39,670 bases of DNA from Desulfobacterales bacterium. Lineage in GTDB: Bacteria > Desulfobacterota > Desulfobacteria > Desulfobacterales > UBA5852. The stretch's first letter is position 1, and each line of letters begins with the position of its first letter. Below are positions 1-39,670 of this stretch, one piece after another. The notes under the pieces were generated by a model, which was not told the origin of the DNA, ran no database searches, and worked only from the letters and a program-made list of their open reading frames with translations. The stretch is taken from assembly GCA_030065585.1 (NCBI GenBank), contig JASJED010000061.1:1-39670 (forward strand). Reading direction: 5' to 3'. Position numbers and translations under genes: made by a program.

Positions 1-144
1 GCGCTGGGCAAAGACAAAAAGCGTCAGGGCGACACGCTGCATTTCGTTTGCCTGGAGGCGCTCGGCCGATCGGTGGTCATGCCGGTCGGCTTATCCACCT
101 TGGCCACCTTTATGTCGTCTATGTCGTCTGAATTCGTAGACTGA
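1..144 (+). CDS. aroB: 3-dehydroquinate synthase, C-terminal end (5'-truncated by window edge)
   Basis: Frame +1 is open from base 1 to TGA at 142-144. It reads ALGKDKKRQGDTLHFVCLEALGRSVV..., and the DKK...G..L.FV.LE..G pattern resembles the C-terminal segment of AroB proteins. It is absent from the ORF track because no start lies in the window. Confidence 0.45.
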   Translation, partial: ALGKDKKRQGDTLHFVCLEALGRSVVMPVGLSTLATFMSSMSSEFVD

Positions 145-340
145 TCCTGCCCAATCGACTTTTCCGGTATCACGGTCGTGGGCGCACCTGGACCCATCGC
201 CACCACTATTGCCTTTCTATCCTTCGTTATCCGATTCTCTCTGCGCCGGGGCTAGTTTAAAGTGCCATTATCCACGCGCGCGATCCAAAGCGCTCGGTGC
301 CTGCACGGCGTGGCAAGGATGTCGAAAGCTTCCTCAGGGG

Positions 341-379
341 TTGACAGACTGAGCAGGGAATATTATTTAGATAATCTAA
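341..379 (+). promoter_or_regulatory. Candidate sigma70-type promoter plus palindromic operator upstream of marR
   Basis: TTGACA (341-346), a 17-nt spacer, then TATTTA (364-369). The perfect inverted repeat TTAGAT-A-ATCTAA (367-379) overlaps the -10 element. The site lies in an AT-rich island about 70 nt upstream of the marR ATG at 449. Confidence 0.35.
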
Positions 380-448
380 TATTTAATTAACATTAATTTT
401 AGTGATATTAAAAATAAACGACACGTAAATATAGAGGGACATCGGTTA

Positions 449-943
449 ATGGCCAGAGACACACTGACGGAGCAGGCGCGCTATATTTTCACCACCGGCC
501 GGTCGATCCGTGATTTCGTGGACCGCAATGTGGCCCAATTGCTCGCCGCGGAGGGTAGCCGCAGTGTCTGTGGTGAGCTCTCGGTCAACCAGATGCATGC
601 GCTCATGCTGATTCAGAAGCGTGAAAAAGTCTCGATTTCGGAGCTGGCCGCGCTCATGGGGGTCTCGGCGCCGTCGGCTTCGGCCATGGTCGAACGGATG
701 GTGGAAAAGGGGGCGCTTACGCGCTCCCCCAGCGCCCGCGACCGTCGACGCATGGAAGTCCGCATCGCACCGGCCGTGCAGGAAGATTTCGAACGGGTCA
801 ATGCGGTGCTCCTGGCGGCCTTTGAACGGCTGGTCGCCAAAACCGGTGAAGAAACCGCGCGCATGTGGTGCGAAGTGCTGGAAAGGGTCAAGCAGGTGCT
901 GGACGCCGAAGAAACGGCTGTTCGCTCTAAAATACCCAATTAA
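449..943 (+). CDS. MarR family transcriptional regulator
   Basis: 164-aa ORF. It has a winged-HTH region typical of MarR (ISELAALMGVSAPSASAMVERMVEKGALTRSPSARDRRRMEV). It sits directly upstream of an efflux operon. Confidence 0.9.
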   Translation: MARDTLTEQARYIFTTGRSIRDFVDRNVAQLLAAEGSRSVCGELSVNQMHALMLIQKREKVSISELAALMGVSAPSASAMVERMVEKGALTRSPSARDRRRMEVRIAPAVQEDFERVNAVLLAAFERLVAKTGEETARMWCEVLERVKQVLDAEETAVRSKIPN

Positions 944-963
944 AATGATGGACGCATGTCATC

Positions 964-2328
964 ATGAAGAATAGCCATTCAATTGCCAAAAAGCCTAAGG
1001 CCATTCATCGGCTGATTATCTGTGCCATCGTTCTGCTGACCGGGGTCGGCGCCATGCTGGCCCTGGCGTCCATGAAAAAGCCGCCGGCCGAAGCGCGCCT
1101 GGACGAGCGCCCCCTGCACGTGGAAGTGTGGCCAGCGCGCTCTCGGGATGTGCCGGTTATCATCAGCGGGTATGGCGAAGCCCGGCCCTTGGACATGGTC
1201 ACCATTTCACCTGAAGTGTCAGGCCGGATCGTCATGAGTCATCCGCAGCTTGAGGCCGGCGAAATCATTCCCCGGGGGGAGGTGCTGTTCCGAATCGACG
1301 ATCGCGACTATCGCGCGGACCACAGCGAAGCGAGCGCTGCGGTGCAGCAATGGCGCAATACGATTTTACGACTGCGCAAGCAGGCCGCCATCGATCAGGA
1401 GCGCCTCAAAACTTTGCGCCGCAGTCAGGGGCTGGCTGAAGACGAGTTCGACCGACTCAAGAATCTATTCGAACAAGATCGTGTCGGCACGCGCTCCGGT
1501 GTCGACGCCGCCGAACGGGCGGCCAATACAGCACGGGATCAGGCCGATCAGATGGATCAGGCGGTGACACTCTACCCGATTCAAATCCGCGAGGCCCAGA
1601 ACAGCCTCAAAGCGGCCCAAGCCCGGCTGGAAATCGCCGCCATACGCCTGGAGCGATGTGTGGTTTCCGCGCCGTTTAGCGGACGCGTGCGCAGCGTGTC
1701 AATCGAGCAAGGCCAGTATGTCACCGCGGGTGTGGCCGCCGTTACCCTGGCCGATGACGCCATCCTCGAAATCCATATCCCCATCGATAGCCGCGACGCA
1801 CGTCAATGGTTGCGTTTCGAGGCCGGTTCACTGCCGCCCAGCGGTGCATGGTTCGGTGATCTGGAGCCTGTCACCAGCCGGATCACATGGACCGAAGCCC
1901 TGGACGGCCAGCACTGGGAAGGAACCCTGCATCGGGTGGTGGCTTTCAACAAGGAGACCCGCACGCTAACCGTCGCGGTGCGTATCAGTGCGGCAGAGGC
2001 TGTTTCCGGCGCACCGGCGCAGATGCCCCTGGTGGAGGGGATGTTTTGTCTGGTTGAAATTCCGGGCAAGTCCATGCGTCAGGTGATCGCGCTGCCGCGC
2101 TGGGCCGTCAGTTTCGAGAATACCGTCTATGTGGCCCGCGATCAGCGGTTGAAAACCGTACCGGTCCGGGTGGCCCGCATCCAAGGAGATCGGGCTTATA
2201 TAGCTGAAGGCTTGCAAGACGGCGAGCAAATTATTGTCACACGGCTGGTCGATCCACTCGAAAATACCCTCTTGAAAATCAGCGAGGCGGCGGATGCGAA
2301 GGTGTCAAGCGATGAAAAGCCGTCCTGA
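964..2328 (+). CDS. Efflux RND transporter periplasmic adaptor subunit (HlyD/MFP family)
   Basis: 454 aa with an N-terminal TM anchor (LIICAIVLLTGVGAMLALA). It has a lipoyl/coiled-coil/beta-barrel layout (VSGRIV..., LFRIDDRDY, long QA-rich coiled coil). It sits between marR and the RND pump. Confidence 0.9.
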   Translation: MKNSHSIAKKPKAIHRLIICAIVLLTGVGAMLALASMKKPPAEARLDERPLHVEVWPARSRDVPVIISGYGEARPLDMVTISPEVSGRIVMSHPQLEAGEIIPRGEVLFRIDDRDYRADHSEASAAVQQWRNTILRLRKQAAIDQERLKTLRRSQGLAEDEFDRLKNLFEQDRVGTRSGVDAAERAANTARDQADQMDQAVTLYPIQIREAQNSLKAAQARLEIAAIRLERCVVSAPFSGRVRSVSIEQGQYVTAGVAAVTLADDAILEIHIPIDSRDARQWLRFEAGSLPPSGAWFGDLEPVTSRITWTEALDGQHWEGTLHRVVAFNKETRTLTVAVRISAAEAVSGAPAQMPLVEGMFCLVEIPGKSMRQVIALPRWAVSFENTVYVARDQRLKTVPVRVARIQGDRAYIAEGLQDGEQIIVTRLVDPLENTLLKISEAADAKVSSDEKPS

Positions 2329-2386
2329 GATCTTGGCGCCCGAGATTTCAACGCGCTAGGTTGTCAAAGCCCCGATTAGGTTCCCT

Positions 2387-5300
2387 ATGAGATCGCTCTT
2401 AAAGGCCTTTGCGCGCAACACTGTCTTTGCCAACATCGTGCTGGTGATGATTTTTTTGACCGGTGGCATGGCGGCCGTGTCCATGATCCGGGAAACCTTT
2501 CCCGAGTTTTCGCTGGATATGATCACGATTGCCGTGGACTACCCCGGTGCGGATCCCGAAGAGGTGGAAGAGGGGATCAGCCGCAAGATCGAAGAAGCCA
2601 TCGAAGCCGAGGAGGGCATCAAGCAGTATACCACCAAATCGCGTGAAAATCGGGCCAGCGCCACCATCGAAGTTCGGGAAAATTACGATGTGGCCCAGGT
2701 GCTGGCCGACGTCCGCAGCAAGGTGGACGCGATTTCGACGTTTCCTCAAGACGCCGAGGAGCCGGTGATCAGCGAGTTGATGCTCAAGGATCCGGTCATG
2801 CTGCTCTATCTATCGGGCGACATGAACGAGCGGCGCCTCAAGGAATGGGCCGAAGAAGTCAAGGACGACCTGCAGCAGTTGCCCGAAATCTCCCAGGTGA
2901 CCCTCTACGGTATCCGAGAATACGAGATCGCGATCGAGGTCAGCGAACAACGCTTGCGGGAGTATGGGCTGAGCTTTGATCAGGTGACCGCGGCGGTTCG
3001 CCAGAGCAATCTCAACCTGGCCGGCGGCACGCTTCGCACCGAGGGGGAAGAAATCCGGGTGCGGACCATGGGCCGCAAATACACCGGCAAGGAGCTGGCC
3101 TCGATCGTCGTACTGGCCACGCCCGAAGGCGATATCATCACGCTCGACCGACTGGCACGCATCGTGGACGGTTTTACCGAGGACCCCATCCAGGCCACCA
3201 TCAATGGCGCGCCCGCGGTCACCATGATTGTCTACAAGACCAAGGAGGAAGACGCCCTGGTGATCTCCCGCGCCGTGAACCGCTACGTGGCGCAGAAAGC
3301 ACAGCAGATCCCGCCGGGAGCCAATCTCAAAGTATTATACGACAACACCGATATGCTGCGGGCCCGCATCAATCTGCTGCTCAAAAACGGCATCATCGGG
3401 TTGCTGATCGTGTTTATTTTGCTGTGGATGTTCTTGAACGTCCGGCTCAGTTTCTGGAGCGGCATGGGCATTCCCATTTCCATCGCCGGTGCCATGGCCA
3501 TCCTGTGGGCCATCGGCGGCACCATCAATATGGTATCACTCTTCGGTTTTATCATGGTGCTGGGGATCGTGGTGGATGACGCCATTATCGTTGGTGAGGC
3601 GATCTATCATCACCGCAAGTCGGGAAAACCGCCGTTGCAGGCGGCGGTGGATGGCGTCAGCGAAGTGGGCCTTCCGGTGTTGGCCGCCGTGGTGACCTCG
3701 GTAGTGGCCTTTTTACCCCTGGCCTATATCAGTGGGATCATGGGTAAATTCATTGCCATCCTGCCGATGGTCGTAATCGCCTGCCTGGTGGTCTCGCTGT
3801 TGGAATGTCTTTTTCTGCTGCCGGCCCACCTCAGCCATCTGCCCGATCCCAATCGCCCGCCAAGCAATTCGGACCGGCTCTTGAGGCGCCTGGAGGTGGT
3901 ACAACGGACCACCAGCCGGGGCATGGAATGGTTTGTGGAACGAATCTACACGCCGTTTCTGCGGGTGGCCATCAACTGGCGCTACGTTTCCCTGTGCTCC
4001 GCCGTCAGCATCCTTATGGTGGCGTTGGGGCTAGTCATGGGGGGCATCCTTAAATTCGAAGTGTTTCCCGAGTTGGACGGGTTCGTCATGACCGCCACGG
4101 TGGAATATCCCAACGGCACGCCGCCGGATGTCACGCGACGCGCCCTGCGCCAGGTGGAAGAGGCCCTGATCGATCTTGAAAACCAATATCCCACCAAAAC
4201 CGGTTTGCCGCTGGTGAAACACCGTTTGGCCTTGGTGGGACAGACCCTGGAAGACTGGCCCAAGAGCGGTCCTCACCTCGGGTCGGTGCAGGCAATTCTG
4301 CTGGACTCGGAGGAACGTGGTACCCATTCCCGTGATCTGATGGTGGCCTGGGAAAAAGCCGTCGGCGTCATTCCCGGTGTCAAGGCCCTGACCTTCACCG
4401 GCATGGAAGCCGGTCCACCGGGTGCCCCCATCGAAATCTGGATTCAGGGCCGGAATATGCCTGAAATCCTGGCGGCTTCCGAAGATCTCATGGCGCGTCT
4501 GCGAAAATTCGACGGGGTTTTCCAGATCCGCTCGGATTTTTCGCCGGGCAAGAATGAAATGCGTCTACGACTCAAGCCGCAAGCCCGTTCCCTGGGGCTG
4601 ACGGTCGACGACCTGGCCCGCCAGGTCTATGCGGGCTTTTACGGTGACGAAGCCCTGCGGCTGCAGCGGGGGCGGGATGACATCCGTGTCAAGGTGCGCT
4701 ATGCGGCCGACGAGCGGCGCAGAATCTCGGATATTGAGAATATTCGCATCCGCACCCACGAGGGGCGGGAAGTGCCCCTGCTTTCGGTGGCAGACGTCCA
4801 ATTCACGCCGGGCTATTCGACCATCACGCGAACGGATGGCATGCGGCGTGTGGCGGTCAGCGCCGACGTGGATACCAACAAGGCCAACGCCAATGAAATC
4901 TTCAACGAATTGGCCGCCAATTTTTTTCCCCAGCTGGAGCGTCAATACCCCGGTCTGTTGATTGCCCAGAAGGGCGAAAAGAAAAAAATGAAGGAGTCCT
5001 TCACCAGCCTCAAGATCGGATTTCCCTTGGCGGTGCTGGGAATCTTCATCATCGTCGCCACCATTTTCCGTTCCTACGCCCAGCCCTTTATCATTCTTTT
5101 CACCGTACCATTCGGCATCATCGGCGCGGTGGTCGGACACTTCCTCCTCAATTATGATCTCTCGCTGATGAGTATTTTCGGGATGGTCGCCCTCACGGGT
5201 GTCGTGGTCAACGATGCCATCGTGCTGATCGAACGGATCAATGAAAACCTGGCGCAGCGGCAGCGCTTTTTCGAGGCCATCATCAATGGCGGGCGACGAC

Positions 5301-5629
5301 GCTTCCGGGCCATCATTCTGACCTCTTTCAGCACAGTTGGGGGGTTGGCCCCCATGATTCTGGAAACCGATCTGCAGGCTAAGTTTCTGATCCCCATGGC
5401 CCTGGCGCTGGCCGCCGGTGTGGCTTTTGCCACCGTGCTGACTTTAGTGCTGATCCCCAGCCTGCTGGTGATCTTGAACGACCTGCGCCGGTTGGTGTAT
5501 AAACTGCGCCATCACCACTGGCCCACCCGGGAGCAGGTGGAGCCGGCCACCAAACGTAGGCCCCAAGCGGAAACGGGCGGCGAGGCGGCCGACATGGCAT
5601 CGGCGGCGGTGTTGACACGGTTGAATTGA
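2387..5629 (+). CDS. Efflux RND transporter permease (AcrB/AcrD/AcrF family)
   Basis: 1080 aa. It shows the duplicated 6-TM plus large periplasmic loop architecture and conserved RND motifs (GIVVDDAIIVGE, TGVVVNDAIVLIE). Confidence 0.95.
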   Translation: MRSLLKAFARNTVFANIVLVMIFLTGGMAAVSMIRETFPEFSLDMITIAVDYPGADPEEVEEGISRKIEEAIEAEEGIKQYTTKSRENRASATIEVRENYDVAQVLADVRSKVDAISTFPQDAEEPVISELMLKDPVMLLYLSGDMNERRLKEWAEEVKDDLQQLPEISQVTLYGIREYEIAIEVSEQRLREYGLSFDQVTAAVRQSNLNLAGGTLRTEGEEIRVRTMGRKYTGKELASIVVLATPEGDIITLDRLARIVDGFTEDPIQATINGAPAVTMIVYKTKEEDALVISRAVNRYVAQKAQQIPPGANLKVLYDNTDMLRARINLLLKNGIIGLLIVFILLWMFLNVRLSFWSGMGIPISIAGAMAILWAIGGTINMVSLFGFIMVLGIVVDDAIIVGEAIYHHRKSGKPPLQAAVDGVSEVGLPVLAAVVTSVVAFLPLAYISGIMGKFIAILPMVVIACLVVSLLECLFLLPAHLSHLPDPNRPPSNSDRLLRRLEVVQRTTSRGMEWFVERIYTPFLRVAINWRYVSLCSAVSILMVALGLVMGGILKFEVFPELDGFVMTATVEYPNGTPPDVTRRALRQVEEALIDLENQYPTKTGLPLVKHRLALVGQTLEDWPKSGPHLGSVQAILLDSEERGTHSRDLMVAWEKAVGVIPGVKALTFTGMEAGPPGAPIEIWIQGRNMPEILAASEDLMARLRKFDGVFQIRSDFSPGKNEMRLRLKPQARSLGLTVDDLARQVYAGFYGDEALRLQRGRDDIRVKVRYAADERRRISDIENIRIRTHEGREVPLLSVADVQFTPGYSTITRTDGMRRVAVSADVDTNKANANEIFNELAANFFPQLERQYPGLLIAQKGEKKKMKESFTSLKIGFPLAVLGIFIIVATIFRSYAQPFIILFTVPFGIIGAVVGHFLLNYDLSLMSIFGMVALTGVVVNDAIVLIERINENLAQRQRFFEAIINGGRRRFRAIILTSFSTVGGLAPMILETDLQAKFLIPMALALAAGVAFATVLTLVLIPSLLVILNDLRRLVYKLRHHHWPTREQVEPATKRRPQAETGGEAADMASAAVLTRLN

Positions 5630-5649
5630 GCAAAGGCCAGGGAGTTGCA

Positions 5650-7077
5650 ATGCAAACAATGCACACGCTGAAAAACATCGGGTGCGCTGCCACTTGCGCA
5701 CTGCTGTGGATGGGACTGACGCTTGGCAACGTTCGTGCCGAAAATGGCGTCATGGCGGACAACGCCGCACGGATCGACTGGGATGCCATCGAGATCTTGG
5801 ACATCGAAACGGCCCAGCGCATCGGTCTTTTACAAAACCCCAATTTGCGGGCGGCTTCGGAAAGGGTCAACCAGGCCCGTGAGCGGGTGCGCCAGGCCCA
5901 GGCCGCTTATTGGCCGACCGTCGATACGGAAGGTTCATGGCGGCGTGAGGAAATTTCCAACAACCAACGAAAGCAGAGGGTCATTACGGGTGGTGAGACG
6001 GTCCGCGCGGGGAGCGACGATGATTCCACGAATATCTATCGTGTCGAAATGATCACCACCTGGACCGTTTTCGACGGCTTCCGCCGTCACTACGACAATG
6101 CCCGGGCGCGCTTCGGCGAAGAAGAAAACCTGGCATCGCTCAAGGAAGCCCGGCGTTTGCTGCTATCGTCGATCGCCGACAACTACTATGTCGCCCAGTT
6201 GGCCATGGAAAACATCCGCATCGCCGATGCCGACGAAGAATTCAACACCCGCCAGCTCGAAGAAGCCCGGGCCCGCATGCGGGTGGGCACCGGATCATTG
6301 AGCGACGTGCTCAATTTCGAGGTCCAGGTCAACGCGGCCCGCTCGGCGCGCAACGGTTTCGAGCGGGACTACCGTCTGGCCATGATCGGGCTGGCCGCGC
6401 TGATGGGTATTCCCGATGCGGGTTTGCCGGATTCTTTGAAGTTATCGCCGCTCAAGCCGGAAACCGACAAGGATCTGGCCATGCCCCCGGATACGGAAAA
6501 TATCGATTACGCCCTGGAGCACCGCACCGATATTCAACGTGATCAGTCCATCGTCAACCAGGCAGACGCTGGGGTGGGCATCGCCCGGGCTCGGTATTGG
6601 CCGGCGCTCGAATTCCGGGCCTCGGTGGACGGCGAACAGAAGAATTCCGTGGATTATGAAAAAGATGATTTCGGCAGCACGGTGGGCTTGTTTTTAAGCT
6701 ACCCGCTGTTTACCGGTGGTGAGCGCCGCTCCCGGCTGGCCGAAGCCAAATACATTAAAAACGAAGCCGAGGACAATTTGGACGCCACCCGCATTGGCGT
6801 GGCCTCCGACGTGCGCGAGGCCATTGCCAACGTGGTGACCGCCCAGCGCGAACTGCTCCTGCAACAGAACAACGCCGAATTGGTCAAGCGCAATCGAGAC
6901 CTGGTGGACAAGGAGTACAACGCTGGGCAGGCTTCCCTGGTGCGGCTCAACGAGGCCCAGCGTGATCTGAATCAGGCCACCAGCCAGCTGGCCCTGGCGC
7001 GGGTGGGACTGCGCCAGACCTGGAAGAATTTGAATGTGGCCACGGGGCGGATATTGCAGCCCTTCGAAGCCCCCTAA
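5650..7077 (+). CDS. TolC-family outer membrane efflux protein
   Basis: The track ORF starts at a TTG at 5626 that overlaps the RND stop codon. The in-frame ATG at 5650 has AGGGAG six nt upstream, so I use it. The protein has a signal peptide and two OEP repeats (RARYWPAL, YPLFTGGERRSR). Confidence 0.9.
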   Translation: MQTMHTLKNIGCAATCALLWMGLTLGNVRAENGVMADNAARIDWDAIEILDIETAQRIGLLQNPNLRAASERVNQARERVRQAQAAYWPTVDTEGSWRREEISNNQRKQRVITGGETVRAGSDDDSTNIYRVEMITTWTVFDGFRRHYDNARARFGEEENLASLKEARRLLLSSIADNYYVAQLAMENIRIADADEEFNTRQLEEARARMRVGTGSLSDVLNFEVQVNAARSARNGFERDYRLAMIGLAALMGIPDAGLPDSLKLSPLKPETDKDLAMPPDTENIDYALEHRTDIQRDQSIVNQADAGVGIARARYWPALEFRASVDGEQKNSVDYEKDDFGSTVGLFLSYPLFTGGERRSRLAEAKYIKNEAEDNLDATRIGVASDVREAIANVVTAQRELLLQQNNAELVKRNRDLVDKEYNAGQASLVRLNEAQRDLNQATSQLALARVGLRQTWKNLNVATGRILQPFEAP

Positions 7078-7374
7078 CCCGCGAGGCCTGTCTGAAGGGG
7101 CATCTTGCGGTCCCCGGGCGGCGTTCTCGCCTCCTGTCAATCCTCGACGTAGCGTGTGCTACGCCTGATAACTCAGAACGGCTTCGTCATCGGCCGCCAA
7201 GTCGCAGCGGTTTGTTAAACACCGCGTTTTGAAATTAAATTCGTTGTGAAATTCCGCGGCAGGGTAGGTCCGGGGAGCGGAAGCGCTCCTATCAGTTAGG
7301 TTGCGACGGTCGCAGACCAAGTGCTGGCGCTCGCCCGGTTTTGACGCCATCGCAAGAGATCCTGCCAACGGGTA

Positions 7375-8559
7375 TCATCCATGGCGTCGCATGACATTGG
7401 CGAGCAGGGCGATGGCCCTTTCCAGGGTGGGGCCGTCGGCCATGGTGAAATTGAGGCGCAGGGTATGGCGGCCCTGGTCTTGATCCACAAAGAAAAACTG
7501 ACCCGGTACATAGGCCACGCCATTTTCCACGGCGTGGGTGTAAATCCGCAGCATGTCCATCCCTTCGGGGCCCTCCACCCAGACGAACATGCCGCCTTCA
7601 GGGCGCGACCAGCGGAAATCATCGGGGAAAGCGTGCGCCAATGCATCGATGATGGCCGCTTTGCGGGGGCGGTAGAGATCGATGATCCGGGGCAGGTGGC
7701 GGTCGAGATAGCCGCCGGCAATGTATTCGGCCGCCAGGGCCTGGCCGTAGGTCCCGGTATGCAGATCCACACCCTGCTTCACCAGCACAAGCCAGTTTTG
7801 AATTGGAAGCGGGGCCACACAGTAGCCCAGACGCAAACCCGGGGCGAAAACCTTGGAAAGGGTACCGATGTAGATCACATTCTCCGGCGCCAGTGACTTA
7901 AGCGAGGGCAGGGCTGCGCCCTCGTAGCGCAGATCACCGTAGGGGTCGTCCTCGACCAGGAGGGTACCGTAGTTTTGGATGATCTTGGCCACGGTCCGGC
8001 GCCGCGGCATGGAAAGCGTGCGACCGGTGGGATTTTGAAAATTGGGCACCAGGTAGACAAACTTGACGGCCCGGTGCTTGAGAACCTCTTCCAGCGAATC
8101 CGGTATCAGACCATCGTCGTCGCAGACGAGCGGCAGGTATTCCGGCTCATAGGGGGTAAAGGCCTGCAAGGCGCCCAAATAGGTCGGGGACTCCACGGCA
8201 ATCTGGTCCCGCGGCGAAATCAAGGTCTTGCCGATGCCATCCAGAACGCCCTGGGAGCCGCTCGTGATCAAAACCTCTTCGGCGCCAACCGGAATGCCCC
8301 GGGTCGACAGACGCGCCGCCAGTGCTTCGCGAAGCGGGGGAAACCCTTCGGTCAGACCGTATTGGAGCGCATCCGCCGCATAGGTGGCCAGGACCCGGCC
8401 ATTCAACTCGGCAATGAGTTCCAGGGGGAAACTCTCCGGGGCGGGAATGCCTCCGGCCAACGATATCATGCCGGGCTGGGAGGCCACTTTCAGGATTTCG
8501 CGGATGGCGTTGACATGCATGCGTTGTGTTCGTCGGGCCAGCAGATTCTGGAAATTCAT
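7375..8559 (-). CDS. PLP-dependent aminotransferase, class I/II fold (aminoadipate/kynurenine-type)
   Basis: 394 aa. It has N-terminal INAIREILK...ISLAGGIPAPE, the PLP lysine motif TLSKVFAPGLRLGY, and NFQNPTG. Confidence 0.9.
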   Translation of the reverse strand: MNFQNLLARRTQRMHVNAIREILKVASQPGMISLAGGIPAPESFPLELIAELNGRVLATYAADALQYGLTEGFPPLREALAARLSTRGIPVGAEEVLITSGSQGVLDGIGKTLISPRDQIAVESPTYLGALQAFTPYEPEYLPLVCDDDGLIPDSLEEVLKHRAVKFVYLVPNFQNPTGRTLSMPRRRTVAKIIQNYGTLLVEDDPYGDLRYEGAALPSLKSLAPENVIYIGTLSKVFAPGLRLGYCVAPLPIQNWLVLVKQGVDLHTGTYGQALAAEYIAGGYLDRHLPRIIDLYRPRKAAIIDALAHAFPDDFRWSRPEGGMFVWVEGPEGMDMLRIYTHAVENGVAYVPGQFFFVDQDQGRHTLRLNFTMADGPTLERAIALLANVMRRHG

Positions 8560-8614
8560 GGCAGCTCCTTAAAAAAAGACCGGTCGGTATTATTGAAAGA
8601 TAAAATTTTTTAGC

Positions 8615-9217
8615 TCAGGCTTCAGATTTCAAAAGTGCCAGATAGATCTGCAACTGGCGGTTGGTTCGTCGCAGAACCGCCTTGTCACGGCTGGCGGCGA
8701 AAAGGGTGGCCGCACCGTTTAAAGTAATCACGATAAAATTGGCCACCTCCTTGAAGTCCAGATCGGAACGCAGCTGGCCGCGGTAATCGGCTTCCTTGAG
8801 CCAGTTCTGGAAGAGTTTGGCAAACCCCACAAACCCCTTGAGAATATGCCGGCTCATGGTGGCGGATTGTCCCGATAGCTCGACCAGCATGTTGACGAAA
8901 AAACAGCCGCCATCGAAAATTTCCCCCTCCAAATAGCGGCGCAGGACATGGTCGCAGGTTTTGGCGATGCGCTCGAGCGGATCGGCCACCGAACGCAGAT
9001 CCTTGAAAACCGTCTGGCGCCAGACGCGGACGGCTTCGTCGTAGACGGCATACCAGATGTCTTCTTTGCTCTGGAAGTGGCAGTAAAGACCGCCTTTGGT
9101 CAATTGCGTCGCCGCCAGGATATCGCTGATGGAGGTGTTGAAGTAGCCCTTGACCGAAAAAAGGGGCAGGGCTTCCTCAATGATGCGCTGGCGGGTGCGT
9201 TCGCCCTTGTCGGCCAT
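8615..9217 (-). CDS. TetR/AcrR family transcriptional regulator
   Basis: The N-terminal HTH reads RTRQRIIEEALPLFSVKGYFNTSISDILAATQLTKGGLYCHF. I chose the ATG at 9217, which has AAGGA seven nt upstream, over the track start at 9247. It lies upstream of, and co-oriented with, the aminotransferase. Confidence 0.9.
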   Translation of the reverse strand: MADKGERTRQRIIEEALPLFSVKGYFNTSISDILAATQLTKGGLYCHFQSKEDIWYAVYDEAVRVWRQTVFKDLRSVADPLERIAKTCDHVLRRYLEGEIFDGGCFFVNMLVELSGQSATMSRHILKGFVGFAKLFQNWLKEADYRGQLRSDLDFKEVANFIVITLNGAATLFAASRDKAVLRRTNRQLQIYLALLKSEA

Positions 9218-9578
9218 GGGTTTATCCTTAAATACAGAAAGTACCAACCGGTCTTTATTTATATTGGCGAGGCGCTTTTGTCAATACCACAGGCCATGTC
9301 AACGCCACGCGTCGGGCTTCCTGATGACAACAGGCGCCCGAAGCTCTATAATGCGATTGGTATTTCACCGTCTGACCCCGCGTGTAAAGAGCGATCGCTC
9401 TTGCCGGATGCGGTCGCGCTCGTTAAGACCGTGCTGGTAGGCCGGAAATCCTTTTGCTTTTCCGGGGCAGCGGTCGCCTCGCGATCGACCGGGTCCGCTT
9501 TGCGGCTTCGGCGGCCCATCCACGACCCGATTGCAGAGAAGACAACCAACTGGGGATAAATCGCACAGAAACAAGTCT

Positions 9579-10433
9579 ATGTTCGTCCCTACACCCACAC
9601 CGCAAAACAACGCGCGGCTTAAGTCGCCGGCCGTTTTTCGCGAGCATCTTGGCCGGACCCTGGCATCGGCCAAGGTGCTGGAGGCCGTGCGGGCTGTTGA
9701 TCTTGGGGACCTGAAGGGTTTATCCGTGGTGCTCCTGCCAATCGGCTTGGAACCTTCGCGTTCGGCCAATTCGCCCGAACCCTGCCTGATCTTGAACAAG
9801 CGTTCCCAGCGGGTGCGACAGCCTGGCGACATTTGTTGTCCGGGCGGTGGTGTCGAACCGCGCGTCGACGCCTTCATGGCGCAGCTGCTCCGCCTGCCGG
9901 GTTCGCCCTTGAGAAGCTGGCGCCACTATACCCGCTGGCGGTATGATCACCCGCGTGAACTGCGCCGCCTCCACCTTCTCCTGGCCACCGCCCTGCGCGA
10001 GGGGCTGGAGGAAATGCGCCTGAATCCGCTGACCGTGCGTTTCATGGGGTGCCTGCCTTCCGAGCATCTGGTCATGTTTCGCCGGGTAATTCATCCCCTC
10101 GTGGTTTGGGTAAACCGCCAGCGGCACTTCCATCCCAACTGGGAAGTCGAAAGGGTGGTGAAAATTCCGCTGCGGTCATTGTTAAATCCGGGCCACTATA
10201 TCTGCTATCGTCTTTCGATGCCCTGGCGCCACACGCACGAAGCTGGCGGTGGCCGGCTCGATTTTCCGGCTTTTCGTTTGGCGACCGATCAGGGGATCGA
10301 AATTTTATGGGGGGCCACCTACCGGATCGTGATGAGCTTTCTGAGGCAGGTGTTGGGGTTTACGGCGCCCGGCCTCGAAACCTTGGATGTGGTCGAACGT
10401 GAGTTAACGCCGCAATACATGACCGGTGGCTGA
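9579..10433 (+). CDS. Nudix-like hydrolase, CoA-pyrophosphatase-like, with a split Nudix box
   Basis: The stretch SVVLLPIG...CLILNKRSQRVRQPGDICCPGGGVEP resembles the NudL/CoA pyrophosphatase core. REGLEEMRL resembles the RE-x2-EE part of the Nudix box. The start is uncertain: the track gives TTG at 9531 and the first ATG is at 9579. Confidence 0.55.
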   Translation: MFVPTPTPQNNARLKSPAVFREHLGRTLASAKVLEAVRAVDLGDLKGLSVVLLPIGLEPSRSANSPEPCLILNKRSQRVRQPGDICCPGGGVEPRVDAFMAQLLRLPGSPLRSWRHYTRWRYDHPRELRRLHLLLATALREGLEEMRLNPLTVRFMGCLPSEHLVMFRRVIHPLVVWVNRQRHFHPNWEVERVVKIPLRSLLNPGHYICYRLSMPWRHTHEAGGGRLDFPAFRLATDQGIEILWGATYRIVMSFLRQVLGFTAPGLETLDVVERELTPQYMTGG

Positions 10434-10445
10434 AGGAGACGGTCC

Positions 10446-11255
10446 ATGCAATTTGGGGCCATGAACTATCCCATTCGCCCGGTTCGGGAAGAAATTGACA
10501 CCTTCGGCGCCATGGGTTTCGACTATATCGAACTGGCCATGGATCCCCCCGAAGCCCATCATGAAAACCTGCGGGCCCAATCCGAGGCCATTCAAGAAGG
10601 CCTCGCCCGTCACCAGATGGGGTTGATCTGCCATCTGCCGACCTTCGTTTCCACTGCCGATCTGACCGCGAGTATCCGCAGCGCCTCACGGCGTGAAATC
10701 CGGGCCTCCATCGAAGTGGCCGCCCGGCTGGGTGCCCGACGGGCCGTTCTGCACCCGAGCTACATGAACGGGATGGCGTGCAACGTGCCGGCGCTCTACG
10801 AGGGCTATGCGCGTGAAAGTCTGGCCGAAGCCGTCCGCTGCGCCGCGCATGAGGGGATCGATCTGTGTCTTGAAAATCTGTTTCCCCAGTTGACCCCCTT
10901 TGGCGCTATGGATGACTGGGATCGATGTTTCGCTTGCCATCCTCAGCTGGGTCTGACCCTGGACATCGGTCATGCCAATATCGGACCGGACGGTATGATG
11001 CGCATTCTGACTTTTATCCGACGGTTTAAGGGGCGGTTGCGGCACGTCCATGTCAGCGACAACCTTGGCTGCCGGGACGACCACCTGCCGGTGGGGGAAG
11101 GCCAAATTGACTTTCCGGCGGTCGCGGCAGCCCTGAACCAGATCGGCTATCAAGAAGGCCTAACGCTTGAGATTTTCACCCATAACCGCGATGATCTGGT
11201 GCGCAGCCGGGATCGCATGGCGGCGATGCTCGCATCGGCGGGCGGAAGATCTTGA
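10446..11255 (+). CDS. Sugar phosphate isomerase/epimerase (xylose isomerase-like TIM barrel)
   Basis: 269 aa. AAGGAG lies upstream of the ATG. Typical AP-endonuclease-2/TIM-barrel motifs are present (GFDYIEL, VLHP, CLENL, LDIGHAN, HVSDN). Confidence 0.85.
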   Translation: MQFGAMNYPIRPVREEIDTFGAMGFDYIELAMDPPEAHHENLRAQSEAIQEGLARHQMGLICHLPTFVSTADLTASIRSASRREIRASIEVAARLGARRAVLHPSYMNGMACNVPALYEGYARESLAEAVRCAAHEGIDLCLENLFPQLTPFGAMDDWDRCFACHPQLGLTLDIGHANIGPDGMMRILTFIRRFKGRLRHVHVSDNLGCRDDHLPVGEGQIDFPAVAAALNQIGYQEGLTLEIFTHNRDDLVRSRDRMAAMLASAGGRS

Positions 11256-11354
11256 CGGTCGACATCCGGGCATCGCATCGATTTCGTTGCGGGAACGTAT
11301 TGACGCATGCCCGGCGGGGGGATGCAACTCATGGGCACCTATACGGCGATCTTT

Positions 11355-12065
11355 TCAGAATGAAACACCCATTTGACGAAGCTCGGCGGTGATCAGGGCG
11401 GCCCAGCCACGGTTGGCCTTGGGATTGGCCGGACTCGGGTGGGTCAGTTGGCCGGTAGCGATTCCCAGATCATCCGCGGCGACGGCCACGCGCTGGGCGG
11501 CAAAGGCCCCGATCCCGATAGCCAATTGGGGTTGGAAGTGTTGCAGGGTTCGTCGCAGGGCCTGGTCACAAACGGCCAGCAAGGGGCGTTTCTCAGCCAC
11601 CGGCAGTTTGTCCGGGGTGCGGTTGCGGCCCCCGTTTTCCATGAACATCAGCGGGCAGTAGTTGGCCACGAAAAAACGTTTGAAAAAAGCCTGCGGCGTT
11701 TCAAAGGTTTCCGCGGCCCAGCCCCACAAACGGCGGCCGCTGACCTCGCTGCGCGGACAGGCGAAACCCCGCACGGGCCGCCGGGGGTGCTCATGGGCCG
11801 GCCGACCCACCGGCCCGCCAAGACCCATCCAATCCCGGACATAGGTGACTTCACCAAAGGGAATCCCGGTCTGGGCCATACCCCAGGGGCCGGGGTTCAT
11901 ACCCACCAGCAGCACCTGTTTGGGGCGGCGTCCGAAGCGGCGCAGGTATCGATCGTAGGTTGGACGGGCGTATTGCAGTGGATTGTAGACGTGCGTCACC
12001 GGGGTCGCAAATACCAGGCCGTCCAGGCTGTGAACCAAATCATCGGTAATGCGCTTTAAACTCAA
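11355..12065 (-). CDS. Uracil-DNA glycosylase, family 3 (SMUG1-type)
   Basis: Motif 1 is GMNPGPWGMAQTGIPFG and motif 2 is HPSPANP, both characteristic of the SMUG1 family. The ORF is 236 aa. Confidence 0.85.
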   Translation of the reverse strand: MSLKRITDDLVHSLDGLVFATPVTHVYNPLQYARPTYDRYLRRFGRRPKQVLLVGMNPGPWGMAQTGIPFGEVTYVRDWMGLGGPVGRPAHEHPRRPVRGFACPRSEVSGRRLWGWAAETFETPQAFFKRFFVANYCPLMFMENGGRNRTPDKLPVAEKRPLLAVCDQALRRTLQHFQPQLAIGIGAFAAQRVAVAADDLGIATGQLTHPSPANPKANRGWAALITAELRQMGVSF

Positions 12066-12206
12066 AGGCCGGTTGTCCTTTTAGCAGGGCGCGATTGGGC
12101 CGTCGGCTGCCGGCGGCGCAATCGTTAGGGCCGGTTCGGTTGGTTTGCTGGCTCAGGGACGCGCGGGATCTTGTCGCAATGAAGCGCCGACGGTGCTCAA
12201 GGATCC

Positions 12207-12728
12207 TCACGGCAATTGCCCCAGAATCTGCGGCAGCAGATGCTCGCGGTTTTCCCATGCCATCTCCAGCAAGGTGACATCCCAGCGTGCCTTGACCTCG
12301 GTGATGAAGCCACCGCCGCGTTGGGCCACGGTGGCGACCACCGGGGTTTCCGAGGCCAGGGCCTTCTGGACCACATGCCGGAAAGCCGCCGAAAAGCATT
12401 CCATCTTGCCGATTTCGTCGATCACGATCAGATGCGTTGACGGCTTCAGCCAGTCCAGCTTCGGAATGAAGCGATCCAGAACATCGATGTCCACGCCGTA
12501 TTTGCCCACCCGAAAAGGGCTGCGGATGTCGATATGCGCCAAAACGGCCCGCTCGCCGTTGAGGCCTACCAACGTGAACCCCTGGCGCTTGCCCGCCTGG
12601 CGAATTTCTTCCGTGTAAAACCCGGCGATGCGCTGATCCGCATAGGCGTTGCAGATGTTGCGGACCAGTGTGGTCTTCCCAATACCGGGAGGGCCGGTAA
12701 TCAGGATATTGGCCGTGACATTCATCAT
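12207..12728 (-). CDS. THEP1-type nucleoside-triphosphatase (P-loop NTPase)
   Basis: 173 aa. Walker A is ITGPPGIGKTT and Walker B is LIVIDEIGKME. The size and layout match the THEP1/NTPase family. Confidence 0.8.
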   Translation of the reverse strand: MMNVTANILITGPPGIGKTTLVRNICNAYADQRIAGFYTEEIRQAGKRQGFTLVGLNGERAVLAHIDIRSPFRVGKYGVDIDVLDRFIPKLDWLKPSTHLIVIDEIGKMECFSAAFRHVVQKALASETPVVATVAQRGGGFITEVKARWDVTLLEMAWENREHLLPQILGQLP

Positions 12729-12995
12729 GATTCTCCGGGCAGTTTGGTTAACGGATGCGGGCGGACGTCAAGGTCGGCGAACCTCCCGTCCGCGCCTGGC
12801 AGCTAAAACGGATGCTTCGGCGGACGGCGGCTCGGGCGTTGTCTATAGCACGGTTGATGAACCGACGAAAGGGGGCTGTGATGGTTCCGCAGATCGGGGG
12901 GGTGTTCGATGTTCGCGGCCCCGCTGTTTACGTCAACGGACAGAGCGGCTATAAAGGCCTGCGCTGCACGATGCGAAATCTGGGAATGACACGCC

Positions 12996-13823
12996 ATGCC
13001 CCTGCCGAAGTCTAAACTCGTTGTCATCAAACCGGGCGCCTTGGGTGACACCCTGCTGCTGGCGCCGGGATTGCGGGCCTTGCGCGAATCACACCCTGGG
13101 CTCTGGATTACCGTCGTGGGCAGCGCTCCCGCCATCGATCTGCTCGCCTATTTCGGGGTGGCCGATGAAGTGATCGCCATCGATCGATTGAATCTGTTCG
13201 CGCCCTCGGAAACCGAATTCAAGATGATGCATGGGACGCAGGTGCTGACCTTCATACCGCTGGACGGCAAGGTCGTCCGGCATCTGATCGACATCGCCCG
13301 ACCGGCCAAGATCACCTTGCGACCATCACGCGCGACGCATCCCGTTCGGCACACGGCGGTTCATCTGCATCGGTGTCTGAGGGCCTGTTTTCCGCAGATC
13401 GCCGAGCTCTCCACGGCGCCCATGCAATGTCCAGGCGATGCGCGGCCGGCGCACACGGCGCCATTTGCCATCCTGGCTCCTGGTGCGGGGGCGGAAGCCA
13501 AACGGGCGCCGATGGCACTTTTCCTAACAGCCGCCCGGAAAATGGCCCGTCGGGGCGTTCAACCGATCTTTATCGCCGGTGAGGTTGAAATAGAAAAAGG
13601 GTTGATCCGCCATTACCCTGACACCTACAAATGCTTACTGAATCCCGAGCTGAAACAGCTGGCGGTCCTTTTGCAGCGCGCGGAAGCCGTTTTCGCCAAC
13701 GACAGCGGTCCCGCCCATCTGGCCGGATTGCTCGGCACCGTTACCACGGTTTTTTTTGGTCCGACCGACCCTTCGATCTGGCGGCCGTGGGGCCCCCGTG
13801 TAATTATTAATATATTTAATTAA
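12996..13823 (+). CDS. Glycosyltransferase family 9 (heptosyltransferase-like), short C-terminus
   Basis: The N-terminal motif is VVIKPGALGDTLLLAPGLRAL and the C-terminal motif is ANDSGPAHLAGLLG...FGPTDP. The ORF ends (RVIINIFN*) inside an A/T-only island. Confidence 0.8.
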   Translation: MPLPKSKLVVIKPGALGDTLLLAPGLRALRESHPGLWITVVGSAPAIDLLAYFGVADEVIAIDRLNLFAPSETEFKMMHGTQVLTFIPLDGKVVRHLIDIARPAKITLRPSRATHPVRHTAVHLHRCLRACFPQIAELSTAPMQCPGDARPAHTAPFAILAPGAGAEAKRAPMALFLTAARKMARRGVQPIFIAGEVEIEKGLIRHYPDTYKCLLNPELKQLAVLLQRAEAVFANDSGPAHLAGLLGTVTTVFFGPTDPSIWRPWGPRVIINIFN

Positions 13824-13865
13824 TAAATATAACAAATATATAAATAATAAAATTTAAAGTAAAAA
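13801..13865. other. Almost pure A/T island (65 nt, only 2 G/C)
   Basis: The sequence is taattattaatatatttaattaataaatataacaaatatataaataataaaatttaaagtaaaaa. It is embedded in DNA of about 60% GC. It covers the GT9 stop codon and the whole GT9-rsmF spacer. Confidence 0.9.
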
Positions 13866-15317
13866 ATGAATAATTTACTGGCGCGTTACCACCCCATTAT
13901 CGATGACCCCCGAGCATTTGACCTGGTAACGTCACGGTCCCTTGATCGATTTCTATGGGTCAACGAATTGCGCTGTGAAGTCGATGCGTTGCGGCGAATG
14001 CTCGTCCAGTCCGGATTCGAAGTCCATCGACTTCCCTGGCATGCCCCGGCCCTGCGCCTGACCGGTGCCGCCGAAGGATTGGGCCGCCACTGGGCCTATC
14101 GCGCCGGGCTCTTCCAGGTTCAGGAAGCCAGTTCCATGATTCCGGTCCTGGTCTTGAATCCGCAGCCGGGTGAGCGAATTCTGGACCTCTGTGCGGCGCC
14201 CGGCAACAAGACCGCCCAGATGGCCATGGCCTTGAAAAACCGGGGGACGGTCGTATCCAACGATATTGTCGGCCAGCGCCAGCGGGCCACGCGAATGATC
14301 CTGGATCGACTGGGGCTGCTGAACGTGTCTTTGACATGCCTGGACGGTGTCAACTACCCGCGGCGCGCCGGCGTGTTCGATGCCGTGCTGGTGGATGCGC
14401 CCTGCACCTGCGAGGGGACTTCGCGCCGCCATCCCGAGCGGTGTTGGCGCGAAGATCCGCCCTATCGTCAGAAAGCCGCCAAACAGAAACTGCTGCTGCG
14501 GCAGGCCATTCGACGCTGCGCCCAGGGCGGGCGCATCGTCTATAGCACCTGCACCTATGCCCCCGAGGAAAATGAGGCCGTGATCGACGCGGTGATGAAG
14601 GAATGGCCCGATGCGGTGCGCCTGCTCCCGACGCACCTGCCGCATTTGCATTCCGCGCCGGGCCTTACCCGATGGCAGGACGCCCGCTTCCATCGCGACC
14701 TGGTCAACAGCATGCGCATCTGGCCCCATCACAACGATACGGGCGGTTTTTTTGTGGCCCTGATGGAAAAGACGGCGGCGACTTCGCCCCATTCGGCCCG
14801 CACACCCCGCCTCGGCCATGCGGCGCCGAGCGCCGTCTCCAGCGACGGGTGGCGCCGGCTGGACGCCGCCGATCCGGTATTGGTCGAGATCCGGCGACGC
14901 TTCGGGTTACCGGTCGATGCCTTCACCGGATTGCTGGTGATGCGCCGCAACAGACGTGAAATATGGGCGACGACGCCCGATCACCGCCCGCCGGTCGTTA
15001 CCAAACCGTCCATGGGCCTGCCGTTCATTCGGGTGGGCAACCGCTACCCTAAATTGACCACGGCGGCGGCCATGCTCATCGGTCGTTCGGCCACCCGCAA
15101 TCGACTTGATCTTCGCCCTGATCAATTGGAAGCCTATCTGGCCCGTCGTCATTTTTCGCTGGCGGACGATCAAAATAAATTGAAATCAGGTGGTTATGCC
15201 TTGGTCCGCTACCAGGGCCACCCCTTGGGCATCGGTTGCTGGCACGCTGCCTCCGGTAGGGTCGAAAGTCTGTATCCTAAAAATGTGGCCGTCGATACGG
15301 GCCATCTCATCCTCTGA
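13866..15317 (+). CDS. rsmF: 16S rRNA m5C methyltransferase, RsmF-like (RsmB/NOP family)
   Basis: 483 aa. Motifs present are GLFQVQEASSM, DLCAAPGNKT, DAPCTCEGTSRR, YSTCT...EENEAV and GGFFVAL. The C-terminal PUA-like tail (QGHPLGIG) matches that of RsmF. Confidence 0.8.
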   Translation: MNNLLARYHPIIDDPRAFDLVTSRSLDRFLWVNELRCEVDALRRMLVQSGFEVHRLPWHAPALRLTGAAEGLGRHWAYRAGLFQVQEASSMIPVLVLNPQPGERILDLCAAPGNKTAQMAMALKNRGTVVSNDIVGQRQRATRMILDRLGLLNVSLTCLDGVNYPRRAGVFDAVLVDAPCTCEGTSRRHPERCWREDPPYRQKAAKQKLLLRQAIRRCAQGGRIVYSTCTYAPEENEAVIDAVMKEWPDAVRLLPTHLPHLHSAPGLTRWQDARFHRDLVNSMRIWPHHNDTGGFFVALMEKTAATSPHSARTPRLGHAAPSAVSSDGWRRLDAADPVLVEIRRRFGLPVDAFTGLLVMRRNRREIWATTPDHRPPVVTKPSMGLPFIRVGNRYPKLTTAAAMLIGRSATRNRLDLRPDQLEAYLARRHFSLADDQNKLKSGGYALVRYQGHPLGIGCWHAASGRVESLYPKNVAVDTGHLIL

Positions 15318-15535
15318 TGACAATAGTCTCACACTTAATAATAGTTATTCCTAATATTAGAAATTAATTACCCATTAAGAAAAAAAATACAGCCATTTTT
15401 GTCCATATCTTGTGGTTTCAAACCGATATAATCCCAATATGTGGTTGCATGGTTTTTGCAAACTAATCGAACGAGTTCGCGATTCAGGCTGTTCAGCATT
15501 ATTCGTGGTCCGGCCCAACCCTTCAGGATGCGACC

Positions 15536-15940
15536 ATGGCACAAATCATTCCTTACCCGCAAAAGACCCATATCCTGATTGTCGAAGACGACTGGGTGAT
15601 GCGCGAGGTGCTGCAAGAGCATTTCCTCAGTCAACCCAACTGCCGTCTCTCGACATTCAATGATCTTGGGCAGGCCCTGTATTTCCTGCATTTGGACTGC
15701 GGCGCCCGATTGATTCTCAGCAATATCAATCCCGGGGGCCACGGGGAGATCAGTTTGGCGGGACCGCAGCTAAGGGGAAATCACTGCGAAGTCGTTCTGA
15801 CCAGCGGTTACAGTACGGAGGCCGACCGGTTTCATGCCTTTGACGCCGGACGGGACGTCTATCGCATCCAACCCCTGCGTTTCGACGCCCTCTGCCGCAT
15901 GATGCGTGTCGGCGCGCAGGCATGCTCCTATCCCCGATAG
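15536..15940 (+). CDS. Receiver-domain-like protein with substituted phospho-acceptor site (pseudo-receiver)
   Basis: HILIVEDD is beta1 with the acidic pair. RLILSNINPGG sits where DxxLLDxxMPG is expected. VVLTSGY is present. YRIQP sits where the conserved KP is expected. Confidence 0.65.
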   Translation: MAQIIPYPQKTHILIVEDDWVMREVLQEHFLSQPNCRLSTFNDLGQALYFLHLDCGARLILSNINPGGHGEISLAGPQLRGNHCEVVLTSGYSTEADRFHAFDAGRDVYRIQPLRFDALCRMMRVGAQACSYPR

Positions 15941-16079
15941 ATCCAACAATCCTGCCTTATTTTTCGAGGGAGATTGATCCTCTGCGCCTTGTAAGGGTTG
16001 AACGGCGGGTTCGACGGTTCGCCATTTCGACGCTGTCTGCTTGCCGATGCGCACGAATAACCTGTTGCCGGGCAGGGGG

Positions 16080-16205
16080 TCAGGGGCGTTCCGGTGAGGT
16101 GAGTGCCTCAAACATTTCGGCGGGTGCACCACAAACCGGGCAGCGGTAAGGCGGGGCCGGGCCGTCGTGGATATAGCCGCAGATGATGCAGCGCCAGCGT
16201 TTCAT
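16080..16205 (-). CDS. Rubredoxin-like zinc-ribbon small protein (41 aa), not in ORF track
   Basis: My own translation gives MKRWRCIICGYIHDGPAPPYRCPVCGAPAEMFEALTSPERP*. The two CxxC knuckles, spaced as CIICGY...CPVCGAP..F, match rubredoxin or the rubrerythrin C-terminal domain. Its ATG (16205-16203) overlaps the upstream gene's TGA (16204-16202) as ATGA. Confidence 0.6.
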   Translation of the reverse strand: MKRWRCIICGYIHDGPAPPYRCPVCGAPAEMFEALTSPERP

Positions 16206-17026
16206 TGTTGCTCCGCCTGTTGGTCAAATTGATCCAACAAATCCTCCCAGTTTTTGACAAAGCGGGCGTCGGCCTGCGCTTCAAAACTAAAACGCCGCGC
16301 GCAATGCTTCTTTGCGGCGCTGACCACGGCCGGCGAGCCCACGACGGCGTAAAGCCGGACCCCGCGCCGCTCGAGTCGGGCGAATTGATCGCGATCCTTG
16401 CCCACCAAAACGGCGCTCTCCGGAAAGTTTTTGGTGCGGATCAATTCGCGCGCCGCTGTTTTTCCAATCATACCGCACAGGTAGACGATCGTATAGCTCT
16501 CGGCCATCTGCTGCATGACGCGCTGGGCGACCGCATCGCGTTGGCTGACCAGCGCGCGCCAGGCAAGCGCTTCCACTTCGAAAAGGACGGTGGGGGCGGA
16601 TGGCGCGATGACCATGAGGCGCCCCTCGGCCTGGCCCGCCTCCGTTCGAGCTGTAATCGTAAAATCACCGGCCGTCGTTGCCGTATATTGGAGGAAACCA
16701 TAGCCATCCGCCCCGGTTAGCACATCTCCGACCTTTTGGGCGTCGATCCAGAATGTGCCCCGGACACCGCCCATGGCCAAGAGGCCGCGATGGGTGCGTA
16801 GTTTCAGGTAAAAGGGCTTGTTCGCTGTCGTCACTTGATCGAACACGCTGACCCCGGCGGCGGCCTGGGCGGCGGGGAGCAATGCCGTCAAGCACAGGAG
16901 CGAAAGGGCGGTTCGCGTAAGGCTGCGGAGGGCCGCACCGCACAGCGACACCCTGGGATTTGCCGCGTATGGGCCACCGCCCGGCCGGTTCAGCTCGAAT
17001 CGGTGCTTTTTTAGATTCCCCGCCAT
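16202..17026 (-). CDS. Secreted hypothetical protein
   Basis: 274 aa with a signal peptide (LSLLCLTALLPAAQAAAG). I recognise no family motif. Coding is supported by its length, non-shadow composition, and translational coupling to the downstream small ORF. Confidence 0.65.
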   Translation of the reverse strand: MAGNLKKHRFELNRPGGGPYAANPRVSLCGAALRSLTRTALSLLCLTALLPAAQAAAGVSVFDQVTTANKPFYLKLRTHRGLLAMGGVRGTFWIDAQKVGDVLTGADGYGFLQYTATTAGDFTITARTEAGQAEGRLMVIAPSAPTVLFEVEALAWRALVSQRDAVAQRVMQQMAESYTIVYLCGMIGKTAARELIRTKNFPESAVLVGKDRDQFARLERRGVRLYAVVGSPAVVSAAKKHCARRFSFEAQADARFVKNWEDLLDQFDQQAEQQ

Positions 17027-17322
17027 GAGTTATATCGATCTCCATTGCCTGCCAGCGGCAAGCGCGGCCTGACGTTGGGCCCGCAGCTGGCGAACAGGAT
17101 GCCGCCGTTTTGTTTACCGTTAGGGGAATCTAGCCGATTCATCCATCGGATGCAAGACGGTTTCCGCAAAGCCCGCTTAACAACGACCGGTGGATGGCGT
17201 ATGATTGGATAGGCCGCTGCTCAAGAGGCCTTTATACGCGGCCGGACCGGAGGTGGGCGCGCGACCCTCACCGCCCTTTCCGGCCCGGCAAGCCCAACCG
17301 GCGTTTACCAGGGCGGAATACC

Positions 17323-17544
17323 ATGCAAATTGAGGTCGAATGTTACGCTGGCTATCGCGACGAAGAAACCCCCCGCAGCCTTCGGGTCGGCGGGCGACGT
17401 CTGGAGGTGTTGAAGGTCCTGGACCGCTGGCTGGCACCCAGCCACCGCTATTTCAAAGTACAGACCGGCGACGGCGGCATCTGGATCATCCGGCACGACA
17501 CCCAGCGTGACGCCTGGGAGCTGACATTTTTCAAAAACACCTGA
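17323..17544 (+). CDS. Small hypothetical protein (73 aa)
   Basis: The internal ATG at 17323 gives MQIEVECYAGYRDEETPRSL...WELTFFKNT. The 43 aa upstream in the track ORF are R/P-rich and look non-coding. It lies 47 nt upstream of the PAC2 gene. Confidence 0.5.
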   Translation: MQIEVECYAGYRDEETPRSLRVGGRRLEVLKVLDRWLAPSHRYFKVQTGDGGIWIIRHDTQRDAWELTFFKNT

Positions 17545-17591
17545 CTCCGTGGGTTGATTGACATTGGCCAATGCCGGTATGAGGTTAACTA

Positions 17592-18458
17592 ATGGACACA
17601 TCCGGTTTCGAGATCCGTGAATGGCCGGTACTGCGCAAGCCCGCAATGGTCGTCGGTTTGGGCGGTTGGGGCAATGCGCTGAATGTTGCCAAAGGAACGG
17701 CCGCCTACCTGGTTCGCCGGATGGGAGCCAGCCTTTTCGGTACCCTGCGGATGGACAAATTCTTTCGCTTCGACGAAAGTCGCCCCACCGTAAACATCCA
17801 GGATGGGCTGATGGCGTCCGTTCAATTTTCGCGTGGAGGGCTGTTCGCCGTCAAACAGCCCGGTCATGAGCGGGATCTCGTACTCATCGTAACCGAAGAA
17901 CCGCATCTGAGCTGGGAAGCCTTTGCCGAGCAACTCATTAATGTGGCCCGCATCACTAATGCTTCCGAATTCATTTCCCTGGGCAGTTTGTACGACGGGG
18001 TGCTGCACACCGATGCCCTGGTCTCAGGGTTTGCCGGCAGCGCCGCGCATCTGGAGGAACTGGCGGCGTTGGGCATTCGCCCGGTGACCTACCAGGGGCC
18101 CAGCGCCATTCACTCGATCCTCCATCTGAAGGCTTGTGAAGGCGGGATCAAGGCCAGCAGTCTCTGGACCCATTGCCCCTATTATCTGGAAGGTACTTCC
18201 CACCCCGGCCTGATTGCCGCAACCACCAACGTTGTTTGCCGTATTCTGGGTTTGACGCTGGATACCCTGGATCTTGCGCAGGAATGGGAACGGTTGAAAA
18301 AAGACATCCAGGTGGCGATCGAGGAAAATCCCAAACTCCAGAAACTGATTGGCGAGTTGCGCCGGGCCAAGGTTCGCGGCGCCTGGGCCAATCGATCGGT
18401 TCCCCATCGCAGCGGGGACAAGGTTATTCGCCTCAAAGATTTTCAAGATCCCAGCTGA
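17592..18458 (+). CDS. PAC2 (proteasome assembly chaperone 2-like) family protein
   Basis: 288 aa. The N-terminal stretch PAMVVGLGGWGNALNVAKGTAAYL is typical of bacterial PAC2-family proteins. GAGG lies 8 nt upstream of the ATG. Confidence 0.7.
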   Translation: MDTSGFEIREWPVLRKPAMVVGLGGWGNALNVAKGTAAYLVRRMGASLFGTLRMDKFFRFDESRPTVNIQDGLMASVQFSRGGLFAVKQPGHERDLVLIVTEEPHLSWEAFAEQLINVARITNASEFISLGSLYDGVLHTDALVSGFAGSAAHLEELAALGIRPVTYQGPSAIHSILHLKACEGGIKASSLWTHCPYYLEGTSHPGLIAATTNVVCRILGLTLDTLDLAQEWERLKKDIQVAIEENPKLQKLIGELRRAKVRGAWANRSVPHRSGDKVIRLKDFQDPS

Positions 18459-18697
18459 GGGCGGTCCGGCACCGCCTGCACCGGTTAACCCTGATTTTGC
18501 CCTGACTGATGTCCAAAAGACGGCCGGACGCGAATCATTGCGAGCCAGCTTTGACGGATGCGGTACGGAGGATCTTTTGCTTGTCGCGCCACAACCTGGT
18601 ATAGAATGGCGCACCATCTTCATGCGCTCGGGCCCCGGACACGAATTCACGTGTCGGTGCTTGCCGCGATAGCGGTTGCCAGGAAAATCGAACTGCC

Positions 18698-19504
18698 ATG
18701 AATACCAAGGATTATTACCAGATATTGGGGGTTGCGGCGACGGCCGACACCAAGACAATTAAAAATGCCTACCGGGAATTGGCCTTTAAATACCATCCGG
18801 ACCGCAACAAGGATAACCCCCAAGCCGTCGATCAGATGAAAGCTGTCAACGAGGCCTATGCCGTGCTGGCGGATGCCGCCAAACGACGTGAATACGACAC
18901 GATTCGGACGCGCTACGGCGCATCGGCCCATCGACAGTTCCGTCAGACCTATTCCGAACAGGACATATTTGCCGGCTCGGATATTTTCCGCATCTTCGAA
19001 GAGCTGACCCGGCTTCACGGATTTCGCCACTACGAAGAGGTCTTCAAAGAATTTTATGGTCCGGGTTACCGGTCGTTCGAAGTCAAGCGGCCCGGCATGT
19101 TTTTCAAGGGCTTCGTGTTTACCGGCGGCCGCCCGCCCAAGCCACGTCTACACCGCGGGCGTGGTCCGGGGCCCGGTTTCGGCCGTCTCGGCCGCCGTAT
19201 GGTCGAGAAATTGATCGGGGCCCAATTGCCGCAGCCGGGACGGGATGTGGAAGCGACGATTCGCCTCTCCGCCGAGGAAGCCCGCCGGGGGGGGCCGTAC
19301 GCCTACTACTACCGCCAGCAGGACAAGAAACTGGTGGTCAAAATACCGCCGGATGTCCGTGAAGGCCAGCGTATCCGGCTTGCCGGTCTAGGCGAGGCAG
19401 GCCGCGGCGGCGCCTCCGCGGGCGACCTTTATCTGCGGGTAGCGATTCAGAAACCGTTGATCGCCGCGGTTAAATCCAAAATCAAGCATTGGCTCAAAGG
19501 CTGA
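18698..19504 (+). CDS. J-domain protein (DnaJ/CbpA-like, no zinc-finger region)
   Basis: The J domain reads DYYQILGV...[14 protein letters not shown]. The C-terminal DnaJ_C-like segment reads [15 protein letters not shown]...[20 protein letters not shown]...GDLYLRV. Confidence 0.9.
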
Positions 19505-19509
19505 GGCGG

Positions 19510-20247
19510 ATGGCATTCATTCAAGGTGTATTGCTCAATTTGCGTGGTTTCCTACTGGGACTGCGGACCCCCCGACTGCTGCTGCTGGGCCTGATCCGCT
19601 TCGCGGTGGTGCTGCTGATTTTTGTCGGGGCCGTCGTCTTTTTCGGAGCCTATCACCAAGATATCATCGCGCTGATCTGGGCCAAGCCCGCCAGCGCCTG
19701 GCTCGTCTGGCTCTGGTATCTGGTCTCCGGGCTAATGGCGCTGCTCCTGCTGGGGGTTACCACGGTGTTGGGGTACATCATCGCCCAGATTCTGTTCGGT
19801 GTCGTCATCATGGATACCATGTCGCGCATCACCGAAAAAATGATCACCGGAAGGGAATTGGCTTCGCCCGCCATGCCCTTTTTCAAACATCTCGGCTTTC
19901 TGGTGCGCCAGGAAATTCCCCGGGTGGTCATCCCGCTTGGCATTGTTTTGATTCTTATGCTGCTGGGGTGGCTGACCCCTTTGGGTCCTGCCGTGACCTT
20001 CCTATCCCCCATAGCGGCGGTTCTCTTCCTGGCCTGGGACTACACCGATCTGGTGCCCGCCCGGCGCATGATCCCTTTTAAGCAGCGTTTCCAAATTTTC
20101 CGCCGTCATTTGCTGTTCCACCTGGGTTTCGGGCTCCTGTTTCTCGTGCCGCTGGTCAATCTGCTGCTGCTATCCTTTGGGCCCGTCGGCGCCACCCTGT
20201 TTCATATCGAACTGGATCGCTCGGCGGCATCCGCGGGCGCAGTCTGA
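19510..20247 (+). CDS. EI24/CysZ-like integral membrane protein
   Basis: A multi-TM protein with the N-terminal pattern FIQGVLLNLRGFLLGLRTPRLLLLGLIRF typical of EI24/CysZ-like proteins. The ATG at 19510 is preferred over the track TTG at 19489. Confidence 0.65.
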   Translation: MAFIQGVLLNLRGFLLGLRTPRLLLLGLIRFAVVLLIFVGAVVFFGAYHQDIIALIWAKPASAWLVWLWYLVSGLMALLLLGVTTVLGYIIAQILFGVVIMDTMSRITEKMITGRELASPAMPFFKHLGFLVRQEIPRVVIPLGIVLILMLLGWLTPLGPAVTFLSPIAAVLFLAWDYTDLVPARRMIPFKQRFQIFRRHLLFHLGFGLLFLVPLVNLLLLSFGPVGATLFHIELDRSAASAGAV

Positions 20248-20315
20248 CGCCAAGCACGCTTGCTTGCCTCGGATAATCGTGCGCAAAGCGGGCGACGACC
20301 GGAGGTGTCCGGCGG

Positions 20316-20480
20316 TTATGCCGCGTTTGCCGAGGATTTGGGCGACCAGCGGAAAATCAAGAGGGCCAGCAGGATGGTCTCTGCAAGCGCCAAGCCACAC
20401 GCGCTCAAATAGCTGATGCGGTAGGCTGCTTCCGGATTCCTGCCGGCACCCAGAACTTCTCCCGCGATGATCAATTTCAT
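20316..20480 (-). pseudogene. ATP synthase subunit c-like fragment (second helix only)
   Basis: MKLIIAGEVLGAGRNPEAAYRISYLSACGLALAETILLALLIF carries the c-subunit loop and helix-2 signature (RNPEA ... GLALxE). No helix 1 appears upstream in any frame, and there is no SD. It lies in a 557-bp region that otherwise has no gene. Confidence 0.3.
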
Positions 20481-20804
20481 AGGGGATTTTGGGGCTGGCC
20501 ACAAGGGCGAAAGAAGGCTTGCGGCTTCAAGCCGCCATCGGCCGGAGGGGATCAGCATGGGTCTACCGTCGACCGGCGGCAACCGCCGGTTGTCATCGGG
20601 ATGACGGGCGACCGGGCTTTGAGGTTGACGGACACCGAATTTAAGCATATGAAGAAAAGATGATGGAAGAGAAGAAGTGCTCTGGCCGAAACGAGAGGGA
20701 AGGCGCGCGACGGTGATCGTCGCTCATGTGTTCCCGGCAGATGGTCGCCCGTTTCGCGACCGCCTGCTGACCGACATTGATCAAGGCCTCTAAAGGGGGA
20801 GCCC

Positions 20805-21338
20805 ATGCGAAAGACCCTTTTCACACGGGGTGGTGGTTTGATGCTCATCGGGATGCTGCTGATATCCTGTGCGACAACTTCTTCGACTGCGCCTCCGGAG
20901 GAAACGACAACATCGCCTCCATCCGCCGCAACCGGCGCCCTACAACCGATGCCGGAAAAGGACCAGGACGCCCGGCGACAGTATGAAATCGAGCGCAACC
21001 GATTCATCTACGAAGATATCTTCTTCGCCAAGAACAAATTCCAGCTGGACGAACAGGCCCGTGCACTCTTGAGCTGGAAGGCGGATTGGCTGCAGGCGCA
21101 CCCCGACGTGACCGTCGTTATCGAAGGGCATTGCAGTGAAGGGGGCCGCGCCGAAGACAATATGGCCCTCGGGCTTCGGCGTGCAGGGGAAGTTAAAGGG
21201 TTTCTACTGCACCAGGGTGTGGCCCGCGAACGCCTGACCGCCGTAAGCTACGGCAGTCAACGACCGCTGGCCCGGGGTGAGGGCGAAGAAGTGCAGGCCA
21301 AGAACCGCCGGGTGCGGCTGACGATCGTTGAGCCCTAG
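20805..21338 (+). CDS. pal: Peptidoglycan-associated lipoprotein (Pal/OmpA family)
   Basis: The lipobox is LLISC. The OmpA-like domain reads FAKNKFQLDEQARALL...VVIEGHCSEGGRAEDNMALGLRRAGEV...RLTAVSYGSQRP...AKNRRV. Confidence 0.85.
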   Translation: MRKTLFTRGGGLMLIGMLLISCATTSSTAPPEETTTSPPSAATGALQPMPEKDQDARRQYEIERNRFIYEDIFFAKNKFQLDEQARALLSWKADWLQAHPDVTVVIEGHCSEGGRAEDNMALGLRRAGEVKGFLLHQGVARERLTAVSYGSQRPLARGEGEEVQAKNRRVRLTIVEP

Positions 21339-21349
21339 ATACCTGCCCG

Positions 21350-22486
21350 TCACTGCGCGTTGATAAAATCGATCAGGGTCCGGAGACGCGCAAATTGGGT
21401 GCGATTGAAGTCGAATGCCAAGCGCGGCAGATCGGCGAGCGCCGGCTCGTCGGACTCCTGCGGCAGGGCCGTGATCGCGGCGAATTGACCACCGGGGCTG
21501 AGCAAATCAGCGAAGTCTTCCTTTAAGCGATCAAAGGCTGCATCCGGCAGCGCCGAGCGCATGCGGATCACCAGCAGATCCCCGACGAACCTTAGGCTGT
21601 GATAGCGGCGGTAGAACGCCTCGATCATCGCCACCGCCTGTTCGACGGAGTCCGTTATCGCGAACAGCGCCAAATCTTCCTTGTCGATATAGGCACCGCC
21701 TGCCAGTTGATCCATCAGAAATCCTGACCATGTCTTCCAGTAGTCTTGACCGGGGGGTTCGATCATCACCACCGGCAGAGGGTTGTGCTTGCCGGTCTGG
21801 GCCAGGGTTAGGGTTTCCATGGCCTCGTCCAAGGTGCCGAATCCGCCGGGAAAGAGCACGACGGCATCGGCTTCTTTGAGGAAGGCCACCTTGCGGTTGA
21901 AGAAGTATTTATAGTTAATGCTGCGGGGATTGCCGTCCACGACCGGGTTGGGTTTCTGCTCAAAGGGCAGGCGGATATTGATGCCAAAGGAATGCTCCGG
22001 TCCGGCGCCTTCGTTGACGGCCTGCATGATACCCGGTCCGCCGCCGGTTATGACCATATAGCCGCGGGATGCCAGCCGACGGCCCAGTTCCTGGGCCATG
22101 CCGTAGCATTCCGCGCCTCGGGGGGTGCGCGCCGAACCAAAAACCGATACCTTGCGAATCGACCGGTAAGGACCGAAGATCTTGGCTGTGAAGCGCATTT
22201 CCTTGAGGGTTGTGTTCATCAGTTTGAGGTCGGCCTTCTGGTCGTCCTCCTGGCCGGCCTTGAGCGAGGCCAAGATCAGCTCGCGTACGATGCCGGGGCG
22301 ACGAATACCGCCGACCATGTCGATCAGGGCCGCGATGGCCTCGTCGGCCGGTCCGTTCGTGGGGGTGAAATGAAGTTCCATGGGCTGGCCGGAGTTTAAC
22401 GCGTCGGGCTGGTCATGGTGATCCGGATTTGATTTTTCCATGATCTTGGTTGCTTCTCCCAGGTTTAAACTTAGTTTAGGGTCCAT
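21350..22486 (-). CDS. LOG family / TIGR00730 Rossmann-fold nucleotide nucleosidase (PpnN-like long form)
   Basis: Motifs present are VSVFGSAR, GGGPGIMQAVNEGA and PGGFGTLDE. It has N- and C-terminal extensions. The start is taken at ATG 22486; the track lists TTG at 22489. Confidence 0.85.
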   Translation of the reverse strand: MDPKLSLNLGEATKIMEKSNPDHHDQPDALNSGQPMELHFTPTNGPADEAIAALIDMVGGIRRPGIVRELILASLKAGQEDDQKADLKLMNTTLKEMRFTAKIFGPYRSIRKVSVFGSARTPRGAECYGMAQELGRRLASRGYMVITGGGPGIMQAVNEGAGPEHSFGINIRLPFEQKPNPVVDGNPRSINYKYFFNRKVAFLKEADAVVLFPGGFGTLDEAMETLTLAQTGKHNPLPVVMIEPPGQDYWKTWSGFLMDQLAGGAYIDKEDLALFAITDSVEQAVAMIEAFYRRYHSLRFVGDLLVIRMRSALPDAAFDRLKEDFADLLSPGGQFAAITALPQESDEPALADLPRLAFDFNRTQFARLRTLIDFINAQ

Positions 22487-22745
22487 CAATCGCCTGATAG
22501 GTGGACGTATTGTTATTGATGGTTTCGTAGAAAGTCATGACTTGGACGGTTTCGAAAAACGTTCGCGATACGGCATGCGAATTTCGATTGATGAAACCTT
22601 ACCTAAGCGGCCATGACGAGGGATCAAGCGTAACGCCAATGCCGCACTTTCTACGGGGCTGTCAGTTAATCCATGTAAATTCTGGCCCGTTAGGGCCTCG
22701 ATGTCAAATGCGCGGCAAGTTTTACGGGTTTTCAAGGAGAACGCC

Positions 22746-23672
22746 ATGCACGCTCTATACATATTTCTGCTGGTCGCACTGTCGTTCGTGCCGGTCGCCT
22801 TGGCAGGCACGCCGGCGGTGCCCATCGCCAACCCCCAAGCAGAGGCATTCAAGGCCTACTGGTACCCGAACGGCGCCGAGCTGTCGCGGTTTGCGCTACG
22901 CCAGGCGCGCTACGGCGAATACCACGACGGCGATGCCGTCCTGGTCTTCGTCACCGAATCCTTGAACCGTGATACCCAGATCAAGGCCGACCGCTTCGAC
23001 GCACGGAATATCCCGGTATTGAAACTCAACGCGGTCCGCAAGTTTTACACCGGAATCTATCCCTACTCCGTCATGACTTCCGTATTTACCCCGGTCGGTG
23101 CCAATCAGCAAGCCCGTCTGCCGCTCAAAATCAGCACTTCGGTCCAGGAGTGGTGCGGGCATGTTTTTATGCAGCTGAATTTGGATGATCAGGGCTATCG
23201 TTATGGGTTGCGATCTTATTTCGAGTCGGACGGCGACCGCGACGACCGTTTGGGGCGCGTTATCACGGAAGACGCGCTCTGGAATATGATTCGCATCGCC
23301 CCGGCAGACCTTCCCCGGGGGGCCTTGGAGATACTGCCCGGCACGGTGTTTTTAAGGATGGCCCACCGTCCCCCGCAGCCGCTGGCCGCCCAGGCGCGCC
23401 TTCGTTCCGCCGAGCGCCCGGGAAAAAATGGACAGCCCCTGCTGCAATACGAGGTCGATCTGCCGTCGGTCGCGCGCCGCCTGACCATCTGGTTCGAGCA
23501 GGCCTTTCCCCACCGTATCGAGGCCTGGGAGGAGCACGGGCGTCTGCGCACCGGCGCGTTGATGGTGACGCGCGCCGAGCGCACCCATCTCATGATGCTG
23601 GACTACTGGAACCACCATCAAAACCGCGATCGGCAGCTGCTGCCGCGGTTGGGTTTGGCATCGGCGGATTGA
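22746..23672 (+). CDS. Secreted hypothetical protein
   Basis: The ATG at 22746 is preceded by AAGGAG (22733-22738). The signal peptide is MHALYIFLLVALSFVPVALAG. 308 aa with no recognised family motif. Confidence 0.7.
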   Translation: MHALYIFLLVALSFVPVALAGTPAVPIANPQAEAFKAYWYPNGAELSRFALRQARYGEYHDGDAVLVFVTESLNRDTQIKADRFDARNIPVLKLNAVRKFYTGIYPYSVMTSVFTPVGANQQARLPLKISTSVQEWCGHVFMQLNLDDQGYRYGLRSYFESDGDRDDRLGRVITEDALWNMIRIAPADLPRGALEILPGTVFLRMAHRPPQPLAAQARLRSAERPGKNGQPLLQYEVDLPSVARRLTIWFEQAFPHRIEAWEEHGRLRTGALMVTRAERTHLMMLDYWNHHQNRDRQLLPRLGLASAD

Positions 23673-23694
23673 TGGTGCGGCGACGCGGAACCAT

Positions 23695-23720
23695 CATCGG
23701 ATGCCCAAGCGCATCCGATG
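23695..23720 (+). terminator. Perfect 10-bp hairpin 22 nt after the stop codon (no U-tract)
   Basis: CATCGGATGC-ccaagc-GCATCCGATG. It is followed by a near repeat of the arm, CATCCGAATGG, at 23730-23740. Confidence 0.3.
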
Positions 23721-23864
23721 GCCGGAAGCCATCCGAATGGAAGGTGTAAGGAAAAATTCCTGATCCGCGACCAAGGCACCATGATTATCTCACCCGGCGG
23801 GGGCGGCCGGCGCTGCCAATCGTTGTGACGGCCTCGGCAACCATAGCTTCTGGATAAGCAACAG

Positions 23865-25580
23865 ATGAAAGAAACTCTCGGCTCCGATTTGATCACCGAT
23901 TCATCCGAGCGCGATCAGGTGTCGCCATCGGTCGATTTGAGCCTTCCCTTGAAGGGGGCCCTGAAGCGGCCGGTGCGAATGTTTACCGCCCGCCTATCGC
24001 GGCGCATCGCCTTCTGGATCTTCGTTAGCGTGATTGCCATCGAAGCAATTATCTTTTTTCCGTCCTTGCGCAACCGGGAGCGTGAGTTGCTTGACCAGAT
24101 CAAAGAGCTGTCCGCCACGAAGATAGCGGTATTGATGCAGACGATGCCGCCTGAAATGAGTGAGCGGCAATTCTTTGAGACGGCCCAGCGCGTGTTGAGG
24201 GACGACGTGATCGTGGGGATGTTGCTCTTCCGTGGCGACGGCACCGAGATCGGTGTTGCGGGCCAGCGTCCGGCACTGACCTTTCAGAATATTATCGCGG
24301 AGGGGCGCTACACCCGTTTGGACCGCATCGGCAGTCACTACGATGTGGCCAGTGGCGGCGCCTGGCAAAACGGCCATTACTATCTGGTGCTGCGCCATGA
24401 CACCAGCTCGGTGCGTGACGCGCTGTATGCTTTCTTTCTGCGGATCGCCGGTCTCGTGGTGATTATTTCTTTGTTTGTCACGGCCGGGGCCATGATCGCC
24501 TTGGGCCCCATTGTGCTGACGCCGATTCTCAAACTGCGGCGTGACCTGGAAGCCGCCGGTGACGCCGTCAGCAACGACCAGCCGTCACCGCGTTTTCAAT
24601 CCGCCGCGCTGCGGCGTGAAGACGAATTGGGAGACGTAATCGGCGCCTTTGGGGAGATGTTCGCGCAGATTACGGACGCCATCAGCCACCGCAAACAGGC
24701 CCAGAACGAACTCAAGCAAACCTTCCGGCAACTCGAGGAATATTCGCGGGCCCTCAACAGTGAATTGGAGAAAGGGCGTGAAATCCAGAAGAATTTTCTA
24801 CCGAGCGATTTCCCGGAACTCACCGGTTGGGAACTGGCGGCCTATTTCCAGCCGGCCCGCCAGGTGGCCGGCGATTACTACGATGTCTTCCATCTCCCGG
24901 AGCAAAAAGTCGGAATCGTGATTGCCGATGTCTGCGACAAGGGGGTCGGTGCGGCGCTTTTCATGGCCCTGTTCCGCAGCCTGATCCGGATTTTTTCCGG
25001 GCAGTTCGAGGTCAATACCGGTGCCTGCCACATCAGTTCCTTGAATATCGATGATGCACGCAACGCAGCGCACGCCCAGGATCACGATCTACCGGTGGCG
25101 GATCGCGAGGCCTTGCAGGCCGTCGTGCATACCAACAATTACGTGGCCCGCAACCACGGCGATCTGGGCATGTTCGCCACGCTGTTCTTCGGCGTTCTGG
25201 ATCCTCAGACCGGCGTTCTGTCCTACATCAATGCCGGTCACGACCCGCTCATCGTGCTGGCGGCCGAGGGGGGTGCTCGGCAGCAGCTGAATCCCACCGG
25301 GCCGGCCGTGGGCCTCACGGCCGATGCCAGCTTTCGTATCGCCCGCGCGCAGATCAAGCCCGGAGAAATTCTGCTGGGCTACACCGATGGGGTCCCCGAA
25401 GCGACGTCGCACGCGGGCGAAATGTTCGGTGCCGAGCGCCTGATCGCCCTTTTCGGCAAGACCTTCGATACGGCGGCCGAACTGACCACCCTGATTGCCG
25501 AGCAGGTTCAAGCGCATACGGGCGCGGCCGAACAGTTTGACGATATCACCATGCTGGCCTTGCGCCGCCGGGGGCAATAA
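23865..25580 (+). CDS. Membrane sensor PP2C-type phosphatase (periplasmic domain-TM-HAMP-SpoIIE/RsbU)
   Basis: Two TM segments flank a loop of about 150 aa, followed by a HAMP-like linker. PP2C/SpoIIE motifs are GDYYDVF, IADVCDKGVGAALFMA, NAGHDPL, GYTDGV and DDITMLAL. Confidence 0.9.
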   Translation: MKETLGSDLITDSSERDQVSPSVDLSLPLKGALKRPVRMFTARLSRRIAFWIFVSVIAIEAIIFFPSLRNRERELLDQIKELSATKIAVLMQTMPPEMSERQFFETAQRVLRDDVIVGMLLFRGDGTEIGVAGQRPALTFQNIIAEGRYTRLDRIGSHYDVASGGAWQNGHYYLVLRHDTSSVRDALYAFFLRIAGLVVIISLFVTAGAMIALGPIVLTPILKLRRDLEAAGDAVSNDQPSPRFQSAALRREDELGDVIGAFGEMFAQITDAISHRKQAQNELKQTFRQLEEYSRALNSELEKGREIQKNFLPSDFPELTGWELAAYFQPARQVAGDYYDVFHLPEQKVGIVIADVCDKGVGAALFMALFRSLIRIFSGQFEVNTGACHISSLNIDDARNAAHAQDHDLPVADREALQAVVHTNNYVARNHGDLGMFATLFFGVLDPQTGVLSYINAGHDPLIVLAAEGGARQQLNPTGPAVGLTADASFRIARAQIKPGEILLGYTDGVPEATSHAGEMFGAERLIALFGKTFDTAAELTTLIAEQVQAHTGAAEQFDDITMLALRRRGQ

Positions 25581-25637
25581 GGCCACGTCGTGCGTTTCGT
25601 CACGACATCCCCAGATGCGGAGCGATCGGTTTGCGGA

Positions 25638-25835
25638 TCAGTCTGCCGAGCTTGCCGGCGGCCATCTATCGAACCCATTCTCGACATAATCAGGCGTGCG
25701 CTGATCGTTTCTCCCGCCGAACAGATACCGGGCAATGATCAATTTCTGAATGTCCTGGGTGCCTTCACCCAGAGAGGCCGCCCAGGCATCTTGAGGAAAA
25801 CGGTGAACGGGATGATCGCTGATCACGGACGCTTC
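25638..25835 (-). pseudogene. Acyl-CoA dehydrogenase C-terminal remnant
   Basis: The minus-strand frame reads ...DHPVHRFPQDAWAASLGEGTQDIQKLIIARYLFGG. This matches the extreme C-terminal ACAD signature (YPVERxxRDAk...EGTxEIQxLIIAR). An in-frame stop lies only about 20 codons upstream, at 25884-25886, so no ACAD body is present. Confidence 0.5.
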
Positions 25836-25969
25836 GATTGCCCAACTGCTCGTCCTGCGGCCGGAAATTCTATGGTCCAGACCTTAAGGATTATTGGGCC
25901 GATGCCAAATATGGACGGTGGGGGAGGGGAATTATTTAGAAGGTTGGCGGCGATAAGATTTTCCGGCGG

Positions 25970-27688
25970 TTAGAGCCGGCCCGAGCGAAAAATTGAAAGA
26001 ATCAACCAGATCCCCAGTATCGTGGCGATGCTGTAGCCCGCGATGCCCAACAGCGAGGTCACCGAAAGCGTGTATTGGCCCAGACCAACGAAATCCAGGG
26101 GGAATTCCAGGATCGTCTTATCGGAGTTGAGGATCAGGGCGGCGGCAATCGTGGAGGCGGAAATGATGGCCCCTACGGTCAGCCGATTGATGCCGCTTTC
26201 GATCTTGCGGTCGAAGTTTTCAAACCCCCGGTGACGAAACTCGAGCTGGTATTCGCCGTGGGCCGCCTGGCGCAGGATATCGTTGACGTACTGCGGGACG
26301 CGCCGCATAACCTGCCCCATGTTGCGGGTTTCGCGGCCCAGATTGCGCAGCAGCTTGGTGGTGTCGTAGCCTTGCTGCAGAAGCTTGACCGCATAGGGGC
26401 GGGTGACTTCCAGAATATTGGCGTCACTGTTGAGAATTTTCCCCAATGCTTCCGCCTGCACAAAGGTCTTGAAGAGCAGCAGAAGATTGCGGGGCATGCG
26501 GATGTGGTGCTTGAGGACCAGGGCAATGACCTGGTCGTAGACTTCACGAACCGCAATGGTCTGGAGCGCCCGGCCGTAAAAGGGTTCGCTGATGTCCTTG
26601 AGATCACGTCGGAAGCTGTCCAGGTCGATGGTCTTGGGGTTCACCAGACCGGCGTTTTCCAGGGCTTCCATGACCATGTCGTAATCGTGTTCGGCATACC
26701 CGAGGAACAGGTGGGCGATCTGGCGCATCATTTCATCGTCGATATAGCCGGTAATCCCGAAGTCCACCAGACCGACGCGGCCGTCAGGCATGACGATGGT
26801 GTTGGCCGGATGGGGATCGGCGTGGAAAAAGCCGAATTCCATCAACTGGCGCGAGAAAGACCGCAGACCGATCATGGCGATCTCGCGCGGATCGATGCCA
26901 TAGGCCGTGATGCCGGCGACATTGTCCATCTTGACGCCTTCGATATACTCCAGCACCATGATGTTCCGGGTGGTATAGTCCCAGTGGACGCCGGGGATAT
27001 GGATCTCTTGCGAATCCTGGAAATAGCCCCTGAATTTCTCGATGCTGCCGGCTTCGATATACATATCCAGCTCGCGGAAAATGGTGCGCTCGAATTCGCG
27101 CACCAGATTGACGGCCCCCAGGAGTCGGGCAACATCGAAGATCTTCTCGAGCTTGGCGGCGAAATAGTACATCAAGCGGATATCTTCCTGAATGATGCGG
27201 TCGATGCCCGGGCGGACGATTTTGACGGCCACCTGTTCGCCGCTGTAGAGCCGGGCGCGGTGGACCTGGGCCACCGAGGCCGCGCCCACCGGCTGGGGGT
27301 CGAAATCGGCAAAAACCTCGGCCAGCGGCCGTTTGAGTTCTTTTTCGACCAGACGGCGGGCCTGACGAAAAGGAAACGGGGGGACACTGTCCTGCAGTTT
27401 ACGGAACGCTTCGATGTACTCCGGGGGGAAGACATCGGCCCGGGTGCTCATCAACTGCCCGAGTTTGATGAAGCTGGGCCCGAGTTCTTCGAGGGCGCTG
27501 CGCAGACGCGCCGGCGACGGGATCCGCAAGGTCGCCTCGCCTCCGGCGGTTGGTGGCGGTGTCGCTTCCTTGCCGTTGCGGGAAAACAGCCGGGCGCCCA
27601 GATCCGCCAGGCCGAATTTTACGAGCACGCGGCTAATCGCCAGAAAGCGCCGCGTGCCCATGAATAAACCGCCCCGATGTCGCTTCAT
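25970..27688 (-). CDS. ABC1/UbiB (AarF) atypical kinase family protein
   Basis: Motifs present are FIKLGQLMSTRADVFPPEYI, AASVAQVH, VAVKIVRPG, HADPHPANI-like HADPHPANTIV and VDFGI. There are two C-terminal TM helices. The start is taken at ATG 27688 (AAGGA upstream); the 69 N-terminal residues in the track look non-coding. Confidence 0.9.
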   Translation of the reverse strand: MKRHRGGLFMGTRRFLAISRVLVKFGLADLGARLFSRNGKEATPPPTAGGEATLRIPSPARLRSALEELGPSFIKLGQLMSTRADVFPPEYIEAFRKLQDSVPPFPFRQARRLVEKELKRPLAEVFADFDPQPVGAASVAQVHRARLYSGEQVAVKIVRPGIDRIIQEDIRLMYYFAAKLEKIFDVARLLGAVNLVREFERTIFRELDMYIEAGSIEKFRGYFQDSQEIHIPGVHWDYTTRNIMVLEYIEGVKMDNVAGITAYGIDPREIAMIGLRSFSRQLMEFGFFHADPHPANTIVMPDGRVGLVDFGITGYIDDEMMRQIAHLFLGYAEHDYDMVMEALENAGLVNPKTIDLDSFRRDLKDISEPFYGRALQTIAVREVYDQVIALVLKHHIRMPRNLLLLFKTFVQAEALGKILNSDANILEVTRPYAVKLLQQGYDTTKLLRNLGRETRNMGQVMRRVPQYVNDILRQAAHGEYQLEFRHRGFENFDRKIESGINRLTVGAIISASTIAAALILNSDKTILEFPLDFVGLGQYTLSVTSLLGIAGYSIATILGIWLILSIFRSGRL

Positions 27689-27708
27689 GATGTCATCCTT
27701 ATCAGGCT

Positions 27709-27824
27709 GTTTCGGAAAAAGGGCGAGCGCAAGGCTTGCGAAGTCCGAGGAATGCGGCTTACTGACGGTACGTCGCAATGACGAGGGCTGAAGCGTAACA
27801 CAGCTAGCGGACTTTTTCCGAAAC
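27709..27824 (-). promoter_or_regulatory. Structured 5' leader candidate closed by a 13-bp inverted repeat
   Basis: GTTTCGGAAAAAG (27709-27721) and CTTTTTCCGAAAC (27812-27824) are perfect reverse complements 90 nt apart. The proximal arm ends 20 nt from the ubiB-like ATG, next to its SD. Confidence 0.3.
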
Positions 27825-28006
27825 CGTCCTCCTTGTGGACCAAATGGCGAGGATCCAAGCCGCCCTGAAGCGGCGCAGGCAGTATGAACCATCACCTAAA
27901 GGCTGTCAACTTGTTCACTAACGGGCGGGAGGGCGAAACTGCTTGACTTTAAGCGGCGGGACCCCTAAAGCAGGGCGCAACTTTTGGCCGCGGCCGGCCC
28001 ATTGAT

Positions 28007-28714
28007 GTGGAGGCTTACCTTTTTTTGCGCGCTGGCCGCAGATTGGGAACCAAGACAAGGAAATGCCCATTGGAAGATCGCTATCACCGCTGGCTGGAGC
28101 GCAAGCGCATCGAACGCTGCCTTAAAAACCTGAAGCGCAACGGGTTTGACGCACACCTGGCGACGAGCGCTAAGGCCGCCAACCACCAGGTGTTGTCCCT
28201 GATATCCGATGACGAAACCTTTGGTATCGGCGGATCGGAGAGCGTGCGGGCCATCGGCGTGGTCGAAGAACTGCGGATCATGGGCAAGACCCTTTACGAT
28301 CACTGGCAACCGGCGTTGAGCGCCGAAGACATGCAGGATCTGCGGCTCAAGCAGGGGCGCTGCGATTGTTTTCTGTGCAGTGCCAATGCCATCTCGGAAG
28401 CGGGGGAAATCGTCAATGTGGATGGGATCGGCAACCGGGTTGCGGCCATGGTCTTCGGTCCCCGCAAAGTCGTTCTGGTGGCCGGCGTCAACAAGATCAC
28501 CCCGGATCTGCCGACGGCCCTGCAGCGTGTACGCGAAGTCGCCGCGCCCATGCGGGCCAAAAGCCTGGGAATGGAGACGCCCTGTGCCGAGAGCGGTCGC
28601 TGTGCCGACTGCCGTGCGCCCCAGCGCATCTGTCGTGTCACCACGATCCTTCACCGTCCCCCCATGCTGACGGACATCACCGTCGTCCTGGTGGCCCAAG
28701 CACTGGGCTATTGA
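28007..28714 (+). CDS. LUD-domain (lactate utilization protein LutC/YkgG-like) protein
   Basis: Motifs present are NLKRNGFDAHL, FGIGGSESV, SANAISEAGEIVNVDGIGNRVAAMVFGP and VVLVAGVNKI, plus a C-terminal Cys cluster. The start is uncertain; a TTG at 28070 has AAGGA upstream. Confidence 0.85.
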   Translation: MEAYLFLRAGRRLGTKTRKCPLEDRYHRWLERKRIERCLKNLKRNGFDAHLATSAKAANHQVLSLISDDETFGIGGSESVRAIGVVEELRIMGKTLYDHWQPALSAEDMQDLRLKQGRCDCFLCSANAISEAGEIVNVDGIGNRVAAMVFGPRKVVLVAGVNKITPDLPTALQRVREVAAPMRAKSLGMETPCAESGRCADCRAPQRICRVTTILHRPPMLTDITVVLVAQALGY

Positions 28715-28732
28715 AAGGGATCCGGTACGGCC

Positions 28733-29188
28733 ATGTTCTGGGAAGACCGCCCTCTGGATGCGCTCACCCGTCCCCAGTGGGAAGCGCTCTGTGACCGTTG
28801 CGGACGCTGCTGTCTGGAAAAGTTGACGGACCGCAAGACCGGCAGGGTCTTCTATACCTCGGTACCCTGTCAGCTGCTCGACGTTAACCAGGGCACATGC
28901 CGTCAATACCGCCAGCGCACACTGGCGGTGCCCGCCTGCCAGCAGCTCAACGCCTGGCAAGTGGTCGCCTGCCGCTGGTTGCCAAGCACCTGCGCCTATC
29001 GGCGGCTGGCCGAAGGGCGTCCCCTGGCCGCCTGGCATCCGCTCGTCTCCAGCGATCTTGAAAGCGTTCACCGCGCCGGGATTTCCGTGCGCAACTATCC
29101 CCTCCATTCCGTCACCGTCGAGGCGGTTGATCTGGCGGACTACATCGTCGACTGGGGGTTTTGGCGGCGCTGGCGTCGGCCCGCCTAA
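28733..29188 (+). CDS. ycgN: YcgN-family (UPF0260) cysteine-cluster protein
   Basis: Motifs present are FWEDRPLDALTRPQWEALCDRCGRCCLEKL, GTCRQY, WLPSTCAYRRLAEGRPL and WHPLVS. 151 aa. Confidence 0.85.
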   Translation: MFWEDRPLDALTRPQWEALCDRCGRCCLEKLTDRKTGRVFYTSVPCQLLDVNQGTCRQYRQRTLAVPACQQLNAWQVVACRWLPSTCAYRRLAEGRPLAAWHPLVSSDLESVHRAGISVRNYPLHSVTVEAVDLADYIVDWGFWRRWRRPA

Positions 29189-29407
29189 GCGCCACCCGCC
29201 GTCAACCGACCTTGCATCCCGGTCAACGCGTCTTATCAATTACGCTTAACGTTTAACCATCGGAAACATGACGGTTGACGAACCCAGCAACCGTGTCTTC
29301 GGACCCCATGGGCTTGATCTGAGAGCAAATTGGCCCGCCACCAGGATCGGATTCCTCTGCGTGCGGTGGGCTTTGCTCTAAGGTAAAGGCTTGACAGGAG
29401 AATGCCG

Positions 29408-29602
29408 ATGTCGCCACGCGACCATTACAATACCGACGAATTCATGTCTGTGCCGGAAGTCGCCCGCCACCTCGGGGTGGGCCGCAAAGTGGTCTACAGC
29501 CTTCTTGAAACCGGCCAGTTGGCCTACGCGCGTGAGCGCGGTGCAATTCGTATTCTGGCGGCGAGTGTCGCCCTTTTTCAGCGCAGCGGCAAGCTGACCT
29601 GA
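29408..29602 (+). CDS. Excisionase-type (MerR-superfamily HTH_17) DNA-binding protein
   Basis: FMSVPEVARHLGVGRKVVYSLLETGQLAYARERGAIRI is the typical excisionase-family HTH. The second ATG (29408) has AGGAG seven nt upstream. Confidence 0.75.
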   Translation: MSPRDHYNTDEFMSVPEVARHLGVGRKVVYSLLETGQLAYARERGAIRILAASVALFQRSGKLT

Positions 29603-29669
29603 GCTTCGACCGCCACCCGCCTCCGATCGTGGAAGAATCGGAAAGCCCGGGTCGGTGGGCCGTGTTTTT

Positions 29670-30224
29670 TTATGGACCGTGCTTCCATTCCATGGGCGAA
29701 CGATAGGCGTCGCCCTGGATCCACATGCCCCGGCTCTCACGACGCGCCGTTTCGGCGGCCAGACGATAGGGCCGGCGGTCAAATCCCCGGGGCGTCCGCC
29801 CGCGGTAGACCTCGGCCAACCCCCGCGCAACCATTTCCAGGTTGATATTGACACCCTCCAGATGAATGACGGCCAGACGGCGACCATAACGATCGACGCC
29901 GTAGACCTCGAGTTGAACGCAACGGTTTAAAACGCGGCGGGCGAGATAGCGTCGGGAACGGGCGCTGAAGGGTTGCCCGGCTTGCCCCGGGGACTTGGAT
30001 GTCTCCGGGGCGTCGATTCCCAGCAGGCGTATCAGCCCTTTGCCGGATTTTTCGGACACCAGAACCGTATCACCGTCATAAACGCGCAGGACTTTACGGC
30101 ATTCCTGGCCCTCCCTGCCGGCGACCGACGAAGCGGCCAGTAATTGGACGCTTGCGAGCGCCACGAGGGCGGCTGCGCAACACCGGCGGCTTAACGTTGT
30201 CGTGGTGCCGAAACCCATGCGCAT
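29670..30224 (-). CDS. Secreted thermonuclease (staphylococcal nuclease-like, SNase) family protein
   Basis: It has a signal peptide followed by VLRVYDGDTV...IRLLGIDAPE...GQPFSARSRRYL...VDRYGRRLA...NLEMVARGLAEVY. Confidence 0.85.
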   Translation of the reverse strand: MRMGFGTTTTLSRRCCAAALVALASVQLLAASSVAGREGQECRKVLRVYDGDTVLVSEKSGKGLIRLLGIDAPETSKSPGQAGQPFSARSRRYLARRVLNRCVQLEVYGVDRYGRRLAVIHLEGVNINLEMVARGLAEVYRGRTPRGFDRRPYRLAAETARRESRGMWIQGDAYRSPMEWKHGP

Positions 30225-30239
30225 CTTTCACCTTACGGG

Positions 30240-30563
30240 TCAGAATTTAAGCAGTTCGGACAGGCTGCGCTGCAGTGCGGCCATCAGGGGGCGGTTCAGA
30301 CAATAACCGCGTGCGCCGTGGTCCACGTGGCCGGTGATCAGGCCGCAATCTTTGAGGTATTTGAGGTGCTGGCTGACGGTGGACTGGGCCAGCGGCAACT
30401 GTTTGACGATGCGGCCGCAGAGGCACTGGTTGTCGGTTTTGAGAATTTCGATGATCGCCATCCGGGCGGGATGTCCCAGGGCCTTGCAGAGACGGGCGAC
30501 GGCCTCCTTCGAGAGGGGCGCGATTTCTTGCGGAGACGGTTGGAAAGTATTTACGCTTGACAT
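30240..30563 (-). CDS. ArsR/SmtB family metalloregulator-type transcriptional regulator
   Basis: 107 aa. The winged HTH reads LCKALGHPARMAIIEIL...CLCGRIVKQLPLAQSTVSQHLKYLKDCGL. Its stop lies 15 nt upstream of the thermonuclease start. Confidence 0.9.
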   Translation of the reverse strand: MSSVNTFQPSPQEIAPLSKEAVARLCKALGHPARMAIIEILKTDNQCLCGRIVKQLPLAQSTVSQHLKYLKDCGLITGHVDHGARGYCLNRPLMAALQRSLSELLKF

Positions 30564-30771
30564 TTCAGTACGTTTCCCTTAATCGCTAATTTACGATAAG
30601 GAAGCGGTGGCCGGTTGTCAAACCTCAAACCTCAGGTCTCCGCCCATGGATACGGGCCTCATCCGCGGCGAGGCCGCGGCCCCGTCAGGATAAGCGATCC
30701 ACAACGACCCAGATGTAAAAAGAAACCACCAAAGCCCGACCACCGCCAATTTCCGGAGGAACCGATCACCC

Positions 30772-31251
30772 ATGTTTTCGCTACGCGACGTACTGGATAT
30801 GGCCGCCAAGATCGAACGCAACGGCGAAAAGGTCTACCGTCAGGCCCTGGCCCGGACCGAAGACCCCGAGCTGGCGGAAATGCTCGTTTGGATGGCTGAT
30901 CAGGAGGCCCAGCATGCCGACTATTTTGAGGATCAGCGTCTCAGCTTGGTCGGGGAGGAAGACAACATCCTTTTGGAGGAGCTGGGCCGTTTGATGCTGG
31001 AGAGCATTGTCGGCGATCGCGGCTTTTCTCTGGAAGACGTGGATTTCAGCCAAATCGCCGATGTCAATCAACTGCTCCGGGTGATGATCGAATTCGAACT
31101 GGACACCCTGGAATTCTATCGTCTTTTCCATACTCTCATCGGCAACGAAAGCGAACGTCGCCAACTGGGCCGCATCATTGCGGATGAAGAGGAACACATT
31201 CGCAAACTCATGACCTGCCGCGATAAGAACCTCGCCTGCCACAAGTCCTGA
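30772..31251 (+). CDS. Ferritin-like / rubrerythrin-type diiron domain protein
   Basis: 159 aa. It shows the E...ExxH...E...ExxH ligand pattern (IERNGE, DQEAQH, EFELDTLEFY, DEEEH). Confidence 0.8.
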   Translation: MFSLRDVLDMAAKIERNGEKVYRQALARTEDPELAEMLVWMADQEAQHADYFEDQRLSLVGEEDNILLEELGRLMLESIVGDRGFSLEDVDFSQIADVNQLLRVMIEFELDTLEFYRLFHTLIGNESERRQLGRIIADEEEHIRKLMTCRDKNLACHKS

Positions 31252-31335
31252 AAGCGTATCGGCCACCGGCATGGGGGCTAGATGGACAGCGCTGGCTCCG
31301 ATGGCCGTTCGGGCAGCGAACCTGTGCCCTGGGCC

Positions 31336-31932
31336 TCAAGGTTGCACTTTGAATTGATTCACCATCTCATCGATGGTTTGACCGTTGGGCGCTTTCGCCA
31401 GCGGGTTGACTTCCAGCAACCCCTCCCAGGCTTTGATGGCCCCTTCACGGTCATCGAGGTCGTGCATCAGGACGATGCCCTTGTTGAAGCGCGGTTGTTC
31501 AAGTTTGGGATCGGCGGCAATCGCCTGATCGAAACGTTTGACGGCTTCCCGCGGCTTTTTGCTTCGCCGGTACATGACGCCCAGGTCGGTAAGGACAGGT
31601 GCGTTGTTGGGTTCGAGCGCCAATGCCTTTTCATAGGCTTCGATCGCCCGTTCATGCTGCTGGTTGTCAAAATTGATATGGCCGATCTGGATCCAGGCTT
31701 CGGTATCTCGAGGGTTGTTGCGAACCCGTTCTTCGAGCTTGGCCAGCATAGCGGCACGCCCGCCATCCGGGGACGACCCGCCACCCGCGCCTGCGGGCAA
31801 CCCGGAGCCGGATTTGTAGACGCCGAAAACCAATCCGCCGAAAAAACCGACCATCAGGGCGATGACGATGGAAGTCATGAGCGTCTGCCGTTTGACATAA
31901 TGACCGGATGCGCGGGTCGTGTTTTTGGCCAT
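31336..31932 (-). CDS. Membrane-anchored tetratricopeptide-repeat protein
   Basis: It has an N-terminal TM (IVIALMVGFFGGLVFGV), a Gly/Ser linker, and TPR units (AIEAYEKALALEPNNAPVLTDLGVMY, EAVKRFDQAIAADP). Confidence 0.8.
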   Translation of the reverse strand: MAKNTTRASGHYVKRQTLMTSIVIALMVGFFGGLVFGVYKSGSGLPAGAGGGSSPDGGRAAMLAKLEERVRNNPRDTEAWIQIGHINFDNQQHERAIEAYEKALALEPNNAPVLTDLGVMYRRSKKPREAVKRFDQAIAADPKLEQPRFNKGIVLMHDLDDREGAIKAWEGLLEVNPLAKAPNGQTIDEMVNQFKVQP

Positions 31933-32040
31933 CGCGTTCCCCTTCGTGGTGCCCAGTGATCGAAGCTACCGCACGCCCGATTCGATATGGTGGCGGCGGT
32001 TTTTTTTTAAAAACCTAATGCTCCCCGTCTGCAAATCAAC

Positions 32041-32072
32041 CAAATAAAAAAGGCAGGCGGCATTGCCCTGCC
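32041..32072 (-). terminator. Rho-independent terminator (minus strand)
   Basis: On the minus strand the sequence reads AGGCAGGG-caat-GCCGCCTGCCT-TTTTTATTTG. That is an 8-9 bp GC-rich stem (32051-32072 on plus coordinates) followed by a T6 run. Confidence 0.6.
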
Positions 32073-32235
32073 TTTGAACTCTAAACCTCCGGTCGTGGCA
32101 TCGGCCTCACGCACACACCAGAGGTTAAACGCGTGTTGCCGTCGCCTTCCCTTTGTATTGCTTACCGTCGACAAACGGGCGTCTGTCCTGGTTATCTTTC
32201 ACGATGTTGAAGACGGGCAACAATGCGTGTAAGTT
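32042..32235 (-). ncRNA. Candidate small RNA (about 190 nt) defined by its own promoter and terminator
   Basis: It is bounded by the TTGACG-N16-TATAAT promoter and the intrinsic terminator. It contains no ORF with an SD. Internal long-range pairing ACGC-AT-TGTTGCC / GGCAACA-C-GCGT encloses about 75 nt. I do not recognise it as any known RNA family. Confidence 0.4.
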
Positions 32236-32241
32236 ATAATA

Positions 32242-32269
32242 ATTATAATATTGATCCCCCGGCCGTCAA
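32242..32269 (-). promoter_or_regulatory. Near-consensus sigma70 promoter (minus strand)
   Basis: On the minus strand the -35 is TTGACG (32269-32264), the spacer is 16 nt, and the -10 is TATAAT (32247-32242). Confidence 0.55.
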
Positions 32270-32503
32270 GGTCGCGGCCGGCTGAAATATCTCCCTGGGC
32301 CGCGGGCGCGCTTTCCAGGCCCTGCGAGGTGGGCGCGCATTCCCATCCGTGATGGACCCAGCGCGGGCCTCTTCGAAGCGGCGTCGCGCACCATAACGGA
32401 TGACAGCGTTGTCCGCGCGCTCGCGGGTTGCAGTGGATGGGGCATCGGTGTAATGATGCCAAGGTTGGCGCTTACATTCAGCACCCCAGCCGGGAGATCG
32501 ACC

Positions 32504-32725
32504 ATGATCATTCGCAAGGCGCAAGTCAGCGCATCAGGCCCGCGTTACAGCGGCATCGTTCGTCTCGACCTGGTGGAAACACCGCAGGGATGGACCTATC
32601 GGATCGACGGCATGAGCACCGGGTCCCTGACCATGACCTGGCATGCGCGCACCCCTGAGAAAGCCAGCCGTAAGCTTCAGGACGTTTACAGCGATCCATG
32701 CTGGACCTTGAAAATCATCGAATAG
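32504..32725 (+). CDS. Small hypothetical protein (73 aa) preceding the Lon-like protease
   Basis: The ATG at 32504 has GGGAGA 6-7 nt upstream. The stop at 32723-32725 lies 10 nt before the Lon-like start. The sequence MIIRKAQVSASGPRYSGIVRLDLVETPQGWTYRIDG... has no recognised motif. Confidence 0.5.
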   Translation: MIIRKAQVSASGPRYSGIVRLDLVETPQGWTYRIDGMSTGSLTMTWHARTPEKASRKLQDVYSDPCWTLKIIE

Positions 32726-32735
32726 GATAACCGTC

Positions 32736-35147
32736 ATGTCGCCGTCATATGAAATCCCTGTCGAGGCCCTGTTCAAACACTGTGATCCGGCCCAGTTTGA
32801 TTTTCAAGATACCTCCGCGCTTGATCCCCTCGAAACGGTCATCGGCCAGGAACGGGCCGTCCAGGCCATCGATTTCGGTCTCAACATGAAGAGCGCGGGC
32901 TACAATATCTTTGTGACCGGCCCGGTGGGTACCGGCAAAAGCACGATCGTGGGGGATATCGTGCGTCAATATGCCCGCAAGGAGGAATGCCCGCCGGACT
33001 GGATTCTGGTGAACAATTTCAGCGATCCCTATCGTCCGGTGGCCATCGCTGTGCCGCCCGGATGCGCCTACGGGTTTTCCAAACGCATGAGCAAATTGGT
33101 GACTGACGTGCGTCAGGCGCTTCCCAAGGCCTTCGACAACAAGGAATTTCAGGATCGTCAGGCGGCGCTGCAAAGCCAGTATAGCGCGGCCCAGGAGAAC
33201 ATCTTCGAGGACCTGAGCCGCAAGGCCGCCGAGCGGCAGCTGCGGATCAATCGCACCAAAATCGGTTATCAGACGCTGGCCCTGAAAAATGATCAACCCA
33301 TCACCCAGGAAGATTTCGAAAACCTGCCCCCCGAAGAGCAAACCCAAATCAAGGAGAACATTCGCTCGTTTCAGGCTGAAATCGAGGCCACCGAAACCCA
33401 GACCAACCAATTGGCCCAGGAACACCAGGTGCGGATCGAAAAATTGATGCAGGAGGTGGCGCTCTTCCTGATCCGCAACCGGTTGAATGTGCTGCGGCAG
33501 CCCTTCGAAGGCCGGAAGGCCATTCAGGGCTATCTGGACGCCGTGCAGGCCGACATGCTTGAGAATATCCAGTTCTTCATGCCCACCCGGGAGAATGGAT
33601 CGGGAACCGCCGAAGAACCCAACAACCATTTGGGCGGGTTCAGTTTCACGCGCTACAGCGTCAACGTACTGGCCGATCGTCGCCAGGTCCAGGGGGCACC
33701 GGTCATTTTCGAGCCCAACCCGACCTACCAGAATGTTTTCGGGCAGATCGAAAAACGCGCCTATCTGGGCGCCCTGAAAACGGATTTTACCATGGTCCAG
33801 GCCGGATCCCTGCTGCGGGCCAACGGCGGTTATCTGTTGATGGAAATCGAGGCCGTGATGATGAATCCCATGGTGTGGGAGGCGCTCAAACGCGCCTTGC
33901 AGTCCAAGCTGCTGAGCATCGAGGATGTGGCCTCGGAAATGGGCTACGGCGTTTCCTCCCAGCGCCCCGAACCCATTCCGCTGGACGTCAAGGTGATTCT
34001 TTTGGGCGGCTATGCGATTTTCGAAAAATTGCAGAATTTCGATTCCAAGTTTGACAAAATCTTCAAGGTCCGTGCGGACTTCGACAACGAGGTCGATCTG
34101 AGTGCCGAAACCATTGGTCTGTACGCGCGCTTCATCGCCCGCGTGGCGCGCGAGGAAAATCTGCGGCCCTTCAGCCCTGAAGGCGTGGCCGCCATGGTGG
34201 AATACGGTCAGCGCTTCGCCGCCGACCAGCAGAAGTTGTCCCTGCGCTTCGGCCCCATCGTGGGGGTGCTCAAGGAAGCCGATTTCTGGGCGCGTCAAAT
34301 GGAGGCCGCCGCGGTAACGGAGGCCCACATTCACAAGGCTCTCCATAAGCGTCGTTTTCGCTACAATCTCTACGAGGAAAAGATGGCCGCCGCCTTCGAG
34401 GACGAAAGCGTCCTGCTCGATGTGACCGGCGGCATGGTCGGTCAGGTCAACGCCCTGGCGGTTTACCAGATGGGGGATATCGCCTTTGGTCGGCCGAGCC
34501 GCATAACGGCCGAGACGTTCATGGGCAAACCCGGGCTCGTGAGTATCGAGCGCGAGGCCGAGTTGAGCGGGAGTTCCCACGACAAGGGCGTTTTGATCCT
34601 TTCCGGCTATCTGGGCCGCACCTTTGCCCAGCATCATCCGCTGGGGCTTGCGATCAGTATTGCCTTCGAGCAGAGCTATGGGCCGATCGACGGCGACAGC
34701 GCATCTTCGACCGAACTCTACGCGATTCTGTCGAGTCTGGCCAATTTGCCCATCCGCCAGGGAATTGCGGTTACCGGGTCGGTCAACCAGAAGGGTGAAA
34801 TCCAGGCCATCGGCGGGGTCAATCAAAAGATCGAAGGGTATTTCGATGTCTGCCGGAAGCGGGGCCTCGACGGCCAGCAGGGTGTGCTGATCCCCCGGGC
34901 CAACGTCAAGAACCTGATGCTCAAGACGGAAGTCGTCCAAGCGGTGGCGCAGGGGCGGTTCCACATCTACCAGGTGGCCCACGCGACCGAGGGGGTCGAA
35001 CTTCTCACCGGGGTGGCGGCCGGCACGCCGGACGACGACGGTAATTACCCTGCGGAAAGCGTCTACGGACGCATCCAGCACAAGTTAAAGACGTTTAACG
35101 AACGCCGCCGCCAACTTGACCGCGATCGGGGTCCGGAAACGGCCTAA
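32736..35147 (+). CDS. Lon-like protease with AAA+-like module carrying a long helical insertion (LonC/COG1067-like)
   Basis: 803 aa. Walker A is FVTGPVGTGKST, followed by a coiled-coil insert of about 190 aa. GGYLLMEIEAV sits where GGxLFxDE is expected. The C-terminal Lon proteolytic domain carries PIDGDSASST (Ser) and GGVNQKIEG (Lys). Confidence 0.9.
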   Translation: MSPSYEIPVEALFKHCDPAQFDFQDTSALDPLETVIGQERAVQAIDFGLNMKSAGYNIFVTGPVGTGKSTIVGDIVRQYARKEECPPDWILVNNFSDPYRPVAIAVPPGCAYGFSKRMSKLVTDVRQALPKAFDNKEFQDRQAALQSQYSAAQENIFEDLSRKAAERQLRINRTKIGYQTLALKNDQPITQEDFENLPPEEQTQIKENIRSFQAEIEATETQTNQLAQEHQVRIEKLMQEVALFLIRNRLNVLRQPFEGRKAIQGYLDAVQADMLENIQFFMPTRENGSGTAEEPNNHLGGFSFTRYSVNVLADRRQVQGAPVIFEPNPTYQNVFGQIEKRAYLGALKTDFTMVQAGSLLRANGGYLLMEIEAVMMNPMVWEALKRALQSKLLSIEDVASEMGYGVSSQRPEPIPLDVKVILLGGYAIFEKLQNFDSKFDKIFKVRADFDNEVDLSAETIGLYARFIARVAREENLRPFSPEGVAAMVEYGQRFAADQQKLSLRFGPIVGVLKEADFWARQMEAAAVTEAHIHKALHKRRFRYNLYEEKMAAAFEDESVLLDVTGGMVGQVNALAVYQMGDIAFGRPSRITAETFMGKPGLVSIEREAELSGSSHDKGVLILSGYLGRTFAQHHPLGLAISIAFEQSYGPIDGDSASSTELYAILSSLANLPIRQGIAVTGSVNQKGEIQAIGGVNQKIEGYFDVCRKRGLDGQQGVLIPRANVKNLMLKTEVVQAVAQGRFHIYQVAHATEGVELLTGVAAGTPDDDGNYPAESVYGRIQHKLKTFNERRRQLDRDRGPETA

Positions 35148-35267
35148 GGGGTGTATCGCGGGGGATATGCTAAAAAAGCTTTCTATCTGCCGTCAACTTT
35201 AGTAAGTACATCGCCATCGTTTCGACCGCACACCGCCACCTGCGGTGTGTGTCTCCCCGGAGAACCT

Positions 35268-36740
35268 ATGCAACGGGAAAACTATATCGAAACCTTGCGA
35301 TCGGAACTGCTGGATCTGGTCGAGGAGCATCTGACGCCGGTGGCCCTGCGCTACGGCTACAGCGAGGTGCCCCTGGAGTCCAACATCAAGTGGCGGCCGC
35401 TGGTGCTCGTGCTGGGCAACTATTCCTCGGGCAAGTCCACCCTGATCAATGATTTTCTGGGTGCCAAGATCCAGTCCACTGGACAAGCCCCCACGGACGA
35501 CTCTTTTACGGTGATCACCTATGGTGACAGCGAGAGCGAAGCGGATGATACCGTTCGGGTGGTCGAAGAGCGGGACGGCAAGTTTCTGCTCAACGACCCG
35601 GAATACCCCTTTGAGACCCTCAAGCGCTACGGACAGCGTTTCATCGCGCATTTTCGTTTGAAAAAGATCAATTCGCCCTTCCTCGAAAACCTGGCGATTA
35701 TCGATACCCCCGGCATGCTGGACAGCATTACGGAGCGCGACCGCGGCTACGACTACCAGGAAATCATTGGCGATCTGGCCCAGATGGCCGACCTGGTGCT
35801 GGTGCTTTTCGACCCCCACAAGGCCGGAACGGTGCGCGAAACCCACACCAGTCTGCGCGACACCCTGCCGGCCAAGACCTTCGAAGACCGTGTGCTTTTC
35901 GTGCTTAACCGCATCGACGAGTGCGCCTCCCTGATCGATCTCCTGCAGGTCTATGGCACCCTGTGCTGGAACCTGTCCCAGATGACGGGCCGCAAGGACA
36001 TACCGCCGATTCGTTTGACCTATTCGCCGCACGTCATGCAAAAGGGCGCCGGGGAATTGAACACCGACCAGCGCTATCTGCACTACCTGGACAACCAGCG
36101 CATGGAGGTCAAGGAAGCCGTATTGCAGGCCCCGCGTTACCGCCTCGACAATCTGGCGACCTTCGTCGAAACCCACGGGGAGCGGTTGTCCCATCTGCTG
36201 GAGGCCCTGGTGAGCTACAGCAAGCGCAAGCGTCGTTTCTTCTGGCGCCACCTGCTGATCAGCCTGATCCTCAGCATCCTTTTGGGGGGCGGGGCCGTGG
36301 CCGGGGTGATCACCGCCGGTCTGATCGGGCCGGACCCCTATCTGATGGCGGCGGTCGGCGGGGGAAGTGCGGTCCTGCTTTTCGTGCTCTGGCTGGCCAC
36401 CGGCATGCGCTGGCTGCGCGGCCGCTTCCATCGTGACCAGATGCGCCATCTGGATCGGCTAACGCCCCTGCGCAACCAAACCCGACGCGACAGTTGGCAA
36501 TCCATTCGGGACCTGGTTTACCTGACCTTGAAACGCACCACCGGAAAGATCGCGCGTAAGGAGGTCAAGTCGGAATACGAGGCCGTTTACCGGATCTACA
36601 CCGAAGGTTCCAAGGATATCCGTGAAGCGCTGAACGAACTGGCGACCCTTGAAGCCGGCGAGGCCCCGGCCTGGACGCGCGATGAAGCTTCGGAATCACC
36701 GCGTGATTTTCCTTATCAGGAGCTTGCCCGCCAAGATTAG
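35268..36740 (+). CDS. EHD-like dynamin-superfamily NTPase with C-terminal transmembrane hairpin
   Basis: The G1 motif is LVLGNYSSGKSTLIN. Further motifs are PTDDSFTVIT, IIDTPGMLDS..RDRGYDY, LVLFDPHK and VLNRID....LLQVYGTLCWNLSQM. The order and spacing mirror the eukaryotic EHD G domain. Two hydrophobic helices are present (LLISLILSILLGGGAVAGVITAGLI and YLMAAVGGGSAVLLFVLWLATGM). The start is taken at ATG 35268; the track lists GTG at 35151. Confidence 0.85.
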   Translation: MQRENYIETLRSELLDLVEEHLTPVALRYGYSEVPLESNIKWRPLVLVLGNYSSGKSTLINDFLGAKIQSTGQAPTDDSFTVITYGDSESEADDTVRVVEERDGKFLLNDPEYPFETLKRYGQRFIAHFRLKKINSPFLENLAIIDTPGMLDSITERDRGYDYQEIIGDLAQMADLVLVLFDPHKAGTVRETHTSLRDTLPAKTFEDRVLFVLNRIDECASLIDLLQVYGTLCWNLSQMTGRKDIPPIRLTYSPHVMQKGAGELNTDQRYLHYLDNQRMEVKEAVLQAPRYRLDNLATFVETHGERLSHLLEALVSYSKRKRRFFWRHLLISLILSILLGGGAVAGVITAGLIGPDPYLMAAVGGGSAVLLFVLWLATGMRWLRGRFHRDQMRHLDRLTPLRNQTRRDSWQSIRDLVYLTLKRTTGKIARKEVKSEYEAVYRIYTEGSKDIREALNELATLEAGEAPAWTRDEASESPRDFPYQELARQD

Positions 36741-36985
36741 CAGCGCCTATCCAGAAACGGCATCTTTTGGCCCAGGCCGGCGTTCTCGCTCTTTTGAAAT
36801 CCACATTTCTGACAAGGACATATTTCCGACTTTTTCATAATCGTGGATGGGCACTGTTGGCCGTCTCTCATTCGCGCTCCCAACAAGCAGGTCCGCGACC
36901 GTGGATCGCCGCACCTCCCGGTTGGGTATCCCAAGCCCCTGGCATCGTAAACGATGGTTGCAGAAATCAAGCGGGGGTAATGGCC

Positions 36986-37549
36986 TCATGGATGGCCGGC
37001 GGGGCGATCGCGTTGGGTAGGGGAGGGCGGTGCCGCGGCCGCCATCTGGAGACCGACAATGGTTTTGGCGTCGCGGATTTCACGATTGGCGATCATTTCC
37101 AGGGCGGTTTCGAGGGCCACTTCCCGGACTTCGAGGAGTTCGTCGTCGTCGAGTTGCTGGCCTCCCGGGGACAGTCGCTGCGCGAGAAAAAGGTGAATGA
37201 CTTCATCGGAATACCCCGGCAGGGGGGTGATTTCACCCATAGCGATCCACTCTTGGGCCGCAACCCCGGTTTCTTCTTCGAGCTCGCGCCGGGCGCAATC
37301 CAGCGGCGCTTCACCCGGATTCAGCGTACCCGCCGGTATTTCCCAGATGTCGCCGCCCACGGCATAGCGAAACTGGCGGATCAGAATCACGCCGCCCTGG
37401 TCGGTGAGCGCGACGATGGCCGCGGCACCGGGATGGCGAACGACCTCCAGGTCCACGGTAACACCATTTTCAAGGGTCACATTGTCGACCGCCAACTCGA
37501 AAACCCGTCCACGGTGCACCGTGCGGGTGTGGTTGCGTTGCGCGCGCAT
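36986..37549 (-). CDS. Nudix hydrolase (ADP-ribose pyrophosphatase-like)
   Basis: The Nudix box GTLNPGEAPLDCARRELEEETGV is canonical. The ATG at 37549 has AAGGAG upstream. The 71 N-terminal residues in the track look non-coding. Confidence 0.85.
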   Translation of the reverse strand: MRAQRNHTRTVHRGRVFELAVDNVTLENGVTVDLEVVRHPGAAAIVALTDQGGVILIRQFRYAVGGDIWEIPAGTLNPGEAPLDCARRELEEETGVAAQEWIAMGEITPLPGYSDEVIHLFLAQRLSPGGQQLDDDELLEVREVALETALEMIANREIRDAKTIVGLQMAAAAPPSPTQRDRPAGHP

Positions 37550-37818
37550 GGGGCGGAATCTCCTTTCGGTGCCGGCCCGAGGGTGGGCTCGGCCAGGATA
37601 ATTTCTACGCGGGCCAAAACAATGCTTGGCCTGGATGCCGACGTGCTTTACCTTGACATAGCAACATATGCCAATCCAGTGTCGGCAGGCAAGCCCGACA
37701 CGGGCCGATCGTGCGGACGCCTCTGCGGTGACACCCGCTTCTCCGCCGACCATGCGTGACAACCTCTACCGCGGTCGTCACCGACGGCCCGATTAAATTT
37801 GTTGAAGGGAGACGTGTG

Positions 37819-38325
37819 ATGAACCTCGAAGACGCCATCGCTCAGGCCATCGCCTATGAAACCCGCATCCGGGACCTCTATCGCGAGGCCGCTGATCAAA
37901 CCACCGATGTCAAAGGCCAGAAAGTCTTCCAGACCCTGGCGGACGATGAACAGCGTCACCTCGATTATCTGGAGCACAAACGCCGCCAGTGGCGTGAGGA
38001 AGGGACTCTGACGGTGGAACTTCTGGCCTCGCTGGTGGCGGCTCCCGAAATACCGCCGTCGGCGGTTGAAGGCCTCGCCACCCAGATGGACCGCCCCGAC
38101 CGGGGCGACGAAAAACGAATGCTCAGCAAGGCGCTGCAGGTCGAGATGGAAACCAGCGAATTCTACCGGCGCATGGTCGCGGAGATGGACGGTGCGGCCC
38201 GTGACATGTTCGCGCGCTTCCTGGAGATCGAAGACGGCCATATCGTCGCGGTCCAGGCCGAACTCGACTATATCAGCCAGACCGGGTTCTGGTTCGACTT
38301 TCAGGAGTTCGACATGGAGTACTAA
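37819..38325 (+). CDS. Ferritin-like / rubrerythrin-type diiron domain protein (paralog of 30772-31251)
   Basis: The ATG at 37819 has GGGAGA six nt upstream. The ligand pattern is YETRIRD, DDEQRH, QVEMETSEFY and EIEDGH. Confidence 0.8.
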   Translation: MNLEDAIAQAIAYETRIRDLYREAADQTTDVKGQKVFQTLADDEQRHLDYLEHKRRQWREEGTLTVELLASLVAAPEIPPSAVEGLATQMDRPDRGDEKRMLSKALQVEMETSEFYRRMVAEMDGAARDMFARFLEIEDGHIVAVQAELDYISQTGFWFDFQEFDMEY

Positions 38326-38585
38326 GGGCGATCCCACCCTTTCGCACACGGTTGGGATCCGGAATCTTGTCCTCGTGCGTCGATCGCACGTGCGGGTGGT
38401 TCGCTCCACAGCGCCGACCCGCTGTCTCACGGCCAAGCAGCCTGGGCGGAGGCCCTCGTGATTGCGGCGCTTTCAGCCTTGACATCACACCCCCTTTTCT
38501 ATACACGAACTCTTTTGATCAAAATTCGATTCCGCTGCGGCGCTTCGCGTTTTTGCATGCAGTGCCGGCGGCGTCAGGAGAATCC

Positions 38586-39670
38586 ATGGCGGCAACCACT
38601 ACCGAAAGACCGGGCCTCGGCACCTTTGCACATGGTGTGCATCCACCCGAACACAAGCACTTTTCCGAAGATCTGCCCATCGAAGTCGTCCCGACGCCGG
38701 CCAAGGTGCAACTGCCTTTGCTGCAGCACGTGGGGGCGCCCAGTGTGCCGGTGGTCAAGGTCAAAGATGCTTTGACCATGGGGGATATGATCAGCAAGGG
38801 CGGGGGGTTCGTATCGGCGCCCCTGCATGCGCCGATCGCCGGCAAGGTGCTCAAAACGGCGGTGGCCACGCTGCCCAACGCGCGGCACGTACAGGTCTTG
38901 CCCATCAAGGCCGACGGTGAACAGCTCGAGGGGCAGGCGCTTTTCGATGATGTCCTGGGCGGCGAGTGGCCTTATGAAGGCATCGACCAGCGCGACGCCC
39001 AGGAAATCACCGATGCCATCGCCGCCGCCGGCATCGTCGGTCTGGGCGGTGCCGCTTTTCCAACCCACGTCAAATACACGCGTAACGACGAAAAACCCAT
39101 CGATACGGTCTTGATCAATGGCTGTGAATGCGAACCGTTTCTGACGCCCGACTACCGCGTCATGCTCGAGGCCCCCCGGGCTGTGGTGGCCGGATCGCTG
39201 CTGGTGGGCCGGGCGGCCGGCGCCCGCACGATCATCATCGGGGTGGAGAACAACAAACCGCAGGCTATCGAAGTGCTGCGCCAAGCCGCCGCCGGAACCG
39301 GCATTCAAATCGCGGTGCTCAAAACCAAATACCCTCAGGGCAGCGAAAAACAGCTCATCATGGCGGTGCTCAAACGGGAGACCCCCATGGGCGGTCTGCC
39401 CTTGGACATCGGTGTGGCGGTCAGCAACGTGGGCACTGCGGCGGCCATTGCGCGGGCCGTGCTGCGCGGCAAACCCCTGACCCACCGGGTGGTGAGCGTC
39501 ACCGGCGCCGGTATCCGGCAGCCCAAGAATCTGCTGGTACCGATCGGGATCAGCTACCGGGAACTGATCGATTTTTGCGGAGGGCTTAAATCCGATGCGG
39601 CCCGGATCGTTTCCGGCGGGCCCATGATGGGCTTTGCCTTCGCCAACCTGGATGCCCCGATTACCAAGGG
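38586..39670 (+). CDS. rnfC: Electron transport complex subunit RnfC/RsxC, N-terminal part (3'-truncated by window edge)
   Basis: My own translation from ATG 38586 (AGGAGA upstream) is open to the end of the window. It reads ...FAHGVHPPEHKHFSEDLPIE...LPLLQHVGAPSVP...GGFVSAPLHAPIAGKV...IVGLGGAAFPTHVKY...LINGCECEPFLTPDYRVM...VENNKP...KYPQGSEKQLI. It is absent from the track because there is no stop in the window. Confidence 0.9.
   Translation, partial: MAATTTERPGLGTFAHGVHPPEHKHFSEDLPIEVVPTPAKVQLPLLQHVGAPSVPVVKVKDALTMGDMISKGGGFVSAPLHAPIAGKVLKTAVATLPNARHVQVLPIKADGEQLEGQALFDDVLGGEWPYEGIDQRDAQEITDAIAAAGIVGLGGAAFPTHVKYTRNDEKPIDTVLINGCECEPFLTPDYRVMLEAPRAVVAGSLLVGRAAGARTIIIGVENNKPQAIEVLRQAAAGTGIQIAVLKTKYPQGSEKQLIMAVLKRETPMGGLPLDIGVAVSNVGTAAAIARAVLRGKPLTHRVVSVTGAGIRQPKNLLVPIGISYRELIDFCGGLKSDAARIVSGGPMMGFAFANLDAPITK

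Follow-up and report, generated by a model that had tools for sequence, protein, structure and literature searches.

An EHD-like dynamin-superfamily protein with a predicted transmembrane hairpin in a Desulfobacterales bacterium

Results

The gene and its surroundings

We analyzed a 39,670-nt stretch of DNA from a Desulfobacterales bacterium (hereafter, the window). Near its end, an open reading frame with an ATG start and a TAG stop encodes a 490-aa protein, whose features are collected in Table 1. We consider the annotated ATG at 35268 correct, because the GGAG motif and the ATG are unchanged in an alignment with five related loci and homologues share the same starting Met. A longer GTG-initiated frame from 35151 was examined and is unsupported, as both the conserved GGAG/ATG pair and the homologue starts favor 35268. 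The 128-nt leader (35148-35275) does not fold unusually (z = -1.45). A hairpin within it (35227-35251) was considered as a regulatory element and set aside, since it is not conserved in relatives and the whole-leader fold is ordinary. Scanning the + strand around the gene for promoters and terminators found nothing. A conserved intergenic block suggests, however, that the gene has its own promoter.

In the window's clade, a gene for a LonB/LonC-like AAA+ protease lies just upstream on the same strand, separated by a 120-nt gap with no terminator detected. Synteny in the closest clade includes this protease, a NUDIX hydrolase, and a rubrerythrin-like gene; the neighbors in other clades are futalosine-pathway Mqn genes, an MFS transporter or a solute-binding protein. 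Linkage to the Lon-like gene was found in only 13 of 80 related loci, those of the closest clade. When all ORFs of these 80 loci were clustered in search of a conserved operon partner, no neighbor family occurred in more than 12 of them, and neither the window nor any of the 80 loci contains a second dynamin-like gene. Gene context thus offers no hint of function, and the EHD-like gene seems to work without a partner of its own. It sits in ordinary chromosomal synteny among housekeeping neighbors and has host-like GC content. An association with defense was also considered and rejected: PADLOC gave a generic G-domain match only, and the neighbors had no notable defense match. Similarly, for the Eleos system (LeoA/LeoBC), PADLOC returned only a weak local match to LeoA (2e-8 over 80 residues) and one to LeoBC (2e-3). 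Among the NCBIfam models, DynA scored 16.3 bits (cut-off 1600) and LeoA 16.7 bits (cut-off 325).

Table 1. Features of the EHD-like gene and its predicted product, with positions in the window
Feature	Position	Strand	Evidence or remark
Gene for EHD-like, predicted membrane-anchored dynamin-superfamily NTPase	35268..36740	+	Stop codon TAG 36738-36740
Shine-Dalgarno GGAG	35259..35262	+	Read from sequence; 5-nt spacer AACCT before ATG
N-terminal helix, res 2-28	35271..35351	+	Predicted homologous to N-terminal helices in EHD helical domain; phmmer, hhalign, AF2 helix H2-28
Dynamin-type G domain, res 44-250	35397..36017	+	Pfam Dynamin_N E 1e-17; EHD2 E 7e-30; Foldseek top matches EHD4, EHD2
G1 / P-loop GNYSSGKS, res 50-57	35415..35438	+	G50, S53, G55, K56, S57 invariant 81/81
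G2 / switch I PTDD, res 75-78	35490..35501	+	Aligns with EHD2 P92-T93-T94-D95
G3 DTPG, res 146-149	35703..35714	+	D146, P148, G149 invariant
RGYDY, res 159-163	35742..35756	+	Aligns with EHD2 RGYDF, block after switch II
G4 NRID, res 214-217	35907..35918	+	Glu218 next, where EHDs have ATP-selecting Met223
Helix with W234, res 222-240	35931..35987	+	W234 aligns with EHD2 W238 (phmmer alignment)
Helical domain, outgoing half, res 269-326	36072..36245	+	AF2 helices H269-286, H288-350; hhalign to EHD helical domain
Predicted TM helix 1, glycine-rich, res 327-350	36246..36317	+	Hydropathy; hydrophobicity conserved 81/81
Predicted short periplasmic turn LIGPDP, res 351-356	36318..36335	+	Hydropathy, AF2 model
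Predicted TM helix 2, res 357-381	36336..36410	+	Hydropathy, family conservation, AF2 model
Helical domain, returning half, res 382-460	36411..36647	+	Conserved; pLDDT ~84-96; hhalign to EHD ~323-396
Acidic C-terminal tail, predicted disordered, res 461-490	36648..36737	+	Unconserved, length varies; pLDDT ~49-62

Sequence, profile and structure searches point to EHDs

Searching all PDB sequences with phmmer retrieved EHD2 at E = 7.2e-30 (residues 2-247 aligned to EHD2 13-251) and EHD4 at E = 3.4e-27, with the next families being a Campylobacter dynamin-like protein (DLP, 3e-3), IniA (0.2), and BDLP (0.26). A search with the family profile gave EHD at E = 9e-31. For profile-profile comparison, 81 relatives were aligned, comprising 30 sequences of the window protein's own subfamily, which carries NRxD at G4, and 51 of a PVC-type sister subtype. 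Comparing this profile with 12 aligned EHDs in hhalign gave E = 7.8e-48 over 379 columns (13-455 against EHD 12-396), a span that takes in the N-terminal helix, the G domain, and the helical domain. The window protein's own narrow subfamily profile aligned to EHD over the G domain only (E = 3.7e-30, 226 columns), while the PVC-type profile alone (E = 6e-46) also reached the helical domain, with the same hairpin insertion. The proposed homology of the helical domain to that of EHDs rests on the broader profile together with the predicted fold.

The AF2 model of the 490-aa protein (pLDDT 85.7, pTM 0.79) led to a similar picture. Foldseek matched it to EHD4 (5mtv, 6.6e-17) and EHD2 (4cid, 1.7e-13), and the top five matches were all EHDs. 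The next matches, IniA (5e-10), BDLP (1.3e-9), and MFN1 (5e-8), lay about seven orders of magnitude behind, and an earlier, weaker structure model gave the identical ranking. Foldseek TM-scores were modest (0.47-0.59) and rmsd values large because the domains are oriented differently.

A sequence-only reading of this DNA had proposed that the G domain follows the EHD family motif by motif, and all three kinds of search bear this out, placing the protein nearer EHD than BDLP, LeoA, IniA or other GTPase families. Every motif it quoted is present: GNYSSGKSTLI (residues 50-60), PTDDSF (75-80), IIDTPGMLDS (144-153), RGYDY (159-163), LFDPHK (180-185), LNRID (213-217), and VYGTLCWNLSQM (228-239). The spacer between MLDS and RGYDY, given as four residues, is in fact five (ITERD). 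The EHD blocks it gave for comparison were essentially right when set against mouse EHD2 and the alignment of 12 EHDs, which read GQYSTGKT, PTTD(C/R)F, DTPGILSG-x6-RGYDF, LFDAHK, LNKAD, and VYGALMW(A/S)LGK. It also treated nucleotide specificity as open, which was fair: G4 is NRxD throughout the subfamily, and the EHD Met after it is replaced here by Glu and never found as Met among the 81 relatives. The window protein and EHD1-4/RME-1 (2QPT, 4CID, 5MTV, 7SOX) thus have in common an N-terminal helix, a G domain, and a helical domain, as judged from alignment and model, along with the blocks GxYSxGK, RGYD(F/Y), LFDxHK, and VYGxLxW and the Trp aligned with EHD2 W238.

Nucleotide motifs are conserved, and the probable substrate is GTP

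The nucleotide motifs, the RGYDY block, and the W238-aligned Trp are kept across two deep bacterial subfamilies, as read from the alignment. In switch I, D77 and D78 are present in 81/81 relatives and T76 in 73/81, Thr76 being missing in 8 of the 51 PVC-type sequences. In the phmmer alignment, Asp77 occupies the position of the catalytic T94 of EHD2. Because D77 replaces this Thr and Thr76 is partly lost, catalysis may differ from that of EHDs and dynamin or may be slow. The RGYDY block has R159 in 81/81, G160 in 73/81, and Y161 in 77/81, and W234 is kept in all 81 relatives. Its EHD2 counterpart, W238, lies in the dimer interface, EHDs being constitutive dimers through the helix that bears it.

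At G4, the guanine-reading Asp217 is invariant (81/81). All 30 sequences of the window protein's subfamily have NRxD, with Arg for the canonical Lys, whereas the sister subtype has canonical NKxD in 49/51 and the Lys at position 215 itself in 50/51. At position 218, all 30 sequences of the window subtype have Glu, and those of the sister subtype have Q, R, L or N, with a single T and a single K; Met follows G4 in 0/81 relatives. In EHDs, ATP specificity has been ascribed to two features, a Met immediately following G4, which obstructs the guanine amino group, and an EH-domain tail that engages the G4 Asp (Daumke & Praefcke 2016, PMC5084822). As the G4 Asp is intact and the guanine-excluding Met of EHDs is missing, GTP is more likely than ATP as the predicted substrate. 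That the protein is instead an ATPase like eukaryotic EHDs, with ATP use ancestral to the whole EHD-like clade, is a reading we consider unlikely, though it deserves some weight. The protein is closest to EHDs across the entire G domain, and the uniform NRxD of its subfamily points to some change in how the base is recognized. However, both of the reviewed ATP-specificity features are missing, Asp217 never varies, and the sister subtype retains NKxD almost throughout.

A predicted hairpin at the tip of an EHD-type helical domain

Kyte-Doolittle hydropathy in 19-residue windows peaks at 2.4 (about residues 327-353) and 2.1 (357-381). A GPDP turn divides the two predicted TM segments, which have basic flanks (KRKRRFFWRH and RWLRGRFHR), and two hydrophobic 17-mers (KD at least 1.41) occupy the aligned position in 81/81 relatives. 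In the AF2 model, helices 288-350 and 357-393 run unbroken through the hairpin, so that the outgoing half of the helical domain is continuous with TM1. In the hhalign alignment, the hairpin is inserted where EHD 'MPSVFG' meets 'KDNKKK', at the lipid-binding tip, and the returning half carries the conserved motifs LTPLxNQTRRDSW and GSKEIREALNEL. Hydropathy and charge (the positive-inside rule) predict that both termini are cytoplasmic, and therefore that the G domain and helical domain would lie at the inner face of the cytoplasmic membrane. Taken together, the profile alignment and the model indicate that the N-terminal helix, G domain, and helical domain of the EHD type are all present, with the hairpin at the lipid-binding tip.

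This arrangement differs from that of EHDs in its mode of membrane binding, predicted to be an integral TM hairpin rather than a peripheral polybasic tip (FGKxNKKK). The window protein, which is bacterial, further lacks the EH domain and its linker, has NRxD at G4, and carries Asp at the Thr94 position and no Met after G4. The EH domain, which binds NPF motifs, is C-terminal in EHDs and N-terminal in plants. No Pfam match to an EH domain or EF-hand was found in the 490-aa protein at E up to 1, nor any to EHD_N or DUF5600, and in 10 longer relatives no domain other than Dynamin_N was found, the EH domain again being among those sought. The missing C-terminal EH domain agrees with the sequence-only reading, as does the TM hairpin, which hydropathy, basic flanks, and family-wide conservation all support. 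The charged tail of about 130 aa that it described is shorter, about 109 aa after TM2; residues 382-460 of it are conserved helices, and only the last ~30 are variable and predicted disordered. Its outline of a G domain, a hairpin, and a charged tail needs refining, since the protein also has an EHD-type helical domain, with the hairpin inserted at its tip and the C-terminal helices as its returning half.

Instead of an EHD-like scaffold, the protein could be a tether or fusion device that works in trans, as mitofusin, atlastin, and BDLP pairs do; molecules anchored in two apposed membranes would dimerize via their G domains and draw the bilayers together. Behind EHD, mitofusin, IniA, and BDLP form the second tier of structural matches, and they share with the window protein a G domain, helical bundle, membrane hairpin, and return helices (PMC5084822). 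IniA and BDLP have negligible sequence similarity to the window protein (E 0.2-0.3) and a different bundle architecture. The sister subtype occurs in Planctomycetota, a phylum with elaborate membrane invaginations. Yet both sequence and fold are far nearer EHD, a scaffolding and tubulating rather than a fusing protein, and the invariant W238-aligned Trp argues for EHD2-like cis dimers. Bacterial DLP genes commonly, though not universally, lie in pairs or in tandem within an operon, and BDLP-type genes are usually paired, whereas the window gene is solitary. Intracytoplasmic membranes are not known to be a general feature of Desulfobacterales. We therefore regard tethering or fusion as improbable, though not negligible.

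Rather less probable still is a membrane-tethered regulatory or switch GTPase that performs no mechanical remodeling and controls, for example, a membrane protease or a stress response. The position of the Lon-like gene, upstream on the same strand across a 120-nt gap with no terminator detected, would suit it, and hydrolysis could be slow and switch-like, given the invariant Asp in place of the switch-I Thr. Nevertheless, this linkage is confined to 13 of 80 loci, the conserved intergenic block suggests a separate promoter, and the mechanical apparatus of EHDs, namely the N-terminal helix, the helical domain, and the W234 helix, is conserved in full.

A large bacterial family beside the EHDs

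Relatives of the protein were found in 531 species-representative genomes and form 1703 clusters at 50% identity. Many family members are named 'EH domain-containing protein 1' by the JGI pipeline and 'dynamin family protein' by NCBI. The NRxD subtype occurs in Desulfobacterota and the NKxD sister subtype in Planctomycetota and Opitutales. The sister subtype (~450 aa; motifs GNHSSGKS ... NKVD ... CWNLSKVI) is like the window's in its full-length architecture with hairpin and C-terminal helices (hhalign E = 3e-78, 423 columns). It is unlike it in being only ~30% identical, with NKxD at G4 and His for Tyr in the P-loop, and is nearer EHDs than the window's subtype (hhalign E = 6e-46 vs 4e-30). 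A neighbor-joining tree gathers the EHDs in a single clade (100/100 bootstraps) with a long branch, lying outside the two bacterial groups; being unrooted (midpoint rooting was used for drawing) and built without an outgroup, the tree leaves the direction of transfer unsettled.

The relationship to EHDs has already been published. In the passage that Schäffer, Iyer, Burroughs & Aravind devote to this clade (2020, Front Genet 11:34, PMC7016017), the closest bacterial homologues of EHD/sarcalumenin are said to bear two TM helices and are suggested to act in membrane dynamics, and a transfer from bacteria to eukaryotes is inferred. That account consists of two sentences and a stylized tree, without biochemistry. 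Its bacterial clade is the same family as the window protein, which fits it at every point tested (bacterial, with an EHD-like G domain and a TM pair). Within the dynamin family, the window protein's G domain lies nearest EHD by sequence comparison and predicted structure; the place of sarcalumenin beside EHD follows PMC7016017. The window protein thus adds to a kind known only in silico, and the bacterial EHD relative is less new than it looked, as TM-bearing bacterial homologues already appear in that passage. The passage is silent on homology in the helical domain, on where the hairpin is inserted, on the division into NRxD and NKxD subtypes, and on members from PVC phyla. Our literature search for experimental work on bacterial EHD-like proteins found only this in silico study; a match to an archaeal 'Ehd' concerns a hydrogenase.

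A recent horizontal gain of a eukaryotic EHD gene, followed by loss of the EH domain and gain of a TM hairpin, would explain the unusually high similarity to a family otherwise described as eukaryotic, and some relatives found in the searches are eukaryotic (dinoflagellate transcriptomes). We find it very unlikely. The bacterial family is deep, extending over the genomes and clusters counted above and two subfamilies of ~30% identity with the same architecture; the gene shows ordinary synteny and host-like GC content; the tree sets the EHD clade outside both bacterial groups; and the inference published in the cited passage runs from bacteria to eukaryotes (PMC7016017). Least credible of all is an ordinary DLP of the BDLP/DynA/LeoA/IniA type, possibly defense-linked (Eleos/LeoA-like), with only a superficial resemblance to EHD: the NCBI name, the weak PADLOC match to LeoA, the weak NCBIfam matches to DynA and LeoA, and the Lon-like protease just upstream speak for it, but the protein falls short of the family models for BDLP, DynA, LeoA, and IniA (neck/trunk/paddle fold), with NCBIfam scores of ~16 bits against cut-offs of 325-1600, bacterial DLPs in the PDB reach E-values of 3e-3 to 0.26 compared with 1e-30 for EHD, Foldseek places them seven orders behind, and there is no second DLP gene, no defense island, and a Lon-like neighbor only in the closest clade.

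Discussion

The reading we favor, and hold to be reasonably probable, is that the window protein belongs to a bacterial group that is sister to EHD/sarcalumenin, an integral cytoplasmic-membrane NTPase of the dynamin superfamily that remodels membranes. By analogy with EHD2, it would dimerize via the W234 helix. Nucleotide binding might then lead to further assembly, through G-domain contacts, into membrane-bound oligomers, and hydrolysis could change the angle at which the G domain stands to the helical domain. A rigid connection from the helices to the TM segments would pass this change of angle to the bilayer, which might be bent, tubulated, tethered or stabilized in a curved shape. In the cell, such activity might serve membrane repair, invagination or vesicle dynamics.

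More tentatively, and with considerable doubt, the hairpin-anchored bacterial protein may represent the ancestral form of the EHD/sarcalumenin group. The peripheral polybasic lipid-binding tip of EHDs would then have arisen by loss of the hairpin at that very position and their ATP specificity later, with the EH domain, and the bacterial proteins would have an Asp in switch I in place of an otherwise universal Mg-coordinating Thr. If this were true, the family would provide a simple, partner-independent prokaryotic model for coupling hydrolysis by an EHD-type scaffold to bilayer deformation, and its occurrence in Planctomycetota might relate to the membrane invaginations of that phylum.

Most accounts treat EHDs as having been invented by eukaryotes. 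For example, a 2026 review looking back on 25 years of work on EHDs describes them 'across eukaryotes', and a term search of its text for bacterial homologues, prokaryotes, and archaea found none. Yet a large bacterial sister family exists in Desulfobacterota and PVC phyla. This family could serve as a tractable system for membrane deformation by the EHD fold, and could offer a natural experiment in which ATP specificity evolves from GTP specificity within one fold. It could also be a data point for the bacterial input to the eukaryotic endomembrane toolkit.

Specific resemblance to EHD ATPases

A sequence-only reading of the window had proposed that the protein encoded at 35268-36740 carries a G domain that follows the eukaryotic EHD ATPases motif by motif. 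All of the quoted motifs were found in the protein where they had been placed, and the EHD blocks quoted for comparison match mouse EHD2 and a 12-sequence EHD alignment; the spacer before RGYDY is five residues long, not four. Sequence, profile and structure searches all showed the protein to be closer to EHDs than to other dynamin-like families. Specifically, a phmmer search of every PDB chain matched EHD2 (E 7.2e-30, residues 2-247 against EHD2 13-251) and EHD4 (E 3.4e-27); outside the EHDs, the top matches were a Campylobacter DLP (3e-3), IniA (0.2) and BDLP (0.26). A family-profile search gave the same ranking, with EHDs foremost. The only Pfam matches were Dynamin_N (1e-17) and MMR_HSR1, and the NCBIfam models DynA and LeoA scored ~16 bits against cut-offs of 325-1600.

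We built two AlphaFold2 models: a mediocre one from 36 close homologues (pLDDT 75), and a good one from 81 sequences representing both bacterial subtypes described below (pLDDT 85.7, pTM 0.79). Five EHD entries led the Foldseek comparison with the PDB (EHD4 5mtv, 6.6e-17, 5mvf and 7sox; EHD2 4cid, 1.7e-13, and 2qpt), followed by IniA (5e-10), BDLP (1.3e-9), a Campylobacter DLP pair and mitofusins, in an order identical to that obtained with the weaker model. The TM-scores were modest (0.47-0.59), as expected because the inter-domain angle differs. Overall, the EHD resemblance is specific and far beyond chance, and the proposed interpretation is supported with the refinements below.

A transmembrane hairpin at the EHD membrane-binding tip

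The transmembrane (TM) hairpin proposed from the sequence was likewise borne out. Two hydrophobic stretches (~327-353 and 357-381; Kyte-Doolittle peaks 2.4 and 2.1) are joined by a GPDP turn and bounded at their outer sides by the basic flanks KRKRRFFWRH and RWLRGRFHR. Two hydrophobic 17-mers occupy the aligned position in 81/81 bacterial relatives, where the sequence is poorly conserved. By the positive-inside rule, both ends of the protein are predicted to be cytoplasmic. In the AlphaFold2 model, a long N-terminal helix (2-28) precedes the G domain, two very long helices, spanning 288-350 and 357-393, lead from the cytoplasmic bundle into the membrane and back without a break, and two further helices follow (404-424 and 430-460; pLDDT ~84-96). 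Most of the region previously described as a charged tail belongs to the helical domain, forming its returning half, and contains the conserved motifs LTPLxNQTRRDSW and GSKEIREALNEL; disorder is confined to ~461-490.

A profile built from the window protein's subfamily matched EHDs over the G domain only (226 columns, E 3.7e-30). The sister-subtype profile (375 columns, E 6e-46) and a combined profile of 81 sequences headed by the window protein (379 columns, E 7.8e-48) both began to align at the N-terminal helix and continued to EHD residue ~396, covering the whole EHD helical domain. In these broader alignments, homology to EHDs thus reaches beyond the G domain. Since the TM region is an insertion between "MPSVFG" and "KDNKKK" of EHD in both broader alignments, a stretch corresponding to F322/K324/K327-329 in EHD2 numbering, the hairpin sits at the place where EHDs contact the membrane, rather than being appended after the G domain.

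Departures from EHDs at the nucleotide site

ATP use by EHDs has been ascribed to a Met directly after G4, which blocks the guanine amino group, and to the EH tail, which engages the G4 Asp (Daumke & Praefcke 2016, PMC5084822). No EH domain was found in the window protein by Pfam, nor in the longer relatives examined. Native EHD2 N219-K220-A221-D222-M223 (9rbu_A) aligns to N214-R215-I216-D217-E218. Position 218 is Glu in 30/30 members of the window's subtype and Q, R, L or N in the sister subtype, with a single T and a single K. Because Met is found at this position in none of the 81 relatives, and D217 is invariant among them, GTP is more likely to be the substrate; the Lys-to-Arg change in G4 makes this predicted preference less certain.

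In switch I, the catalytic Thr94 of EHD2 aligns to Asp77. Both D77 and D78 are invariant (81/81 relatives), and 8 of the 51 sister-subtype (PVC-type) sequences have Ile or Val in place of Thr76. For a member of the dynamin superfamily, it is unusual that the position of the G2 threonine holds an invariant Asp.

Proposed mode of action

We propose that the hairpin would anchor the protein and that the G domain and the helical bundle would lie on the cytoplasmic side. EHD-type dimers would form, probably via the helix bearing W234, which is invariant in the relatives and aligned to EHD2 W238. Higher oligomers would probably assemble via the G domains in a nucleotide-dependent manner; the conserved RGYDY is the counterpart of the EHD-specific block after switch II. 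A rearrangement between the G and helical domains, driven by hydrolysis, could then be passed to the bilayer directly, via the continuous helix-TM connection, and the glycine-rich hairpin could serve as a wedge too. Mitofusin, atlastin and BDLP, which act in tethering or fusion, likewise carry TM segments at the tip (PMC5084822). Because the EHD-specific interfaces are conserved, we favour an EHD-like mode (scaffolding or tubulation) over tethering or fusion.

Two bacterial subtypes and their distribution

More than 1900 homologues were recovered by a word-indexed search, the top 120 of which are all ~490 aa long and 61-99% identical. These 120 are labelled "dynamin family protein" at NCBI and often "EH domain-containing protein 1" at JGI; the nearest named relatives (86-88% identity) belong to Desulfobacterales/Desulfosarcina MAGs. 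A scan of one genome per species placed relatives in 531 genomes, and the best 80 are essentially all of Desulfobacterales type, including the cultured Desulfosarcina alkanivorans and D. widdelii. An exhaustive representative search yielded 1703 clusters at 50% identity with E up to 1e-3, and 182 with E up to 1e-30.

Motif inspection of the clusters revealed two subtypes. The window's subtype carries GNYSSGKS...NRxDEC...CWNLSQ, and the second (clusters P0290-P0399; ~450 aa, same hairpin) carries GNHSSGKS...NKVD...CWNLSKVI. The latter is widespread in Planctomycetota and Opitutales, where the contigs that carry it reach 611 kb. The two are homologous over their full length (E 3e-78, 423 columns), and the canonical-NKxD sister subtype scores nearer to EHDs than the window's subtype does.

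In a neighbour-joining tree (229 G-domain columns, 100 bootstraps, no outgroup, drawn midpoint-rooted), EHDs form a single clade (bootstrap 100), the window's subtype forms its own clade (93), and the NKxD subtype falls together with longer relatives, dinoflagellate sequences among them (77). Of these longer relatives, P0228, P0255, P0256, P0268 and P0284 span 550-850 aa and keep the TM hairpin without an EH domain. A eukaryotic source was confirmed only for the P0228 cluster (with P0284; dinoflagellate Apocalathium transcriptomes, MMETSP/EukProt) and P0256 (EukProt), while P0255 and P0268 were placed with them by shared motifs only. Because the longer eukaryotic relatives nest inside the bacterial NKxD group, and not with canonical EHDs, the tree suggests a second, separate eukaryotic lineage of the EHD-like hairpin family.

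Gene start and genomic context

Features of the EHD-like gene and its surroundings
Feature	Coordinates	Strand	Description
RND efflux operon	964-7077	+	three genes: HlyD-like adaptor, 1080-aa AcrB-family pump, outer-membrane factor; ordinary
PAC2 protein	17592-18458	+	288 aa; proteasome assembly chaperone 2-like match, E 2e-31, on a bacterial chromosome
Rubrerythrin/ferritin-like genes	30772-31251 and 37756-38325	+	either side of the Lon-like/EHD-like pair
LonB/LonC-like AAA+ protease	32736-35147	+	803 aa; Pfam AAA_32, LonB LID, LonC helical, Lon_C
Leader	35148-35275		128 nt
Intergenic block	35171-35211		TAAAAAAGCTTTCTATCTGCCGTCAACTTTAGTAAGTACAT
GC-rich hairpin	35227-35251		10 bp; CGCACACCGC-CACCT-GCGGTGTGTG
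Shine-Dalgarno	35259-35262	+	GGAG, read from sequence, 5' of ATG
EHD-like gene	35268-36740	+	ATG-to-TAG ORF, 490 codons
Switch I	35490-35501		PTDD, residues 75-78; aligned to EHD2 switch I

When five related loci were aligned, the GGAG and ATG of the EHD-like gene did not vary, and the same Met opens its homologues; a longer GTG-initiated ORF from 35151 was therefore dismissed. Long antisense ORFs are the usual by-product of ~59% GC. The intergenic block is near-identical in the window and the two closest loci (L001 and L002), a similarity that more distant loci do not share. The block may serve the EHD-like gene as a promoter or operator of its own; a sigma-70 consensus scan called no promoter there. 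The GC-rich hairpin ends 8 nt 5' of the Shine-Dalgarno, has no T tract and is not conserved among relatives. The overall fold of the leader is unremarkable (z = -1.45).

The surrounding genes are ordinary for a Gram-negative chromosome (RND efflux operon, aminotransferase, RsmB, heptosyltransferase, ABC1 kinase, rubrerythrin-like, NUDIX hydrolase). The Lon-like protease gene lies 120 nt 5' of the EHD-like gene on the same strand, with no + strand terminator detected between them, and this linkage is kept only in the closest clade (13/80 related loci). A NudE-like NUDIX hydrolase gene is convergent with the EHD-like gene. The rubrerythrin-like and NUDIX neighbours look like an oxidative-stress gene set, and synteny of the Lon-like, NUDIX and rubrerythrin-like genes is likewise restricted to the closest clade (13-14/80 loci).

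When all ORFs of the 80 loci were clustered, none of the neighbour families exceeded 12 loci. The neighbours that recur are of housekeeping type (futalosine Mqn genes, MFS, solute-binding protein), apart from one small membrane protein that is uncharacterised. This protein, which is ~181 aa long and multi-pass and has no Pfam match, is encoded directly 5' on the same strand (gap ~30-90 nt) in 12/80 loci (L014, L020, L026, L031, L036, L041 and others), and could be a clade-specific partner. Bacterial DLP operons are typically paired. Given that no neighbour is conserved and PADLOC detected no defence signal, the EHD-like gene, unlike these operons, behaves as a stand-alone gene.

Relation to previous work

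A bacterial sister group of EHDs is already described in silico by Schäffer et al. (2020, PMC7016017). Literature searches found no experimental work, nor any further paper, on bacterial EHD-like proteins, and a term search of the text of a 2026 EHD review found no mention of bacterial homologues, prokaryotes or archaea. Within this computationally known group the window protein is new and typical, and the headline relation is already published. Differing from strict EHDs in lacking the EH domain, the ATP-selecting Met and a peripheral tip, it is not an EHD in the strict sense, but clearly belongs to the bacterial sister group. Beyond the available portions of PMC7016017, our analysis may add the full-length EHD homology including the helical domain, the absence of a conserved partner gene, the lack of the residue that determines ATP use, the Asp that is invariant at G2, the location of the hairpin at the EHD lipid-binding tip, and the NRxD and NKxD subtypes, spread across Desulfobacterota and the PVC phyla.
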